DNA of 32,000 nt from the NCBI GenBank assembly GCA_030595715.1, contig JAUVCN010000009.1, positions 12,035 to 44,034 on the forward strand, written 5' to 3'. The position numbers were made by a program, and so were the translations under genes. The notes beneath the pieces are model-generated. The model saw only the letters and a program-made list of their open reading frames with translations, made no database searches and was not told the origin of the DNA. How positions within the stretch are numbered: the first letter of the stretch is position 1; each line of letters opens with the position of its first letter. Shown one piece after another: positions 1 to 32,000 of the stretch. Source of the DNA: Thermoplasmatales archaeon. Its GTDB lineage: Archaea > Thermoplasmatota > Penumbrarchaeia > Penumbrarchaeales > Penumbrarchaeaceae.

Positions 1-27
1 GCCTGATGATGGCAATTGCCAAGTGGG

Positions 28-636
28 TCATCTGAGACCTGCAATAACCGGCCCTGATGGTATTACCCTGTCCAGTGGCCAGGTTCCGGTTTCTATCAGA
101 AGGTCCTCATAGTTGATGATGCCGATCCCGATATCAGCCATTCCGTTCCTGAAATACTCTCCCAGGTCGCCCCTTACAGGTGTCGAGGAGATCTCCAGAC
201 CTCCACGTCTGAGTCCCTCGAAATATCCCTCCGAGATCCTCTGGTATCTCTGATCATAGACCGCTTTTGGCCGGTCAGGGATATTGCTCCAGAAAGGTCC
301 TGCCCTTGAAAGAAAGGAAAGGGTAGGTCCGTTGAATATAGCATTTGGATCCTGATAAGGGATCTCCGCAAGGATCTCGAGTCCAATGCCAGACCCAAAT
401 TCCTCCATGTCAGCGGTCCAGATCATTGTCAGCGGACTCACTCCTTCCGATCTCAATCGCTCGAGAACGATCCCGAGATCTCCTCGATCCGTTAGGATCG
501 GAGGCTGCAACCCAAGTTCATCTGCGACCTGGGTCCCGATCTCCATCAGCCTGGTGTCATCGCTCAGAAGAACCAGTGTCTCTTTTCCTTTCAATTCCCT
601 CTTAATATTTTCCAACGTTAGCTTTAGCTCGGTCAT
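28..636 (-). CDS. hypothetical protein, family not recognised
   Basis: ORF 28..693 with stop TGA at 28-30. The ATG at 636 (MTELKLTLENI...) has GGGAGGA about 7 nt upstream on the minus strand, so I prefer it to the ORF-track start at 693. I can name no diagnostic motif. Confidence 0.5.
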   Translation of the reverse strand: MTELKLTLENIKRELKGKETLVLLSDDTRLMEIGTQVADELGLQPPILTDRGDLGIVLERLRSEGVSPLTMIWTADMEEFGSGIGLEILAEIPYQDPNAIFNGPTLSFLSRAGPFWSNIPDRPKAVYDQRYQRISEGYFEGLRRGGLEISSTPVRGDLGEYFRNGMADIGIGIINYEDLLIETGTWPLDRVIPSGPVIAGLR

Positions 637-821
637 CTCACATCCTCCCGAAAAAAGGGTAATTGATGGAGTTGACCACAAACCAGCTAGCACTTACACC
701 TGAAGTGCATGCGCTTCATGCGCGAATGCATGTGTGTGCCAGGTTTGAGGTCGAACCTATCCATCGATAAACCCGATGCCCACAATCATGGTTGGATATT
801 TCAAATTTTCCTTGGGACGGT

Positions 822-1784
822 TCAGAGAAGTCTGGCAGACAGTTTCTCTATCATGTCCTTGGTCATTGATGAGATGTCATAAGAAGGCGCCCATCCCCAT
901 TCTTCCCTGGAAGATGAATCGTCGATGGACTGAGGCCATGAATCTGCGATCGCCTGTCTGAAGTCAGGTTTGTAGGTGACCTCAAGCTCGGGGATATGCT
1001 TCCTGATCTCATCTGCAAGATCTCCCGCGGAGAATGACATGGATGCAAGGTTGAAGTCGCAGTAATGCTTCAGTTTATCCTTCGGAGCTTCCGCGAGGTC
1101 GATCAGGCCCTTCAGAGCATCCGGCATATACATCATAGGAAGGACCGTGTCCTCCCTGACGAAGCATTCGTACTTCTTGTTCCGGATGGCCTCATAGTAG
1201 ATAGCGACAGCGTAATCGGTGGTGCCACCGCCTGGCGGCGTCTCCGAAGAGATGATGCCCGGATATCTGACACCTCTGACATCCACATCGAACTTCCTGA
1301 AATAGTAATCACCGAGGAGCTCACCTGCCACCTTTGTCACACCATACATCGTCCTCGGTTTCAGGACCGTTTCCTGGGGGGTGTTGTTCCTTGGCGTTTC
1401 CGGTCCGAAAGCTGCAATTGAAGAGGGGTTCATGATCCTAACCAGTTCCTTCTCCCTGGCGCATTCGAGGACGTTGTGGAACCCGTTCATGTTAACGTCC
1501 CAGGCAAGGAGGGGTTTCTGCTCGCCAACACCGGAAAGGATCGCTGCCATGTTGTAGATCGTGTCGATATCGTACTTGTCCACGGTTGAATAGAGCTGTT
1601 CCTTGTTGGTGATGTTGCAAACTTCCACGGGACCTGAATCCACGATCCTCTGTGACGGAGAGGTCCTGTTGGTGCCTGCTATAACGCTATCATTTCCATA
1701 TTTCTCTCTGAGGACCATAACGAGCTCAGAACCGATCTGACCTGCAGATCCTGTGACTAGTATCTTTTTCATGGGTCTTGACAT
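822..1784 (-). CDS. tdh: NAD-dependent epimerase/dehydratase-fold SDR, most like short-chain L-threonine 3-dehydrogenase
   Basis: Rossmann motif KILVTGSAGQIGSEL, catalytic YGVTKVAGE (YxxxK), and the block RGVRYPGIISSETPPGGGTTDYAVAIYYEA that I recall from UDP-glucose-4-epimerase-like threonine dehydrogenases. The ATG at 1784 has AGGTG 7 nt upstream. An alternative ATG is at 1772. Confidence 0.75.
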   Translation of the reverse strand: MSRPMKKILVTGSAGQIGSELVMVLREKYGNDSVIAGTNRTSPSQRIVDSGPVEVCNITNKEQLYSTVDKYDIDTIYNMAAILSGVGEQKPLLAWDVNMNGFHNVLECAREKELVRIMNPSSIAAFGPETPRNNTPQETVLKPRTMYGVTKVAGELLGDYYFRKFDVDVRGVRYPGIISSETPPGGGTTDYAVAIYYEAIRNKKYECFVREDTVLPMMYMPDALKGLIDLAEAPKDKLKHYCDFNLASMSFSAGDLADEIRKHIPELEVTYKPDFRQAIADSWPQSIDDSSSREEWGWAPSYDISSMTKDMIEKLSARLL

Positions 1785-1898
1785 GGGATCACACCTTTGA
1801 GGGTGTATCGGATAAATGGATTTCAAGATTTCGTATGGAGGGGGTTAAAAAATGAGAAAATGTTATATTGACAATGACGATGGGGATGAGTAATCAAT

Positions 1899-1975
<77 letters not shown>

Positions 1976-1979
1976 TTGA

Positions 1980-1984
1980 TTTTT
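1980..1984 (+). terminator. oligo-T stretch directly after tRNA-Val
   Basis: TTTTT begins 5 nt after the CCA end. Archaeal RNA polymerase terminates at oligo-T. Confidence 0.4.
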
Positions 1985-2004
1985 AATTTGAATGTAATTT
2001 TAAA

Positions 2005-2028
2005 TGGTGGGCACGCCCGGATTTGAAC
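2005..2028 (-). repeat. inverted near-copy of a tRNA 3' end (T-loop, 3' acceptor strand and CCA)
   Basis: The reverse complement reads GTTCAAATCCGGGCGTGCCCACCA. The tRNA-Val 3' end at 1952-1975 reads GTTCAAATCCGGGTCGGCCCACCA. The 5' T-stem strand and the rest of a tRNA are absent, so this is a fragment. Confidence 0.75.
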
Positions 2029-2200
2029 ATAGCACAATCGCAGTGTGAATAGATCGTTATTACGATTGTGTGAAGGTCAGAAGTCTTAGTATTGTTTGAT
2101 ATCAATATCAGACTTCTGAATGGAATTAATATAATTCCGGGCGGGCCCATTTTCGTTTTTAATTAGAATAGATTTGTAGAAAATGGGAACGCCCGGACAA

Positions 2201-2450
2201 GGGAAATCGCAAATTCTTTGCCAATGATCCGATTTTCCTATGTCTGGCTCCATTTTGTGAAAGCTTCTACTGGAGTCAGATTTTCTGTAATTTTTTATTT
2301 TAACACGAAAAATCCGCCCGGGCCGGGGAAATCACCAATTCATTGTTTATTGTCAGATTTGCCCAGGTCTGACTCCAACTTCTACAATCATTTCGTGGAG
2401 TCAGATTTTTCCATAATTTTCATTTCAACATGAAAAATCCGGGCGGGCCC
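2201..2450. repeat. two tandem 125-bp units, each with a 10-bp hairpin, an A/T-rich tract and a GC-rich CCGSSCGGGCC end
   Basis: Units 2201-2325 and 2326-2450 both start GGGAAATC. By hand alignment the first 52 nt match at 38/52 positions. Hairpins are TCTGGCTCCA/TGGAGTCAGA (2243-2252 with 2271-2280) and TCTGACTCCA/TGGAGTCAGA (2368-2377 with 2396-2405). There is no convincing ORF. Confidence 0.7.
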
Positions 2451-2469
2451 ACTCACTTTCTCTCAATGG

Positions 2470-3123
2470 TCAATATCCTTCCAGCAGATCATTGATCAAC
2501 CTCATCTCGGCTTTTCTCAGATGCTCCACCGTTGTAGCTTTGCTGATTCCCAATTTCTCGGACAGGTCCTGGGTGTTGATATCTCTCGGATAATTGTAAT
2601 ATCCATGTCTTTTCGCCTCTATCATGATATCTTTTTGCTTGTTCGTGAGCACATTGAGGATATTGTGCTCGCTGAATGTGGCTTTTGTCAAGCTAACATT
2701 CTTAACCTCTCCAAGGACCTTTGTCAATTTCACGAGTTTTCTGATGGGGTCGCTCTCGCCCACACAGCTGAATATGAAATGGTCCTTGTCTGCATAATAT
2801 GGTAGATCGTATATCAGGTCCAGATCGAACAATTTCATGATCTTCCCCATCATCTTTCCCGGGGCTCTGGCCCTTATAATAACTGTGTATCTGTTCCCTT
2901 CCTCTTTCAGGATGTTCATGATCTCCACCGTGGAAGGAAGTTTGATATCATCCAGTGAAAAACCTATTTTCATGACGATATCCACGATCACGATCTTGAT
3001 CCCTCTATCAAGATCCAGCTGGAGGATCTCCCGACCTTCCAGATGGTCCACGGTTTCGAAGAGCTTGTCCATGAATTGGAAGACGAACTTGTTGGGAACT
3101 ACCTCGATCACAGCTTTCCTCAT
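2470..3123 (-). CDS. HTH_10 (Bat-type) DNA-binding transcriptional regulator
   Basis: The C-terminus LTNKQKDIMIEAKRHGYYNYPRDINTQDLSEKLGISKATTVEHLRKAEMRLI is the typical archaeal HTH_10 helix-turn-helix. It is divergent from the ABC exporter genes. Confidence 0.75.
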   Translation of the reverse strand: MRKAVIEVVPNKFVFQFMDKLFETVDHLEGREILQLDLDRGIKIVIVDIVMKIGFSLDDIKLPSTVEIMNILKEEGNRYTVIIRARAPGKMMGKIMKLFDLDLIYDLPYYADKDHFIFSCVGESDPIRKLVKLTKVLGEVKNVSLTKATFSEHNILNVLTNKQKDIMIEAKRHGYYNYPRDINTQDLSEKLGISKATTVEHLRKAEMRLINDLLEGY

Positions 3124-3224
3124 AATGGATAAATAATATTGGATTATTTAAAGGACCCCACATGTACGGCAGGAAAGATATCTATTTCATATGACATATG
3201 CAGATCCACCAGGAAGTGAAAGAA

Positions 3225-3902
3225 ATGACCCTTGCTCGGATCAACAAGCTAAACAAGAGTTACGACACAGGTGGAGAGATCACTCACGTCCTCCGCGAGA
3301 TGGACCTTTCTCTGAATAGGGGTGAGATGGTAATGATCATGGGGCCTTCAGGTTCCGGGAAGACAACTCTCCTGAACCTTCTTGGTGGGATCGACGGTCC
3401 TGATTCCGGGGTCCTTCAGGTGGATGGTCTGAATTTGACAGAACTTACAAAAAAGGACCTGAACAAATTCAGAAGAGAAAGGGTTGGTTTTATCTTCCAG
3501 TTCTATAACCTGATCCCGACCTTAACTGCCATTGAGAATGTGGAGCTTGGACTGGAGAACCTTGTCGGAAATTCGAAAGAGATGAAGATCAGGGCAAAAA
3601 AATACCTGGATATGGTTGGACTATCGGATAAAGCCAGGAACTATCCTCAGGAATTGTCCGGTGGACAGCAGCAGAGGGTTGCGATCGCGAGAGCTCTATC
3701 AAAAGAACCCGCATTGATCCTTGCCGATGAGCCAACTGGCAATCTCGATGAAGAGAGAGAAGAATCTATCATGGGTATCATGAAGGACCTTCAACACGAG
3801 CTGGGCATCACGTTCCTCATTGTCTCCCACAACACCAGGTTGAAGAAGTATATGGACCGAACGCTTGTCCTACGTCATGGAACACTCCATGAGGGGTCAT
3901 AG
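3225..3902 (+). CDS. ABC transporter ATP-binding protein, MacB/LolD-like
   Basis: Walker [10 protein letters not shown], signature LSGGQQQRV, Walker B LILADEPT. The ATG at 3225 follows GGAAGTGA. The ORF-track start at 3198 is also possible. Confidence 0.85.
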
Positions 3903-3913
3903 GTGGTGATACC

Positions 3914-6220
3914 TTGAAACCCATTACAAAGAGTGTTGTGAGAAAGCTCTTCAAGATGAAGTGGAGGGTATTTGCCATTTCCATGGTCGTCTCTCTTGCC
4001 ATGGCAATGTTCATCATGGGTCTCTATTCGGCAGTGATCTTCGATCATTCCATGGACTCGTTCATAGAGGAGACCAATTTTCCCGATGTGTTCGTAGCAC
4101 TTTCGGAGCCTGTGAACTACACAGATGTGGACAATGTGATGTCGAACATCGAAGGTATCGATGTATATTCACTGAGGCTGAAGCTTGATGGTCATTATCA
4201 TTACGAGGACGACACATATCCGGCGATCATCATCGGGATAGAGGACCCGAAAAGGGAAGATATATCCAAGCTTCTTCGAAAAGACGGAGATACCTTTTCC
4301 GGTAGAGGAGAAGGGGTTGTTGTTTCAGGTATGGATGATATTGGCGCTAAAAAAGGCGAGGTTCTCTCTTTTTCAATTGAAGGGAAACCTTTCGAAATTA
4401 ATGCCACCGGAAGCGTCCAGACCGCCGAGTACATGTTCCCATCATCGGTTCCGGATTCATCACTCCCTCTACCAGGACAGATCGTCATACTGTTCATGGA
4501 CCTTGGTGAATTACAGAATATCACAGGATTTGGGGTAAATGATATCTTGATCAATGTAGAAAATGGGCAGAGCGATCAGGTTGTGGCCTCCCTTTGGGAC
4601 CTTCCGGTATCCGAGATAATCTTTCAAGAGGATCACCCCAGTGTTGTGTTCATGGATATGGGTGCAGGAAAGATGAGGAGCATGTTCCCGCTATTTTCCG
4701 TCATATTCATGGTTATTGGCATGATATCCATCTTCATGACATTTTACAGGATAGTCATGAACGATTCCAGGTACATCGGCGTCCTGATGTCTCTTGGATA
4801 TTCCAGGTTGAAGATAGCCTGGGCTTACATGACATTCGGAACCATACTTGCCGCTATAGGTTCTGTAATTGGGGTAATATTCAGCATCCTCTTCACAATG
4901 GGCATCATGTCGTATACAATGTCCATGATCGGAGATATTCGTGTGGTCTATCCCATGGCTCCGATGCCGTTCATTCTGGGAATTATATTTTCCTTTGGGA
5001 GCGTCCTGATATCTGTTGGAATACCTATCATGGTGATCACAAGACAGTCGGTCAGACAGGCACTTGACCATAAACCAAAGACAAGGATCCTGACTGTTGG
5101 GACTGCCTTTTCGGGAATGTCAAAAACAAGATTGATGGGGATCAGGAACACCTTCCGGAATCCTGCCAGGACAGCATTGACCGTTTTTGTCGTTGGTATG
5201 TCGATCGGAATATCGGGGTCCTGGATCGTGATGTCCGAATCGGCATGGGGTTACATGCAAGACCAGGTGGACCAGGACACATGGGACCTGAGGGTCGACT
5301 TTTCAAGTCCCATTTCCAATGATAATGTAACATCCATGCTCGATATCAATGGAATCGAATACATTGTCCCGTTTGCCTATCTGGCAGGACAGATATCGGG
5401 TGGAGGAAATAGCGAATCCACATTTATTGTGTCTGCTGATGAGATACTCAAGACAAGGAATTTCGAACTGGAATCCGGCAAACTTGATCCTTCAACATCC
5501 ATCATAACGAACAAACTTGCAAGTGAGCTTGGGGTGTCCGAAGGAGACAGTATCACCATCACAGTTGGTGCCAGAACGCTTGAAACGACCATAGGTGGTA
5601 TCGTTTTCGACATACTGATGCAGGCGGTCTATGTTGACCGGAGAACTGCTTCTCCTCTTGTGGATGAGGATATGGCATCCGGTGCCTTCGTCCGGCTACA
5701 GGATAAAGAAGATGCGGAGAAGGTAGCGGCAGAGTATGAAGGATTGGAGGGGGTGTCCAAGGTAACGATACAGGATGATATCATTGCCGCAATGGATGAG
5801 ACCTTCGGTTCGGCCATGGGAATGCTCTATTTCTTCTTCATCATCTGTTTGATAATAGCAATGGTGGTTGCTGCATCAGCGATCATCATCTCCACGATGG
5901 AAAGAGATATCGAGTTCGCGACCCTGGAGACGTTAGGTATTCCGAGGAGCAAGGTCATAGGATCCATGCTCATCGAGATCAGCATCATAGGTGTGTTTTC
6001 AGCACTCCTGGGACTTCCGTTCGCCTACCTGTTCGGAAGGCTGTTTGCTATCGTGATGGAGGAGATCCTCTACTACTTCCCGATAGTCTTTGCATTCAGC
6101 GCAATGGTGATAACCTTCGTGTTCGGGTTCCTTTTCATATTCGCTTCTTCGGTCTTCCCGATAAGATACACGAAGAAGATGGATGTGGAGAAAACGATAA
6201 GGGAAAGGACCGCCGGATGA
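3914..6220 (+). CDS. FtsX-family ABC transporter permease with duplicated FtsX modules
   Basis: 768 aa with two membrane modules. Each carries an FtsX-like block: RYIGVLMSLGYSRLKI and RDIEFATLETLGIPRSKV. The TTG start at 3914 follows AGGTGGTGA (3901-3909). Confidence 0.8.
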   Translation: MKPITKSVVRKLFKMKWRVFAISMVVSLAMAMFIMGLYSAVIFDHSMDSFIEETNFPDVFVALSEPVNYTDVDNVMSNIEGIDVYSLRLKLDGHYHYEDDTYPAIIIGIEDPKREDISKLLRKDGDTFSGRGEGVVVSGMDDIGAKKGEVLSFSIEGKPFEINATGSVQTAEYMFPSSVPDSSLPLPGQIVILFMDLGELQNITGFGVNDILINVENGQSDQVVASLWDLPVSEIIFQEDHPSVVFMDMGAGKMRSMFPLFSVIFMVIGMISIFMTFYRIVMNDSRYIGVLMSLGYSRLKIAWAYMTFGTILAAIGSVIGVIFSILFTMGIMSYTMSMIGDIRVVYPMAPMPFILGIIFSFGSVLISVGIPIMVITRQSVRQALDHKPKTRILTVGTAFSGMSKTRLMGIRNTFRNPARTALTVFVVGMSIGISGSWIVMSESAWGYMQDQVDQDTWDLRVDFSSPISNDNVTSMLDINGIEYIVPFAYLAGQISGGGNSESTFIVSADEILKTRNFELESGKLDPSTSIITNKLASELGVSEGDSITITVGARTLETTIGGIVFDILMQAVYVDRRTASPLVDEDMASGAFVRLQDKEDAEKVAAEYEGLEGVSKVTIQDDIIAAMDETFGSAMGMLYFFFIICLIIAMVVAASAIIISTMERDIEFATLETLGIPRSKVIGSMLIEISIIGVFSALLGLPFAYLFGRLFAIVMEEILYYFPIVFAFSAMVITFVFGFLFIFASSVFPIRYTKKMDVEKTIRERTAG

Positions 6221-6350
6221 TTCTTCCGAAAGAACGTCAGAAGGATCCGATCTCATTGAAGGTTCCAAAGGGCGCTATGCCTGAATATCCGATGAAGTGT
6301 TCGAATTCCATACTAATCTCGTTATATATCTTGTATCAGTTTCCGTTGTA

Positions 6351-9300
6351 ATGAGATATGGAAGAGGCTCCATTTTCATTTCGATCATGGTCTTGGGATT
6401 GATGATACAGATAATTCCGGATTCCAACGGAATGGAATGGGATGAGACCTACCAGAGATCCGATGCCAAACCATGGAAGATATGGTACCGTGATCCTGAG
6501 AATATACAATCCATGGAAATGGACCAAGAGAACAGAACTCTTTACATCGGTTGTGAGTATGGTTTGGTAATCAAGGACCTGGACACTGAAGAATTCAACA
6601 TTATTGACAGGTTCGATGGTGTGAATTCACTGGCAGATCAGCAGGTGATAGATATCGAACTGGACCTTGCCAACGAGCGAGTGTTCTTTGCCTTGGAGAA
6701 AGGCCCGGAGGTCTATGAACTGGATATAATATCGGAAACTATCTCAAAGATCCACAAGTTCGATGACGGTTCGAACCTTTTTAAATGGGGCGATTCCAGG
6801 GCTCTTGAATACGATCCGATAAGTGATGTTCTCTTTTTCGCCAGAGATTCCGGGCTTCTTGTCTTCAACATGCGAGAGAATCATTTCAGGTTCCTAGATT
6901 TCCTTCACTTCGGTGTTGAACTGTATAGCTATACCGTATCCGATAATGAGGTCGAGGTGGTGATGGCCGGTTACAATGGTTTGTGGAAGAATGGACCTGG
7001 TGATATGGATGATAATTCTTTCCAAATAAAGGATCTGGAACTTTGCCTTTCAAGGGATAGATTGTTCATTGCTACCAACAACGGGCTCTTTTCTTATGAT
7101 ATGACAAAAGGGATCATCGAACAGGATATTTCCACCCAGAAACTGGGAAGATTCCTGAAAGATATTCTTTTCATTCCTGATCTGGATCTTCTGTTCCTCG
7201 CGGGAGAAAAGGTCTGGTCATTCAATCCTAACACAAACAGTACGGGGGTAATCTATGAGGATTATCTGGATCGGGATCAGAAACATAAGGTTTTCCTCAA
7301 GCTTTTATGGAATGTTAGAGACCAATCCCTGATCATCAGCTCTGGTCTCGGTCCAGCTTTGATCTTCCTCGATTGGGATACCGGTGCTGTCACCTTTTCA
7401 AATACCGATATCATGATAGTTGAGAATGTCGAATTCCACCATTTGGGTTGGGACCTCTCAGCGGGGAATTATACTGAGATGGTGCTTGATGGATCTACCT
7501 TTGACCTGCTTTTATCAAGGGGTGACATCATTGCAGGCGGATACTGGTGGAATGTAACATATGATGTGGATGTCAGCGTCCCGGTAGAGAGATACTGGAA
7601 CAGGTCGAATTTCCTTGAGATCAATGGTTATGACCTGATCATCGATATCGATGTTAAGGGGAAGGGATCAAAGGAAACCCATGGACGTAGGGACTTTTGT
7701 GGCTCACTTTTTCAATTTGATCTGGATGGATGCAGTATCCGTTCAAGAACGATACTTGACTATTTTACCCACGATGACGAGATTTACAGGATCCACATGT
7801 CCGAGCCGAGAAATCACATTGCCTCCAAGGGTAATCGATTGTTCGCCAAATTAGATTCCAAAGGCCTCTGGGACCTCAACATCGAAGAGGGTACATTGAG
7901 CCAGGAGTATTTTCCCTATTTCAATGAGACATATGAGAAATATCGTTACAGGAATATCCGGAATATCTTTACAGTCGGTGATGATATTCATGTATCTCTT
8001 GCTGGAAACGGTACGATCCTATATGACATAGAAAATGGCACCCGTAAATTCGATGTTGACCTGCAAATAGGATACAGTAGCTTCCAGATCGGTCCAGTTT
8101 CCGGTCATATTTTCACAGGTGGAAACCGCACCGGTAATATCATCGAATACGACCCCATGACCGGAGAGTCAATTGACCATTACTTCAATATCAGCGATCC
8201 GAACACCGGACAACCCGGATACATTGAACATCTGGTATTCAATACAGATGAGACGATTGCAGTTATTGGTGGAATTCGAAATATTACTACAATGAATATG
8301 AAATACGGGGTCCTCGGAAACAAGAACTACCTTGAAGACATCGAAACATGGGACCCAAGATATCAATTCGACGAGTTTATTACGGAAATAATCTATCACG
8401 AAGGAACGGATACTTTCTACGGTTTTACGAACCATGGTGAGATCATAGATATACTGAGGTCAAAGAGACTTGGTTATCTCACAAACAGCACCGTAAGCGA
8501 TTATTGCCTTGGTCCGAATGGAAGCAAGATATTGGCGGTTACGGGAAAGACGATGATGGGTAGTATCGGATTCGATGCCGATGAACCGAATGGATTGATA
8601 TCCTACGATCCTTCAACAGGGGAGATCGAGGATTATAACTTTGATATTGGACTTCCCTGGGTTCACTGCCTGGGTTTAACCGTGAACGAAGAATCCGGAT
8701 GGATATGTATTATCGGCAAAACATACATCGCAGTGATAAGGGAGGAAGATCTGGTCCAGGTCGATAAAAAGAACGGGTCGGACGTGACGGAGGATGTTCC
8801 AGTAAATCATCCGGAGATCGAGGAGAATTCAGGGGCATTCACCGATGAACTGATCTTCGGAGCTGCCGGCCTGTGTATCATATCTTTATTGGGTGCGGCA
8901 ATCATTTTCTTCGAGCCTTTAAAGTTCAAAATTCTTTCAGCATTTGCATACCCTCTATTCACCAAGGTCAGAGGAAAAGATCTGCTGGGTAACAAGAAAA
9001 GAAGGAAGATAATTGGAGTGATAAGGGAGCACCCATACATCCATTTCAATGGTATCAGAAAGGAATTATCCCTTGGCCCCGGTGAGGCCGCATATCACCT
9101 CAGGGTCCTTGAAAGAGAAGAGATGATAGGATCTGAACCAAGAGGTGTAAGAAAGGTGTTCTATTTGATCGGAGGGAAGAAAAAAGGAAATGAATTCCTC
9201 CAAAGTAGGCTTCAGAGGATGATAGTGGATCTTATCTCTATGGAGCCAGGGATCTCTCAGAGGGAGCTGTCACGGAGATTGGATACTAACCCCTCCACCA

Positions 9301-9389
9301 TAAATTACAATGTCAGGTCCCTTGCAAGAAGAGATATCATTCGTATCGAAAGAAGCAGTTCCAGGTCCATGTGCTACAGAACGAACTAA
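6351..9389 (+). CDS. membrane-spanning protein: N-terminal TM, large extracytoplasmic propeller-like domain, second TM, two C-terminal winged-helix domains
   Basis: N-terminal hydrophobic segment SIFISIMVLGLMIQII. Recurrent motifs resemble two-component-regulator propeller repeats: GCEYGLVIKD, ARDSGLLVFN, ATNNGLFSYD, AGEKVWSFN. Second TM LIFGAAGLCIISLLGAAIIFF (about 8848-8912). Two wHTH-like segments follow: IREHPYIHFNGIRKELSLGPGEAAYHLRVLEREEMI and LISMEPGISQRELSRRLDTNPSTINYNVRSLARRDII. The start is uncertain (ATG 6351 or GTG 6297). Confidence 0.7.
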   Translation: MRYGRGSIFISIMVLGLMIQIIPDSNGMEWDETYQRSDAKPWKIWYRDPENIQSMEMDQENRTLYIGCEYGLVIKDLDTEEFNIIDRFDGVNSLADQQVIDIELDLANERVFFALEKGPEVYELDIISETISKIHKFDDGSNLFKWGDSRALEYDPISDVLFFARDSGLLVFNMRENHFRFLDFLHFGVELYSYTVSDNEVEVVMAGYNGLWKNGPGDMDDNSFQIKDLELCLSRDRLFIATNNGLFSYDMTKGIIEQDISTQKLGRFLKDILFIPDLDLLFLAGEKVWSFNPNTNSTGVIYEDYLDRDQKHKVFLKLLWNVRDQSLIISSGLGPALIFLDWDTGAVTFSNTDIMIVENVEFHHLGWDLSAGNYTEMVLDGSTFDLLLSRGDIIAGGYWWNVTYDVDVSVPVERYWNRSNFLEINGYDLIIDIDVKGKGSKETHGRRDFCGSLFQFDLDGCSIRSRTILDYFTHDDEIYRIHMSEPRNHIASKGNRLFAKLDSKGLWDLNIEEGTLSQEYFPYFNETYEKYRYRNIRNIFTVGDDIHVSLAGNGTILYDIENGTRKFDVDLQIGYSSFQIGPVSGHIFTGGNRTGNIIEYDPMTGESIDHYFNISDPNTGQPGYIEHLVFNTDETIAVIGGIRNITTMNMKYGVLGNKNYLEDIETWDPRYQFDEFITEIIYHEGTDTFYGFTNHGEIIDILRSKRLGYLTNSTVSDYCLGPNGSKILAVTGKTMMGSIGFDADEPNGLISYDPSTGEIEDYNFDIGLPWVHCLGLTVNEESGWICIIGKTYIAVIREEDLVQVDKKNGSDVTEDVPVNHPEIEENSGAFTDELIFGAAGLCIISLLGAAIIFFEPLKFKILSAFAYPLFTKVRGKDLLGNKKRRKIIGVIREHPYIHFNGIRKELSLGPGEAAYHLRVLEREEMIGSEPRGVRKVFYLIGGKKKGNEFLQSRLQRMIVDLISMEPGISQRELSRRLDTNPSTINYNVRSLARRDIIRIERSSSRSMCYRTN

Positions 9390-9401
9390 TAAGGACCCCA
9401 G

Positions 9402-9407
9402 TTTTTT
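9402..9407 (+). terminator. oligo-T stretch after the sensor/wHTH gene
   Basis: TTTTTT lies 13 nt downstream of the TAA stop at 9387-9389. Confidence 0.4.
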
Positions 9408-9508
9408 CTTCTGAATAGAATGGATGATACCTCTCGGAAACCGATATATATGACTCTCATATTCCATGCGTGCTACTTTTTTAGAATTAGTAGCACGATG
9501 GTATTGAA

Positions 9509-10150
9509 ATGAGCGCCCTATCACTGAACGAACAGATAGCATTGCTTGAAGAGAATGGAATATCGGGCGAGGATCTGGATAGTATGTCCAGGGCCGTATG
9601 TTTCCATGGTCATATCTGTCCCGGGCTCGCCATAGGGGCCTCGGCATCCCTTTCCTTCCTGAAGGGAAAAGAGAGGTCCGAGGATGAGGAGATCGTCGCT
9701 ATCGTGGAGAACGATGCATGCGGTGTCGATGGCATCCAGGCCCTTCTCGGCTGCACCTTCGGCAAGGGTAATTTGATCTTCAAGGACCATGGTAAATCAG
9801 TTTACACCTTCTTTGACCGGAATACGGAGAGAGGTTGGAGATATTCGTTGAAGGAGTTTCCACAACCGGATGACGGTGCAATGGGCCTTTTCAGCAAGGT
9901 GAGGTCGGGGGAGGCCACCCCGGAAGAGAAGGATAGATTCAGGAGGTTGTGGGTCGATCGAGCTGCCCGAGTGCTGGAAGCGGGTGAGGACCTGTTCGAT
10001 ATTACGGAGGTGGGGGGTGAACTGCCCGAAAAGGCCAGGATATTCGATTCGTTCATCTGTCACGACTGCGGGGAGAAAACTGGTACTCATAGAACCGTCG
10101 AGATGGACGATGAAAGATACTGCATACCATGTTCGAAGAAAAGGGGTTGA
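9509..10150 (+). CDS. FmdE-family protein with C-terminal zinc ribbon
   Basis: FHGHICPGLAIG motif plus ENDACGVDGIQ, typical of the FmdE domain. C-terminal CHDCGEKTG...YCIPC is a four-Cys ribbon. Confidence 0.8.
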   Translation: MSALSLNEQIALLEENGISGEDLDSMSRAVCFHGHICPGLAIGASASLSFLKGKERSEDEEIVAIVENDACGVDGIQALLGCTFGKGNLIFKDHGKSVYTFFDRNTERGWRYSLKEFPQPDDGAMGLFSKVRSGEATPEEKDRFRRLWVDRAARVLEAGEDLFDITEVGGELPEKARIFDSFICHDCGEKTGTHRTVEMDDERYCIPCSKKRG

Positions 10151-10154
10151 TGAA

Positions 10155-11219
10155 ATGAAGGTTTGGCATGTGATAATATTGTTGATATCATCCTCGTTCG
10201 TGATATCCGCCGGATGTCTGGATGGAGATATTGACGGAACCAGAACGATAACGGATATGCTCGGACGCGAGGTCGAGATACCCAAGGAGATCGATAGTGT
10301 GGTGGGCATCGAGGCCGGAGCTCTGCGCCTTCTCGTTTACATGCAGCACGCCGACAAGGTGGTAGGTATCGAGGATCACGAAAAACTGGGAGGTGCCGGA
10401 GGAAGTGCCAAGCCGTATACACTTGCAAATCCGGGGCTTCTGGAACTCCCCTCCATTGGTCCGATCCATGGTGGGGATGCAGAGCTATTGGTTTCCGTTC
10501 AGCCCGATGTGATATTCTGGACCTACACGGATACCTCCAAGGCAGATGACCTGCAGACAAAGACCGGCATACCTGTTGTGGCATTGAACTACGGTGACCT
10601 CAATGATAACAAGCAGGACCTCTACGATGCACTGGCACTGATCGGAGAGGTTATGGGAAACCACGAGAGGTCCGAAACAATCGAGAATTTTATCGATGAA
10701 AGGATCGATGAACTGAATAATATGACAGAGGACCTGTCCGATCCTCCTTCTTGCTATGTAGGCGGTATTGGTTTCCGGGGGGCACACGGAATGCTATCCA
10801 CCGAACCTGCATACTCATCACTGGAGTTCGTCAACGGGAACAATGTGGCATCCTCGCTCGGACTGGAGCATGCATTCATCGACAAGGAGAAGGTACTGGA
10901 CTGGAACCCCGAGATGATCCTCATAGATGAGGGCGGACTGTCACTCACTCTGGAAGAACTATCCGACGGAACCTATGATACGATCGATGCGGTCCAGACC
11001 GGACGGATCTACGGGGTCCTTCCATATAACTGGTATACCACCAACTTCGGGACCGTAATTGGCAACTCATATTTCATTGCAAAGATCATTCATTCCGAGG
11101 ATCTCCCGGATCTGGACCCGGTGAAGGAGATCGATGATATCTACGAATTCCTTGTGGGATCTTGTGTGTATCAGGATATGGCAGACGAGTTTGGGGGATT
11201 CAAGGAGCTGGAATTGTGA
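10155..11219 (+). CDS. ABC importer substrate-binding protein (Peripla_BP_2, FecB/BtuF-like), probable lipoprotein
   Basis: The ATG at 10155 lies 4 nt after the fmdE-like stop. Signal plus lipobox-like MKVWHVIILLISSSFVISAGC. ITDMLGREVEIPKEIDSVVGIEAGALRLL is typical of iron-siderophore/cobalamin binding proteins. The ORF-track start at 9984 would overlap the upstream gene. Confidence 0.8.
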   Translation: MKVWHVIILLISSSFVISAGCLDGDIDGTRTITDMLGREVEIPKEIDSVVGIEAGALRLLVYMQHADKVVGIEDHEKLGGAGGSAKPYTLANPGLLELPSIGPIHGGDAELLVSVQPDVIFWTYTDTSKADDLQTKTGIPVVALNYGDLNDNKQDLYDALALIGEVMGNHERSETIENFIDERIDELNNMTEDLSDPPSCYVGGIGFRGAHGMLSTEPAYSSLEFVNGNNVASSLGLEHAFIDKEKVLDWNPEMILIDEGGLSLTLEELSDGTYDTIDAVQTGRIYGVLPYNWYTTNFGTVIGNSYFIAKIIHSEDLPDLDPVKEIDDIYEFLVGSCVYQDMADEFGGFKELEL

Positions 11220-12289
11220 AGAAGGATGAGGGATCCGACCCCCTCGAAGCCTATCAAAAGGAGGCATACCGGAAATGGGCATTCCTTGCCATTACCTTCA
11301 TCCTTCTCATCATCGCGGTTCTTGTGTCACTATCCATCGGTTCTTCCGATCTGACCATAATGGAAGCGTTCAAGGGCCTGATAGGTAGGGGAGATGAGGT
11401 ATCGGAGACCATAGTACGAAATATCAGATTGCCACGGGTGGTTACTGCCATCATTGCAGGAGCAGGTCTTGCGGCAGCCGGTGCCACGATGCAGACCGTT
11501 CTGAGGAATCCGATAGGTTCCCCCGTTACGCTTGGCATCTCACAGGCCGCTGCTTTCGGTGCGGCATTCGCCGTTGTCGTGCTCGGAGCAGGGACGGTGC
11601 ACAGCGGAATGGTGGACGCGGTGGTCAATGACAATATCTATCTGGTATCTCTTTGCGCCTTCGCCGCATCAATGATATCGACCGGTGTCATTGTCCTGCT
11701 TGCAAGGTTCAAGAGAGCTTCCCCGGAGTCAATGATACTGACGGGTGTTGCCATGGGGTCTTTGGCTACAGCTGGAACGACCGCGATGGAATACTTCGCC
11801 GACGATGTACAGCTCTCTTCCATCATTTTCTGGACCTTTGGGGACATGGGAAGGACCGGCTGGGAGGAGGTATTCCTTATGCTTGCGGTCACCCTGCCTG
11901 CGTTGATATATTTCACATGGAACGGGTGGAGGTACAATGCCCTGGACTCGGGAGATGAGACCGCAAAGAGCCTGGGCGTGAATACGGAGAGGCTTAGACT
12001 CTTAGGAATGGGGACAGCATCTCTCGTGACCGCCCTCATCATCTCGTTCGTTGGGATAATCGGTTTCATAGGATTGGTGGTCCCGCATATTGTCAGGAAG
12101 GTCATAGGAACGGACCAGAGGTTCCTCCTTCCTGCCTCCGCTCTTGCAGGAGCGGTCCTGCTTCTCATATCCGATACCGTTGCCAGAACGATCATTTCTC
12201 CGGTGGTGCTTCCGGTGGGTATACTCACATCGTTCATCGGAGCCCCTCTTTTCATATATCTCGTTGTAAGGGGGAAGGAGCATTGGTAA
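11216..12289 (+). CDS. FecCD/BtuC-family ABC importer permease
   Basis: RLPRVVTAIIAGAGLAAAGATMQTVLRNPIGSPVTLGISQAAAFG is the FecCD signature region. The GTG at 11216 overlaps the upstream stop (GTGA), with AGGAG about 9 nt upstream. Confidence 0.85.
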   Translation: MKKDEGSDPLEAYQKEAYRKWAFLAITFILLIIAVLVSLSIGSSDLTIMEAFKGLIGRGDEVSETIVRNIRLPRVVTAIIAGAGLAAAGATMQTVLRNPIGSPVTLGISQAAAFGAAFAVVVLGAGTVHSGMVDAVVNDNIYLVSLCAFAASMISTGVIVLLARFKRASPESMILTGVAMGSLATAGTTAMEYFADDVQLSSIIFWTFGDMGRTGWEEVFLMLAVTLPALIYFTWNGWRYNALDSGDETAKSLGVNTERLRLLGMGTASLVTALIISFVGIIGFIGLVVPHIVRKVIGTDQRFLLPASALAGAVLLLISDTVARTIISPVVLPVGILTSFIGAPLFIYLVVRGKEHW

Positions 12290-13047
12290 CCTTGGAGCTG
12301 AAGGACCTCCACTTTTCCTATAACGGGATAAAAGCCCTGGCGGGAGTGAACCTGAGCATGAGGGGGGGAGATCTGGTGGGTCTGGTCGGACCCAACGGAT
12401 CGGGTAAATCGACCCTTCTGAAGAACCTTGATCGGATCATCGTTCCGAAGAAAGGCAAGGTCCTGCTTGACGGGAAGGATCTTTCTTCCATGAAAAGGAG
12501 GGAGATCGCAAGAAGGATCGGATACGTCCCCCAGTCTTCGGTGAACCTCTTTTCCAAAACGGTCTTCGATACCGTTCTCATGGGCAGGATCCCCCACGGG
12601 TCCTGGGCACCGACAAGAAGTGACCTGAGAAAGGTATCGGATATTATAGTGGAATTCGGGCTTCAGGACCTATCAGGCAGGGGTCTCAACTCGCTTTCGG
12701 GTGGTGAAAAACAGAAGGTGATCATCGCCAGGGCCGTTGCACAGGAACCGGAGATCGTTCTTCTGGATGAGCCTACTTCCTCTCTTGATCTGGCAAATCA
12801 GATCGATGTGATGGAACTAATTAAAACACAGACAGAGAAGGGGATACTTGCAGTTATGGCCGTCCATGATCTGAACCTGGCACTCAGATACTGTGACAGG
12901 TTCGTGCTCCTCAAGGCTGGGAAAGTTGTTGCCAATGGTGATTCCGATGCTCTTTCGAGGACGGTTCTTGAAGATGTTTACGAGATAAAGGCGAAGGTCC
13001 TTGGAAATGGAAAGGAAAAGGTATTCGTTCCACTATCGAGGAGATGA
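12283..13047 (+). CDS. ABC importer ATP-binding protein (FepC/BtuD-like)
   Basis: Walker A GPNGSGKST, signature LSGGEKQKV, Walker B VLLDEPTSSLD. The TTG start overlaps the permease stop. An in-frame TTG at 12292 is an alternative. Confidence 0.85.
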   Translation: MVTLELKDLHFSYNGIKALAGVNLSMRGGDLVGLVGPNGSGKSTLLKNLDRIIVPKKGKVLLDGKDLSSMKRREIARRIGYVPQSSVNLFSKTVFDTVLMGRIPHGSWAPTRSDLRKVSDIIVEFGLQDLSGRGLNSLSGGEKQKVIIARAVAQEPEIVLLDEPTSSLDLANQIDVMELIKTQTEKGILAVMAVHDLNLALRYCDRFVLLKAGKVVANGDSDALSRTVLEDVYEIKAKVLGNGKEKVFVPLSRR

Positions 13048-13079
13048 GATCGTTTAATAACAGGTCTTGTCCAGGATTA

Positions 13080-13415
13080 TTATAACGTCAATAGATCCCG
13101 TAACAGATATTCGATCGCTTCCAGATCATTGTTGGATAATATTCCTAACTTATGGGTGAAACGATCGATATCAAGTGATACCAACTGAAAAACCAGAGCC
13201 ACACTCTGTCTATCCAGCCCATTCTTCCTATCGGGATAAAGTGTGAATGTATGGGGGAAATCAGCCCTTTTCAATGTCCCGGTTATCGGAACGACCTGAG
13301 CAATTCCATTTGAAATACCCATGACAACACCAGGTCTTGTCCCTGCCTGCTCGTGTCCTCTGGTTTCTCCCAGTGCTACTAGCCAAACTTCCCCTCTTCT
13401 CATTTTTCTCAGCAC
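13080..13415 (-). CDS. mazF: PemK/MazF-family toxin (endoribonuclease fold)
   Basis: RGEVWLVALGETRGHEQAGTRPGVVM matches the MazF/PemK N-terminal signature (RGD-W-V-L-P--G-EQ-G-RP). Length of about 107-111 aa is typical. The start is either GTG 13415 or ATG 13403. Confidence 0.8.
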   Translation of the reverse strand: MLRKMRRGEVWLVALGETRGHEQAGTRPGVVMGISNGIAQVVPITGTLKRADFPHTFTLYPDRKNGLDRQSVALVFQLVSLDIDRFTHKLGILSNNDLEAIEYLLRDLLTL

Positions 13416-13418
13416 CGA

Positions 13419-13937
13419 TCAATAAAAAGAAGCGTTTTGCCAAGCTTCAAATTCTACCTTCATTTCTTTCATGTTATCGTCAGATACCTTGCCAAAGAAC
13501 TGTTTGGCTTTAGAGGCTCCAAGGGCTAGCATTGCGTCAGAATAGAAGGGTTTCATTTTTTTCAATTCTTTAAAGGAATCAAAATGATCCTGGTGCAGGA
13601 TCTGGTTTTGAAAACCATATGTTGCACCAATTTCCAGCAGGGATGATGATAGACCAAAGATGTTTTTCAATTCGTTCACGGATCCCTTTTCCTGTTCACT
13701 TAGTGAAACTTCGGTTTTGTAACATGATATATCCTTCCCATTTTCATAAAGGTCCTGGGTCAATACGGGAGAATATGGGCCCCGGATGTATAGGCCGGAA
13801 GGATATCCCAGTTCAACTCCCTTCAATTGAAGTAAACATACGATCTTTTGAGCGATCAATCTATCTTCAAAGTTCTCAAGATGGAAATGGAATTCAAGTT
13901 CCTTGAAACATGCAATTACTTTTCCGATATCAGTCAT
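13419..13937 (-). CDS. uncharacterised protein in the antitoxin position, possibly YwgA / DUF4065 (SocA Panacea)-like
   Basis: 172 aa. RLIAQKIVCLLQLKG...LYIRGPYSPVLTQDLY resembles the KLQKL...YGPYS motif pair I recall for YwgA/Panacea-type domains. The ATG at 13937 follows AGGGGGGAAACAG and overlaps the upstream gene by 8 nt. Its stop is 3 nt from the mazF GTG. Confidence 0.55.
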   Translation of the reverse strand: MTDIGKVIACFKELEFHFHLENFEDRLIAQKIVCLLQLKGVELGYPSGLYIRGPYSPVLTQDLYENGKDISCYKTEVSLSEQEKGSVNELKNIFGLSSSLLEIGATYGFQNQILHQDHFDSFKELKKMKPFYSDAMLALGASKAKQFFGKVSDDNMKEMKVEFEAWQNASFY

Positions 13938-14262
13938 CTGTTTCCCCCCTGTAGTTCAGAAAATCCTTCAACCACTTTATTGATCTATTCCATTCAATGA
14001 AACCTTCATTGGTCAGATGATATGATTCAAGTTCTTTACCCTCGAGGCGTACCTTTTCGGAGTTGATCATTCCCATCTTTTCGAGGGCTTTCAGGTTCGA
14101 AAACAGTAATCCATCCGGAATTCCCAAACCGGCATTCAGTTCTCTGAAAGTTGCTCCGTCCGGTCCTAGGTAGAAAAGACTGTGTATGATCTTGATCCTG
14201 GTCAGGGAAAATATCTTTTGATTCAAGTACAAGGATTCGTCGATCAGTTCCCGATATATCAT
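13930..14262 (-). CDS. winged-helix DNA-binding protein (ArsR/HTH_34-like)
   Basis: RIKIIHSLFYLGPDGATFRELNAGLGIPDGLLFSNLKALEKMGMINSEKVRLEGKELESYHLTNEG fits a wHTH with a wing. The ATG at 14262 is preceded by GGGAGATGG. The ORF-track TTG start is at 14268. Confidence 0.65.
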   Translation of the reverse strand: MIYRELIDESLYLNQKIFSLTRIKIIHSLFYLGPDGATFRELNAGLGIPDGLLFSNLKALEKMGMINSEKVRLEGKELESYHLTNEGFIEWNRSIKWLKDFLNYRGETDD

Positions 14263-14846
14263 CAACAACCATCTCCCATTCTCTGTGAAGTATTACATTG
14301 GTCATGCACTATTAATATTCTTTGGAATTTACTTAAATATTTAGGTAAATTAATTTCCGTTACAATTTATCTGAGGGTAGTTCTTGTAATGTTGAATATC
14401 CTGATGATGACCACCCTTGCTCTGCTCACATCAGGTCATATGTGTGGGGAAGAGCCCTTTTGAGTAGGTACATGATTCATATGATCCAGGGCTGGGTATA
14501 AGGGGGAAATGAAGAAGAAAAAGAAGAGAATGTGACATTTTCCTATTATGGGGTCAGATATAATATGGTAATCAACATTGAATTTTCAAGTATTAATGAA
14601 GATATAATGGGTATATATTTTAGTGTGTGGCCTAAGGTATTTTAAATATGTTATTTCAAAATAACTAATTTGAATTACCTAAGAACATAATATAGGTCCT
14701 TGTTTAGTAGCAACAGGACCATCGCCTATCATTACGGGGTGAGAAGAGATAGAAGATCAGGATCGTGCAACGGATCCATTATTCTTATCATAGGACCTTC
14801 AATATAATTTGGAAAAGGACCAAGCCTGAAGACAATGTTTATTAAC

Positions 14847-14876
14847 AGTTAACCACTCGCCAGCCAAAGGTTAACA
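14847..14876. promoter_or_regulatory. BirA-type operator (inverted GTTAACC half-sites, 14-nt spacer) in front of bioY
   Basis: AGTTAACC (14847-14854), 14-nt spacer, GGTTAACA (14869-14876). It ends 15 nt before the bioY ATG. This matches the general TGTWAACC-N14-16-GGTTWACA form of BirA sites. A BirA with an N-terminal HTH is encoded next door. Confidence 0.65.
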
Positions 14877-14890
14877 ATGGTGGTCCTGAT

Positions 14891-15502
14891 ATGAACGTCA
14901 ACGGATACATGAACGGATATACTGATTCCCTGATCAGATTACACAGCTGGAGGAACGAACTGAACATCATCAACAAGATAATGCTTGCACTGGGGTTCGC
15001 CCTTCTGACAGGCCTCCTGGCCCAGGTAAGGTTCGGCCTTCCTTTCTCACCTGTCCCCCTCACAGGTCAGACATTCGCGGTCCTTCTCGCTGGTGTCCTT
15101 CTTGGAAGATGGGGTGGTGTGAGCATGGGGATGTATGTTGGAATAGGTGCTGCGGGTGTTCCGTGGTTCACCGGATGGCAGGGAGGTCTTGCAACCTTCA
15201 CAGGAGCGACCGGTGGATATCTGGTCGGTTTCGTTCTCGCTGCATTGTTCGTCGGTTTCATGACAGAGAGATATGTCAGGTCCAGGAAGATGCATGCTCT
15301 CCTGCCAGTAATGCTCTTTGCCAATTTCTTCCTCATCTATATCCCGGGCCTGCTCGTCCTCCACTTCTGGTGGGGGGAGTTCGTAGGACCCATGACGATG
15401 ATGAAGCTCCTTGCGGTCGGTCTCATTCCTTTCCTGGCAGGCGACCTTCTGAAGATAGCAGCAGCTGCCGGGATCGCAAGAGCGATCCTCCCTGCAAGAT
15501 GA
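14891..15502 (+). CDS. bioY: biotin transporter S-component BioY
   Basis: Polytopic membrane protein with PLTGQTFAVLLAGVLLG and TGATGGYLVGF blocks characteristic of BioY. Confidence 0.85.
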   Translation: MNVNGYMNGYTDSLIRLHSWRNELNIINKIMLALGFALLTGLLAQVRFGLPFSPVPLTGQTFAVLLAGVLLGRWGGVSMGMYVGIGAAGVPWFTGWQGGLATFTGATGGYLVGFVLAALFVGFMTERYVRSRKMHALLPVMLFANFFLIYIPGLLVLHFWWGEFVGPMTMMKLLAVGLIPFLAGDLLKIAAAAGIARAILPAR

Positions 15503-15534
15503 TCAACGTGATGAACGAAGGCCTCTCTGGGGCC

Positions 15535-15566
15535 GGGCGCACTCTTCAAACCCCCACAGTGCGCCC
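15535..15566 (+). terminator. GC-rich hairpin between bioY and birA
   Basis: GGGCGCACT (15535-15543) pairs perfectly with AGTGCGCCC (15558-15566), with a 14-nt loop. It lies 33 nt after the bioY stop. It is followed by a TATA-like TTTAAAATAATATT about 25 nt before the birA ATG. Confidence 0.4.
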
Positions 15567-15601
15567 ATAAGTCTTTAAAATAATATTCACCATGAACGGA
15601 T

Positions 15602-16558
15602 ATGAAACAGAGGACCCTTGAACTCCTCAAACCGAACGAGTTCGTTTCGGGGGAGGCCATAGCTTCCGAGTTGGACATATCCAGGACCGCGGTATGGAAA
15701 CATATCAGATCACTGAAGCAGCTTGGATATGATATCGAGACGGTCAAGAACAGAGGTTACCGTCTGATATCGTCACCCGATCTTCTCCTTGCAGAAGAGG
15801 TCGGGCGCGACCTGGACACAAAGATCATCGGAAATGAGATCGAATACCACTCCAGGATAGGTTCCACCAACACAAGGGGAAAAGAACTTGCCAGAAAGAA
15901 GGTCCAAGAAGGGATGGTCATCGTTGCCGAGGAGCAGACCGAAGGAAGGGGACGAAAACAGAGGCAATGGTCCTCTCCGGAAGGAGGATTGTGGTTCTCT
16001 GTCATTCTCTATCCGGACCTGCCGCCGGACAAGGGGATGCTTGTGACGATGATGACCTCGATATCGGTGGCGAAGGGTATCGAGGAGACAACGGGGATCA
16101 CCCCTCTGATCAAATGGCCGAACGACCTTCTGCTTGATGGAAAGAAGATCTGCGGCATACTGACCGAGCTCGATGCCGAGCTGGACAGGATAGAAAGCCT
16201 GGTGGTCGGGATCGGGATCAATGTCAACAACAGGATCGATATCGAGTTGAAGGACATTGCAATGAACCTCGAAACGAACCTTGGAAAGCCGGTATCCCGG
16301 GTGGATCTGTTGAGGTCGATACTCCGGTCCATGGACTCATATTATGAGTTGCTGAAAAGAGGAGACCACGATAGGATCAGGGATAAATGGACGGAGCTAT
16401 CTCGAATGGTCGGGAGGAAGATATCGGTCGTTGGAGAGAGGGATCGATCCGAGGGGACGGTTCTGAGAATTGATGATAGTGGCTGCATCATCCTGGAAAC
16501 GAAAACAGGACAGAAACGTATCGTAAGCGGTGACATCCGTTATCTGGATCGAACATGA
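15602..16558 (+). CDS. birA: bifunctional biotin--[acetyl-CoA-carboxylase] ligase / biotin operon repressor BirA
   Basis: N-terminal HTH (SGEAIASELDISRTAVWKHIRSLKQLGYDI). Catalytic motif GRGRKQRQWSSPEGGLWFS. KWPNDLLLDGKKICGIL. The TATA-like box spacing suggests a leaderless mRNA. Confidence 0.9.
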   Translation: MKQRTLELLKPNEFVSGEAIASELDISRTAVWKHIRSLKQLGYDIETVKNRGYRLISSPDLLLAEEVGRDLDTKIIGNEIEYHSRIGSTNTRGKELARKKVQEGMVIVAEEQTEGRGRKQRQWSSPEGGLWFSVILYPDLPPDKGMLVTMMTSISVAKGIEETTGITPLIKWPNDLLLDGKKICGILTELDAELDRIESLVVGIGINVNNRIDIELKDIAMNLETNLGKPVSRVDLLRSILRSMDSYYELLKRGDHDRIRDKWTELSRMVGRKISVVGERDRSEGTVLRIDDSGCIILETKTGQKRIVSGDIRYLDRT

Positions 16559-16575
16559 CCGGATATTCACGGTCA
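16556..16575 (+). terminator. hairpin overlapping the birA stop, followed by T-rich tract
   Basis: TGACCG (16556-16561) pairs with CGGTCA (16570-16575), with an 8-nt loop. TTTCATCCTTTTC follows. Confidence 0.35.
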
Positions 16576-16726
16576 TTTCATCCTTTTCAAAAGAAGGTCC
16601 TCTTCGCCTTTTCCATTTTGTACATTATCAGATAGAGATCGAAATATCTCTAAATGGGGAATATTCCCGGTAAAGAACAAATACCATTCATGTATGTAAG
16701 TGATTACTTACATGGGGGATGCCCGG

Positions 16727-17323
16727 ATGGAATATACTGATAATCAGAAAAGGATGCTCGGATCTGCTCTCGGTCTTTTCTCGACAAAAGGATTCAAGGC
16801 AACGACAACAAAGGAGATTGCCGAAAGGACCGGAATGAATGAACTGACGATCTTCAGGAACTTCGGGACAAAGGAGAGACTTCTGGAAGAGGTCATTGAT
16901 TTTGGGCTCGATACGGAAGGATTGAAAGGTTCACTGGACATGGAACTCACCGGAAATATCGAAGAGGACCTCTTTTCCATGATATCGAAGATGAGGTCCA
17001 TGATAAGGGAGAGGGAGAGCATCTATGCCCTGATGTTCAGGGAGATATCCACCAATGATATCGTTAAAAAGAAGCTCGGCCAGGTTCCGATCATAATGAA
17101 GGAGTTCATGCTCATGAGGTTATCAGAGATCCTGAATCACGAGGAAAGGGACGATGTCGATAGCGAAACCGCGGGTATATTCCTCGCTTCCTATTATCTA
17201 AGAAGTGAGATGATGAGGATCATGATGGGATCAGACCCGTTCCATGATGCGGATGAGACCAGATTGAAGGATGTGGTTAGGATCTTCCTCCATGGTTATC
17301 TGAAAAGGGGGGATGATAATTGA
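16727..17323 (+). CDS. TetR-family transcriptional regulator
   Basis: N-terminal HTH LGSALGLFSTKGFKATTTKEIAERTGMNELTIFRNFGTKERLL. The ATG at 16727 follows GGGGGA. The ORF-track GTG at 16700 is an alternative. The stop overlaps the next gene's start. Confidence 0.8.
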   Translation: MEYTDNQKRMLGSALGLFSTKGFKATTTKEIAERTGMNELTIFRNFGTKERLLEEVIDFGLDTEGLKGSLDMELTGNIEEDLFSMISKMRSMIRERESIYALMFREISTNDIVKKKLGQVPIIMKEFMLMRLSEILNHEERDDVDSETAGIFLASYYLRSEMMRIMMGSDPFHDADETRLKDVVRIFLHGYLKRGDDN

Positions 17324-18045
17324 ATGCCATCGAGATCCGGGGATTGAAGAAATATTATGGAAAAGTAAAAGCCGTGGATGGACTGGACCTGACCGTTCCA
17401 ACAGGTGTCGTTTTCGGATTGCTCGGTCCCAATGGGTCCGGAAAAACGACCCTGATCAAGGTCCTCTGTCATTTGCTGAAACCTGATTCAGGGGTCGCAG
17501 AGGTCCTTGGAATACCCGTAAAGGGGCGGTCCTATCTTCCACGGATCGGATACATGCCGCAGGAGATCGCCCTTTACGAGGATATGACGGTTCACGATAA
17601 CCTGAAGCTCTTTGCAGGAATTTATGGGCTTGACAGGGTGACGTTCAAGAGACGGGAAAAGGAGGTCCTGACAACCATCGATCTGCTGGAAAGAAAGGAT
17701 TTTCCATTGTCCGATCTCTCCGGAGGCCAGAAACACAGGATATCGCTGGCAGTTTCCATGATACATGAACCCGAGATCCTCTTCCTTGACGAACCCACCG
17801 TGGGTGTGGATCCCCTGCTCAGGGCCGTGTTCTGGAAGAACTTCCATGATCTGAAGAAGAAGGGTGTCACGATCATAATGTCCACCCATTACATGGATGA
17901 AGCAAGGAATTGTGATATCATTGGGATGATGAGGGCCGGGAAGCTGATCGATGAAGGATCCCCGGATGAAATACTGAAGAGGACCGGGAAGGATAACCTG
18001 GAGGATGCATTCCTCGATATCGTGAAGAGAGGTGCGTCATCATGA
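17320..18045 (+). CDS. ABC-2-type transporter ATP-binding protein
   Basis: Walker A GPNGSGKTT, signature LSGGQKHRI, Walker B LFLDEPTVGVD. The TTG start follows AAAGGGGGGA and overlaps the TetR stop. Confidence 0.85.
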   Translation: MNAIEIRGLKKYYGKVKAVDGLDLTVPTGVVFGLLGPNGSGKTTLIKVLCHLLKPDSGVAEVLGIPVKGRSYLPRIGYMPQEIALYEDMTVHDNLKLFAGIYGLDRVTFKRREKEVLTTIDLLERKDFPLSDLSGGQKHRISLAVSMIHEPEILFLDEPTVGVDPLLRAVFWKNFHDLKKKGVTIIMSTHYMDEARNCDIIGMMRAGKLIDEGSPDEILKRTGKDNLEDAFLDIVKRGASS

Positions 18046-19190
18046 ACATGAGACGGACCCTTATGATATCGAAAAAATTGTTCTGGTCCCTGAAACATGA
18101 CAGGAGGAGCGTTGCTCTCATCATAATTGCACCGATCATGTCCATGTTGATCTTCGGCCTTGCTTTCAGTGGTGATGTGGAAAATGTCAATGTCATCATC
18201 GTCAACTACGATCAAGGCGGCAATGTCCCCGGGATGAATACAACGATCTCACTTTCGGAACGGGTGATAGACAACATCGATGAAGATACGCTCGTTCTGA
18301 GCTATGGGGATGATATCGATGAAGCCGTGAAAAAGGTTGAGGACGGATCAGCGAATTCTGTTATCATATTCCCCGAGAACTTCACACGGAACCTGCTCTC
18401 ATTTGCTCAGGGGTCTCCTGTGGATGAAGCGGAGACGATCGAGATCAGATCGGACCAGAGCCAGGTCACTCTCTCCCAGGAGGTGATGGCAACGGTATTG
18501 GAAGCCCTGATAGAGACAACGGAATCATCCGGTTTCAGCAATCCCCTGAAGATCGACACATCCGATCCGATATATGGAGAGGGCGCGGAATTCCTGGATA
18601 TGTTCGTACCCGGTATCATGGGATTCATTGTGTTCCTTCTCACGACCATACTTACGCTCATATCCTTCGTGGGAGAGAAGACCGGGGGCACATTGCACAG
18701 ATTGCTGGCAAGCTCGGTAACGGAAGGGGAGATCGTTGTCGGATACGCCATCTCGTTCAGCATCATCGGAATGGCACAGGTTGGAATACTTATGGGAATT
18801 GCCATCCTGGTATTCGATATCATGGTGGTGGGAAACCCCCTTCTCGCTTTCCTAATAGCATCAATACTGGCGGTTGTCAGCGTATCTCTCGGGATACTCC
18901 TCTCCTCCCTGGCAAAAAGGGAATCCCAGGCTATCCAGTTCTATCCATTGATAGTCCTTCCCGGATTCCTTCTCTCGGGTGTTTTCTGGCCCATCGAAGC
19001 GATGCCTCTGTGGCTCAGGCCCGTTTCGTATTTCATTCCGGTGACCTATGCTGTAAATGGACTGAGAGCGGTTCTCCTCAGAGGATGGGGGGTCCTTGAT
19101 ATCTGGTTCGAGCTTATGATGCTGATAATATTTGCGATCGTCTTCCTCCTGCTTGCGATACTATCTCTTCGGAGGACATCCAAAGCCTGA
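18042..19190 (+). CDS. ABC-2-family transporter permease
   Basis: One N-terminal TM, a soluble loop of about 150 aa, then five or six C-terminal TM segments. ATGA overlap with the ATPase gene. This is the typical ABC-2 (NatB/YhaP-like) layout. Confidence 0.75.
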   Translation: MNMRRTLMISKKLFWSLKHDRRSVALIIIAPIMSMLIFGLAFSGDVENVNVIIVNYDQGGNVPGMNTTISLSERVIDNIDEDTLVLSYGDDIDEAVKKVEDGSANSVIIFPENFTRNLLSFAQGSPVDEAETIEIRSDQSQVTLSQEVMATVLEALIETTESSGFSNPLKIDTSDPIYGEGAEFLDMFVPGIMGFIVFLLTTILTLISFVGEKTGGTLHRLLASSVTEGEIVVGYAISFSIIGMAQVGILMGIAILVFDIMVVGNPLLAFLIASILAVVSVSLGILLSSLAKRESQAIQFYPLIVLPGFLLSGVFWPIEAMPLWLRPVSYFIPVTYAVNGLRAVLLRGWGVLDIWFELMMLIIFAIVFLLLAILSLRRTSKA

Positions 19191-19332
19191 GATATGGATT
19201 GACAAGTGGTGTGGTCGATATCGATAAATATTCCCATTTACGTATTGTCCAGACAATATGTTGGGCCGTGCACAACGGTTAAATATTACATCAAATTTGG
19301 TTATAGTTTTATTATATACTCATCAGGTTGAT

Positions 19333-19536
19333 ATGCTGATGTCGAGGATCGTTTCGGGGCAACCCGGAAAGATGCTCGGACCTCTATTAAATGAACCCCA
19401 CAAGAGGATGCCGGACCCAAAACCCTGATCCACTATAGGCGATTATTTCCCCAACCCGAAAAACATAGTCCTCCTTCAGTGGTCCGGCATCCCGCAGGGA
19501 TATACCATGTTCTGCTGTTCAATTCAAGATTTTTTT
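19333..19536 (+). ncRNA. candidate structured RNA, class unknown
   Basis: TATA-like TTTTATTATATA at 19307-19318. A T7 run at 19530-19536. A perfect 11-bp long-range helix GATGCCGGACC (19407-19417) with GGTCCGGCATC (19481-19491). TTTCGGG (19352-19358) can pair with CCCGAAA (19455-19461). No ORF of 60 aa or more. The strand and ends are inferred only from the TATA box and the T-run. Confidence 0.3.
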
Positions 19537-19550
19537 AATAAAAGCAATGT

Positions 19551-19647
19551 TCAGGAGGGATGTCCAGGTTCTAACGGGCATTTACACGTTTGTGTTCGGG
19601 GATATGATCCGCCGCAGTAGCACCTGCCTGGACCTGTTCCCTCCTGA
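19551..19647. other. long imperfect hairpin
   Basis: TCAGGAGGGA (19551-19560) pairs with TCCCTCCTGA (19638-19647). TCCAGG (19563-19568) pairs with CCTGGA (19627-19632). Confidence 0.35.
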
Positions 19648-19960
19648 GTTTATGATAATCATTGGAACTGTTGACATATAAAGTGTATGTTCACATTATC
19701 TATTTCAACAGTATGAATAATATAAATAATCATATTTCCAGATAATATGGCTATAATTATAGTATATTCCGATATATTGTCGACATTCCATCTAAGGTGT
19801 GTCATCTCATGTGCATGTAGGACTTATAAAACAGAACGTGGATGGAAATGGTAGGGAAATGCTTCGTTCCATCCGGATTTCCCTTCATTGGGAAAGAGGA
19901 TCACCCCCCCTCTTTCCCATGAACTTATTATATTGAATATGTGTTTTATTGATGATCACA

Positions 19961-20503
19961 ATGAAGAGAGGAAAAGTATATGCCGGACTTGTTCTGGTAT
20001 CTATCTCCTTTGCTTGCTTCTATATCTCCATGTGGGTCATGAGCCATCCTTTCGGCAGGGAGGATCTCGAGCTCCCGGATGGATCGATAACAGAGATAAC
20101 TTTCATCACAAAGGAGCAGATGGTCTTTGCCGATGTTTTGCTCAGTCTTGGATTGATCCCTCTTCTGGTAGGGATCGGAATATCTATCTACGGTCTGATA
20201 TCAAAAGCCGAGTATAATGAAGAGAAATATGGCCTTCTCGATGGATATGTTTTTTCCCAGGGTGGTGGTGAGTTTGATCCTGAAGAAGGACCAGGGACTG
20301 CCGCTCGTTCCAGAATGGAAATTGAGATAGATATTGAAAAAAGAAAGAAGAAAGGACAATGCAAGACCTGTTGGGGGTCTGGGGAGTGCAACGAGTGTAG
20401 GGGGACCGGTGCTGTGATAACTGGTCTAATGAAAAAGAGTGAATGTGGCCATTGTGCAGGTTCGGGAAAGTGCAGCTCCTGCAAGGGAACAGGCTTTCAA
20501 TAG
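19961..20503 (+). CDS. membrane protein with C-terminal DnaJ-type zinc-finger (4 x CxxCxGxG)
   Basis: Two hydrophobic segments: VYAGLVLVSISFACFYISMWV and VLLSLGLIPLLVGIGISIYGLI. Four motifs: CKTCWGSG, CNECRGTG, CGHCAGSG, CSSCKGTG. The start could be ATG 19961, ATG 19952 or TTG 19949. Confidence 0.7.
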   Translation: MKRGKVYAGLVLVSISFACFYISMWVMSHPFGREDLELPDGSITEITFITKEQMVFADVLLSLGLIPLLVGIGISIYGLISKAEYNEEKYGLLDGYVFSQGGGEFDPEEGPGTAARSRMEIEIDIEKRKKKGQCKTCWGSGECNECRGTGAVITGLMKKSECGHCAGSGKCSSCKGTGFQ

Positions 20504-20899
20504 CGTGGTTCCGAGATCGATCAGTAAAAAGTCAAGGGACCTGCCCGGCTGTCACCACCGGTAAGAAAATGGATCCTTTGGTCCCTTGTTGATATATTCC
20601 CGTCCAGATATTTGTCACGCGGTACACCTGCAGAAAGGTGTACGGTCCTTCCACCTGTCAGTATATTAATAGGAGTACGGCGGAACCATCGAATAATGAT
20701 CAGATCACTTTCCAAACCTCATACATCGGATCATTCTGATAATGAAAGACTTTCGGAGGATATCTAAGGGATCCATCCTCGCATCTTTCAACATCGTGAT
20801 CGTATGCCATGATCTTTCATCTGTTCAACCATCCGATCTGTTCCCCCTGATACATATGATATTTTATCCTTGGAACAGCTTAGGCGGATGAGATGCATA

Positions 20900-21385
20900 T
20901 CAGGTTAATTCCTCATGTTTCTTGAAAGCGATCTTGGATTCATTGTGGATGCCTATCTCACTCATATCTTCATGACTGAGATAGAGATGATCCGGCTTGA
21001 TCCAATCTCCATGGATCCCGTAGACCCTCAATTTCTCATATTGTTCTCCGTTGTATATGTCGATCTCCTGGCCCACGGAGAGTCCCATTCTAGCCATGGT
21101 CTCATCCTTCAAGAGACAATTACCCTCCACCTCGACAATATCATTGTGAACATGCATTCTGGTGGTCCCTCTGTATCTTTCGGCGGTTTTCATATTCACA
21201 TGTTCCAGATATTCACCGATATATTCTCGGATCTCCTTTGTTGTCATACCATTCCTTGCCTTGATCGAATGTACTATGATCTTGGCAATATGGGACTCGA
21301 CACCTGCTCCCTGAAGGGATCTCATTATCTTTCCCTTTCTGAAGGTTTCCCTCTTTCCATTTCTTTTCACAACTTTCATTTTCAT
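20900..21385 (-). CDS. ATP-cone domain protein with an unassigned C-terminal domain of about 70 aa
   Basis: KVVKRNGKRETFRKGKIMRSL...TKEIREYIGEYL...AERYRG fits the ATP-cone. The ATG at 21385 follows AGGAGGA with a 6-nt spacer. The ORF-track start at 21502 adds an implausible extension. Confidence 0.7.
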   Translation of the reverse strand: MKMKVVKRNGKRETFRKGKIMRSLQGAGVESHIAKIIVHSIKARNGMTTKEIREYIGEYLEHVNMKTAERYRGTTRMHVHNDIVEVEGNCLLKDETMARMGLSVGQEIDIYNGEQYEKLRVYGIHGDWIKPDHLYLSHEDMSEIGIHNESKIAFKKHEELT

Positions 21386-21849
21386 TTGACATCCTCCTAT
21401 CTCGCAAAGCATTCCGTCAGCTTTCCAAAAAGCGCTCACGCTGCAAATGAATATTGGATCCAAACCGAATTGCAGATCGGGTCGATCACACATTTGGTCC
21501 ACTGTCTTCTTGCCAATTTCAATATTGGGATCGATAATATATATACGATATTACAAAACACCGGGTTTCAAACCTTCATTATAAATAGTTTTCTCTGTAA
21601 CCGTTCGGTAATCCCGATCGATAGCTCCCTATTCATGAGTACGCTGCTTATAATAATGAATTTTGAAATAGTACATATGAGCGGAGGTCCTTACCCTATG
21701 ACGGCACGAACGGCCCAATATCTCAAGGACCTTTCCTGAAACCGATGATCCTCCGCTCACCAACAGATTACATAATGCTGTTTGCCCCTTCCATTGATCA
21801 GAGGACCGGTCCATGAACATTATCCTCGACTTCGAACATTACAATTCGA

Positions 21850-22728
21850 TCAATTATCACTTTCTTTGAGCAGTGGGTGAGCTTCATTACTGTCGAAAAA
21901 GTCCATCAGGGAATAGATGTCCATGGTACCATCTTCCGTTACAAGTCCATCCATCAATCCCATCGAGGTAAGATCGAAGTAATAGTTCAATACCTTCAGG
22001 TTCGATTTGCCCTTGTATATCTCGGTTGCATTCCTGTGATCCTTGTAATAGGGTCTGACTCCCAGTGGCAGGATCTTATCGGTCCCAGCCAGGACATACA
22101 GGTCCTTTTTAAGGGCCCGTGATACCTGTGCGATCCCCTTGGTCCCTATCTTGTTGACCAGTCCCTGTATCGAGATGGAATCGGCCCCCAGGAGGACCAT
22201 GTCCGCTCCTTCGATCTCCTGGAATATTGCCGAATCAACAACGAGGGTCGTGTCGATGCCCATAGAAAAAAGTTCTTCTGCCAACCTTGTCCCTTCATTA
22301 TTCGGTCTGGATTCGGAACAGATGACACGGGGTTCGAGGCCCTTTTCATGTGCCCTGATAATGGTCCTCTTCACCGTCAGACCCGATGAATGTGTGACAA
22401 TGATATCCGATCCCTTGAAAAGAGGTATGGAATTCTCTGCTATCTTATCGATCGATGTTGTGAGGTGTTCCAGGTAATGGTCGATCATATCCGGGACATT
22501 TCCTCCTTCATCGACAGTGAACAGGACCTGGTTCACCAGGTTGACGACAGTTGCCATTGATCCCTGCGCTTCCAACAGGGCCAATGCCATCTCCTGTATC
22601 CTCTCCGGTTTTGCCTCTGCATTGTAATGGAAGATACGACAGCATTCTCTTGCGATATCAATAGCACCGTGAACGTTATCCTCCCTTATCCGGGATACCT
22701 TTTTCATCAAACCAGGAGGCAGTACCAT
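21850..22728 (-). CDS. eIF-2B alpha/beta/delta-family protein (possible ribose-1,5-bisphosphate or MTR-1-P isomerase type)
   Basis: IVTHSSGLTVKRTI, ESRPNNEGTRLAEEL and VLLGADSISIQGLVNKIGT are typical IF-2B family blocks. The ATG follows AGGTG with a 7-nt spacer. Confidence 0.75.
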   Translation of the reverse strand: MVLPPGLMKKVSRIREDNVHGAIDIARECCRIFHYNAEAKPERIQEMALALLEAQGSMATVVNLVNQVLFTVDEGGNVPDMIDHYLEHLTTSIDKIAENSIPLFKGSDIIVTHSSGLTVKRTIIRAHEKGLEPRVICSESRPNNEGTRLAEELFSMGIDTTLVVDSAIFQEIEGADMVLLGADSISIQGLVNKIGTKGIAQVSRALKKDLYVLAGTDKILPLGVRPYYKDHRNATEIYKGKSNLKVLNYYFDLTSMGLMDGLVTEDGTMDIYSLMDFFDSNEAHPLLKESDN

Positions 22729-22811
22729 ATTTCACACCTTTCCTTACAATGCAAATCAAGCACTTACATTTTCGGTAATAATAATATCTCCCTCGGTATG
22801 TATGATGTATC

Positions 22812-23300
22812 ATGGTAGGCCTGAGAAAAGCAATGTTCGGCGCGGGATGTTTTTGGGGCGTTCAATCATCTTTTGATGGAGTTGAAGGCGTGGTAATGAC
22901 AACTGCAGGTTATTCTGATGGTCATACCAGGGACCCAACCTATGATGAGGTCTGCACCGATTCGACCGGCCATGCAGAGGTGGTCCTGATGGAATTCGAT
23001 CCAGCATTGGTATCTTACAGGGACCTTCTGATCCATCTGTTCTCCATCCACGATCCTACAACGCCCGATAGACAGGGAGTCGACCTTGGATCCCAGTATC
23101 GATCATCGATAATGTATTTCAATGATGAGCAGAAAGAAGAGGCTGTGAGGGTCATTTCGGAGCTTGATGCATCGGGAAATTACAGCAGCCCGATAGTTAC
23201 CGGGGTAGTTCCCGCGGGTGATTTCTATCCAGCAGAGGAATATCATCAGAAATACAATGAGAAACACGGTATCGCCGGATGTGGGATCCAACTCGGATGA
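22812..23300 (+). CDS. msrA: peptide-methionine (S)-S-oxide reductase MsrA
   Basis: Active-site GCFWGV, then GYSDGHT..PTYDEVCTDSTGHAEVV and AEEYHQKY. Confidence 0.9.
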   Translation: MVGLRKAMFGAGCFWGVQSSFDGVEGVVMTTAGYSDGHTRDPTYDEVCTDSTGHAEVVLMEFDPALVSYRDLLIHLFSIHDPTTPDRQGVDLGSQYRSSIMYFNDEQKEEAVRVISELDASGNYSSPIVTGVVPAGDFYPAEEYHQKYNEKHGIAGCGIQLG

Positions 23301-23310
23301 TCCATGATTT

Positions 23311-24345
23311 TCATGTCTGCAGATCCAAGGTTACATTCTCCTCGACCAGTTTCTGGATCAATTCGATCTTATCCTTTTCAGTATTCAGGAGCAGGCTTTC
23401 CATATCGTCCACGTGCTTTGCGGTCGTATATGTGTCTCCCTGGACCAGAAGGAGGGGTATGTTCCTTTCATCCGCCCTGGAAATGATATTGGCCGGAGGG
23501 AGGAGGTTATTCGTCAGAACGATACCTGCGGTATCGGATTCCAATGCGCCCAGGATGATATCGCTCCTATCACCGGATGTGATAATGAGCTTTCCATCCC
23601 TCTTGAAGAGCGGGCTCTCTATTGCCCTGCTCCCTGTCATCGCTCCCACGAATATGTTGTTCACATAGTTCGAAAGGCCCCTGTTCCCTGCAATTATCTT
23701 GGCGAACAGGACATTTGAGATATGTTCCATGCTGAAATTGGTGAGGCTCTTCCTGTAGGGGATAATGCCAAGTATGGGGACCCCAAGTTCCCGGATGGCC
23801 TCCTCATTGACCATCATGAAATCTTCGGGATCGTTTACTTTGTTTATGAGTATCCCCTTGAATCTGACATCCTCTGCTTTGAGATGTCCGGTGATGAAAT
23901 GGGCCTCATCAACTATCTTGTCCTGCTCTCCACTTAGAATGAAGATCAATTCCGCGTCAAGTGTTCGTGCCACTGATATTGGATCGAGATGAAGTGAAGA
24001 GCCGTAGGTGAGGTCTCTCCCTCCTTCGATGAACAATATGTCACAATCCTTCTCGATCCTGTCCGCCATGTCATTGAGCTTCTTCGCGATGCTCTCCTTG
24101 TCGTACATGAACTTCAGCTTGGAATGGTCAAACCCAAGGCTCAGGTCCTCTGGACTTTCATTCAATTCGAACAGTTTGCTTATCAGGACGGAATCGTAGT
24201 CCAGGAGTCTCTTTTTCCGGTATAATATCCGCTCTCCAAAGGGTTTCATATATCCGATCCTGCTCTTTTCGCCCTTTCCGAATCCTACTATGAAGCTGGT
24301 CTTTCCAGCTCCTCTTTCCATCGATGCGATGACGATCCTTTTCAT
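23311..24345 (-). CDS. BioD/CobQ-like P-loop plus DRTGG domain protein (equivalent to the N-terminal module of class II phosphotransacetylase)
   Basis: N-terminal IVIASMERGAGKTSF P-loop. DILFIEGG. DRTGG-type block LIITSGDRSDIILGAL. No PTA_PTB catalytic domain. ATGA overlap with the upstream ACS gene. Confidence 0.75.
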   Translation of the reverse strand: MKRIVIASMERGAGKTSFIVGFGKGEKSRIGYMKPFGERILYRKKRLLDYDSVLISKLFELNESPEDLSLGFDHSKLKFMYDKESIAKKLNDMADRIEKDCDILFIEGGRDLTYGSSLHLDPISVARTLDAELIFILSGEQDKIVDEAHFITGHLKAEDVRFKGILINKVNDPEDFMMVNEEAIRELGVPILGIIPYRKSLTNFSMEHISNVLFAKIIAGNRGLSNYVNNIFVGAMTGSRAIESPLFKRDGKLIITSGDRSDIILGALESDTAGIVLTNNLLPPANIISRADERNIPLLLVQGDTYTTAKHVDDMESLLLNTEKDKIELIQKLVEENVTLDLQT

Positions 24346-26471
24346 TCCGAGACCTCCTTTTCCATGGCGATCATGATCCTTATATCCACTACTTTCACAC
24401 CCTTACCTCTCCCGAACACGAAGAGTGGGTTGATCTCGATGTCGGTAATCCTCTTCACTTTCCTTATAAGAGTGCCTACCTTGATCATTACTTCGATCAG
24501 TTCTTCGATATCCTTGCTTTCTTCACCCCTCACTCCCAGCAGTAGAGGGTAGGAACGAACGTCTTTGAGCAGGGAGTATACCTCTTCTCTGTCCATGGGT
24601 AGTGCTCTGAAGGAGACATCCTTCATCACCTCTACATAGATACCCCCGAGACCGAACATCAGTATAGGGCCGAAGGACCTGTCCCTCCTTGCTCCTATTA
24701 TGGTCTCGAGACCCTGTGGGATCATCTCCGCAACCTCTATCCCATCTATCTTTGCATGTGGATCGTAGTTCTTTGCGTTCCGAATGATGAGCTGATACGC
24801 GTCCATCACCTCTTCCTTGTTTTCCAGATCAAGCGCCACTCCTCCAGCATCGCTCTTGTGCAGTATGTCGCGAGATACTATTTTCATCACGATAGGGTAT
24901 CCCATATCTTCCGCTCCATTCACTGCCTCCTCTATACTCCTTGCGACGAAGCTCTTCGGAGTGGGGATGTCGGCTGCATCCAGCATCTCCTTAGCCTCCT
25001 GAGATAGAAGGAAGGCCCTCCCCTCGGAAAGAGCATTGTCCAAGATATTTTCGATCCTTTCCACGTCAATTTCGGATTCTGCAATTTCCATCTCTCTTCT
25101 GGCCTTGTTCTCACTGAATCGGTGAAGCACTCCGAAGCAGGAAACCATCTCATAAACCCCTTTGAATGCAGGGAGGCCATTTTCCTTTAGTTCGTTAACG
25201 CATTCCTCGACCTCCCTTCCCCCGACGAGGGAAAATGCTATTGTTTTCCCTCTGGACATGTACTCGTTGTGGATGAGCGTGATCATCTCCTTGTAAGGCT
25301 CCTTTTTAAAATCCGCTGTCTGGCAGTATAGTGCCATGACACTGCTTATCCGGTTGCTTTCCAGAGCAGCGATCAATGTTTTCTTGTAAACTTCGGCCGA
25401 AGACTGCCCTGTGATGTCGATAGGGTTCTTCGTTGACCCGAAGCTCGGTATCGCACTATGGAAGGTTTCCTTGAGGTATTCAGGCTCATCCATCAGTTCA
25501 ATGTTGTACTTCTCGCAGGCATCCGTTGCAAGGACACCTATTCCTCCGCCATTCGTCACAATAACACAGGAATTACTTTTTGGAAGTGGAGTGTCGGCAA
25601 GGAACTTGATCCAGTTGAATCCCTCATCCAGGCTCTCTGCTCTGAATACACCACACTGCTTCATCACAGAATCGAACACCTCATCTGACCCTGCAAGGGA
25701 GCCGGTATGCGATGCTGCGGCAAGTGCGCCTCTCTTGGACCTTCCGGATTTGATAACAACAACGGGTTTAATCCTGGAGATCTTCTTCAGGGACCCTAGG
25801 AGCGTCTCACCGTTAGTGATCCCTTCGATATATGCCAATATGACCTTTGTGCTATTATCATTTGCAAGATACTCCAACAGGTCGTTCTCGTCCATATCAG
25901 ATTTGTTGCCCAATGAGACTATGGTGGAAAGTCCGATTCCTTCAGTCGCGGTCTTACCGATCATGGCGATACCCAGAGCTCCACTCTGTGTGATGATGGC
26001 AACCTTCCCCTTCTTCACACCCTTGGGTCCGAATGTTGCATTAAGGTCCACTTTCGAGGAGTAAATGCCAAAGATGTTAGGTCCGAGTATCCTCATACGA
26101 TAGCTTTTGGCTGTTTCGACGATCTTCCTTTCGAGTTCCGATTCTCCGACCTCGGAGAACCCCGAGGTGATAATTGTCAGGAAGGATACTCCTTTTTCTC
26201 CACAGCGCCTTACCTCCTCCAGGACGAAGGAGGCCGGAATGGCAATGATTGCCATGTCCACTGAACCTTCAATGTCGGTTATCTGCTGATATGCCTTTAT
26301 TCCGAATATCTCCCCCCCTCTGGGGTTTATTGGGTAAAGTTCTCCTTTGTATCCTCCGGATGTGATATTTTCCATCAGCTTGTATCCTATCTTTCCCTCG
26401 ACATTGCTTGCTCCGATAACTGCCACGGAGCGTGGTTCAAAGAACCTCTTGATATCCGGACCATTTTCCAT
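24342..26471 (-). CDS. ADP-forming acetyl-CoA synthetase (fused alpha-beta acetate--CoA ligase)
   Basis: CoA-binding N-terminus FEPRSVAVIGASNVEGKIGYK, a succinyl-CoA-ligase-like middle region containing AASHTGSLAGS, and a C-terminal ATP-grasp. GGAGAG SD upstream. Confidence 0.85.
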   Translation of the reverse strand: MENGPDIKRFFEPRSVAVIGASNVEGKIGYKLMENITSGGYKGELYPINPRGGEIFGIKAYQQITDIEGSVDMAIIAIPASFVLEEVRRCGEKGVSFLTIITSGFSEVGESELERKIVETAKSYRMRILGPNIFGIYSSKVDLNATFGPKGVKKGKVAIITQSGALGIAMIGKTATEGIGLSTIVSLGNKSDMDENDLLEYLANDNSTKVILAYIEGITNGETLLGSLKKISRIKPVVVIKSGRSKRGALAAASHTGSLAGSDEVFDSVMKQCGVFRAESLDEGFNWIKFLADTPLPKSNSCVIVTNGGGIGVLATDACEKYNIELMDEPEYLKETFHSAIPSFGSTKNPIDITGQSSAEVYKKTLIAALESNRISSVMALYCQTADFKKEPYKEMITLIHNEYMSRGKTIAFSLVGGREVEECVNELKENGLPAFKGVYEMVSCFGVLHRFSENKARREMEIAESEIDVERIENILDNALSEGRAFLLSQEAKEMLDAADIPTPKSFVARSIEEAVNGAEDMGYPIVMKIVSRDILHKSDAGGVALDLENKEEVMDAYQLIIRNAKNYDPHAKIDGIEVAEMIPQGLETIIGARRDRSFGPILMFGLGGIYVEVMKDVSFRALPMDREEVYSLLKDVRSYPLLLGVRGEESKDIEELIEVMIKVGTLIRKVKRITDIEINPLFVFGRGKGVKVVDIRIMIAMEKEVSE

Positions 26472-26484
26472 TTATCATCTCTCC

Positions 26485-28359
26485 TTAAAAGGTCATGTTC
26501 AGCTCGTATACTCCTTCCGAAATCTTTGTCTGGATGTGGAAACCCATGCTCTTGAAAAGATGCATCATAGGTTGGTTGTTCGATAGGACCTCTGCAGTGA
26601 ATCCCAGAAGCCCCTGTTTCTTTGCCAGAGTGGTAAGATATTCCAGCATTACGGTTCCTATTCCATGGTTCTGGTACTCGTCAAGGACCACCAGTGCAAC
26701 CTCTGCAGAATGGCTTCTCTCGTCTATGCCGTACTGTCCTATGCCGTAGACGATCTCCTTTTCTTTATTCCCGTTGGTGACAAGTATGACCTTTTCTCTG
26801 GTGTTGTCGATGATGACGAATTCCTGCAGCCTCTCATGTGGGATGTGTTTCCTCACGGAGATGAACCTCTTGTAGATGCTGGAATCGGAAAGTGAATAGA
26901 AGAAATCCTTTACCATCGGTTCATCGCTGATCCTCACCGGCCTCATCACAACCTTCATTCCTCTGGATGTGGTTCTGTAGATCTCCAGGTCCTCTGGATA
27001 TTCTCCTCTCTTTCCCGGGATGAAAGCCTGGTCCTTGTAGATGAGTCCCTTGCTCTTTGCTTCCTTGATCAGCCATGGTCTGAACTTGGGATGCGCGATG
27101 GCGATGAGGTCCATTGCCCTCTCTCTTATGTTCTTTCCGTGTATGTATGCGATCCCGTATTCGGTCACTACATAGTGTATGTCGCCCCTGTTCAGTGTCA
27201 CTCCTGCTCCTTCTTCCAGGAATGGGACTATTCTGGAAATCGTATCACCCTTCGCAGTTGATTTGAGTGTGAGTATGGTCTTGCCTTTCTTGGCAAGCAC
27301 GGACCCTCTCATGAAATCCGCCTGCCCTCCTATCCCACTGTAGAATGTGCTCCCGATGGATTCAGCGGATGCCTGCCCGGTCAGATCCATCTGAAGTGCA
27401 CTGTTGATGGCCGTGATGTTGTCGATCTGTGCGATGGTGATCGGATTGTTGGTGTAATCTATGGGTCTGAACTCTATCATGGGATTATCGTGGACGAACT
27501 CGTAGGTTTCCTTGTTACCCATACAGAATGTTGCAACTGATTTCCCCCTGTTGATGGGTTTTTGGGTGTTATCTATGACCCCTTTCTTTATTAAATGGAC
27601 AATGCCGTCTCCGAAAAGCTCGGTATGGATGCCAAGATGCTTCTTCTGATCGAGGTGCGATAATATCGCGTTGGGCATGCTACCGTATCCTACCTGGATA
27701 GTGTCGCCGTCCTGCACTATCTTTGATACGTATTTTCCGATCCTCATGGCTATTCTGTCATCCACCAATGGTTCGTATTCAAGAAGGGGTTCGTCGTGAT
27801 GGATGATGTAGTCTATGTCCCTGATATGGAGGAATGTATCTCCATGGATCCTTGGCATGTTCGTGTTGACCTGTGCGATTACCAACGAAGCCTGTTCTAT
27901 TGCTGCCTTAATGATGTCAACGGAGATGCCCAGGCTCATGTATCCATTTTTATCAGGGGGTGATAGCTGTATGAGTGCAACATCAACCTCCACGAACCCC
28001 TTTCGGAGCAACTCGGGTATCTCCGATAGGAATATGGGTGTGTAATCTGCAATACCGTTGTTGACGGCTTCTCTGGTGTTCTCTCCAACAAAGAAGGAAT
28101 TGTGGCGGAAGTTTGTCTTGAACTTCTCATCGGTATATGGGGCGACACCAAGCGTCCATATGTGGAAGATCTCGGTATCGAAGAAGGCCTTGGGATGCTT
28201 GCTGACGTAATCGACCAATGATCTGACGAGATACTGGGGTTCAGAACAGGCAGTGCTGATGAAGATGCGGTCCCCGCGGTGTATGTTGGAAAATACCATG
28301 TCCTCCGATACGAATTTTTCGGGATATTGGGTTCGGAGCTTTCCCAGATCTTCCGCCAC
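26485..28359 (-). CDS. acetyl-CoA hydrolase/transferase-family domain fused to a C-terminal Pat-type GNAT acetyltransferase
   Basis: CoA-transferase blocks GDRIFISTACSEPQYL and SGIGGQADFMRGS. C-terminal GNAT with RPVRISDEPMVKDFFYSLSDSSIYKRF and AEVALVVLDEYQNHGIG (QxxGxG). The start is uncertain: GTG 28359 is preferred and ATG 28299 is an alternative. The ORF-track start at 28527 runs into AT-rich repeat/promoter DNA. Confidence 0.8.
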   Translation of the reverse strand: MAEDLGKLRTQYPEKFVSEDMVFSNIHRGDRIFISTACSEPQYLVRSLVDYVSKHPKAFFDTEIFHIWTLGVAPYTDEKFKTNFRHNSFFVGENTREAVNNGIADYTPIFLSEIPELLRKGFVEVDVALIQLSPPDKNGYMSLGISVDIIKAAIEQASLVIAQVNTNMPRIHGDTFLHIRDIDYIIHHDEPLLEYEPLVDDRIAMRIGKYVSKIVQDGDTIQVGYGSMPNAILSHLDQKKHLGIHTELFGDGIVHLIKKGVIDNTQKPINRGKSVATFCMGNKETYEFVHDNPMIEFRPIDYTNNPITIAQIDNITAINSALQMDLTGQASAESIGSTFYSGIGGQADFMRGSVLAKKGKTILTLKSTAKGDTISRIVPFLEEGAGVTLNRGDIHYVVTEYGIAYIHGKNIRERAMDLIAIAHPKFRPWLIKEAKSKGLIYKDQAFIPGKRGEYPEDLEIYRTTSRGMKVVMRPVRISDEPMVKDFFYSLSDSSIYKRFISVRKHIPHERLQEFVIIDNTREKVILVTNGNKEKEIVYGIGQYGIDERSHSAEVALVVLDEYQNHGIGTVMLEYLTTLAKKQGLLGFTAEVLSNNQPMMHLFKSMGFHIQTKISEGVYELNMTF

Positions 28360-28456
28360 TTTCTTTCTGTTCGTACCATCACATCCGCCTAGGGACAATG
28401 ATAAGTATATAACGGAACTATTAAAAACTTGCCATCTATATGTGTCATATGATTTT

Positions 28457-28511
28457 ATTATTACGATTATTTGTAACATATGGTAATTATTATAACGATT
28501 ATTTGTAACAT
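28457..28511. promoter_or_regulatory. perfect 17-nt direct repeat (ACGATTATTTGTAACAT) with 32-nt period, upstream of the acetyl-CoA operon
   Basis: Copies at 28463-28479 and 28495-28511. Both are preceded by ATTATTA-type sequence. They lie roughly 100-150 nt upstream of the preferred GTG start at 28359. Confidence 0.5.
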
Positions 28512-28688
28512 GATGTGAATCATTCATAATTGCTGTAAATATGCCGATAAAACGTAATGTCTCAAAATATGTCAGAATGGTGTTACATATTAAGGGTGAT
28601 AAGGGCGATTATCTATTGTAATGTCACACTGATGTGGAACATAGATTGATAATGGTCCCGATGTATGGGGTATGTGGAGGGAAACCAA

Positions 28689-28826
28689 ATGGAAACGACC
28701 CCTGTTATTGACACGAAATATGAGAGAGTTATAATCGATTCCTCGGGGATCGATGAGAAGAAGATGAAGAAGCTCTTCCAGCTGCTTTTCAGAGAAAGGA
28801 TCCCCATATCATACGAGCAGTATTGA
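28689..28826 (+). CDS. possible small protein (45 aa), unknown function
   Basis: ATG at 28689 with GGAGGG 8 nt upstream. Translation METTPVIDTKYERVIIDSSGIDEKKMKKLFQLLFRERIPISYEQY, stop TGA at 28824-28826. Too short to appear in the ORF track. It is antisense to the track's 75-aa TTG-start ORF, which has a low-complexity composition. Confidence 0.35.
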   Translation: METTPVIDTKYERVIIDSSGIDEKKMKKLFQLLFRERIPISYEQY

Positions 28827-28959
28827 TCCACATCCCGCAAGATCGATGCTTTGCTTCCTCATGGGGGGCCTTATTTCATTTCCTATCGATATTCTCAATT
28901 ATCATTTTACTGGATTCATGGTCAGTTTTTCGATAGTGGAATCATCGGGTCCTTCGAGG

Positions 28960-30984
28960 TCAAGCGATCGCTTCTTCCGCTTTCATTTTATTTTCATGGG
29001 TCCCTTTCTTGATATCTGTCTCCTTGATGCCATCGAATATCTTCCCCCTCATCCGGGAAGCTGCATCGTTCATCTCTCCCATCTCCACCATGTCCACTCC
29101 CATCTTTTCGGACATGAGAAGCAGCATCAGGTTCTCGAAGGCGGAGAAATTCCCATCCCCTCCCTGCCCGTTGACAACCATCCTCGGAACAATGTCCACA
29201 CCAGAGTTCTCCACTGCCTGTGAGAACCTCTCCATTGTCTGCTGGAGGACCTGGAACTTCGGTCCGCCATATGCCCTTACCTGCTCCTCGATGGCAATTG
29301 CCTTTGCAATGCCGATCCTTGCCTCCCTTTCCGCGTCTGATTCGGCAATGGTCTTTATCTTCTTCGAATCCTCGATCGCTCTCTCGTATCCTGCCCTTCC
29401 TGCATTCCTCTCGATCGCGATCGATATCTCCGATTCGGTCAGCACCTCCTGTTTCTTCGCCTTGGCCCTTGCCTCGTTGAGCTCCCTTTTCTTGATGGAC
29501 GCTTTTTCCTGTCTATCGAATGTCTCTATCTGCTCTTTCGCGATCTGCCTTTCCCTTAGTTGGACAAGGATCTGTTCTATCCTTCCGTCGTTCGCCGATG
29601 ATGATGGAGTTCCAATAAGGACCTCTTCAAGTTCAAGGTCATAATGGAGGAACTTCTCCTTCATATCGTTCGAGGCCTGCTTCTGGATGTCGCTCCTCTC
29701 GTGAATGAGTTCAATAACGGTCCTAACCTGCCCTATGTTCTTGAAATAGGCTGCTACCATGGGATCGAGCGTCTGGTCCACCAGCTTCTTGACATCACCG
29801 AACCTTTGTATGACGAGTGGTGCCTTCCTGTAGTCTATATGGATGACAACGGAGAGCGGAAGCTCCGGCTCGAAAGCATCTTTCGTTATCAGGTCCACTG
29901 CCGAGAGGTTCTCATCGAGCTTATGGTTCCCTATCTCGTTCTTGATCCATTTCAGGACGATATTGGTAGTGGGTACAAGGATCACTTTCCCTGCATATGT
30001 GTTGAAAGCATATTTACCCGGCATGAGGGGGTTTTTCCAGACTCCCTTGTGGCCTCTGTCCACCAGTTCTCCGTGCTTGTAATCGATTCCCGATGTGTCC
30101 GTTCCCCTGGTACCTATGTAGGATACGACCACACCTACATGTCCAACGGGAACAACTGTTTTTTGAATGATCTCGACGGTTGCAAAAAGACGGTTGATGA
30201 AGAATGTTCCGTCCACCAGCACCTGGTACTGTTTTCCTCTCTTCCCGTTTGCCGAAAGAAAGGATTCCGGATCCTGGAAATTATTGTGGTTGAGCTTCGA
30301 TCCCACATCGTTCACTCCCACAAGAGGAGCTATGATCTCCCCCGGTGGGAGGGAGGGCCCATCATGGACCGTAACTATCCCGATGAGGTCGTGTTTGCCC
30401 TTTATCACAACGGGTTTGAATCCATCCCTGGCCTTGATGCTCTCCCTCATCCTCTTGAATTTCCTGTCATCCTCTCTGTCTATCTTCAGATAGTAGATGT
30501 CATCTTCAAGGATCACCACGAACTGTGCAAGATTGATCGCATAGGTCCCCTCTCTCAGGATGCCTCTTTGGGGTCCTCTCTGTCCTCCATTTTTCAGGAA
30601 TCCTTTGACATATTGAAAATTCCTGGAACCCTTGACCACGCTTCCCAGCGTCTGTTTTGGACCAAGTGGTACACCATCCCTTGCAAAGATGTATGCGACC
30701 TGCCCCTGGGGTACGGTCACCAGTGGGACCTTGTGCACTCCATATTTCAGGGGACTTCTGAAATGTATACCGCCCCTGAGCACTTCCGGTTGGAAACCTG
30801 CTTCCCCATTCAGTGCGATCATCCTATCCTTCAAAGAACCTGCTGTCGACCATTTCATCTCGACAACCGCACACTTGGTGTTCGGGATCAATCTGAAACC
30901 TGTGGCCCATAGAGCTATCAGGATCAGAATTGGTGTGATGAGAAGAAATAGAACGACCGCTCCGATGAATGCTCCCATTATCAT
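28960..30984 (-). CDS. SPFH/band-7 flotillin-like membrane protein (YqiK-like)
   Basis: N-terminal TM GAFIGAVVLFLLITPILILIALW, SPFH-like core, and a long Glu/Ala/Lys/Arg-rich coiled-coil (LRERQIAKEQIETFDRQEKASIKKRELNEARAKAKKQE...). The ATG at 30984 follows GAGGTG with a 6-nt spacer. The ORF-track GTG is at 30993. Confidence 0.75.
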   Translation of the reverse strand: MIMGAFIGAVVLFLLITPILILIALWATGFRLIPNTKCAVVEMKWSTAGSLKDRMIALNGEAGFQPEVLRGGIHFRSPLKYGVHKVPLVTVPQGQVAYIFARDGVPLGPKQTLGSVVKGSRNFQYVKGFLKNGGQRGPQRGILREGTYAINLAQFVVILEDDIYYLKIDREDDRKFKRMRESIKARDGFKPVVIKGKHDLIGIVTVHDGPSLPPGEIIAPLVGVNDVGSKLNHNNFQDPESFLSANGKRGKQYQVLVDGTFFINRLFATVEIIQKTVVPVGHVGVVVSYIGTRGTDTSGIDYKHGELVDRGHKGVWKNPLMPGKYAFNTYAGKVILVPTTNIVLKWIKNEIGNHKLDENLSAVDLITKDAFEPELPLSVVIHIDYRKAPLVIQRFGDVKKLVDQTLDPMVAAYFKNIGQVRTVIELIHERSDIQKQASNDMKEKFLHYDLELEEVLIGTPSSSANDGRIEQILVQLRERQIAKEQIETFDRQEKASIKKRELNEARAKAKKQEVLTESEISIAIERNAGRAGYERAIEDSKKIKTIAESDAEREARIGIAKAIAIEEQVRAYGGPKFQVLQQTMERFSQAVENSGVDIVPRMVVNGQGGDGNFSAFENLMLLLMSEKMGVDMVEMGEMNDAASRMRGKIFDGIKETDIKKGTHENKMKAEEAIA

Positions 30985-31145
30985 TTTTGACACCTCACTT
31001 TTCAGATGAAGTGTTTGACTTGTTGTATATAACCGGTTTTTGAAACATAAAGAAGATTTTAAACTATAATTTCTGTTATAATTCAGACTAATTCTCTTGC
31101 CTGTACAATTTATGGTTATTTATATCTATAATGTGGGGGTTGGAC

Positions 31146-32000
31146 ATGGGGGATATTATGAAGAAGAGAAGAGGCAAACAGCCGATCAAACCGGATATCG
31201 AAGAAGCCTTGAAGGAGAGGTTGGTCTATCTAAAAGGGGTTCAAGGGTCCACCATGAACATACCGATAATCTACAGGAGGACCTTCAACTGGGAATCCGA
31301 TTCCATCATCTTCAAACCGATCAACAAAAGGGCATTTGTTGTCTATCGCTCCGATCTCGAGGATGAGGATATCGATCCGGATAATTTTGTCATCAGGAAA
31401 CTGGATATCGGGAAACTTCCCTGGTATCCAAGCGGTAGGGTCGAAGCAGATGACAGGGACCGTTCCCGGAAAGAAGAGCTGAAGGAGATGCTGGTATCCC
31501 TGTCATTGACGGACAGGTTCGTCCATGTCGATGTATCCAAACCGGATGATATGGATCTTCAGGTATGTTTGAGGGATGATCTGGAATCCCTTTCGGGAGA
31601 ACTCGGTTATTCCTATTCCACGATTCCGGATGCATACAGGTGCACCTTCCAGTTTCCACGACATACCAATGAGCAGATGGTGAATCGTTCGGTATCTGTC
31701 CTGCGGTCCACGATGAAACTCCTCAGGGGTTTTATCGAGGATTTCCTCGATCTTTCATGTAACGGGGCAAAGGAGAGACTGGAAGAGATCAGATATTCGG
31801 TGGAGATGGCAGAGGTCAATATGGATCGGATCTACACGAACGCTCTCAATGTTCATTGGGACCTGCCCCAGATAGAACCGGCTGGATTCTTCCTGATATC
31901 ACAATCGTGCGAACGGTCCCATGATGAAATAGAATATCTTGTTGACTGCTCCTTGGAGGTGTTGGACCTTCTCGACTGCTCGGATGATAATGATGTGATG
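31146..32000 (+). CDS. hypothetical protein, 3'-partial (runs off the window)
   Basis: I translated this open frame by hand from the ATG at 31146 (MGDIMKKRRGKQPIKPDIEEALKERL...) to the window end without meeting a stop (285 codons). It is absent from the ORF track, presumably because it has no stop. An alternative ATG is at 31158. No recognised motif. Confidence 0.6.
   Translation, partial: MGDIMKKRRGKQPIKPDIEEALKERLVYLKGVQGSTMNIPIIYRRTFNWESDSIIFKPINKRAFVVYRSDLEDEDIDPDNFVIRKLDIGKLPWYPSGRVEADDRDRSRKEELKEMLVSLSLTDRFVHVDVSKPDDMDLQVCLRDDLESLSGELGYSYSTIPDAYRCTFQFPRHTNEQMVNRSVSVLRSTMKLLRGFIEDFLDLSCNGAKERLEEIRYSVEMAEVNMDRIYTNALNVHWDLPQIEPAGFFLISQSCERSHDEIEYLVDCSLEVLDLLDCSDDNDVM

What the first reader, a model, noticed from the sequence alone, without database searches (positions are those of the whole stretch)
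13080..14268. Non-canonical three-gene MazF module: winged-helix protein, 172-aa YwgA/Panacea-like protein, MazF toxin
What the sequence shows:
- Three co-directional minus-strand genes are packed together, with an 8-nt overlap (ATGACTGA at 13930-13937) and a 3-nt gap (13416-13418).
- The last gene is a clear PemK/MazF-fold toxin.
- The short AbrB/RHH-type MazE expected directly upstream is absent.
- The antitoxin position holds a 172-aa protein carrying RLIAQKIV...YIRGPYSPVLTQDLY. I recall this motif pair from the YwgA / DUF4065 (SocA Panacea) domain, which has been reported as a promiscuous antitoxin domain paired with many unrelated toxins.
- A separate wHTH protein leads the operon, which would split DNA binding from neutralisation.

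The inference is a tripartite toxin-antitoxin or defence-type module of a kind I do not know to be characterised in archaea. The locus also looks compositionally foreign (see the next finding).
Basis: partly seen in the sequence, partly recalled or inferred. Interest (0 to 1): 0.7.

Follow-up and report, generated by a model that had tools for sequence, protein, structure and literature searches.

The report
Archaeal three-gene MazF toxin-antitoxin module
A low-GC island in this archaeal genome carries a conserved, mobile three-gene cassette (DNA-binding regulator, DarG/Panacea-like putative antitoxin, MazF RNA-cutting toxin), an uncharacterised archaeal variant of a toxin-antitoxin type already validated in bacteria.

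Summary
Three minus-strand genes are packed with an 8-nt overlap and a 3-nt gap: a wHTH (PF13601), a 172-aa protein, and MazF (PF02452, catalytic Arg/Thr equivalents kept). No MazE-type gene is present.

The 172-aa protein matches no Pfam, NCBIfam, PADLOC or PHROG model, including PF13274 (Panacea). Its confident AF2 model (pLDDT 91) has one credible PDB match, the DarT-binding C-terminal domain of the antitoxin DarG (7yk3_B). A profile of its wider family hits that chain (E 1.6e-4) through the QK...Y / GPYS motifs. A model of a close homologue of a validated PanA hits the same chain first. So it is a Panacea/DarG-CTD-superfamily ("YwgA-like") protein, not a PF13274 member as now defined.

In 80 archaeal loci, the wHTH gene is upstream in 79 of 79 informative cases. 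MazF is intact downstream in 61 and decayed or missing in most of the rest. Flanks fall into 53 different contexts, and the three proteins co-diverge (r 0.92-0.95). A palindrome over a TATA-like element lies upstream of the wHTH gene in the window and in 24 of 74 loci.

Best reading: a tripartite type II TA in which DNA binding and neutralisation are split between two genes. It is a new variant of a known kind. No function was tested.

The parts
13080..13415 (-). MazF/PemK-family endoribonuclease toxin gene. 111 aa from GTG 13415, or 107 aa from ATG 13403.
   Evidence: PF02452 E 1e-18. PHROG 'MazF-like growth inhibitor' E 7e-18. Best solved relatives are S. aureus MazF (E 1e-9) and B. subtilis EndoA/YdcE (E 5e-7). 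The alignment places R27 in GTRPGVV opposite the Arg of GVRPVVI, and T45 in PITG opposite the Thr of AITG. That these columns are the B. subtilis EndoA catalytic residues Arg25 and Thr48 rests on my own knowledge. The public gene call is 107 aa.
13419..13937 (-). 172-aa YwgA-like / DarG-C-terminal-domain-like (Panacea-superfamily) protein, the putative MazF-neutralising antitoxin.
   Evidence: No Pfam, NCBIfam, PADLOC or PHROG hit. AF2 model pLDDT 91.3, pTM 0.83. Foldseek top hits 7yk3_B/D, the DarG C-terminal domain: prob 1.00, TMq 0.59-0.60. Family profile A2 hits 7yk3_B at E 1.6e-4. Invariant Q30, K31 and R52-G-P-Y-S56. Nearly invariant E162, W166 and A169 in a low-pLDDT C-terminal tail.
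13930..14262 (-). 110-aa winged-helix (HTH_34) protein, first gene of the operon and putative autorepressor. The ORF can be extended to TTG 14268.
   Evidence: PF13601 E 3.3e-13, with weaker PadR, ArsR, HxlR and MarR matches. A homologue lies immediately upstream of the 172-aa homologue in 79 of 79 informative loci. One contig encodes a wHTH + 172-aa-like fusion.
14326..14351 (.). 26-nt palindrome AATTTACTTAAATATTTAGGTAAATT, centred on a TATA-like TAAATATTTA. Its promoter-proximal end (14326) is 63 nt upstream of the wHTH ATG. Candidate operator overlapping the promoter.
   Evidence: Inverted repeat I3, 93% complementary. The pattern TTACYW-N2-14-WRGTAA occurs once in the 32-kb window, at this site. 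It is found in the -200..+20 region of the wHTH gene in 24 of 74 related loci, against 2 matches in 503 kb elsewhere in those loci.
12900..14880 (.). Low-GC segment holding the trio and its 620-bp AT-rich upstream spacer. It sits between an iron/corrinoid-type ABC transporter operon and bioY-birA.
   Evidence: GC 0.36-0.44 against 0.50-0.55 in the flanks. Flank identities: ABC ATPase and BirA, BioY PF02632. No flanking direct repeats were found.

Best explanation
This is a self-contained, horizontally mobile, three-component type II toxin-antitoxin operon of archaea.

- MazF, the last gene, is a sequence-specific endoribonuclease toxin.
- The 172-aa protein shares the helical bundle plus beta-hairpin fold of the DarG C-terminal domain and the Panacea antitoxin domain. 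It binds MazF directly and keeps it inactive. Binding is either through the globular domain or, as I think likely, through its conserved, acidic, Trp-containing C-terminal tail (about residues 150-172), which is predicted to be disordered on its own.
- The wHTH protein, the first gene, represses the operon by binding the palindrome that overlaps the TATA-like element upstream of its own gene.

Together the first two gene products do the job of a normal two-domain antitoxin (DNA binding plus neutralisation), as in omega-epsilon-zeta or paaR-paaA-parE.

Shown here: gene order and coupling, family and fold assignments, co-conservation, co-divergence, mobility, the conserved palindrome, and preferential decay of the toxin gene.

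Inferred: toxicity, direct binding, which part of the 172-aa protein neutralises, and autoregulation.
For: 1. Tight coupling: an 8-nt overlap and a 3-nt gap.
2. MazF is a bona fide PF02452 member, with residues aligned to the catalytic Arg and Thr of EndoA retained.
3. The 172-aa model (pLDDT 91) has only one credible PDB match, the toxin-binding C-terminal domain of the antitoxin DarG (prob 1.00, TM 0.6).
4. The family profile hits the same chain at E 1.6e-4, through the QK..Y and GPYS motifs and the LE..A(S/T) helix.
5. A model of P0211, 89% identical to the validated PanA of phage phi52237 (PF13274 E 8e-18), also has 7yk3_B as its top hit. It shows the same order of secondary-structure elements.
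6. The published Panacea description is alpha1-alpha7 plus beta1-beta2 with a GPV motif in beta2 (PMC8832971, PMC10440598). DUF4065 is reported as homologous to the DarG CTD (PMC13621843).
7. PanA antitoxins paired with MazF-fold RNase toxins have been validated by neutralisation in bacteria (PMC8832971).
8. In 80 genome loci, the wHTH gene is upstream in 79 of 79 informative cases. MazF is full-length downstream in 61 of 80. Ten loci have a truncated or frame-shifted MazF remnant, one has a MazF ORF overlapping the end of the 172-aa gene, one has a MazF-like gene on the opposite strand, and seven have none. The two upstream genes stay intact throughout, which is the decay pattern expected when the last gene is the toxin.
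9. There are 53 different flanking contexts, and the window segment is low in GC. Both point to a mobile unit.
10. Pairwise-identity matrices of the three proteins correlate at r 0.92-0.95 over 57 modules.
11. One contig fuses the wHTH and the 172-aa-like domain and is followed by PemK.
12. An operator-like palindrome is conserved upstream of the wHTH gene.
Against: - No experiment on any member was found in the held literature.
- PF13274 does not match the 172-aa protein or any of 130 relatives.
- hhalign against one PanA clade gives only P 0.003-0.007, with probabilities of 6-11%, and nothing with the narrow profile A1.
- The Foldseek E-value against 7yk3 is 0.12. The link therefore rests on Foldseek's probability score, the TM-score and the separate profile hit.
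- Ernits et al. (PMC10440598) showed that in several PanAs the globular Panacea domain is not the neutralising element, so the neutralising part here is open.
- The palindrome is detected in only 24 of 74 loci, mostly the Methanoregula clade. In the window alone it is not significant (1 match against 0.15 expected; 14 of 100 shuffles reach it).
- The fusion protein comes from a single MAG contig and could be a frame-shift artefact.
- The co-divergence correlation is inflated by shared phylogeny.
Confidence: 0.68

Rival explanations
1. The wHTH protein is the real MazF-neutralising antitoxin as well as the repressor. The 172-aa Panacea-like protein is then an accessory: a sensor or trigger-receiving module, or a stabiliser of the complex.
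For: - Ernits et al. 2023 (PMC10440598) showed that Panacea can be an accessory domain. In those cases neutralisation is done by other elements (Phd-C, PAD1, ZBD), and the authors propose a sensory role.
- The wHTH gene is as strictly conserved as the 172-aa gene.
- It co-diverges with MazF just as well (r 0.93).
Against: - The wHTH protein is only 110 aa, and HTH_34 covers residues 24-103. That leaves no obvious toxin-binding extension.
- The closest solved relative of the 172-aa protein is itself a toxin-binding domain.
- The 172-aa gene is the one immediately upstream of MazF and translationally coupled to it.
- It carries a conserved, disordered C-terminal tail typical of neutralising elements.
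Confidence: 0.15
2. A SocA-like (type VI) mechanism. The 172-aa protein does not inhibit MazF by binding. It acts as an adaptor that delivers MazF to a cellular protease (Lon or the proteasome/PAN in archaea).
For: SocA, the founding member of the DUF4065/Panacea family, is a ClpXP adaptor for the toxin SocB, as summarised in PMC8832971. The 172-aa protein belongs to the same fold superfamily.
Against: - All PanA-PanT pairs tested by pull-down formed stable complexes, consistent with direct type II neutralisation (PMC8832971).
- Archaea of this group lack ClpXP (established knowledge; not tested here).
- The closest solved relative, the DarG CTD, inhibits by direct binding (Deep et al. 2023, as cited in PMC13621843).
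Confidence: 0.05
3. This is not a toxin-antitoxin system. On this reading the wHTH and 172-aa proteins form a regulatory pair, and the MazF-like RNase has a non-toxic housekeeping or regulatory role. Alternatively the adjacency is merely inherited.
For: - No toxicity data exist.
- wHTH + 172-aa pairs persist without MazF in several loci.
- More distant YwgA-like relatives sit next to HD-domain proteins rather than classical toxins.
Against: - The gene order is conserved across at least four archaeal lineages in 53 different contexts.
- The MazF catalytic residues are retained.
- Only the MazF gene is selectively pseudogenised.
- The locus is low in GC.
- PanA-MazF-fold pairs have been validated experimentally in bacteria (PMC8832971).
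Confidence: 0.07

Closest known systems
PanA-PanT (Panacea/DUF4065 antitoxin) systems with EndoA/PemK/MazF-fold RNase toxins, e.g. Pseudomonas moraviensis and Bifidobacterium ruminantium PanAT (Kurata et al. 2022, PMC8832971)
   Same: - The antitoxin gene lies directly upstream of a MazF-fold toxin.
- The antitoxin is a helical bundle with a small beta-hairpin. It carries a Q-K motif on the long second helix and a G-P-x motif in the hairpin.
- It has the same unique top PDB match, the DarG CTD.
- The modules are mobile and found in varied contexts.
   Different: - The 172-aa family is not detected by PF13274.
- It carries GPYS rather than GPV, plus a conserved C-terminal Trp tail.
- A separate wHTH gene is essentially always present. 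Kurata et al. found third genes only in small fractions of genomes, and HTH domains, where present, were fused to the N-terminus of PanA.
- The hosts are archaea. The five Methanomicrobiales PanA hits in their Dataset S1 are listed as 'no_PanT'.
DarG C-terminal domain of the DarTG system (PDB 7YK3)
   Same: It is the closest solved structure and the only significant sequence-profile hit in the PDB. It is a stand-alone-folding helical domain whose known role is to bind and inhibit its cognate toxin.
   Different: There is no macrodomain and no DarT here. The partner toxin is an RNase, not a DNA ADP-ribosyltransferase. Identity is about 14%.
Three-component TA systems with a separate regulator: omega-epsilon-zeta and paaR2-paaA2-parE2
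   Same: The gene order is regulator, antitoxin, toxin. DNA binding is separated from neutralisation, and the antitoxin has no DNA-binding domain.
   Different: All three protein families are unrelated to those systems: wHTH rather than the RHH omega or the PaaR repressor, a Panacea-like antitoxin rather than epsilon or PaaA, and MazF rather than zeta or ParE. This comparison rests on established knowledge plus the mention in PMC8832971. It was not tested here.
Canonical MazEF / PemIK / Kis-Kid
   Same: The toxin family (PF02452) is the same, with residues aligned to the catalytic Arg and Thr retained. The toxin is the last gene of the operon.
   Different: There is no AbrB/SpoVT- or RHH-type MazE. 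Its place is taken by two unrelated genes.
YwgA-type proteins next to HD-domain proteins (the Bacillus ywgA neighbourhood type)
   Same: They belong to the same wider sequence family. JGI labels members 'YwgA'. The family profile reaches 2343 cluster representatives.
   Different: Those distant members are followed by a 522-aa HD-domain protein, with no MazF and no wHTH. The link to B. subtilis YwgA itself rests on source names and my own knowledge. No alignment was made here.

Membership tests
PemK/MazF toxin (PF02452) | Match to the family HMM above the curated threshold | tested here: met
   68 bits against a cut-off of 23.1, E 1e-18, covering profile positions 1-108 of 109.
PemK/MazF toxin (PF02452) | Catalytic Arg and Thr equivalents (B. 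subtilis EndoA Arg25 and Thr48, from my own knowledge) | tested here: met
   In the phmmer alignment to S. aureus MazF (printed; EndoA is also matched in the hit table), GTRPGVV aligns with GVRPVVI and PITG with AITG.
PemK/MazF toxin (PF02452) | Endoribonuclease activity and growth inhibition | not testable with these tools
   Needs expression and cleavage assays.
Canonical MazEF module | Short AbrB/SpoVT- or RHH-type MazE gene directly upstream of mazF | tested here: not met
   The upstream gene is a 172-aa protein with no such domain. The next gene is an HTH_34 wHTH. There is no other ORF in frame or space for one.
SocA_Panacea / DUF4065 (PF13274) | Match to the PF13274 HMM | tested here: not met
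   No hit for the window protein at E<=1, for the 41 members of alignment A1 at E<=10, or for 89 distant relatives at E<=0.01. The same library gives the phage phi52237 PanA E 8.4e-18. UniRef nevertheless names two close homologues 'DUF4065' and 'SocA-like Panacea domain-containing'.
SocA_Panacea / DUF4065 (PF13274) | Profile-profile homology to bona fide PanA proteins | tested here: inconclusive
   hhalign of A2 against the PanA sequence gives P 0.0028 (prob 10.8%). A2 against a 37-sequence PanA clade gives P 0.0066 (prob 5.8%). Both align the QK..Y and GP motifs. A1 against A3 gives P 0.14. Only one narrow PanA clade was available.
SocA_Panacea / DUF4065 (PF13274) | Compact fold of alpha1-alpha7 with a beta1-beta2 hairpin carrying a conserved G-P-x motif next to the central helix (PMC8832971, PMC10440598) | tested here: met
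   The AF2 model (pLDDT 91) has H4-14, H23-38 (carrying Q30 and K31), E48-50, E53-55 (invariant RGPYS52-56), six further confident helices (H57-65, H67-71, H81-94, H98-113, H118-128, H134-148) and a low-confidence C-terminal helix H153-171. The PanA-homologue model has the same element order. Both have 7yk3_B as top PDB match. The two models could not be superposed directly.
SocA_Panacea / DUF4065 (PF13274) | [quoted passage not shown] | tested here: met
   The gap in the window is 3 nt. MazF starts within a few nt of the stop in 61 of 80 loci.
SocA_Panacea / DUF4065 (PF13274) | Neutralises the cognate toxin and forms a complex with it | not testable with these tools
   Needs rescue and pull-down assays or multimer prediction.
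DarG C-terminal toxin-binding domain | Sequence and structure similarity to the DarG CTD (7YK3) | tested here: met
   hmmsearch with A2 gives E 1.6e-4. Foldseek gives prob 1.00, TMq 0.59-0.60, 186-188 aligned columns.
DarG C-terminal toxin-binding domain | Fused N-terminal macrodomain and an adjacent DarT toxin | tested here: not met
   The 172-aa protein is single-domain and its neighbour is MazF. It is not a DarTG system.
HTH_34 winged-helix regulators (PF13601) | Match to the family HMM above threshold | tested here: met
   50 bits against a cut-off of 27, E 3.3e-13, residues 24-103.
Three-component TA with a separate regulator (omega-epsilon-zeta or paaR-paaA-parE type) | A dedicated DNA-binding regulator gene leading the operon, and an antitoxin with no DNA-binding domain | tested here: met
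   The gene order is wHTH, 172-aa, MazF. There is no HTH in the 172-aa protein by Pfam or in the model. The wHTH gene is present in 79 of 79 informative loci.
Three-component TA with a separate regulator (omega-epsilon-zeta or paaR-paaA-parE type) | The regulator binds the operon promoter and autoregulates | not testable with these tools
   There is only indirect support: a palindrome over a TATA-like element, conserved in 24 of 74 loci against 2 hits in 503 kb of background.

The most novel reading that the evidence does not exclude
The wHTH / YwgA-like / MazF trio is a widespread archaeal abortive-infection or stress-sensing system, found in methanogens, DPANN and Thermoplasmata. On this reading the globular Panacea/DarG-CTD-like domain is a sensor for a viral or cellular trigger. 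MazF is held inactive by the conserved C-terminal acidic Trp-containing tail (E162, W166, A169), acting as a MazE-tail mimic. Trigger binding to the globular domain releases the tail and unleashes MazF. This would be the first characterised Panacea-type sensor-antitoxin in archaea and a natural three-way split of regulator, sensor-neutraliser and toxin.
Probability: 0.2. Interest if true: 0.7.

Novelty: new variant of a known kind. Interest (0 to 1): 0.5.

Why it matters
Panacea-type antitoxins are the best example of one domain neutralising many unrelated toxins, but all validated cases are bacterial or from phages. How the domain works (neutraliser or sensor) is still debated.

This locus defines an archaeal family that current Panacea models miss. 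The wider family has 2343 cluster representatives, and 45 representatives match the close-family profile at E<=1e-30. It is linked by sequence to the only solved relative, the DarG CTD.

Regulation and neutralisation are separated here into two genes in essentially every informative copy. That makes the roles of each part easy to dissect experimentally.

It also shows that annotation pipelines and TA or defence finders (PADLOC gave no hit) overlook a common MazF module in methanogens and DPANN archaea.

It does not overturn anything. PanA with a MazF-fold toxin, and three-gene TA layouts, are both known.

Tried and rejected
- Pfam, NCBIfam, PADLOC and PHROGs scans of the 172-aa protein gave nothing. 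Pfam scans of 41 close and 89 distant relatives gave only scattered chance hits and no PF13274.
- phmmer and the narrow profile A1 against PDB sequences gave only chance hits. Only the broader profile A2 reached DarG.
- Foldseek against BFVD viral structures found nothing credible.
- hhalign against the phi52237 PanA and its clade was weak. A profile of that PanA clade does not hit DarG by sequence.
- I tried to recover full-length DarG to read its precomputed Pfam domains. The 65-aa fragment found only three short fragments. PF13274 does not hit the DarG fragments. This used the last large protein search without result.
- I checked Dataset S1 of Kurata et al. for these proteins. Five Methanomicrobiales PanA hits are listed, all 'no_PanT', but the accessions could not be matched to this family.
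- Flanking direct repeats or att-like sites around the low-GC segment: none convincing.
- Virus carriage: only one partial relative among 2.9 million IMG/VR contigs. The module is therefore not typically viral.
- Rfam and tRNA scans found nothing in or near the locus.
- The idea that the 89-aa (14036-14305) or 60-aa (13261-13443) ORFs are genes was rejected. They are out-of-frame overlaps of conserved genes.
Full report
**1. What is in the sequence**

On the minus strand of the window lie three tightly packed ORFs.
- A wHTH gene at 13930-14268. It is 110 aa from ATG 14262, which is the start a public gene caller used.
- A 172-aa gene at 13419-13937.
- A MazF gene at 13080-13415, starting at GTG. 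An in-frame ATG at 13403 gives 107 aa.

The wHTH stop and the 172-aa start share ATGACTGA (13937-13930). The 172-aa stop is followed by three bases and then the GTG of mazF.

The segment from about 12.9 to 14.9 kb has GC 0.36-0.44, against 0.50-0.55 on both sides. On one side is an iron/corrinoid-type ABC transporter operon that ends convergently at 13047. On the other is a divergent bioY-birA pair. No flanking direct repeats were found.

**2. The three proteins**

MazF matches PF02452 at 68 bits (cut-off 23.1) and a PHROG 'MazF-like growth inhibitor'.
- Its best solved relatives are S. aureus MazF (E 1e-9) and B. subtilis EndoA/YdcE (E 5e-7).
- The alignment puts R27 (GTRPGVV) and T45 (PITG) opposite the Arg and Thr of the GVRPVVI and AITG segments.
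- From my own knowledge these are the catalytic Arg25 and Thr48 of EndoA. The enzyme therefore looks active.

The first gene product is an HTH_34 winged helix (PF13601, E 3.3e-13), with weaker PadR, ArsR, HxlR and MarR similarity.

The 172-aa protein has no hit in Pfam, NCBIfam, PADLOC or PHROGs.

**3. What the 172-aa protein is**

It has 41 homologues at E<=0.01 in the 5.8-billion-protein collection: an identical sequence plus 40 others at 34-65% identity. JGI names several of them 'uncharacterized protein YwgA'. UniRef names the Methanofollis liminatans and Methanoculleus bourgensis members 'Antitoxin SocA-like Panacea domain-containing protein' and 'DUF4065 domain-containing protein'.

A profile of these (A1) finds 2343 cluster representatives at E<=1e-3 among 1.84 billion. 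Yet none of the 41 close members or 89 distant members matches PF13274 in the 2025 Pfam copy.

An AlphaFold2 model built on A1 is confident (pLDDT 91.3, pTM 0.83). It has the following elements.
- A short first helix.
- A long second helix carrying invariant Q30 and K31.
- A beta-hairpin carrying invariant R52-G-P-Y-S56.
- Six further confident helices.
- A low-confidence C-terminal helix (pLDDT 52-67) that nevertheless carries nearly invariant E162, W166 and A169.

Foldseek against the PDB gives one credible match: chains B and D of 7YK3 (prob 1.00, TMq 0.59-0.60). Everything else has TM <= 0.33.

Independently, the profile of the 89 distant relatives (A2) hits 7yk3_B at E 1.6e-4. It aligns LEIQKLMYF...FTPGRYGPYS with the family's QK..Y...GPYS, and VELLAS with LE..A(S/T). 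That chain is deposited as 'DNA ADP-ribosyl glycohydrolase', i.e. DarG. It is the helical C-terminal domain that binds and inhibits DarT (Deep et al. 2023, as summarised in PMC13621843).

To test the Panacea link directly, I took the experimentally validated PanA of Burkholderia prophage phi52237. It is named YP_863932.1 in PMC8832971, was retrieved, and matches PF13274 at E 8.4e-18.
- hhalign of A2 against this protein, and against a 37-sequence alignment of its clade (A3), aligns the same QK..Y and GP motifs. It does so only at P 0.0028 and 0.0066, with low probabilities. A1 against A3 gives nothing.
- The PanA clade profile does not reach DarG by sequence.
- An AF2 model of P0211, which is 89% identical to that PanA (pLDDT 95.5), has the same order of elements.
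- Its sole notable PDB hit is again 7yk3_B (prob 0.75, TMq 0.46).

The published description of Panacea fits: alpha1-alpha7 plus beta1-beta2, with a conserved GPV motif in beta2 next to the central helix (PMC8832971, PMC10440598). A 2026 paper states that DUF4065 proteins are homologous to the DarG C-terminal domain (PMC13621843).

My conclusion is that the protein belongs to the DarG-CTD/Panacea fold superfamily and is closer in sequence to the DarG CTD than to the PanA clade tested. It is not a member of PF13274 as currently modelled.

**4. Is the trio a unit?**

A pattern scan of one genome per species (GTDB) returned 80 loci. They come from Methanoregula/Methanoregulaceae, Methanoculleus, Methanocalculus, other Methanomicrobiales, Micrarchaeota, Iainarchaeum and Thermoplasmata.

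The wHTH homologue lies immediately upstream on the same strand in every locus where that DNA exists, 79 of 79. L079 starts inside the gene, and L052 and L055 were recovered by tblastn.

The state of MazF downstream across the 80 loci is as follows.

| MazF downstream | Loci | Which |
|---|---|---|
| Full-length (>=100 aa), starting within a few nt of the stop | 61 | |
| Truncated or frame-shifted remnant | 10 | L009, L017, L018, L034, L035, L041, L050, L052, L065, L072 |
| ORF overlapping the end of the 172-aa gene | 1 | L078 |
| MazF-like gene on the opposite strand | 1 | L043 |
| None | 7 | L002, L003, L045, L059, L063, L073, L075 |

The two upstream genes remain intact in all these cases. 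That asymmetric decay is what is expected if the last gene is the toxic one.

Further evidence for a unit:
- Flanking genes fall into 53 unrelated context groups, so the trio moves as a cassette.
- Pairwise-identity matrices of the three proteins over 57 complete modules correlate at r 0.92-0.95. There is no sign of partner swapping inside this clade.
- A more distant relative (P0101, E 3e-25) is again flanked by HTH_34 and PemK.
- One MAG contig encodes a 290-aa fusion of HTH_34 and the 172-aa-like domain, followed by a PemK protein. This is suggestive, but it is a single observation.
- Still more distant YwgA-like members are instead followed by a 522-aa HD-domain protein.

**5. A candidate operator**

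The promoter-proximal end (14326) of a 26-nt palindrome lies 63 nt upstream of the wHTH ATG. The palindrome is AATTTACTTAAATATTTAGGTAAATT (14326-14351), centred on a TATA-like TAAATATTTA.

The degenerate pattern TTACYW-N2-14-WRGTAA occurs only there in the window. That alone is not significant: 0.15 matches are expected, and 14 of 100 shuffles reach 1.

Its conservation in place is significant. It is found in the -200..+20 region of the wHTH gene in 24 of 74 loci, against 2 matches in the remaining 503 kb of those loci. It is often followed by a third direct AAAGTAAAT half-site.

Loci of the Methanoculleus clade lack this motif and may use another one.

**6. Mechanism**

The best-supported model is a three-component type II TA.
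- wHTH is the autorepressor. It acts at a promoter-overlapping palindrome.
- The 172-aa protein is the direct MazF-binding antitoxin.
- MazF is the endoribonuclease toxin.

Functionally, the first two genes together correspond to a normal two-domain antitoxin, as in omega-epsilon-zeta and paaR-paaA-parE.

Which surface of the 172-aa protein neutralises is open. Ernits et al. showed that in some PanAs appended linear elements, not the globular domain, do the neutralising, and proposed a sensory role for Panacea (PMC10440598). Here the only appended element is the conserved, acidic, Trp-containing, low-pLDDT C-terminal tail. I consider it the most likely MazF-binding element, by analogy with the MazE C-terminal tail. 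That analogy rests on my own knowledge and was not tested.

Rivals:
- The wHTH protein is the neutraliser and the Panacea-like protein is a sensor or accessory.
- The 172-aa protein is a SocA-like protease adaptor.
- The locus is not a TA at all.

**7. Novelty**

PanA antitoxins paired with MazF-fold RNase toxins are validated in bacteria (PMC8832971), and three-gene TA layouts are known. The following points are new.
- The antitoxin family lies outside PF13274 and links by sequence to the DarG CTD.
- A separate wHTH gene is essentially always present. Kurata et al. found third genes only sporadically, and HTH domains, where present, were fused.
- The distribution is exclusively archaeal, apart from one 'Bacillota' MAG contig (L063) whose proteins and neighbouring genes closely match those of Methanoculleus loci and which is probably mis-binned.

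The five Methanomicrobiales PanA hits in Kurata's Dataset S1 are all listed without a toxin. I found no paper describing this trio.

I rate it a new variant of a known kind, of moderate interest. Everything functional remains to be tested.

Noticed in passing
window 14632-14683 (within the 620-bp AT-rich spacer 14269-14890): A 25-nt-arm inverted repeat (80% complementary, 2 nt between the arms) lies about 200 nt upstream of bioY (14891-15502, PF02632). bioY is followed by birA (15602-16558), whose product has an N-terminal repressor domain. The repeat could be a BirA operator for bioY rather than part of the TA module.
   Followed up: no
L045:4670-5085, L059 and L063 (Methanoculleus-type loci): In these loci MazF is absent. 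A hicA-hicB pair (PF07927 E 4e-22; PF15919 E 8e-11) sits about 140 nt downstream of the intact wHTH + 172-aa-like pair. A second TA has replaced, or inserted at, the toxin position.
   Followed up: partly
L043:4532-4909 (-): A 125-aa PemK-family gene (PF02452 E 2e-14, 31% identical to the window MazF) lies on the opposite strand, convergent with the wHTH + 172-aa-like pair. It is an inverted or replaced toxin.
   Followed up: partly
L052:4525-5551: Only a 27-aa MazF N-terminal remnant is left. It is followed by a 335-aa protein with HATPase_c_4 (RecG-C-like) and Fic-like C-terminal domains, apparently inserted into the toxin gene.
   Followed up: partly
L087:1057-3137, L088, L089: A distant YwgA-like relative (P0150, 168 aa) is directly followed (5-nt gap) by a 522-aa HD + HD_assoc_2 protein in three independent metagenome contigs. 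This is a different conserved pairing of the same antitoxin-like family, and its function is unknown.
   Followed up: partly
L090:235-1868: A single MAG contig encodes a 290-aa fusion of HTH_34 with the 172-aa-like domain. It overlaps by 4 nt a 254-aa protein whose N-terminal 103 residues are PemK. That protein has an unexplained extension of about 150 aa. Both could be real fusions or assembly or frame-shift artefacts.
   Followed up: partly
L063 (JAEWSG010000199.1, labelled 'Bacillota bacterium' MAG): The module proteins and neighbouring genes of this contig closely match those of Methanoculleus-type loci (L045, L059): the compared ORFs are identical or differ at a few residues. This is probably a binning error, so the family appears restricted to archaea.
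   Followed up: no
L029:7403-7936 (-): The same contig holds a second, solitary copy of the 172-aa-like gene. No wHTH or MazF homologue was detected next to it.
   Followed up: no
window 6297-9389 (+): A 1030-aa ORF whose only family match is a weak ArsR/SmtB-type HTH near its C-terminus (residues 896-955). It is otherwise unassigned.
   Followed up: no
Dataset S1 of PMC8832971: Five Methanomicrobiales PF13274 hits (Methanoculleus chikugoensis, Methanofollis liminatans, Methanoplanus limicola, Methanomicrobium mobile and one more) are all listed as 'no_PanT'. I could not establish whether any is a member of the present family.
   Followed up: partly

Follow-up and report, generated by a model that had tools for sequence, protein, structure and literature searches.

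We identified a conserved gene cluster in which a CoA-transferase fused to a Pat-clade GNAT is encoded beside an ADP-forming acyl-CoA synthetase (ACD) and a BioD-like DRTGG protein. We judge the chances to be about even that the three genes make up a single operon at an acetate/acyl-CoA node conserved across phyla, with the CoA-transferase/ACD pair under acetylation control and the DRTGG protein acting as an ACD-linked regulator. In bacteria, acetate activation is switched on and off enzymatically mainly by Pat-type acetyltransferases. The widespread and very strongly conserved joining of the Pat GNAT clade to an intact CoA-transferase gives this clade a new partner domain, and Pat logic may extend much further than the published types I–V. 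With the fusion locked to ACD, or elsewhere to an Acs-family ligase, control of the Pat type would also reach the ADP-forming branch of acetate metabolism, which conserves ATP. That branch is expected to be most important in fermentative archaea and candidate phyla, and hosts of this kind carry the cluster (Thermoplasmatota, Asgard archaea, ANME, and Bipolaricaulota). The literature searched yielded no characterized CoA-transferase–GNAT fusion or DRTGG–ACD link, and a paper on ANME acetogenesis does not mention the cluster. Together with the source names of homologs, this search agrees with an earlier suspicion that the fusion is stored under generic bifunctional names and has no characterized member.

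Organization of the locus

The first-pass annotation of the window (the whole 32,000-nucleotide stretch of Thermoplasmatales DNA that was analyzed) described three minus-strand ORFs, and all of them were found where it placed them. The locus contains the following features.

23311–24345, minus strand: gene 3, a BioD-like (AAA_26) plus DRTGG protein of 344 aa (Pfam, NCBIfam)
24342–26471, minus strand: gene 2, a fused alpha-beta ACD of 709 aa (Pfam, PDB matches)
25707–25709, minus strand: codon for His255 (SHTGSLAG), the predicted ACD phosphohistidine (alignment to 4xyl and 8wzu)
26485–28359, minus strand: gene 1, the CoA-transferase–GNAT fusion, 624 aa, GTG start (ORF, Pfam, NCBIfam, full-length homologs)
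26485–26955, minus strand: Pat-clade GNAT domain, aa 469–624, plus the stop codon (NCBIfam, PDB matches)
26701–26703, minus strand: codon for Glu553, the predicted catalytic Glu of the GNAT (gap-free alignment to PatZ E809)
26956–27051, minus strand: inter-domain linker, aa 437–468, unusually well conserved
27052–28359, minus strand: CoA-transferase half, aa 1–436, of the 4-hydroxybutyrate/butyryl-CoA:acetate type (PDB matches)
27619–27621, minus strand: codon for Glu247, the predicted catalytic Glu of the CoA-transferase (alignment to 3gk7)
28360–28959, minus strand: AT-rich intergenic region of 600 nt upstream of gene 1 (sequence)

The reported coupling of the genes by a 13-nt gap and an ATGA overlap could be read at both junctions. 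Genes 1 and 2 meet at TAA-ggagagatgataa-ATG, with GGAG inside the gap, and the overlap of genes 2 and 3 is preceded by AAAGGAGG. The longest ORF for gene 1 extends to 28527. We placed the start at the GTG at 28359 because homologs measure 618–636 aa. A TATATA element lies ~45 nt ahead of this start, and a 25-nt direct repeat occupies positions 28455–28479 and 28487–28511; we regard these as putative promoter/operator elements. No deacetylase was found among the annotated genes of the window. The genes flanking the three ORFs are unrelated and code for MsrA, an eIF-2B-like protein, an ATP-cone protein, and an SPFH/flotillin protein.

Domain composition of the three proteins

The N-terminal half of gene 1 had been assigned to the acetyl-CoA hydrolase/transferase family, and the GGQADF motif and both Pfam domains bear this out: AcetylCoA_hydro (1.7e-55, 188.6 bits, gathering threshold 24) and AcetylCoA_hyd_C (1e-62, 211.1 bits, gathering threshold 23.7). 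Each of the motifs quoted previously (GGQADFMRGS, RPVRISDEP, YKRF, AEVALVV, and YQNHGIG) is present. PDB matches to this half include 3eh7 (1e-121), 9vag (3e-119, second best), and 3gk7 (7.5e-111). Glu247 pairs with residue 238 of 3gk7, which we take to be the AbfT catalytic Glu, in an HSE/HTE motif, and GGQADF pairs with GGQVDF. Both Glu247 and GGQADF are invariant in a 20-sequence alignment (A1). Gene 1 therefore resembles the AbfT/Cat2 family in fold, Pfam domains, catalytic Glu, and GGQxDF motif. It differs from this family in having a C-terminal GNAT and in falling below the cut-off of the butyryl-CoA:acetate CoA-transferase equivalog TIGR03948 (288 bits against 674.8).

The C-terminal part of gene 1 matches Acetyltransf_1 (1.1e-10, Pfam). 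It had been likened to the GNAT of Pat/YfiQ, and structural matches, models, and sequence relatives all place it with Pat-type rather than small-molecule enzymes. Protein lysine acetyltransferases account for all nine of its best solved-structure matches: E. coli PatZ (9it0/9isq), S. lividans PatA (4nxy/4u5y), M. tuberculosis Pat (4ava), the "Acetyltransferase Pat" entries 4orf/4oll/4onu, and 3f8k. E-values of the Pat-type matches range from 2e-14 to 6e-13. The top NCBIfam GNAT model is NF058543, "acetyltransferase Pat" (1.9e-20), and among 50%-identity representatives the nearest non-self relatives of the GNAT include ACD-like+GNAT and GNAT+ACD-like proteins. R498, E553, and G566-I-G568 pair with R754, E809, and G822-L-G824 of PatZ, whose functional roles have been described (PMC12184503), and are invariant in A1. 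Also invariant are Tyr496, Arg498, and Phe499, gating-region residues specific to Pat.

We compared the fusion to established Pat enzymes (E. coli PatZ/YfiQ, S. enterica Pat, and S. lividans PatA), which belong to the same GNAT clade and supply its best structural matches. Common to both are the catalytic Glu (E809/E553), the gating Arg (R754/R498), the G-x-G acetyl-CoA loop, the fusion of the GNAT to a large CoA-ester-binding domain, and a genomic tie to acetate-activating enzymes. The partner domains are different. In PatZ the partner is an ACD-like domain with Leu (L245) in place of the catalytic His of ACD, and this regulatory domain binds CoA, activates the GNAT allosterically, and gives the substrate pocket of the GNAT its shape (PMC12184503). 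In gene 1 the Pfam match is to AcetylCoA_hydro/AcetylCoA_hyd_C, not to an NDP-forming acyl-CoA-synthetase-like domain; the GNAT is joined to a class I CoA-transferase whose catalytic Glu is intact, and the real ACD is encoded by a separate neighboring gene. The 2025 scheme of acetyltransferase types I–V contains only ACD-like, cAMP-, ACT-, and NADP-binding regulatory domains, with no CoA-transferase-linked type (PMC12184503).

The linker between the two halves is as well conserved as the catalytic domains. Its mean identity to 19 homologs of distant phyla is 74%, against 73% for the CoA-transferase half and 65% for the GNAT half, and positions D443, Q444, G449, and G452-E-Y-P455 are invariant in A1. 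We set aside an AlphaFold2 model of the fusion (mean pLDDT 57.5, pTM 0.49) as too poor for domain packing, since A1 is too shallow and its sequences too similar. The GNAT has 84 short relatives (≤260 aa). Of the ten that we inspected, at least three proved to be fragments of fusions truncated at the 5' end, so these sequences do not support a stand-alone GNAT family.

Gene 2 had been read as an intact ADP-forming synthetase that neighbors the fusion as a separate gene, and it indeed has the full domain set (CoA_binding_2, Succ_CoA_lig, Ligase_CoA_2, and ATP-grasp_5) and His255. It matches 8wzu (1.3e-152) and the alpha chain of 4xyl (5e-116), and His255 pairs with the SHTGS/SHTGA motifs of 4xyl and 8wzu. 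Archaeal ACDs (Ca. Korarchaeum ACD1 and N. maritimus Nmar_0206) share its five-subdomain architecture, the SHTGS motif, and a second His motif, HKSD. Gene 2 differs from them in that it is a fused alpha-beta chain below all equivalog cut-offs and in that a BioD-like/DRTGG gene always comes after the ACD of fusion clusters. It scored 515.7 against the acetate-specific equivalog TIGR02717 (cut-off 567.15) and 520.8 against NF045494 (cut-off 1200), and its best-scoring NCBIfam model was 4-hydroxybutyrate-CoA ligase (607, cut-off 1300). As the CoA-transferase and the ACD both lie below every NCBIfam equivalog cut-off, these scores fix no substrate for either enzyme.

Gene 3 contains AAA_26 (2.2e-21) and DRTGG (9.5e-25) domains in Pfam. 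It matches only positions 3–365 of the 708-position class II Pta model NF004167; the protein stops at residue 344, and neither Pfam nor NCBIfam gave a PTA_PTB match. These results agree with its earlier description as the P-loop plus DRTGG module of class II Pta without the catalytic domain. The module is the same as the N-terminus of class II Pta, but here it adjoins an ACD gene instead of being part of a Pta fusion.

Conservation of the fusion and its neighbors

Among more than 8000 homologs, the best 120 all carry the CoA-transferase and GNAT Pfam domains in a single protein of 606–674 aa. These full-length homologs rule out a frameshift or assembly artifact and establish that the fusion is real. 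Full-length fusions with 64–88% identity occur in archaea and bacteria of many phyla. All 80 genome loci that we retrieved contain one (64–82% identity), and their hosts include Thermoplasmatota, Theionarchaea, Woesearchaeota, Bipolaricaulota, Spirochaetota, Planctomycetota, Nitrospirota, and Thermotogae. The source names of homologs add Promethearchaeota (Asgard), Methanophagales, and Poribacteria.

The co-conservation of the three genes could be assessed at 63 informative loci with at least 3.4 kb of downstream sequence. The genes are clustered in 44 of these, across many phyla; in 43 of the clusters, short gaps separate the genes, which run fusion, ACD, DRTGG. In the 44th cluster (L056), the fusion is divergent from an ACD–DRTGG pair whose products are only 34% (ACD) and 29% (DRTGG) identical to those of the window. 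Three further loci (L081, L082, and L084), found through homologs of the L056 DRTGG protein, have the same arrangement, which is a rearranged Nitrospirota version of the cluster. The arrangement at this level of identity indicates that the linkage outlasts deep divergence and rearrangement.

At the remaining 19 informative loci (about 30%), the fusion adjoins no ACD gene and no DRTGG gene. The DRTGG gene is therefore present in 44/44 clusters and in 0/19 loci without ACD. An AMP-forming Acs-family ligase, the classic substrate of Pat, is encoded within 8 kb of the fusion at 8 of the 19 ACD-less loci and at none of the 44 clusters (Fisher p = 2e-5). Two representative ligases score above the AcsA cut-off and one above the acetoacetate-CoA ligase cut-off, and an acetate uptake transporter gene exceeds the cut-off of its own model. 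The other 11 ACD-less loci also lack an Acs-family ligase within 8 kb, which indicates that the partner of the fusion is not fixed. We found no conserved biosynthetic neighbor of the fusion; the only recurring neighbors are acetate or acyl-CoA-activating enzymes.

Proposed mechanism and alternatives

The sequences suggest that the locus couples acyl-CoA/acetate interconversion to protein acetylation, and the genomic context strengthens this reading. Homology and intact catalytic residues predict that aa 1–436 of gene 1 form an active class I CoA-transferase, which would swap CoA between acetyl-CoA/acetate and other short-chain acids. Homology and the intact His likewise predict that gene 2 is an active synthetase, converting acyl-CoA, ADP, and Pi to ATP or running in reverse. 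The two enzymes may form a cycle that funnels diverse acyl-CoAs into the one used by the ACD, like the cycle of acetate:succinate CoA-transferase and succinyl-CoA synthetase. Clade and context suggest that the C-terminal GNAT acetylates protein lysines as Pat does, but with a catalytically live CoA-transferase as its fused partner where Pat has a dead ACD-like domain. This partner domain would gate the GNAT by binding or turning over acyl-CoA, and the acetylated target would itself be an enzyme of the node. Candidate targets are the neighboring ACD, the Acs-family ligase where it replaces ACD, and the CoA-transferase domain itself. ADP-forming synthetases are not known to be Pat substrates, which counts against the proposal.

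The last of these targets is modeled on Thermus thermophilus, in which a CoA-transferase is acetylated in trans. Among the KAT-dependent acetylated proteins detected in that organism, TtCoAT (TT_C1083) is the major one; the KAT is the GNAT TT_C1711, and acetylation at the N-terminal residues Lys5/Lys6 relieves inhibition by the metabolite-sensing pseudoenzyme ADLP while leaving catalytic activity unchanged (10.1101/2025.10.31.685773). TtCoAT belongs to the same family as gene 1; judging from its N-terminal sequence and multi-chain entries, PDB 9vag is probably TtCoAT. The Thermus enzyme is functionally coupled to a GNAT and a non-catalytic metabolite-sensing partner, roles that the fused GNAT and the DRTGG protein may fill in the present cluster. 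The Thermus CoA-transferase, KAT, and sensor are three separate proteins, however, the sensor is alanine-dehydrogenase-like rather than BioD-like/DRTGG, and no ACD is described within that system (10.1101/2025.10.31.685773).

This precedent raises the alternative that the GNAT acetylates the CoA-transferase domain to which it is fused, either within one chain or between the subunits of a dimer, and so tunes contact with the DRTGG sensor rather than acting on ACD or Acs. Fusing a dedicated enzyme–substrate pair would be efficient, and the invariant Lys15 of gene 1 pairs with Lys6 of 9vag. We nevertheless consider self-regulation unlikely: the DRTGG gene tracks ACD and not the fusion, and acetylation of TtCoAT does not change catalysis. 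Lys15 was downgraded as an acetylation site, since the non-fused homologs 3eh7 and 3gk7 have Arg at this position and its conservation need not mean acetylation. Most GNATs use small-molecule substrates, and consecutive enzymes that channel an intermediate are commonly fused. The acyl-CoA product of the CoA-transferase could be used at once by the fused GNAT to N-acylate a metabolite, for instance a polyamine, a sugar amine, or an amino acid, in a biosynthetic or detoxifying pathway. Gene 1 does match RimI, ArsN1, PseH, and AAC(6') models weakly (E-values 1e-7 to 1e-2), but these score far below the Pat-clade structures and model. The invariant gating region and the absence of a conserved biosynthetic neighbor also argue against a small-molecule pathway, which we regard as very improbable.

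It is also conceivable that the genes travel together as a mobile acetate-metabolism cassette, with the GNAT and DRTGG protein unrelated to ACD and the GNAT perhaps a non-catalytic acyl-CoA-binding appendage. The ~70% identity of the fusion between archaea and bacteria points to extensive horizontal transfer, and most loci keep a rigid gene order. Mere co-location nevertheless seems quite unlikely. The association is kept in the diverged and rearranged Nitrospirota-type loci, which implies selection on the gene combination; the catalytic Glu and acetyl-CoA P-loop of the GNAT are invariant; and the complementary occurrence of ACD and Acs-family neighbors is non-random. A bolder version of the acetylation proposal, to which we give little credence, is that the fusion represents a sixth class of prokaryotic lysine acyltransferase. 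Its live CoA-transferase would sense the acyl-CoA/acid ratio and make the donor in situ, so that the short-chain acids at hand would be recorded as acetyl-, propionyl-, or butyryl-lysine marks on the ATP-yielding ACD (or Acs), and the fusion would work in a complex with the Pta-N-like sensor. If true, acylation control of substrate-level phosphorylation would be common to many uncultured anaerobes, including Asgard archaea.

The strict co-occurrence of gene 3 with ACD suggests that it is a non-catalytic, metabolite-sensing ACD partner that would play in trans the role of the class II Pta N-module in cis. Nucleotide hydrolysis by the DRTGG protein is doubtful, since most Nitrospirota-type members have Arg in place of the Walker-A Lys. 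A role as ACD partner would give a concrete, testable function to a large orphan family (COG0857-type) whose members are named "BioD-like phosphotransacetylase family protein" in source records. The sole PDB match of gene 3 is the DRTGG domain 2ioj (AF_1212, 4.7e-11). We take AF1211 to be a characterized A. fulgidus ACD, and AF1211–AF_1212 might be an independent ACD–DRTGG neighborhood. D. vulgaris DVU3031 has the same two-domain, PTA-less layout as gene 3 and sits beside pta-ack (PMC4481167).

Organization and predicted activities of the three genes

The window contains three successive minus-strand ORFs (26485-28527, 24342-26471 and 23311-24345 in the ORF listing). With the start codon of the first ORF assigned as described below, the genes are:

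26485-28359 (-), gene 1, a CoA-transferase fused to a GNAT (the fusion)
24342-26471 (-), gene 2, an ADP-forming acyl-CoA synthetase (ACD)
23311-24345 (-), gene 3, the DRTGG protein, an N-terminal module of class II Pta lacking the PTA domain

The alignment of 618-636 aa homologues of gene 1 begins at the GTG at 28359, and no in-frame ATG lies between this codon and the conserved YPEKF motif. The GTG start chosen in the first-pass annotation, which gives a 624-aa protein, is therefore the best choice. The coupling described there, a 13-nt gap and an ATGA overlap, can be read directly from both junctions. The TAA of gene 1 is followed by 13 nt (ggagagatgataa) and the ATG of gene 2, and genes 2 and 3 share the ATGA, with AAAGGAGG just ahead of the overlap. 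Upstream of gene 1 is a 600-nt AT-rich spacer, beyond which lies a gene for an SPFH/flotillin protein with no relation to the cluster; on the downstream side, msrA is transcribed toward gene 3. The three genes are thus a discrete unit. Together, the genes on either side and the closest matches to gene 1, which are MAG proteins of Thermoplasmatota with 82-88% identity, indicate that the host is an archaeon of this phylum.

In gene 1, the two Pfam domains of the acetyl-CoA hydrolase/transferase family are both matched within residues 2-434, and the solved-structure matches of this region are 4-hydroxybutyrate CoA-transferases (3eh7, 1e-121; 9vag, 3e-119; 3gk7, 7.5e-111). The counterpart of Glu247 in 3gk7 is residue 238, the catalytic glutamate of AbfT, and GGQADF aligns with GGQVDF. 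Glu247 and GGQADF are invariant in an alignment of 20 fusion homologues from distant phyla. No substrate-specific NCBIfam model scored at or above its cut-off for this half. On the basis of homology and conserved catalytic residues, it is predicted to be an active class I CoA-transferase.

The GNAT spans residues 469-624. When it was searched alone, its nine best solved relatives were all protein lysine acetyltransferases: E. coli PatZ (9it0/9isq, 2.4e-14), Streptomyces lividans PatA (4nxy/4u5y), Mycobacterium tuberculosis Pat (4ava), entries named 'Acetyltransferase Pat' (4orf/4oll/4onu), and 3f8k. RimI and small-molecule GNAT structures came later, only at E > 1e-4, and the top NCBIfam GNAT model was 'acetyltransferase Pat'. 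These results bear out the earlier suggestion of a Pat-like GNAT. Residues R754, E809 and G822-L-G824 of PatZ, whose importance was shown experimentally (PMC12184503), align without gaps to R498, E553 and G566-I-G568 of gene 1, all invariant among the 20 homologues. Homology and these residues predict an active GNAT of the Pat clade. Though the GNAT passes the sequence tests for this clade, gene 1 falls outside the type I/II Pat architecture because the fused domain is a CoA-transferase rather than an ACD-like domain.

Gene 2 codes for an ADP-forming acyl-CoA synthetase with alpha and beta parts fused in one chain. It matches most strongly the Nitrosopumilus maritimus 4-hydroxybutyrate-CoA ligase (8wzu, 1.3e-152), followed by Korarchaeum ACD1; the PatZ regulatory domain is a far weaker match (283 bits vs 513). 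PatZ has a Leu in place of the ACD phosphohistidine (PMC12184503), whereas gene 2 keeps His255 in the motif SHTGSLAG, and HKSD is kept in its ATP-grasp part. Gene 2 is thus a predicted active ACD, as judged from homology and its conserved catalytic residues.

Gene 3 pairs an AAA_26 (BioD-like) domain with a DRTGG domain, and its match to the class II Pta model is confined to the first half of that model; by homology it is a Pta N-module without the PTA domain. The family is large, with source names such as 'BioD-like phosphotransacetylase family protein', 'DRTGG domain-containing protein' and 'AAA family ATPase'. DVU3031, a similar stand-alone protein encoded beside pta-ack in Desulfovibrio, has no assigned function (PMC4481167). 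In an alignment that includes gene 3, the Walker-A lysine of its BioD-like domain (K15, window 24301-24303; GAGKT) is replaced by Arg (SGRTF) in most members of the Nitrospirota type described below, while Ser8, Gly14 and Thr16 are invariant. This pattern suggests that the P-loop may bind a ligand rather than hydrolyse nucleotide.

Conservation of the fusion and its neighbours

We compared the fusion with its homologues in other genomes. The best 120 are 606-674 aa long and 69-88% identical, and each carries both domain sets, so the fusion is real and not an artefact of two separate genes. Among their hosts are Thermoplasmatota, Bipolaricaulota, Promethearchaeota (Asgard), Woesearchaeota, Methanophagales, Methanoperedenaceae and Poribacteria. 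When species-representative genomes were scanned by pattern, at least 557 relatives came up, and matches in 80 retrieved loci cover approximately the full fusion length, with three of them cut by contig ends. The one record in this set that is not a MAG comes from a cultured carrier, Lyngbya sp. CCY1209 (L038). Mean identity to the window protein is 73% for the CoA-transferase half, 74% for the 32-residue linker and 65% for the GNAT, indicating strong constraint on all three parts. In a GNAT-only search of 50%-identity representatives, CoA-transferase-GNAT proteins made up 57 of the best 150, with GNAT identity down to 34%; the next relatives included ACD-like+GNAT and GNAT+ACD-like proteins (Pat types I and II). 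By this sequence comparison, the CoA-transferase-GNAT architecture is shown to be deep. A predicted structure model of the fusion was unusable and was set aside.

Two matches from the representative library (P0295, 960 aa; P0320, 967 aa) are CoA-transferase-GNAT fusions extended at the N-terminus by some 300 aa. A 4Fe-4S dicluster (ferredoxin-like) domain lies within this extension and hints that the subtype is linked to redox. A Dehalococcoidales locus (L059, 627-5093) carries two tandem fusion paralogues, which share 66% and 61% identity with the window protein, with neither an ACD nor a DRTGG gene beside them.

To score co-conservation, we searched the 80 loci by tblastn with the three proteins of the window and counted the 63 loci whose sequence continues for 3.4 kb or more on the downstream side of the fusion. 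In 43 of these, the fusion is followed by the ACD and then the DRTGG gene, all on the same strand, with median spacers of about 20 nt; this count includes one locus (L073) added by hand, where the genes overlap by one base. In a Nitrospirota locus (L056, 4012-9860), an ACD (34% identical to that of the window) and then a DRTGG gene (29%) form a pair divergent from the fusion. Homologues of this DRTGG protein led to the same divergent arrangement in three more genomes (L081, 833-7062; L082, 1018-7056; L084, 371-5745), with the fusion about 67% identical in this type. The three genes are therefore co-conserved, clustering in 44/63 informative loci. Because the association has persisted although two of the partners diverged deeply and the genes were rearranged, a functional link is a better explanation than co-transfer alone.

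The DRTGG gene was present in 44/44 clusters vs 0/19 other loci, and never without an ACD among the 63. Its partner is thus more likely to be the ACD than the fusion. Three spirochaete loci (L011, 11585-13993; L017, 12206-14586; L024, 4749-7128) have two tandem BioD-like/DRTGG copies after the ACD. In L081 and L082, an ORF of 121-125 aa with no Pfam hit lies between the fusion and the ACD-DRTGG pair.

The ACD/DRTGG pair is absent beside the fusion in 19 of the 63 loci (~30%). Clustering all ORFs of the 80 loci revealed only two further recurrent neighbours of note, an AMP-forming Acs-family ligase and an acetate uptake transporter. Sample ligases scored above curated cut-offs for acetate-CoA ligase (L067, L057) or acetoacetate-CoA ligase (L079), and the transporter scored above its own. 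An Acs-family ligase occurred within 8 kb in 8/19 ACD-less loci vs 0/44 clusters (Fisher p = 2e-5). AMP-forming Acs is the classic Pat substrate, and acetoacetyl-CoA synthetase is reportedly a substrate of S. lividans PatA. Whether ACD or Acs-family ligase, the neighbour of the fusion thus appears to be the enzyme that spends ATP to interconvert acetate or short acids with their CoA esters.

A model for the cluster and its Thermus precedent

We propose a model with three parts. The transferase and the ACD would run a cycle that draws ATP from various acyl-CoAs, acetate serving as the catalytic carrier. The adjoining domain that handles CoA esters would gate the GNAT, much as happens in PatZ, and the GNAT would acetylate an enzyme of the acetate/acyl-CoA node. 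The DRTGG protein would sense metabolites and regulate the ACD as its partner, doing in trans what this module does in cis within class II Pta. In PatZ, binding of acetyl-CoA to the regulatory domain switches the GNAT on and contributes to forming the substrate pocket (PMC12184503).

A Thermus CoA-transferase (TtCoAT) of the same family as the N-terminal half of gene 1 was the major protein detected there whose acetylation depends on a lysine acetyltransferase (KAT); the KAT that acetylates it is a GNAT, and its acetylation relieves inhibition by a non-catalytic NAD+-sensing partner (bioRxiv 10.1101/2025.10.31.685773). TtCoAT is probably the protein in 9vag, the second-best structural match of the CoA-transferase half. 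By analogy, the Thermus system is a close precedent both for a GNAT that would acetylate a node enzyme and for a sensing partner. The same precedent, a CoA-transferase acetylated by a GNAT, also supports the main alternative, self-acetylation of the fusion on its transferase domain; we consider this unlikely and prefer the model in which it would act on an enzyme of the node.

The five-type acetyltransferase scheme, restated in 2025, has no CoA-transferase-linked type (PMC12184503). The first-pass annotation had expected generic bifunctional names and no characterised member. Pipelines do name the architecture 'bifunctional acetyl-CoA hydrolase/transferase family protein/GNAT family N-acetyltransferase', 'GNAT family N-acetyltransferase' or 'acyl-CoA hydrolase/RimJ/RimL...', and our literature searches found no study of the fusion or the three-gene cluster. 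The window copy is thus typical of a family that is large and annotated yet uncharacterised. Taken with its conserved partners, this family appears to be a new form of Pat-kind regulator.

Several other features of the window were recorded. A 25-nt direct repeat with 96% identity and a spacing of 32 nt (28455-28479 and 28487-28511) precedes the gene 1 GTG by 96-152 nt. Within the window its core, ACGATTATTTGTAAC, occurs only at these two sites (two hits in 0/100 shuffles), and it was found in 0/85 fetched loci. The repeat may be an operator for a local regulator. A 1030-aa protein (6297-9389, +) has a Pfam match confined to its C-terminal ~130 aa (HTH_HVO_0163_N and winged helix), with none in the N-terminal ~900 aa. 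At 14891-16558 (+) and 16700-19190 (+), a BioY biotin transporter gene adjoins a BirA-like biotin ligase/repressor gene, followed by a TetR regulator gene with an ABC-2 exporter pair; these look like ordinary housekeeping surroundings with no relation to the cluster.
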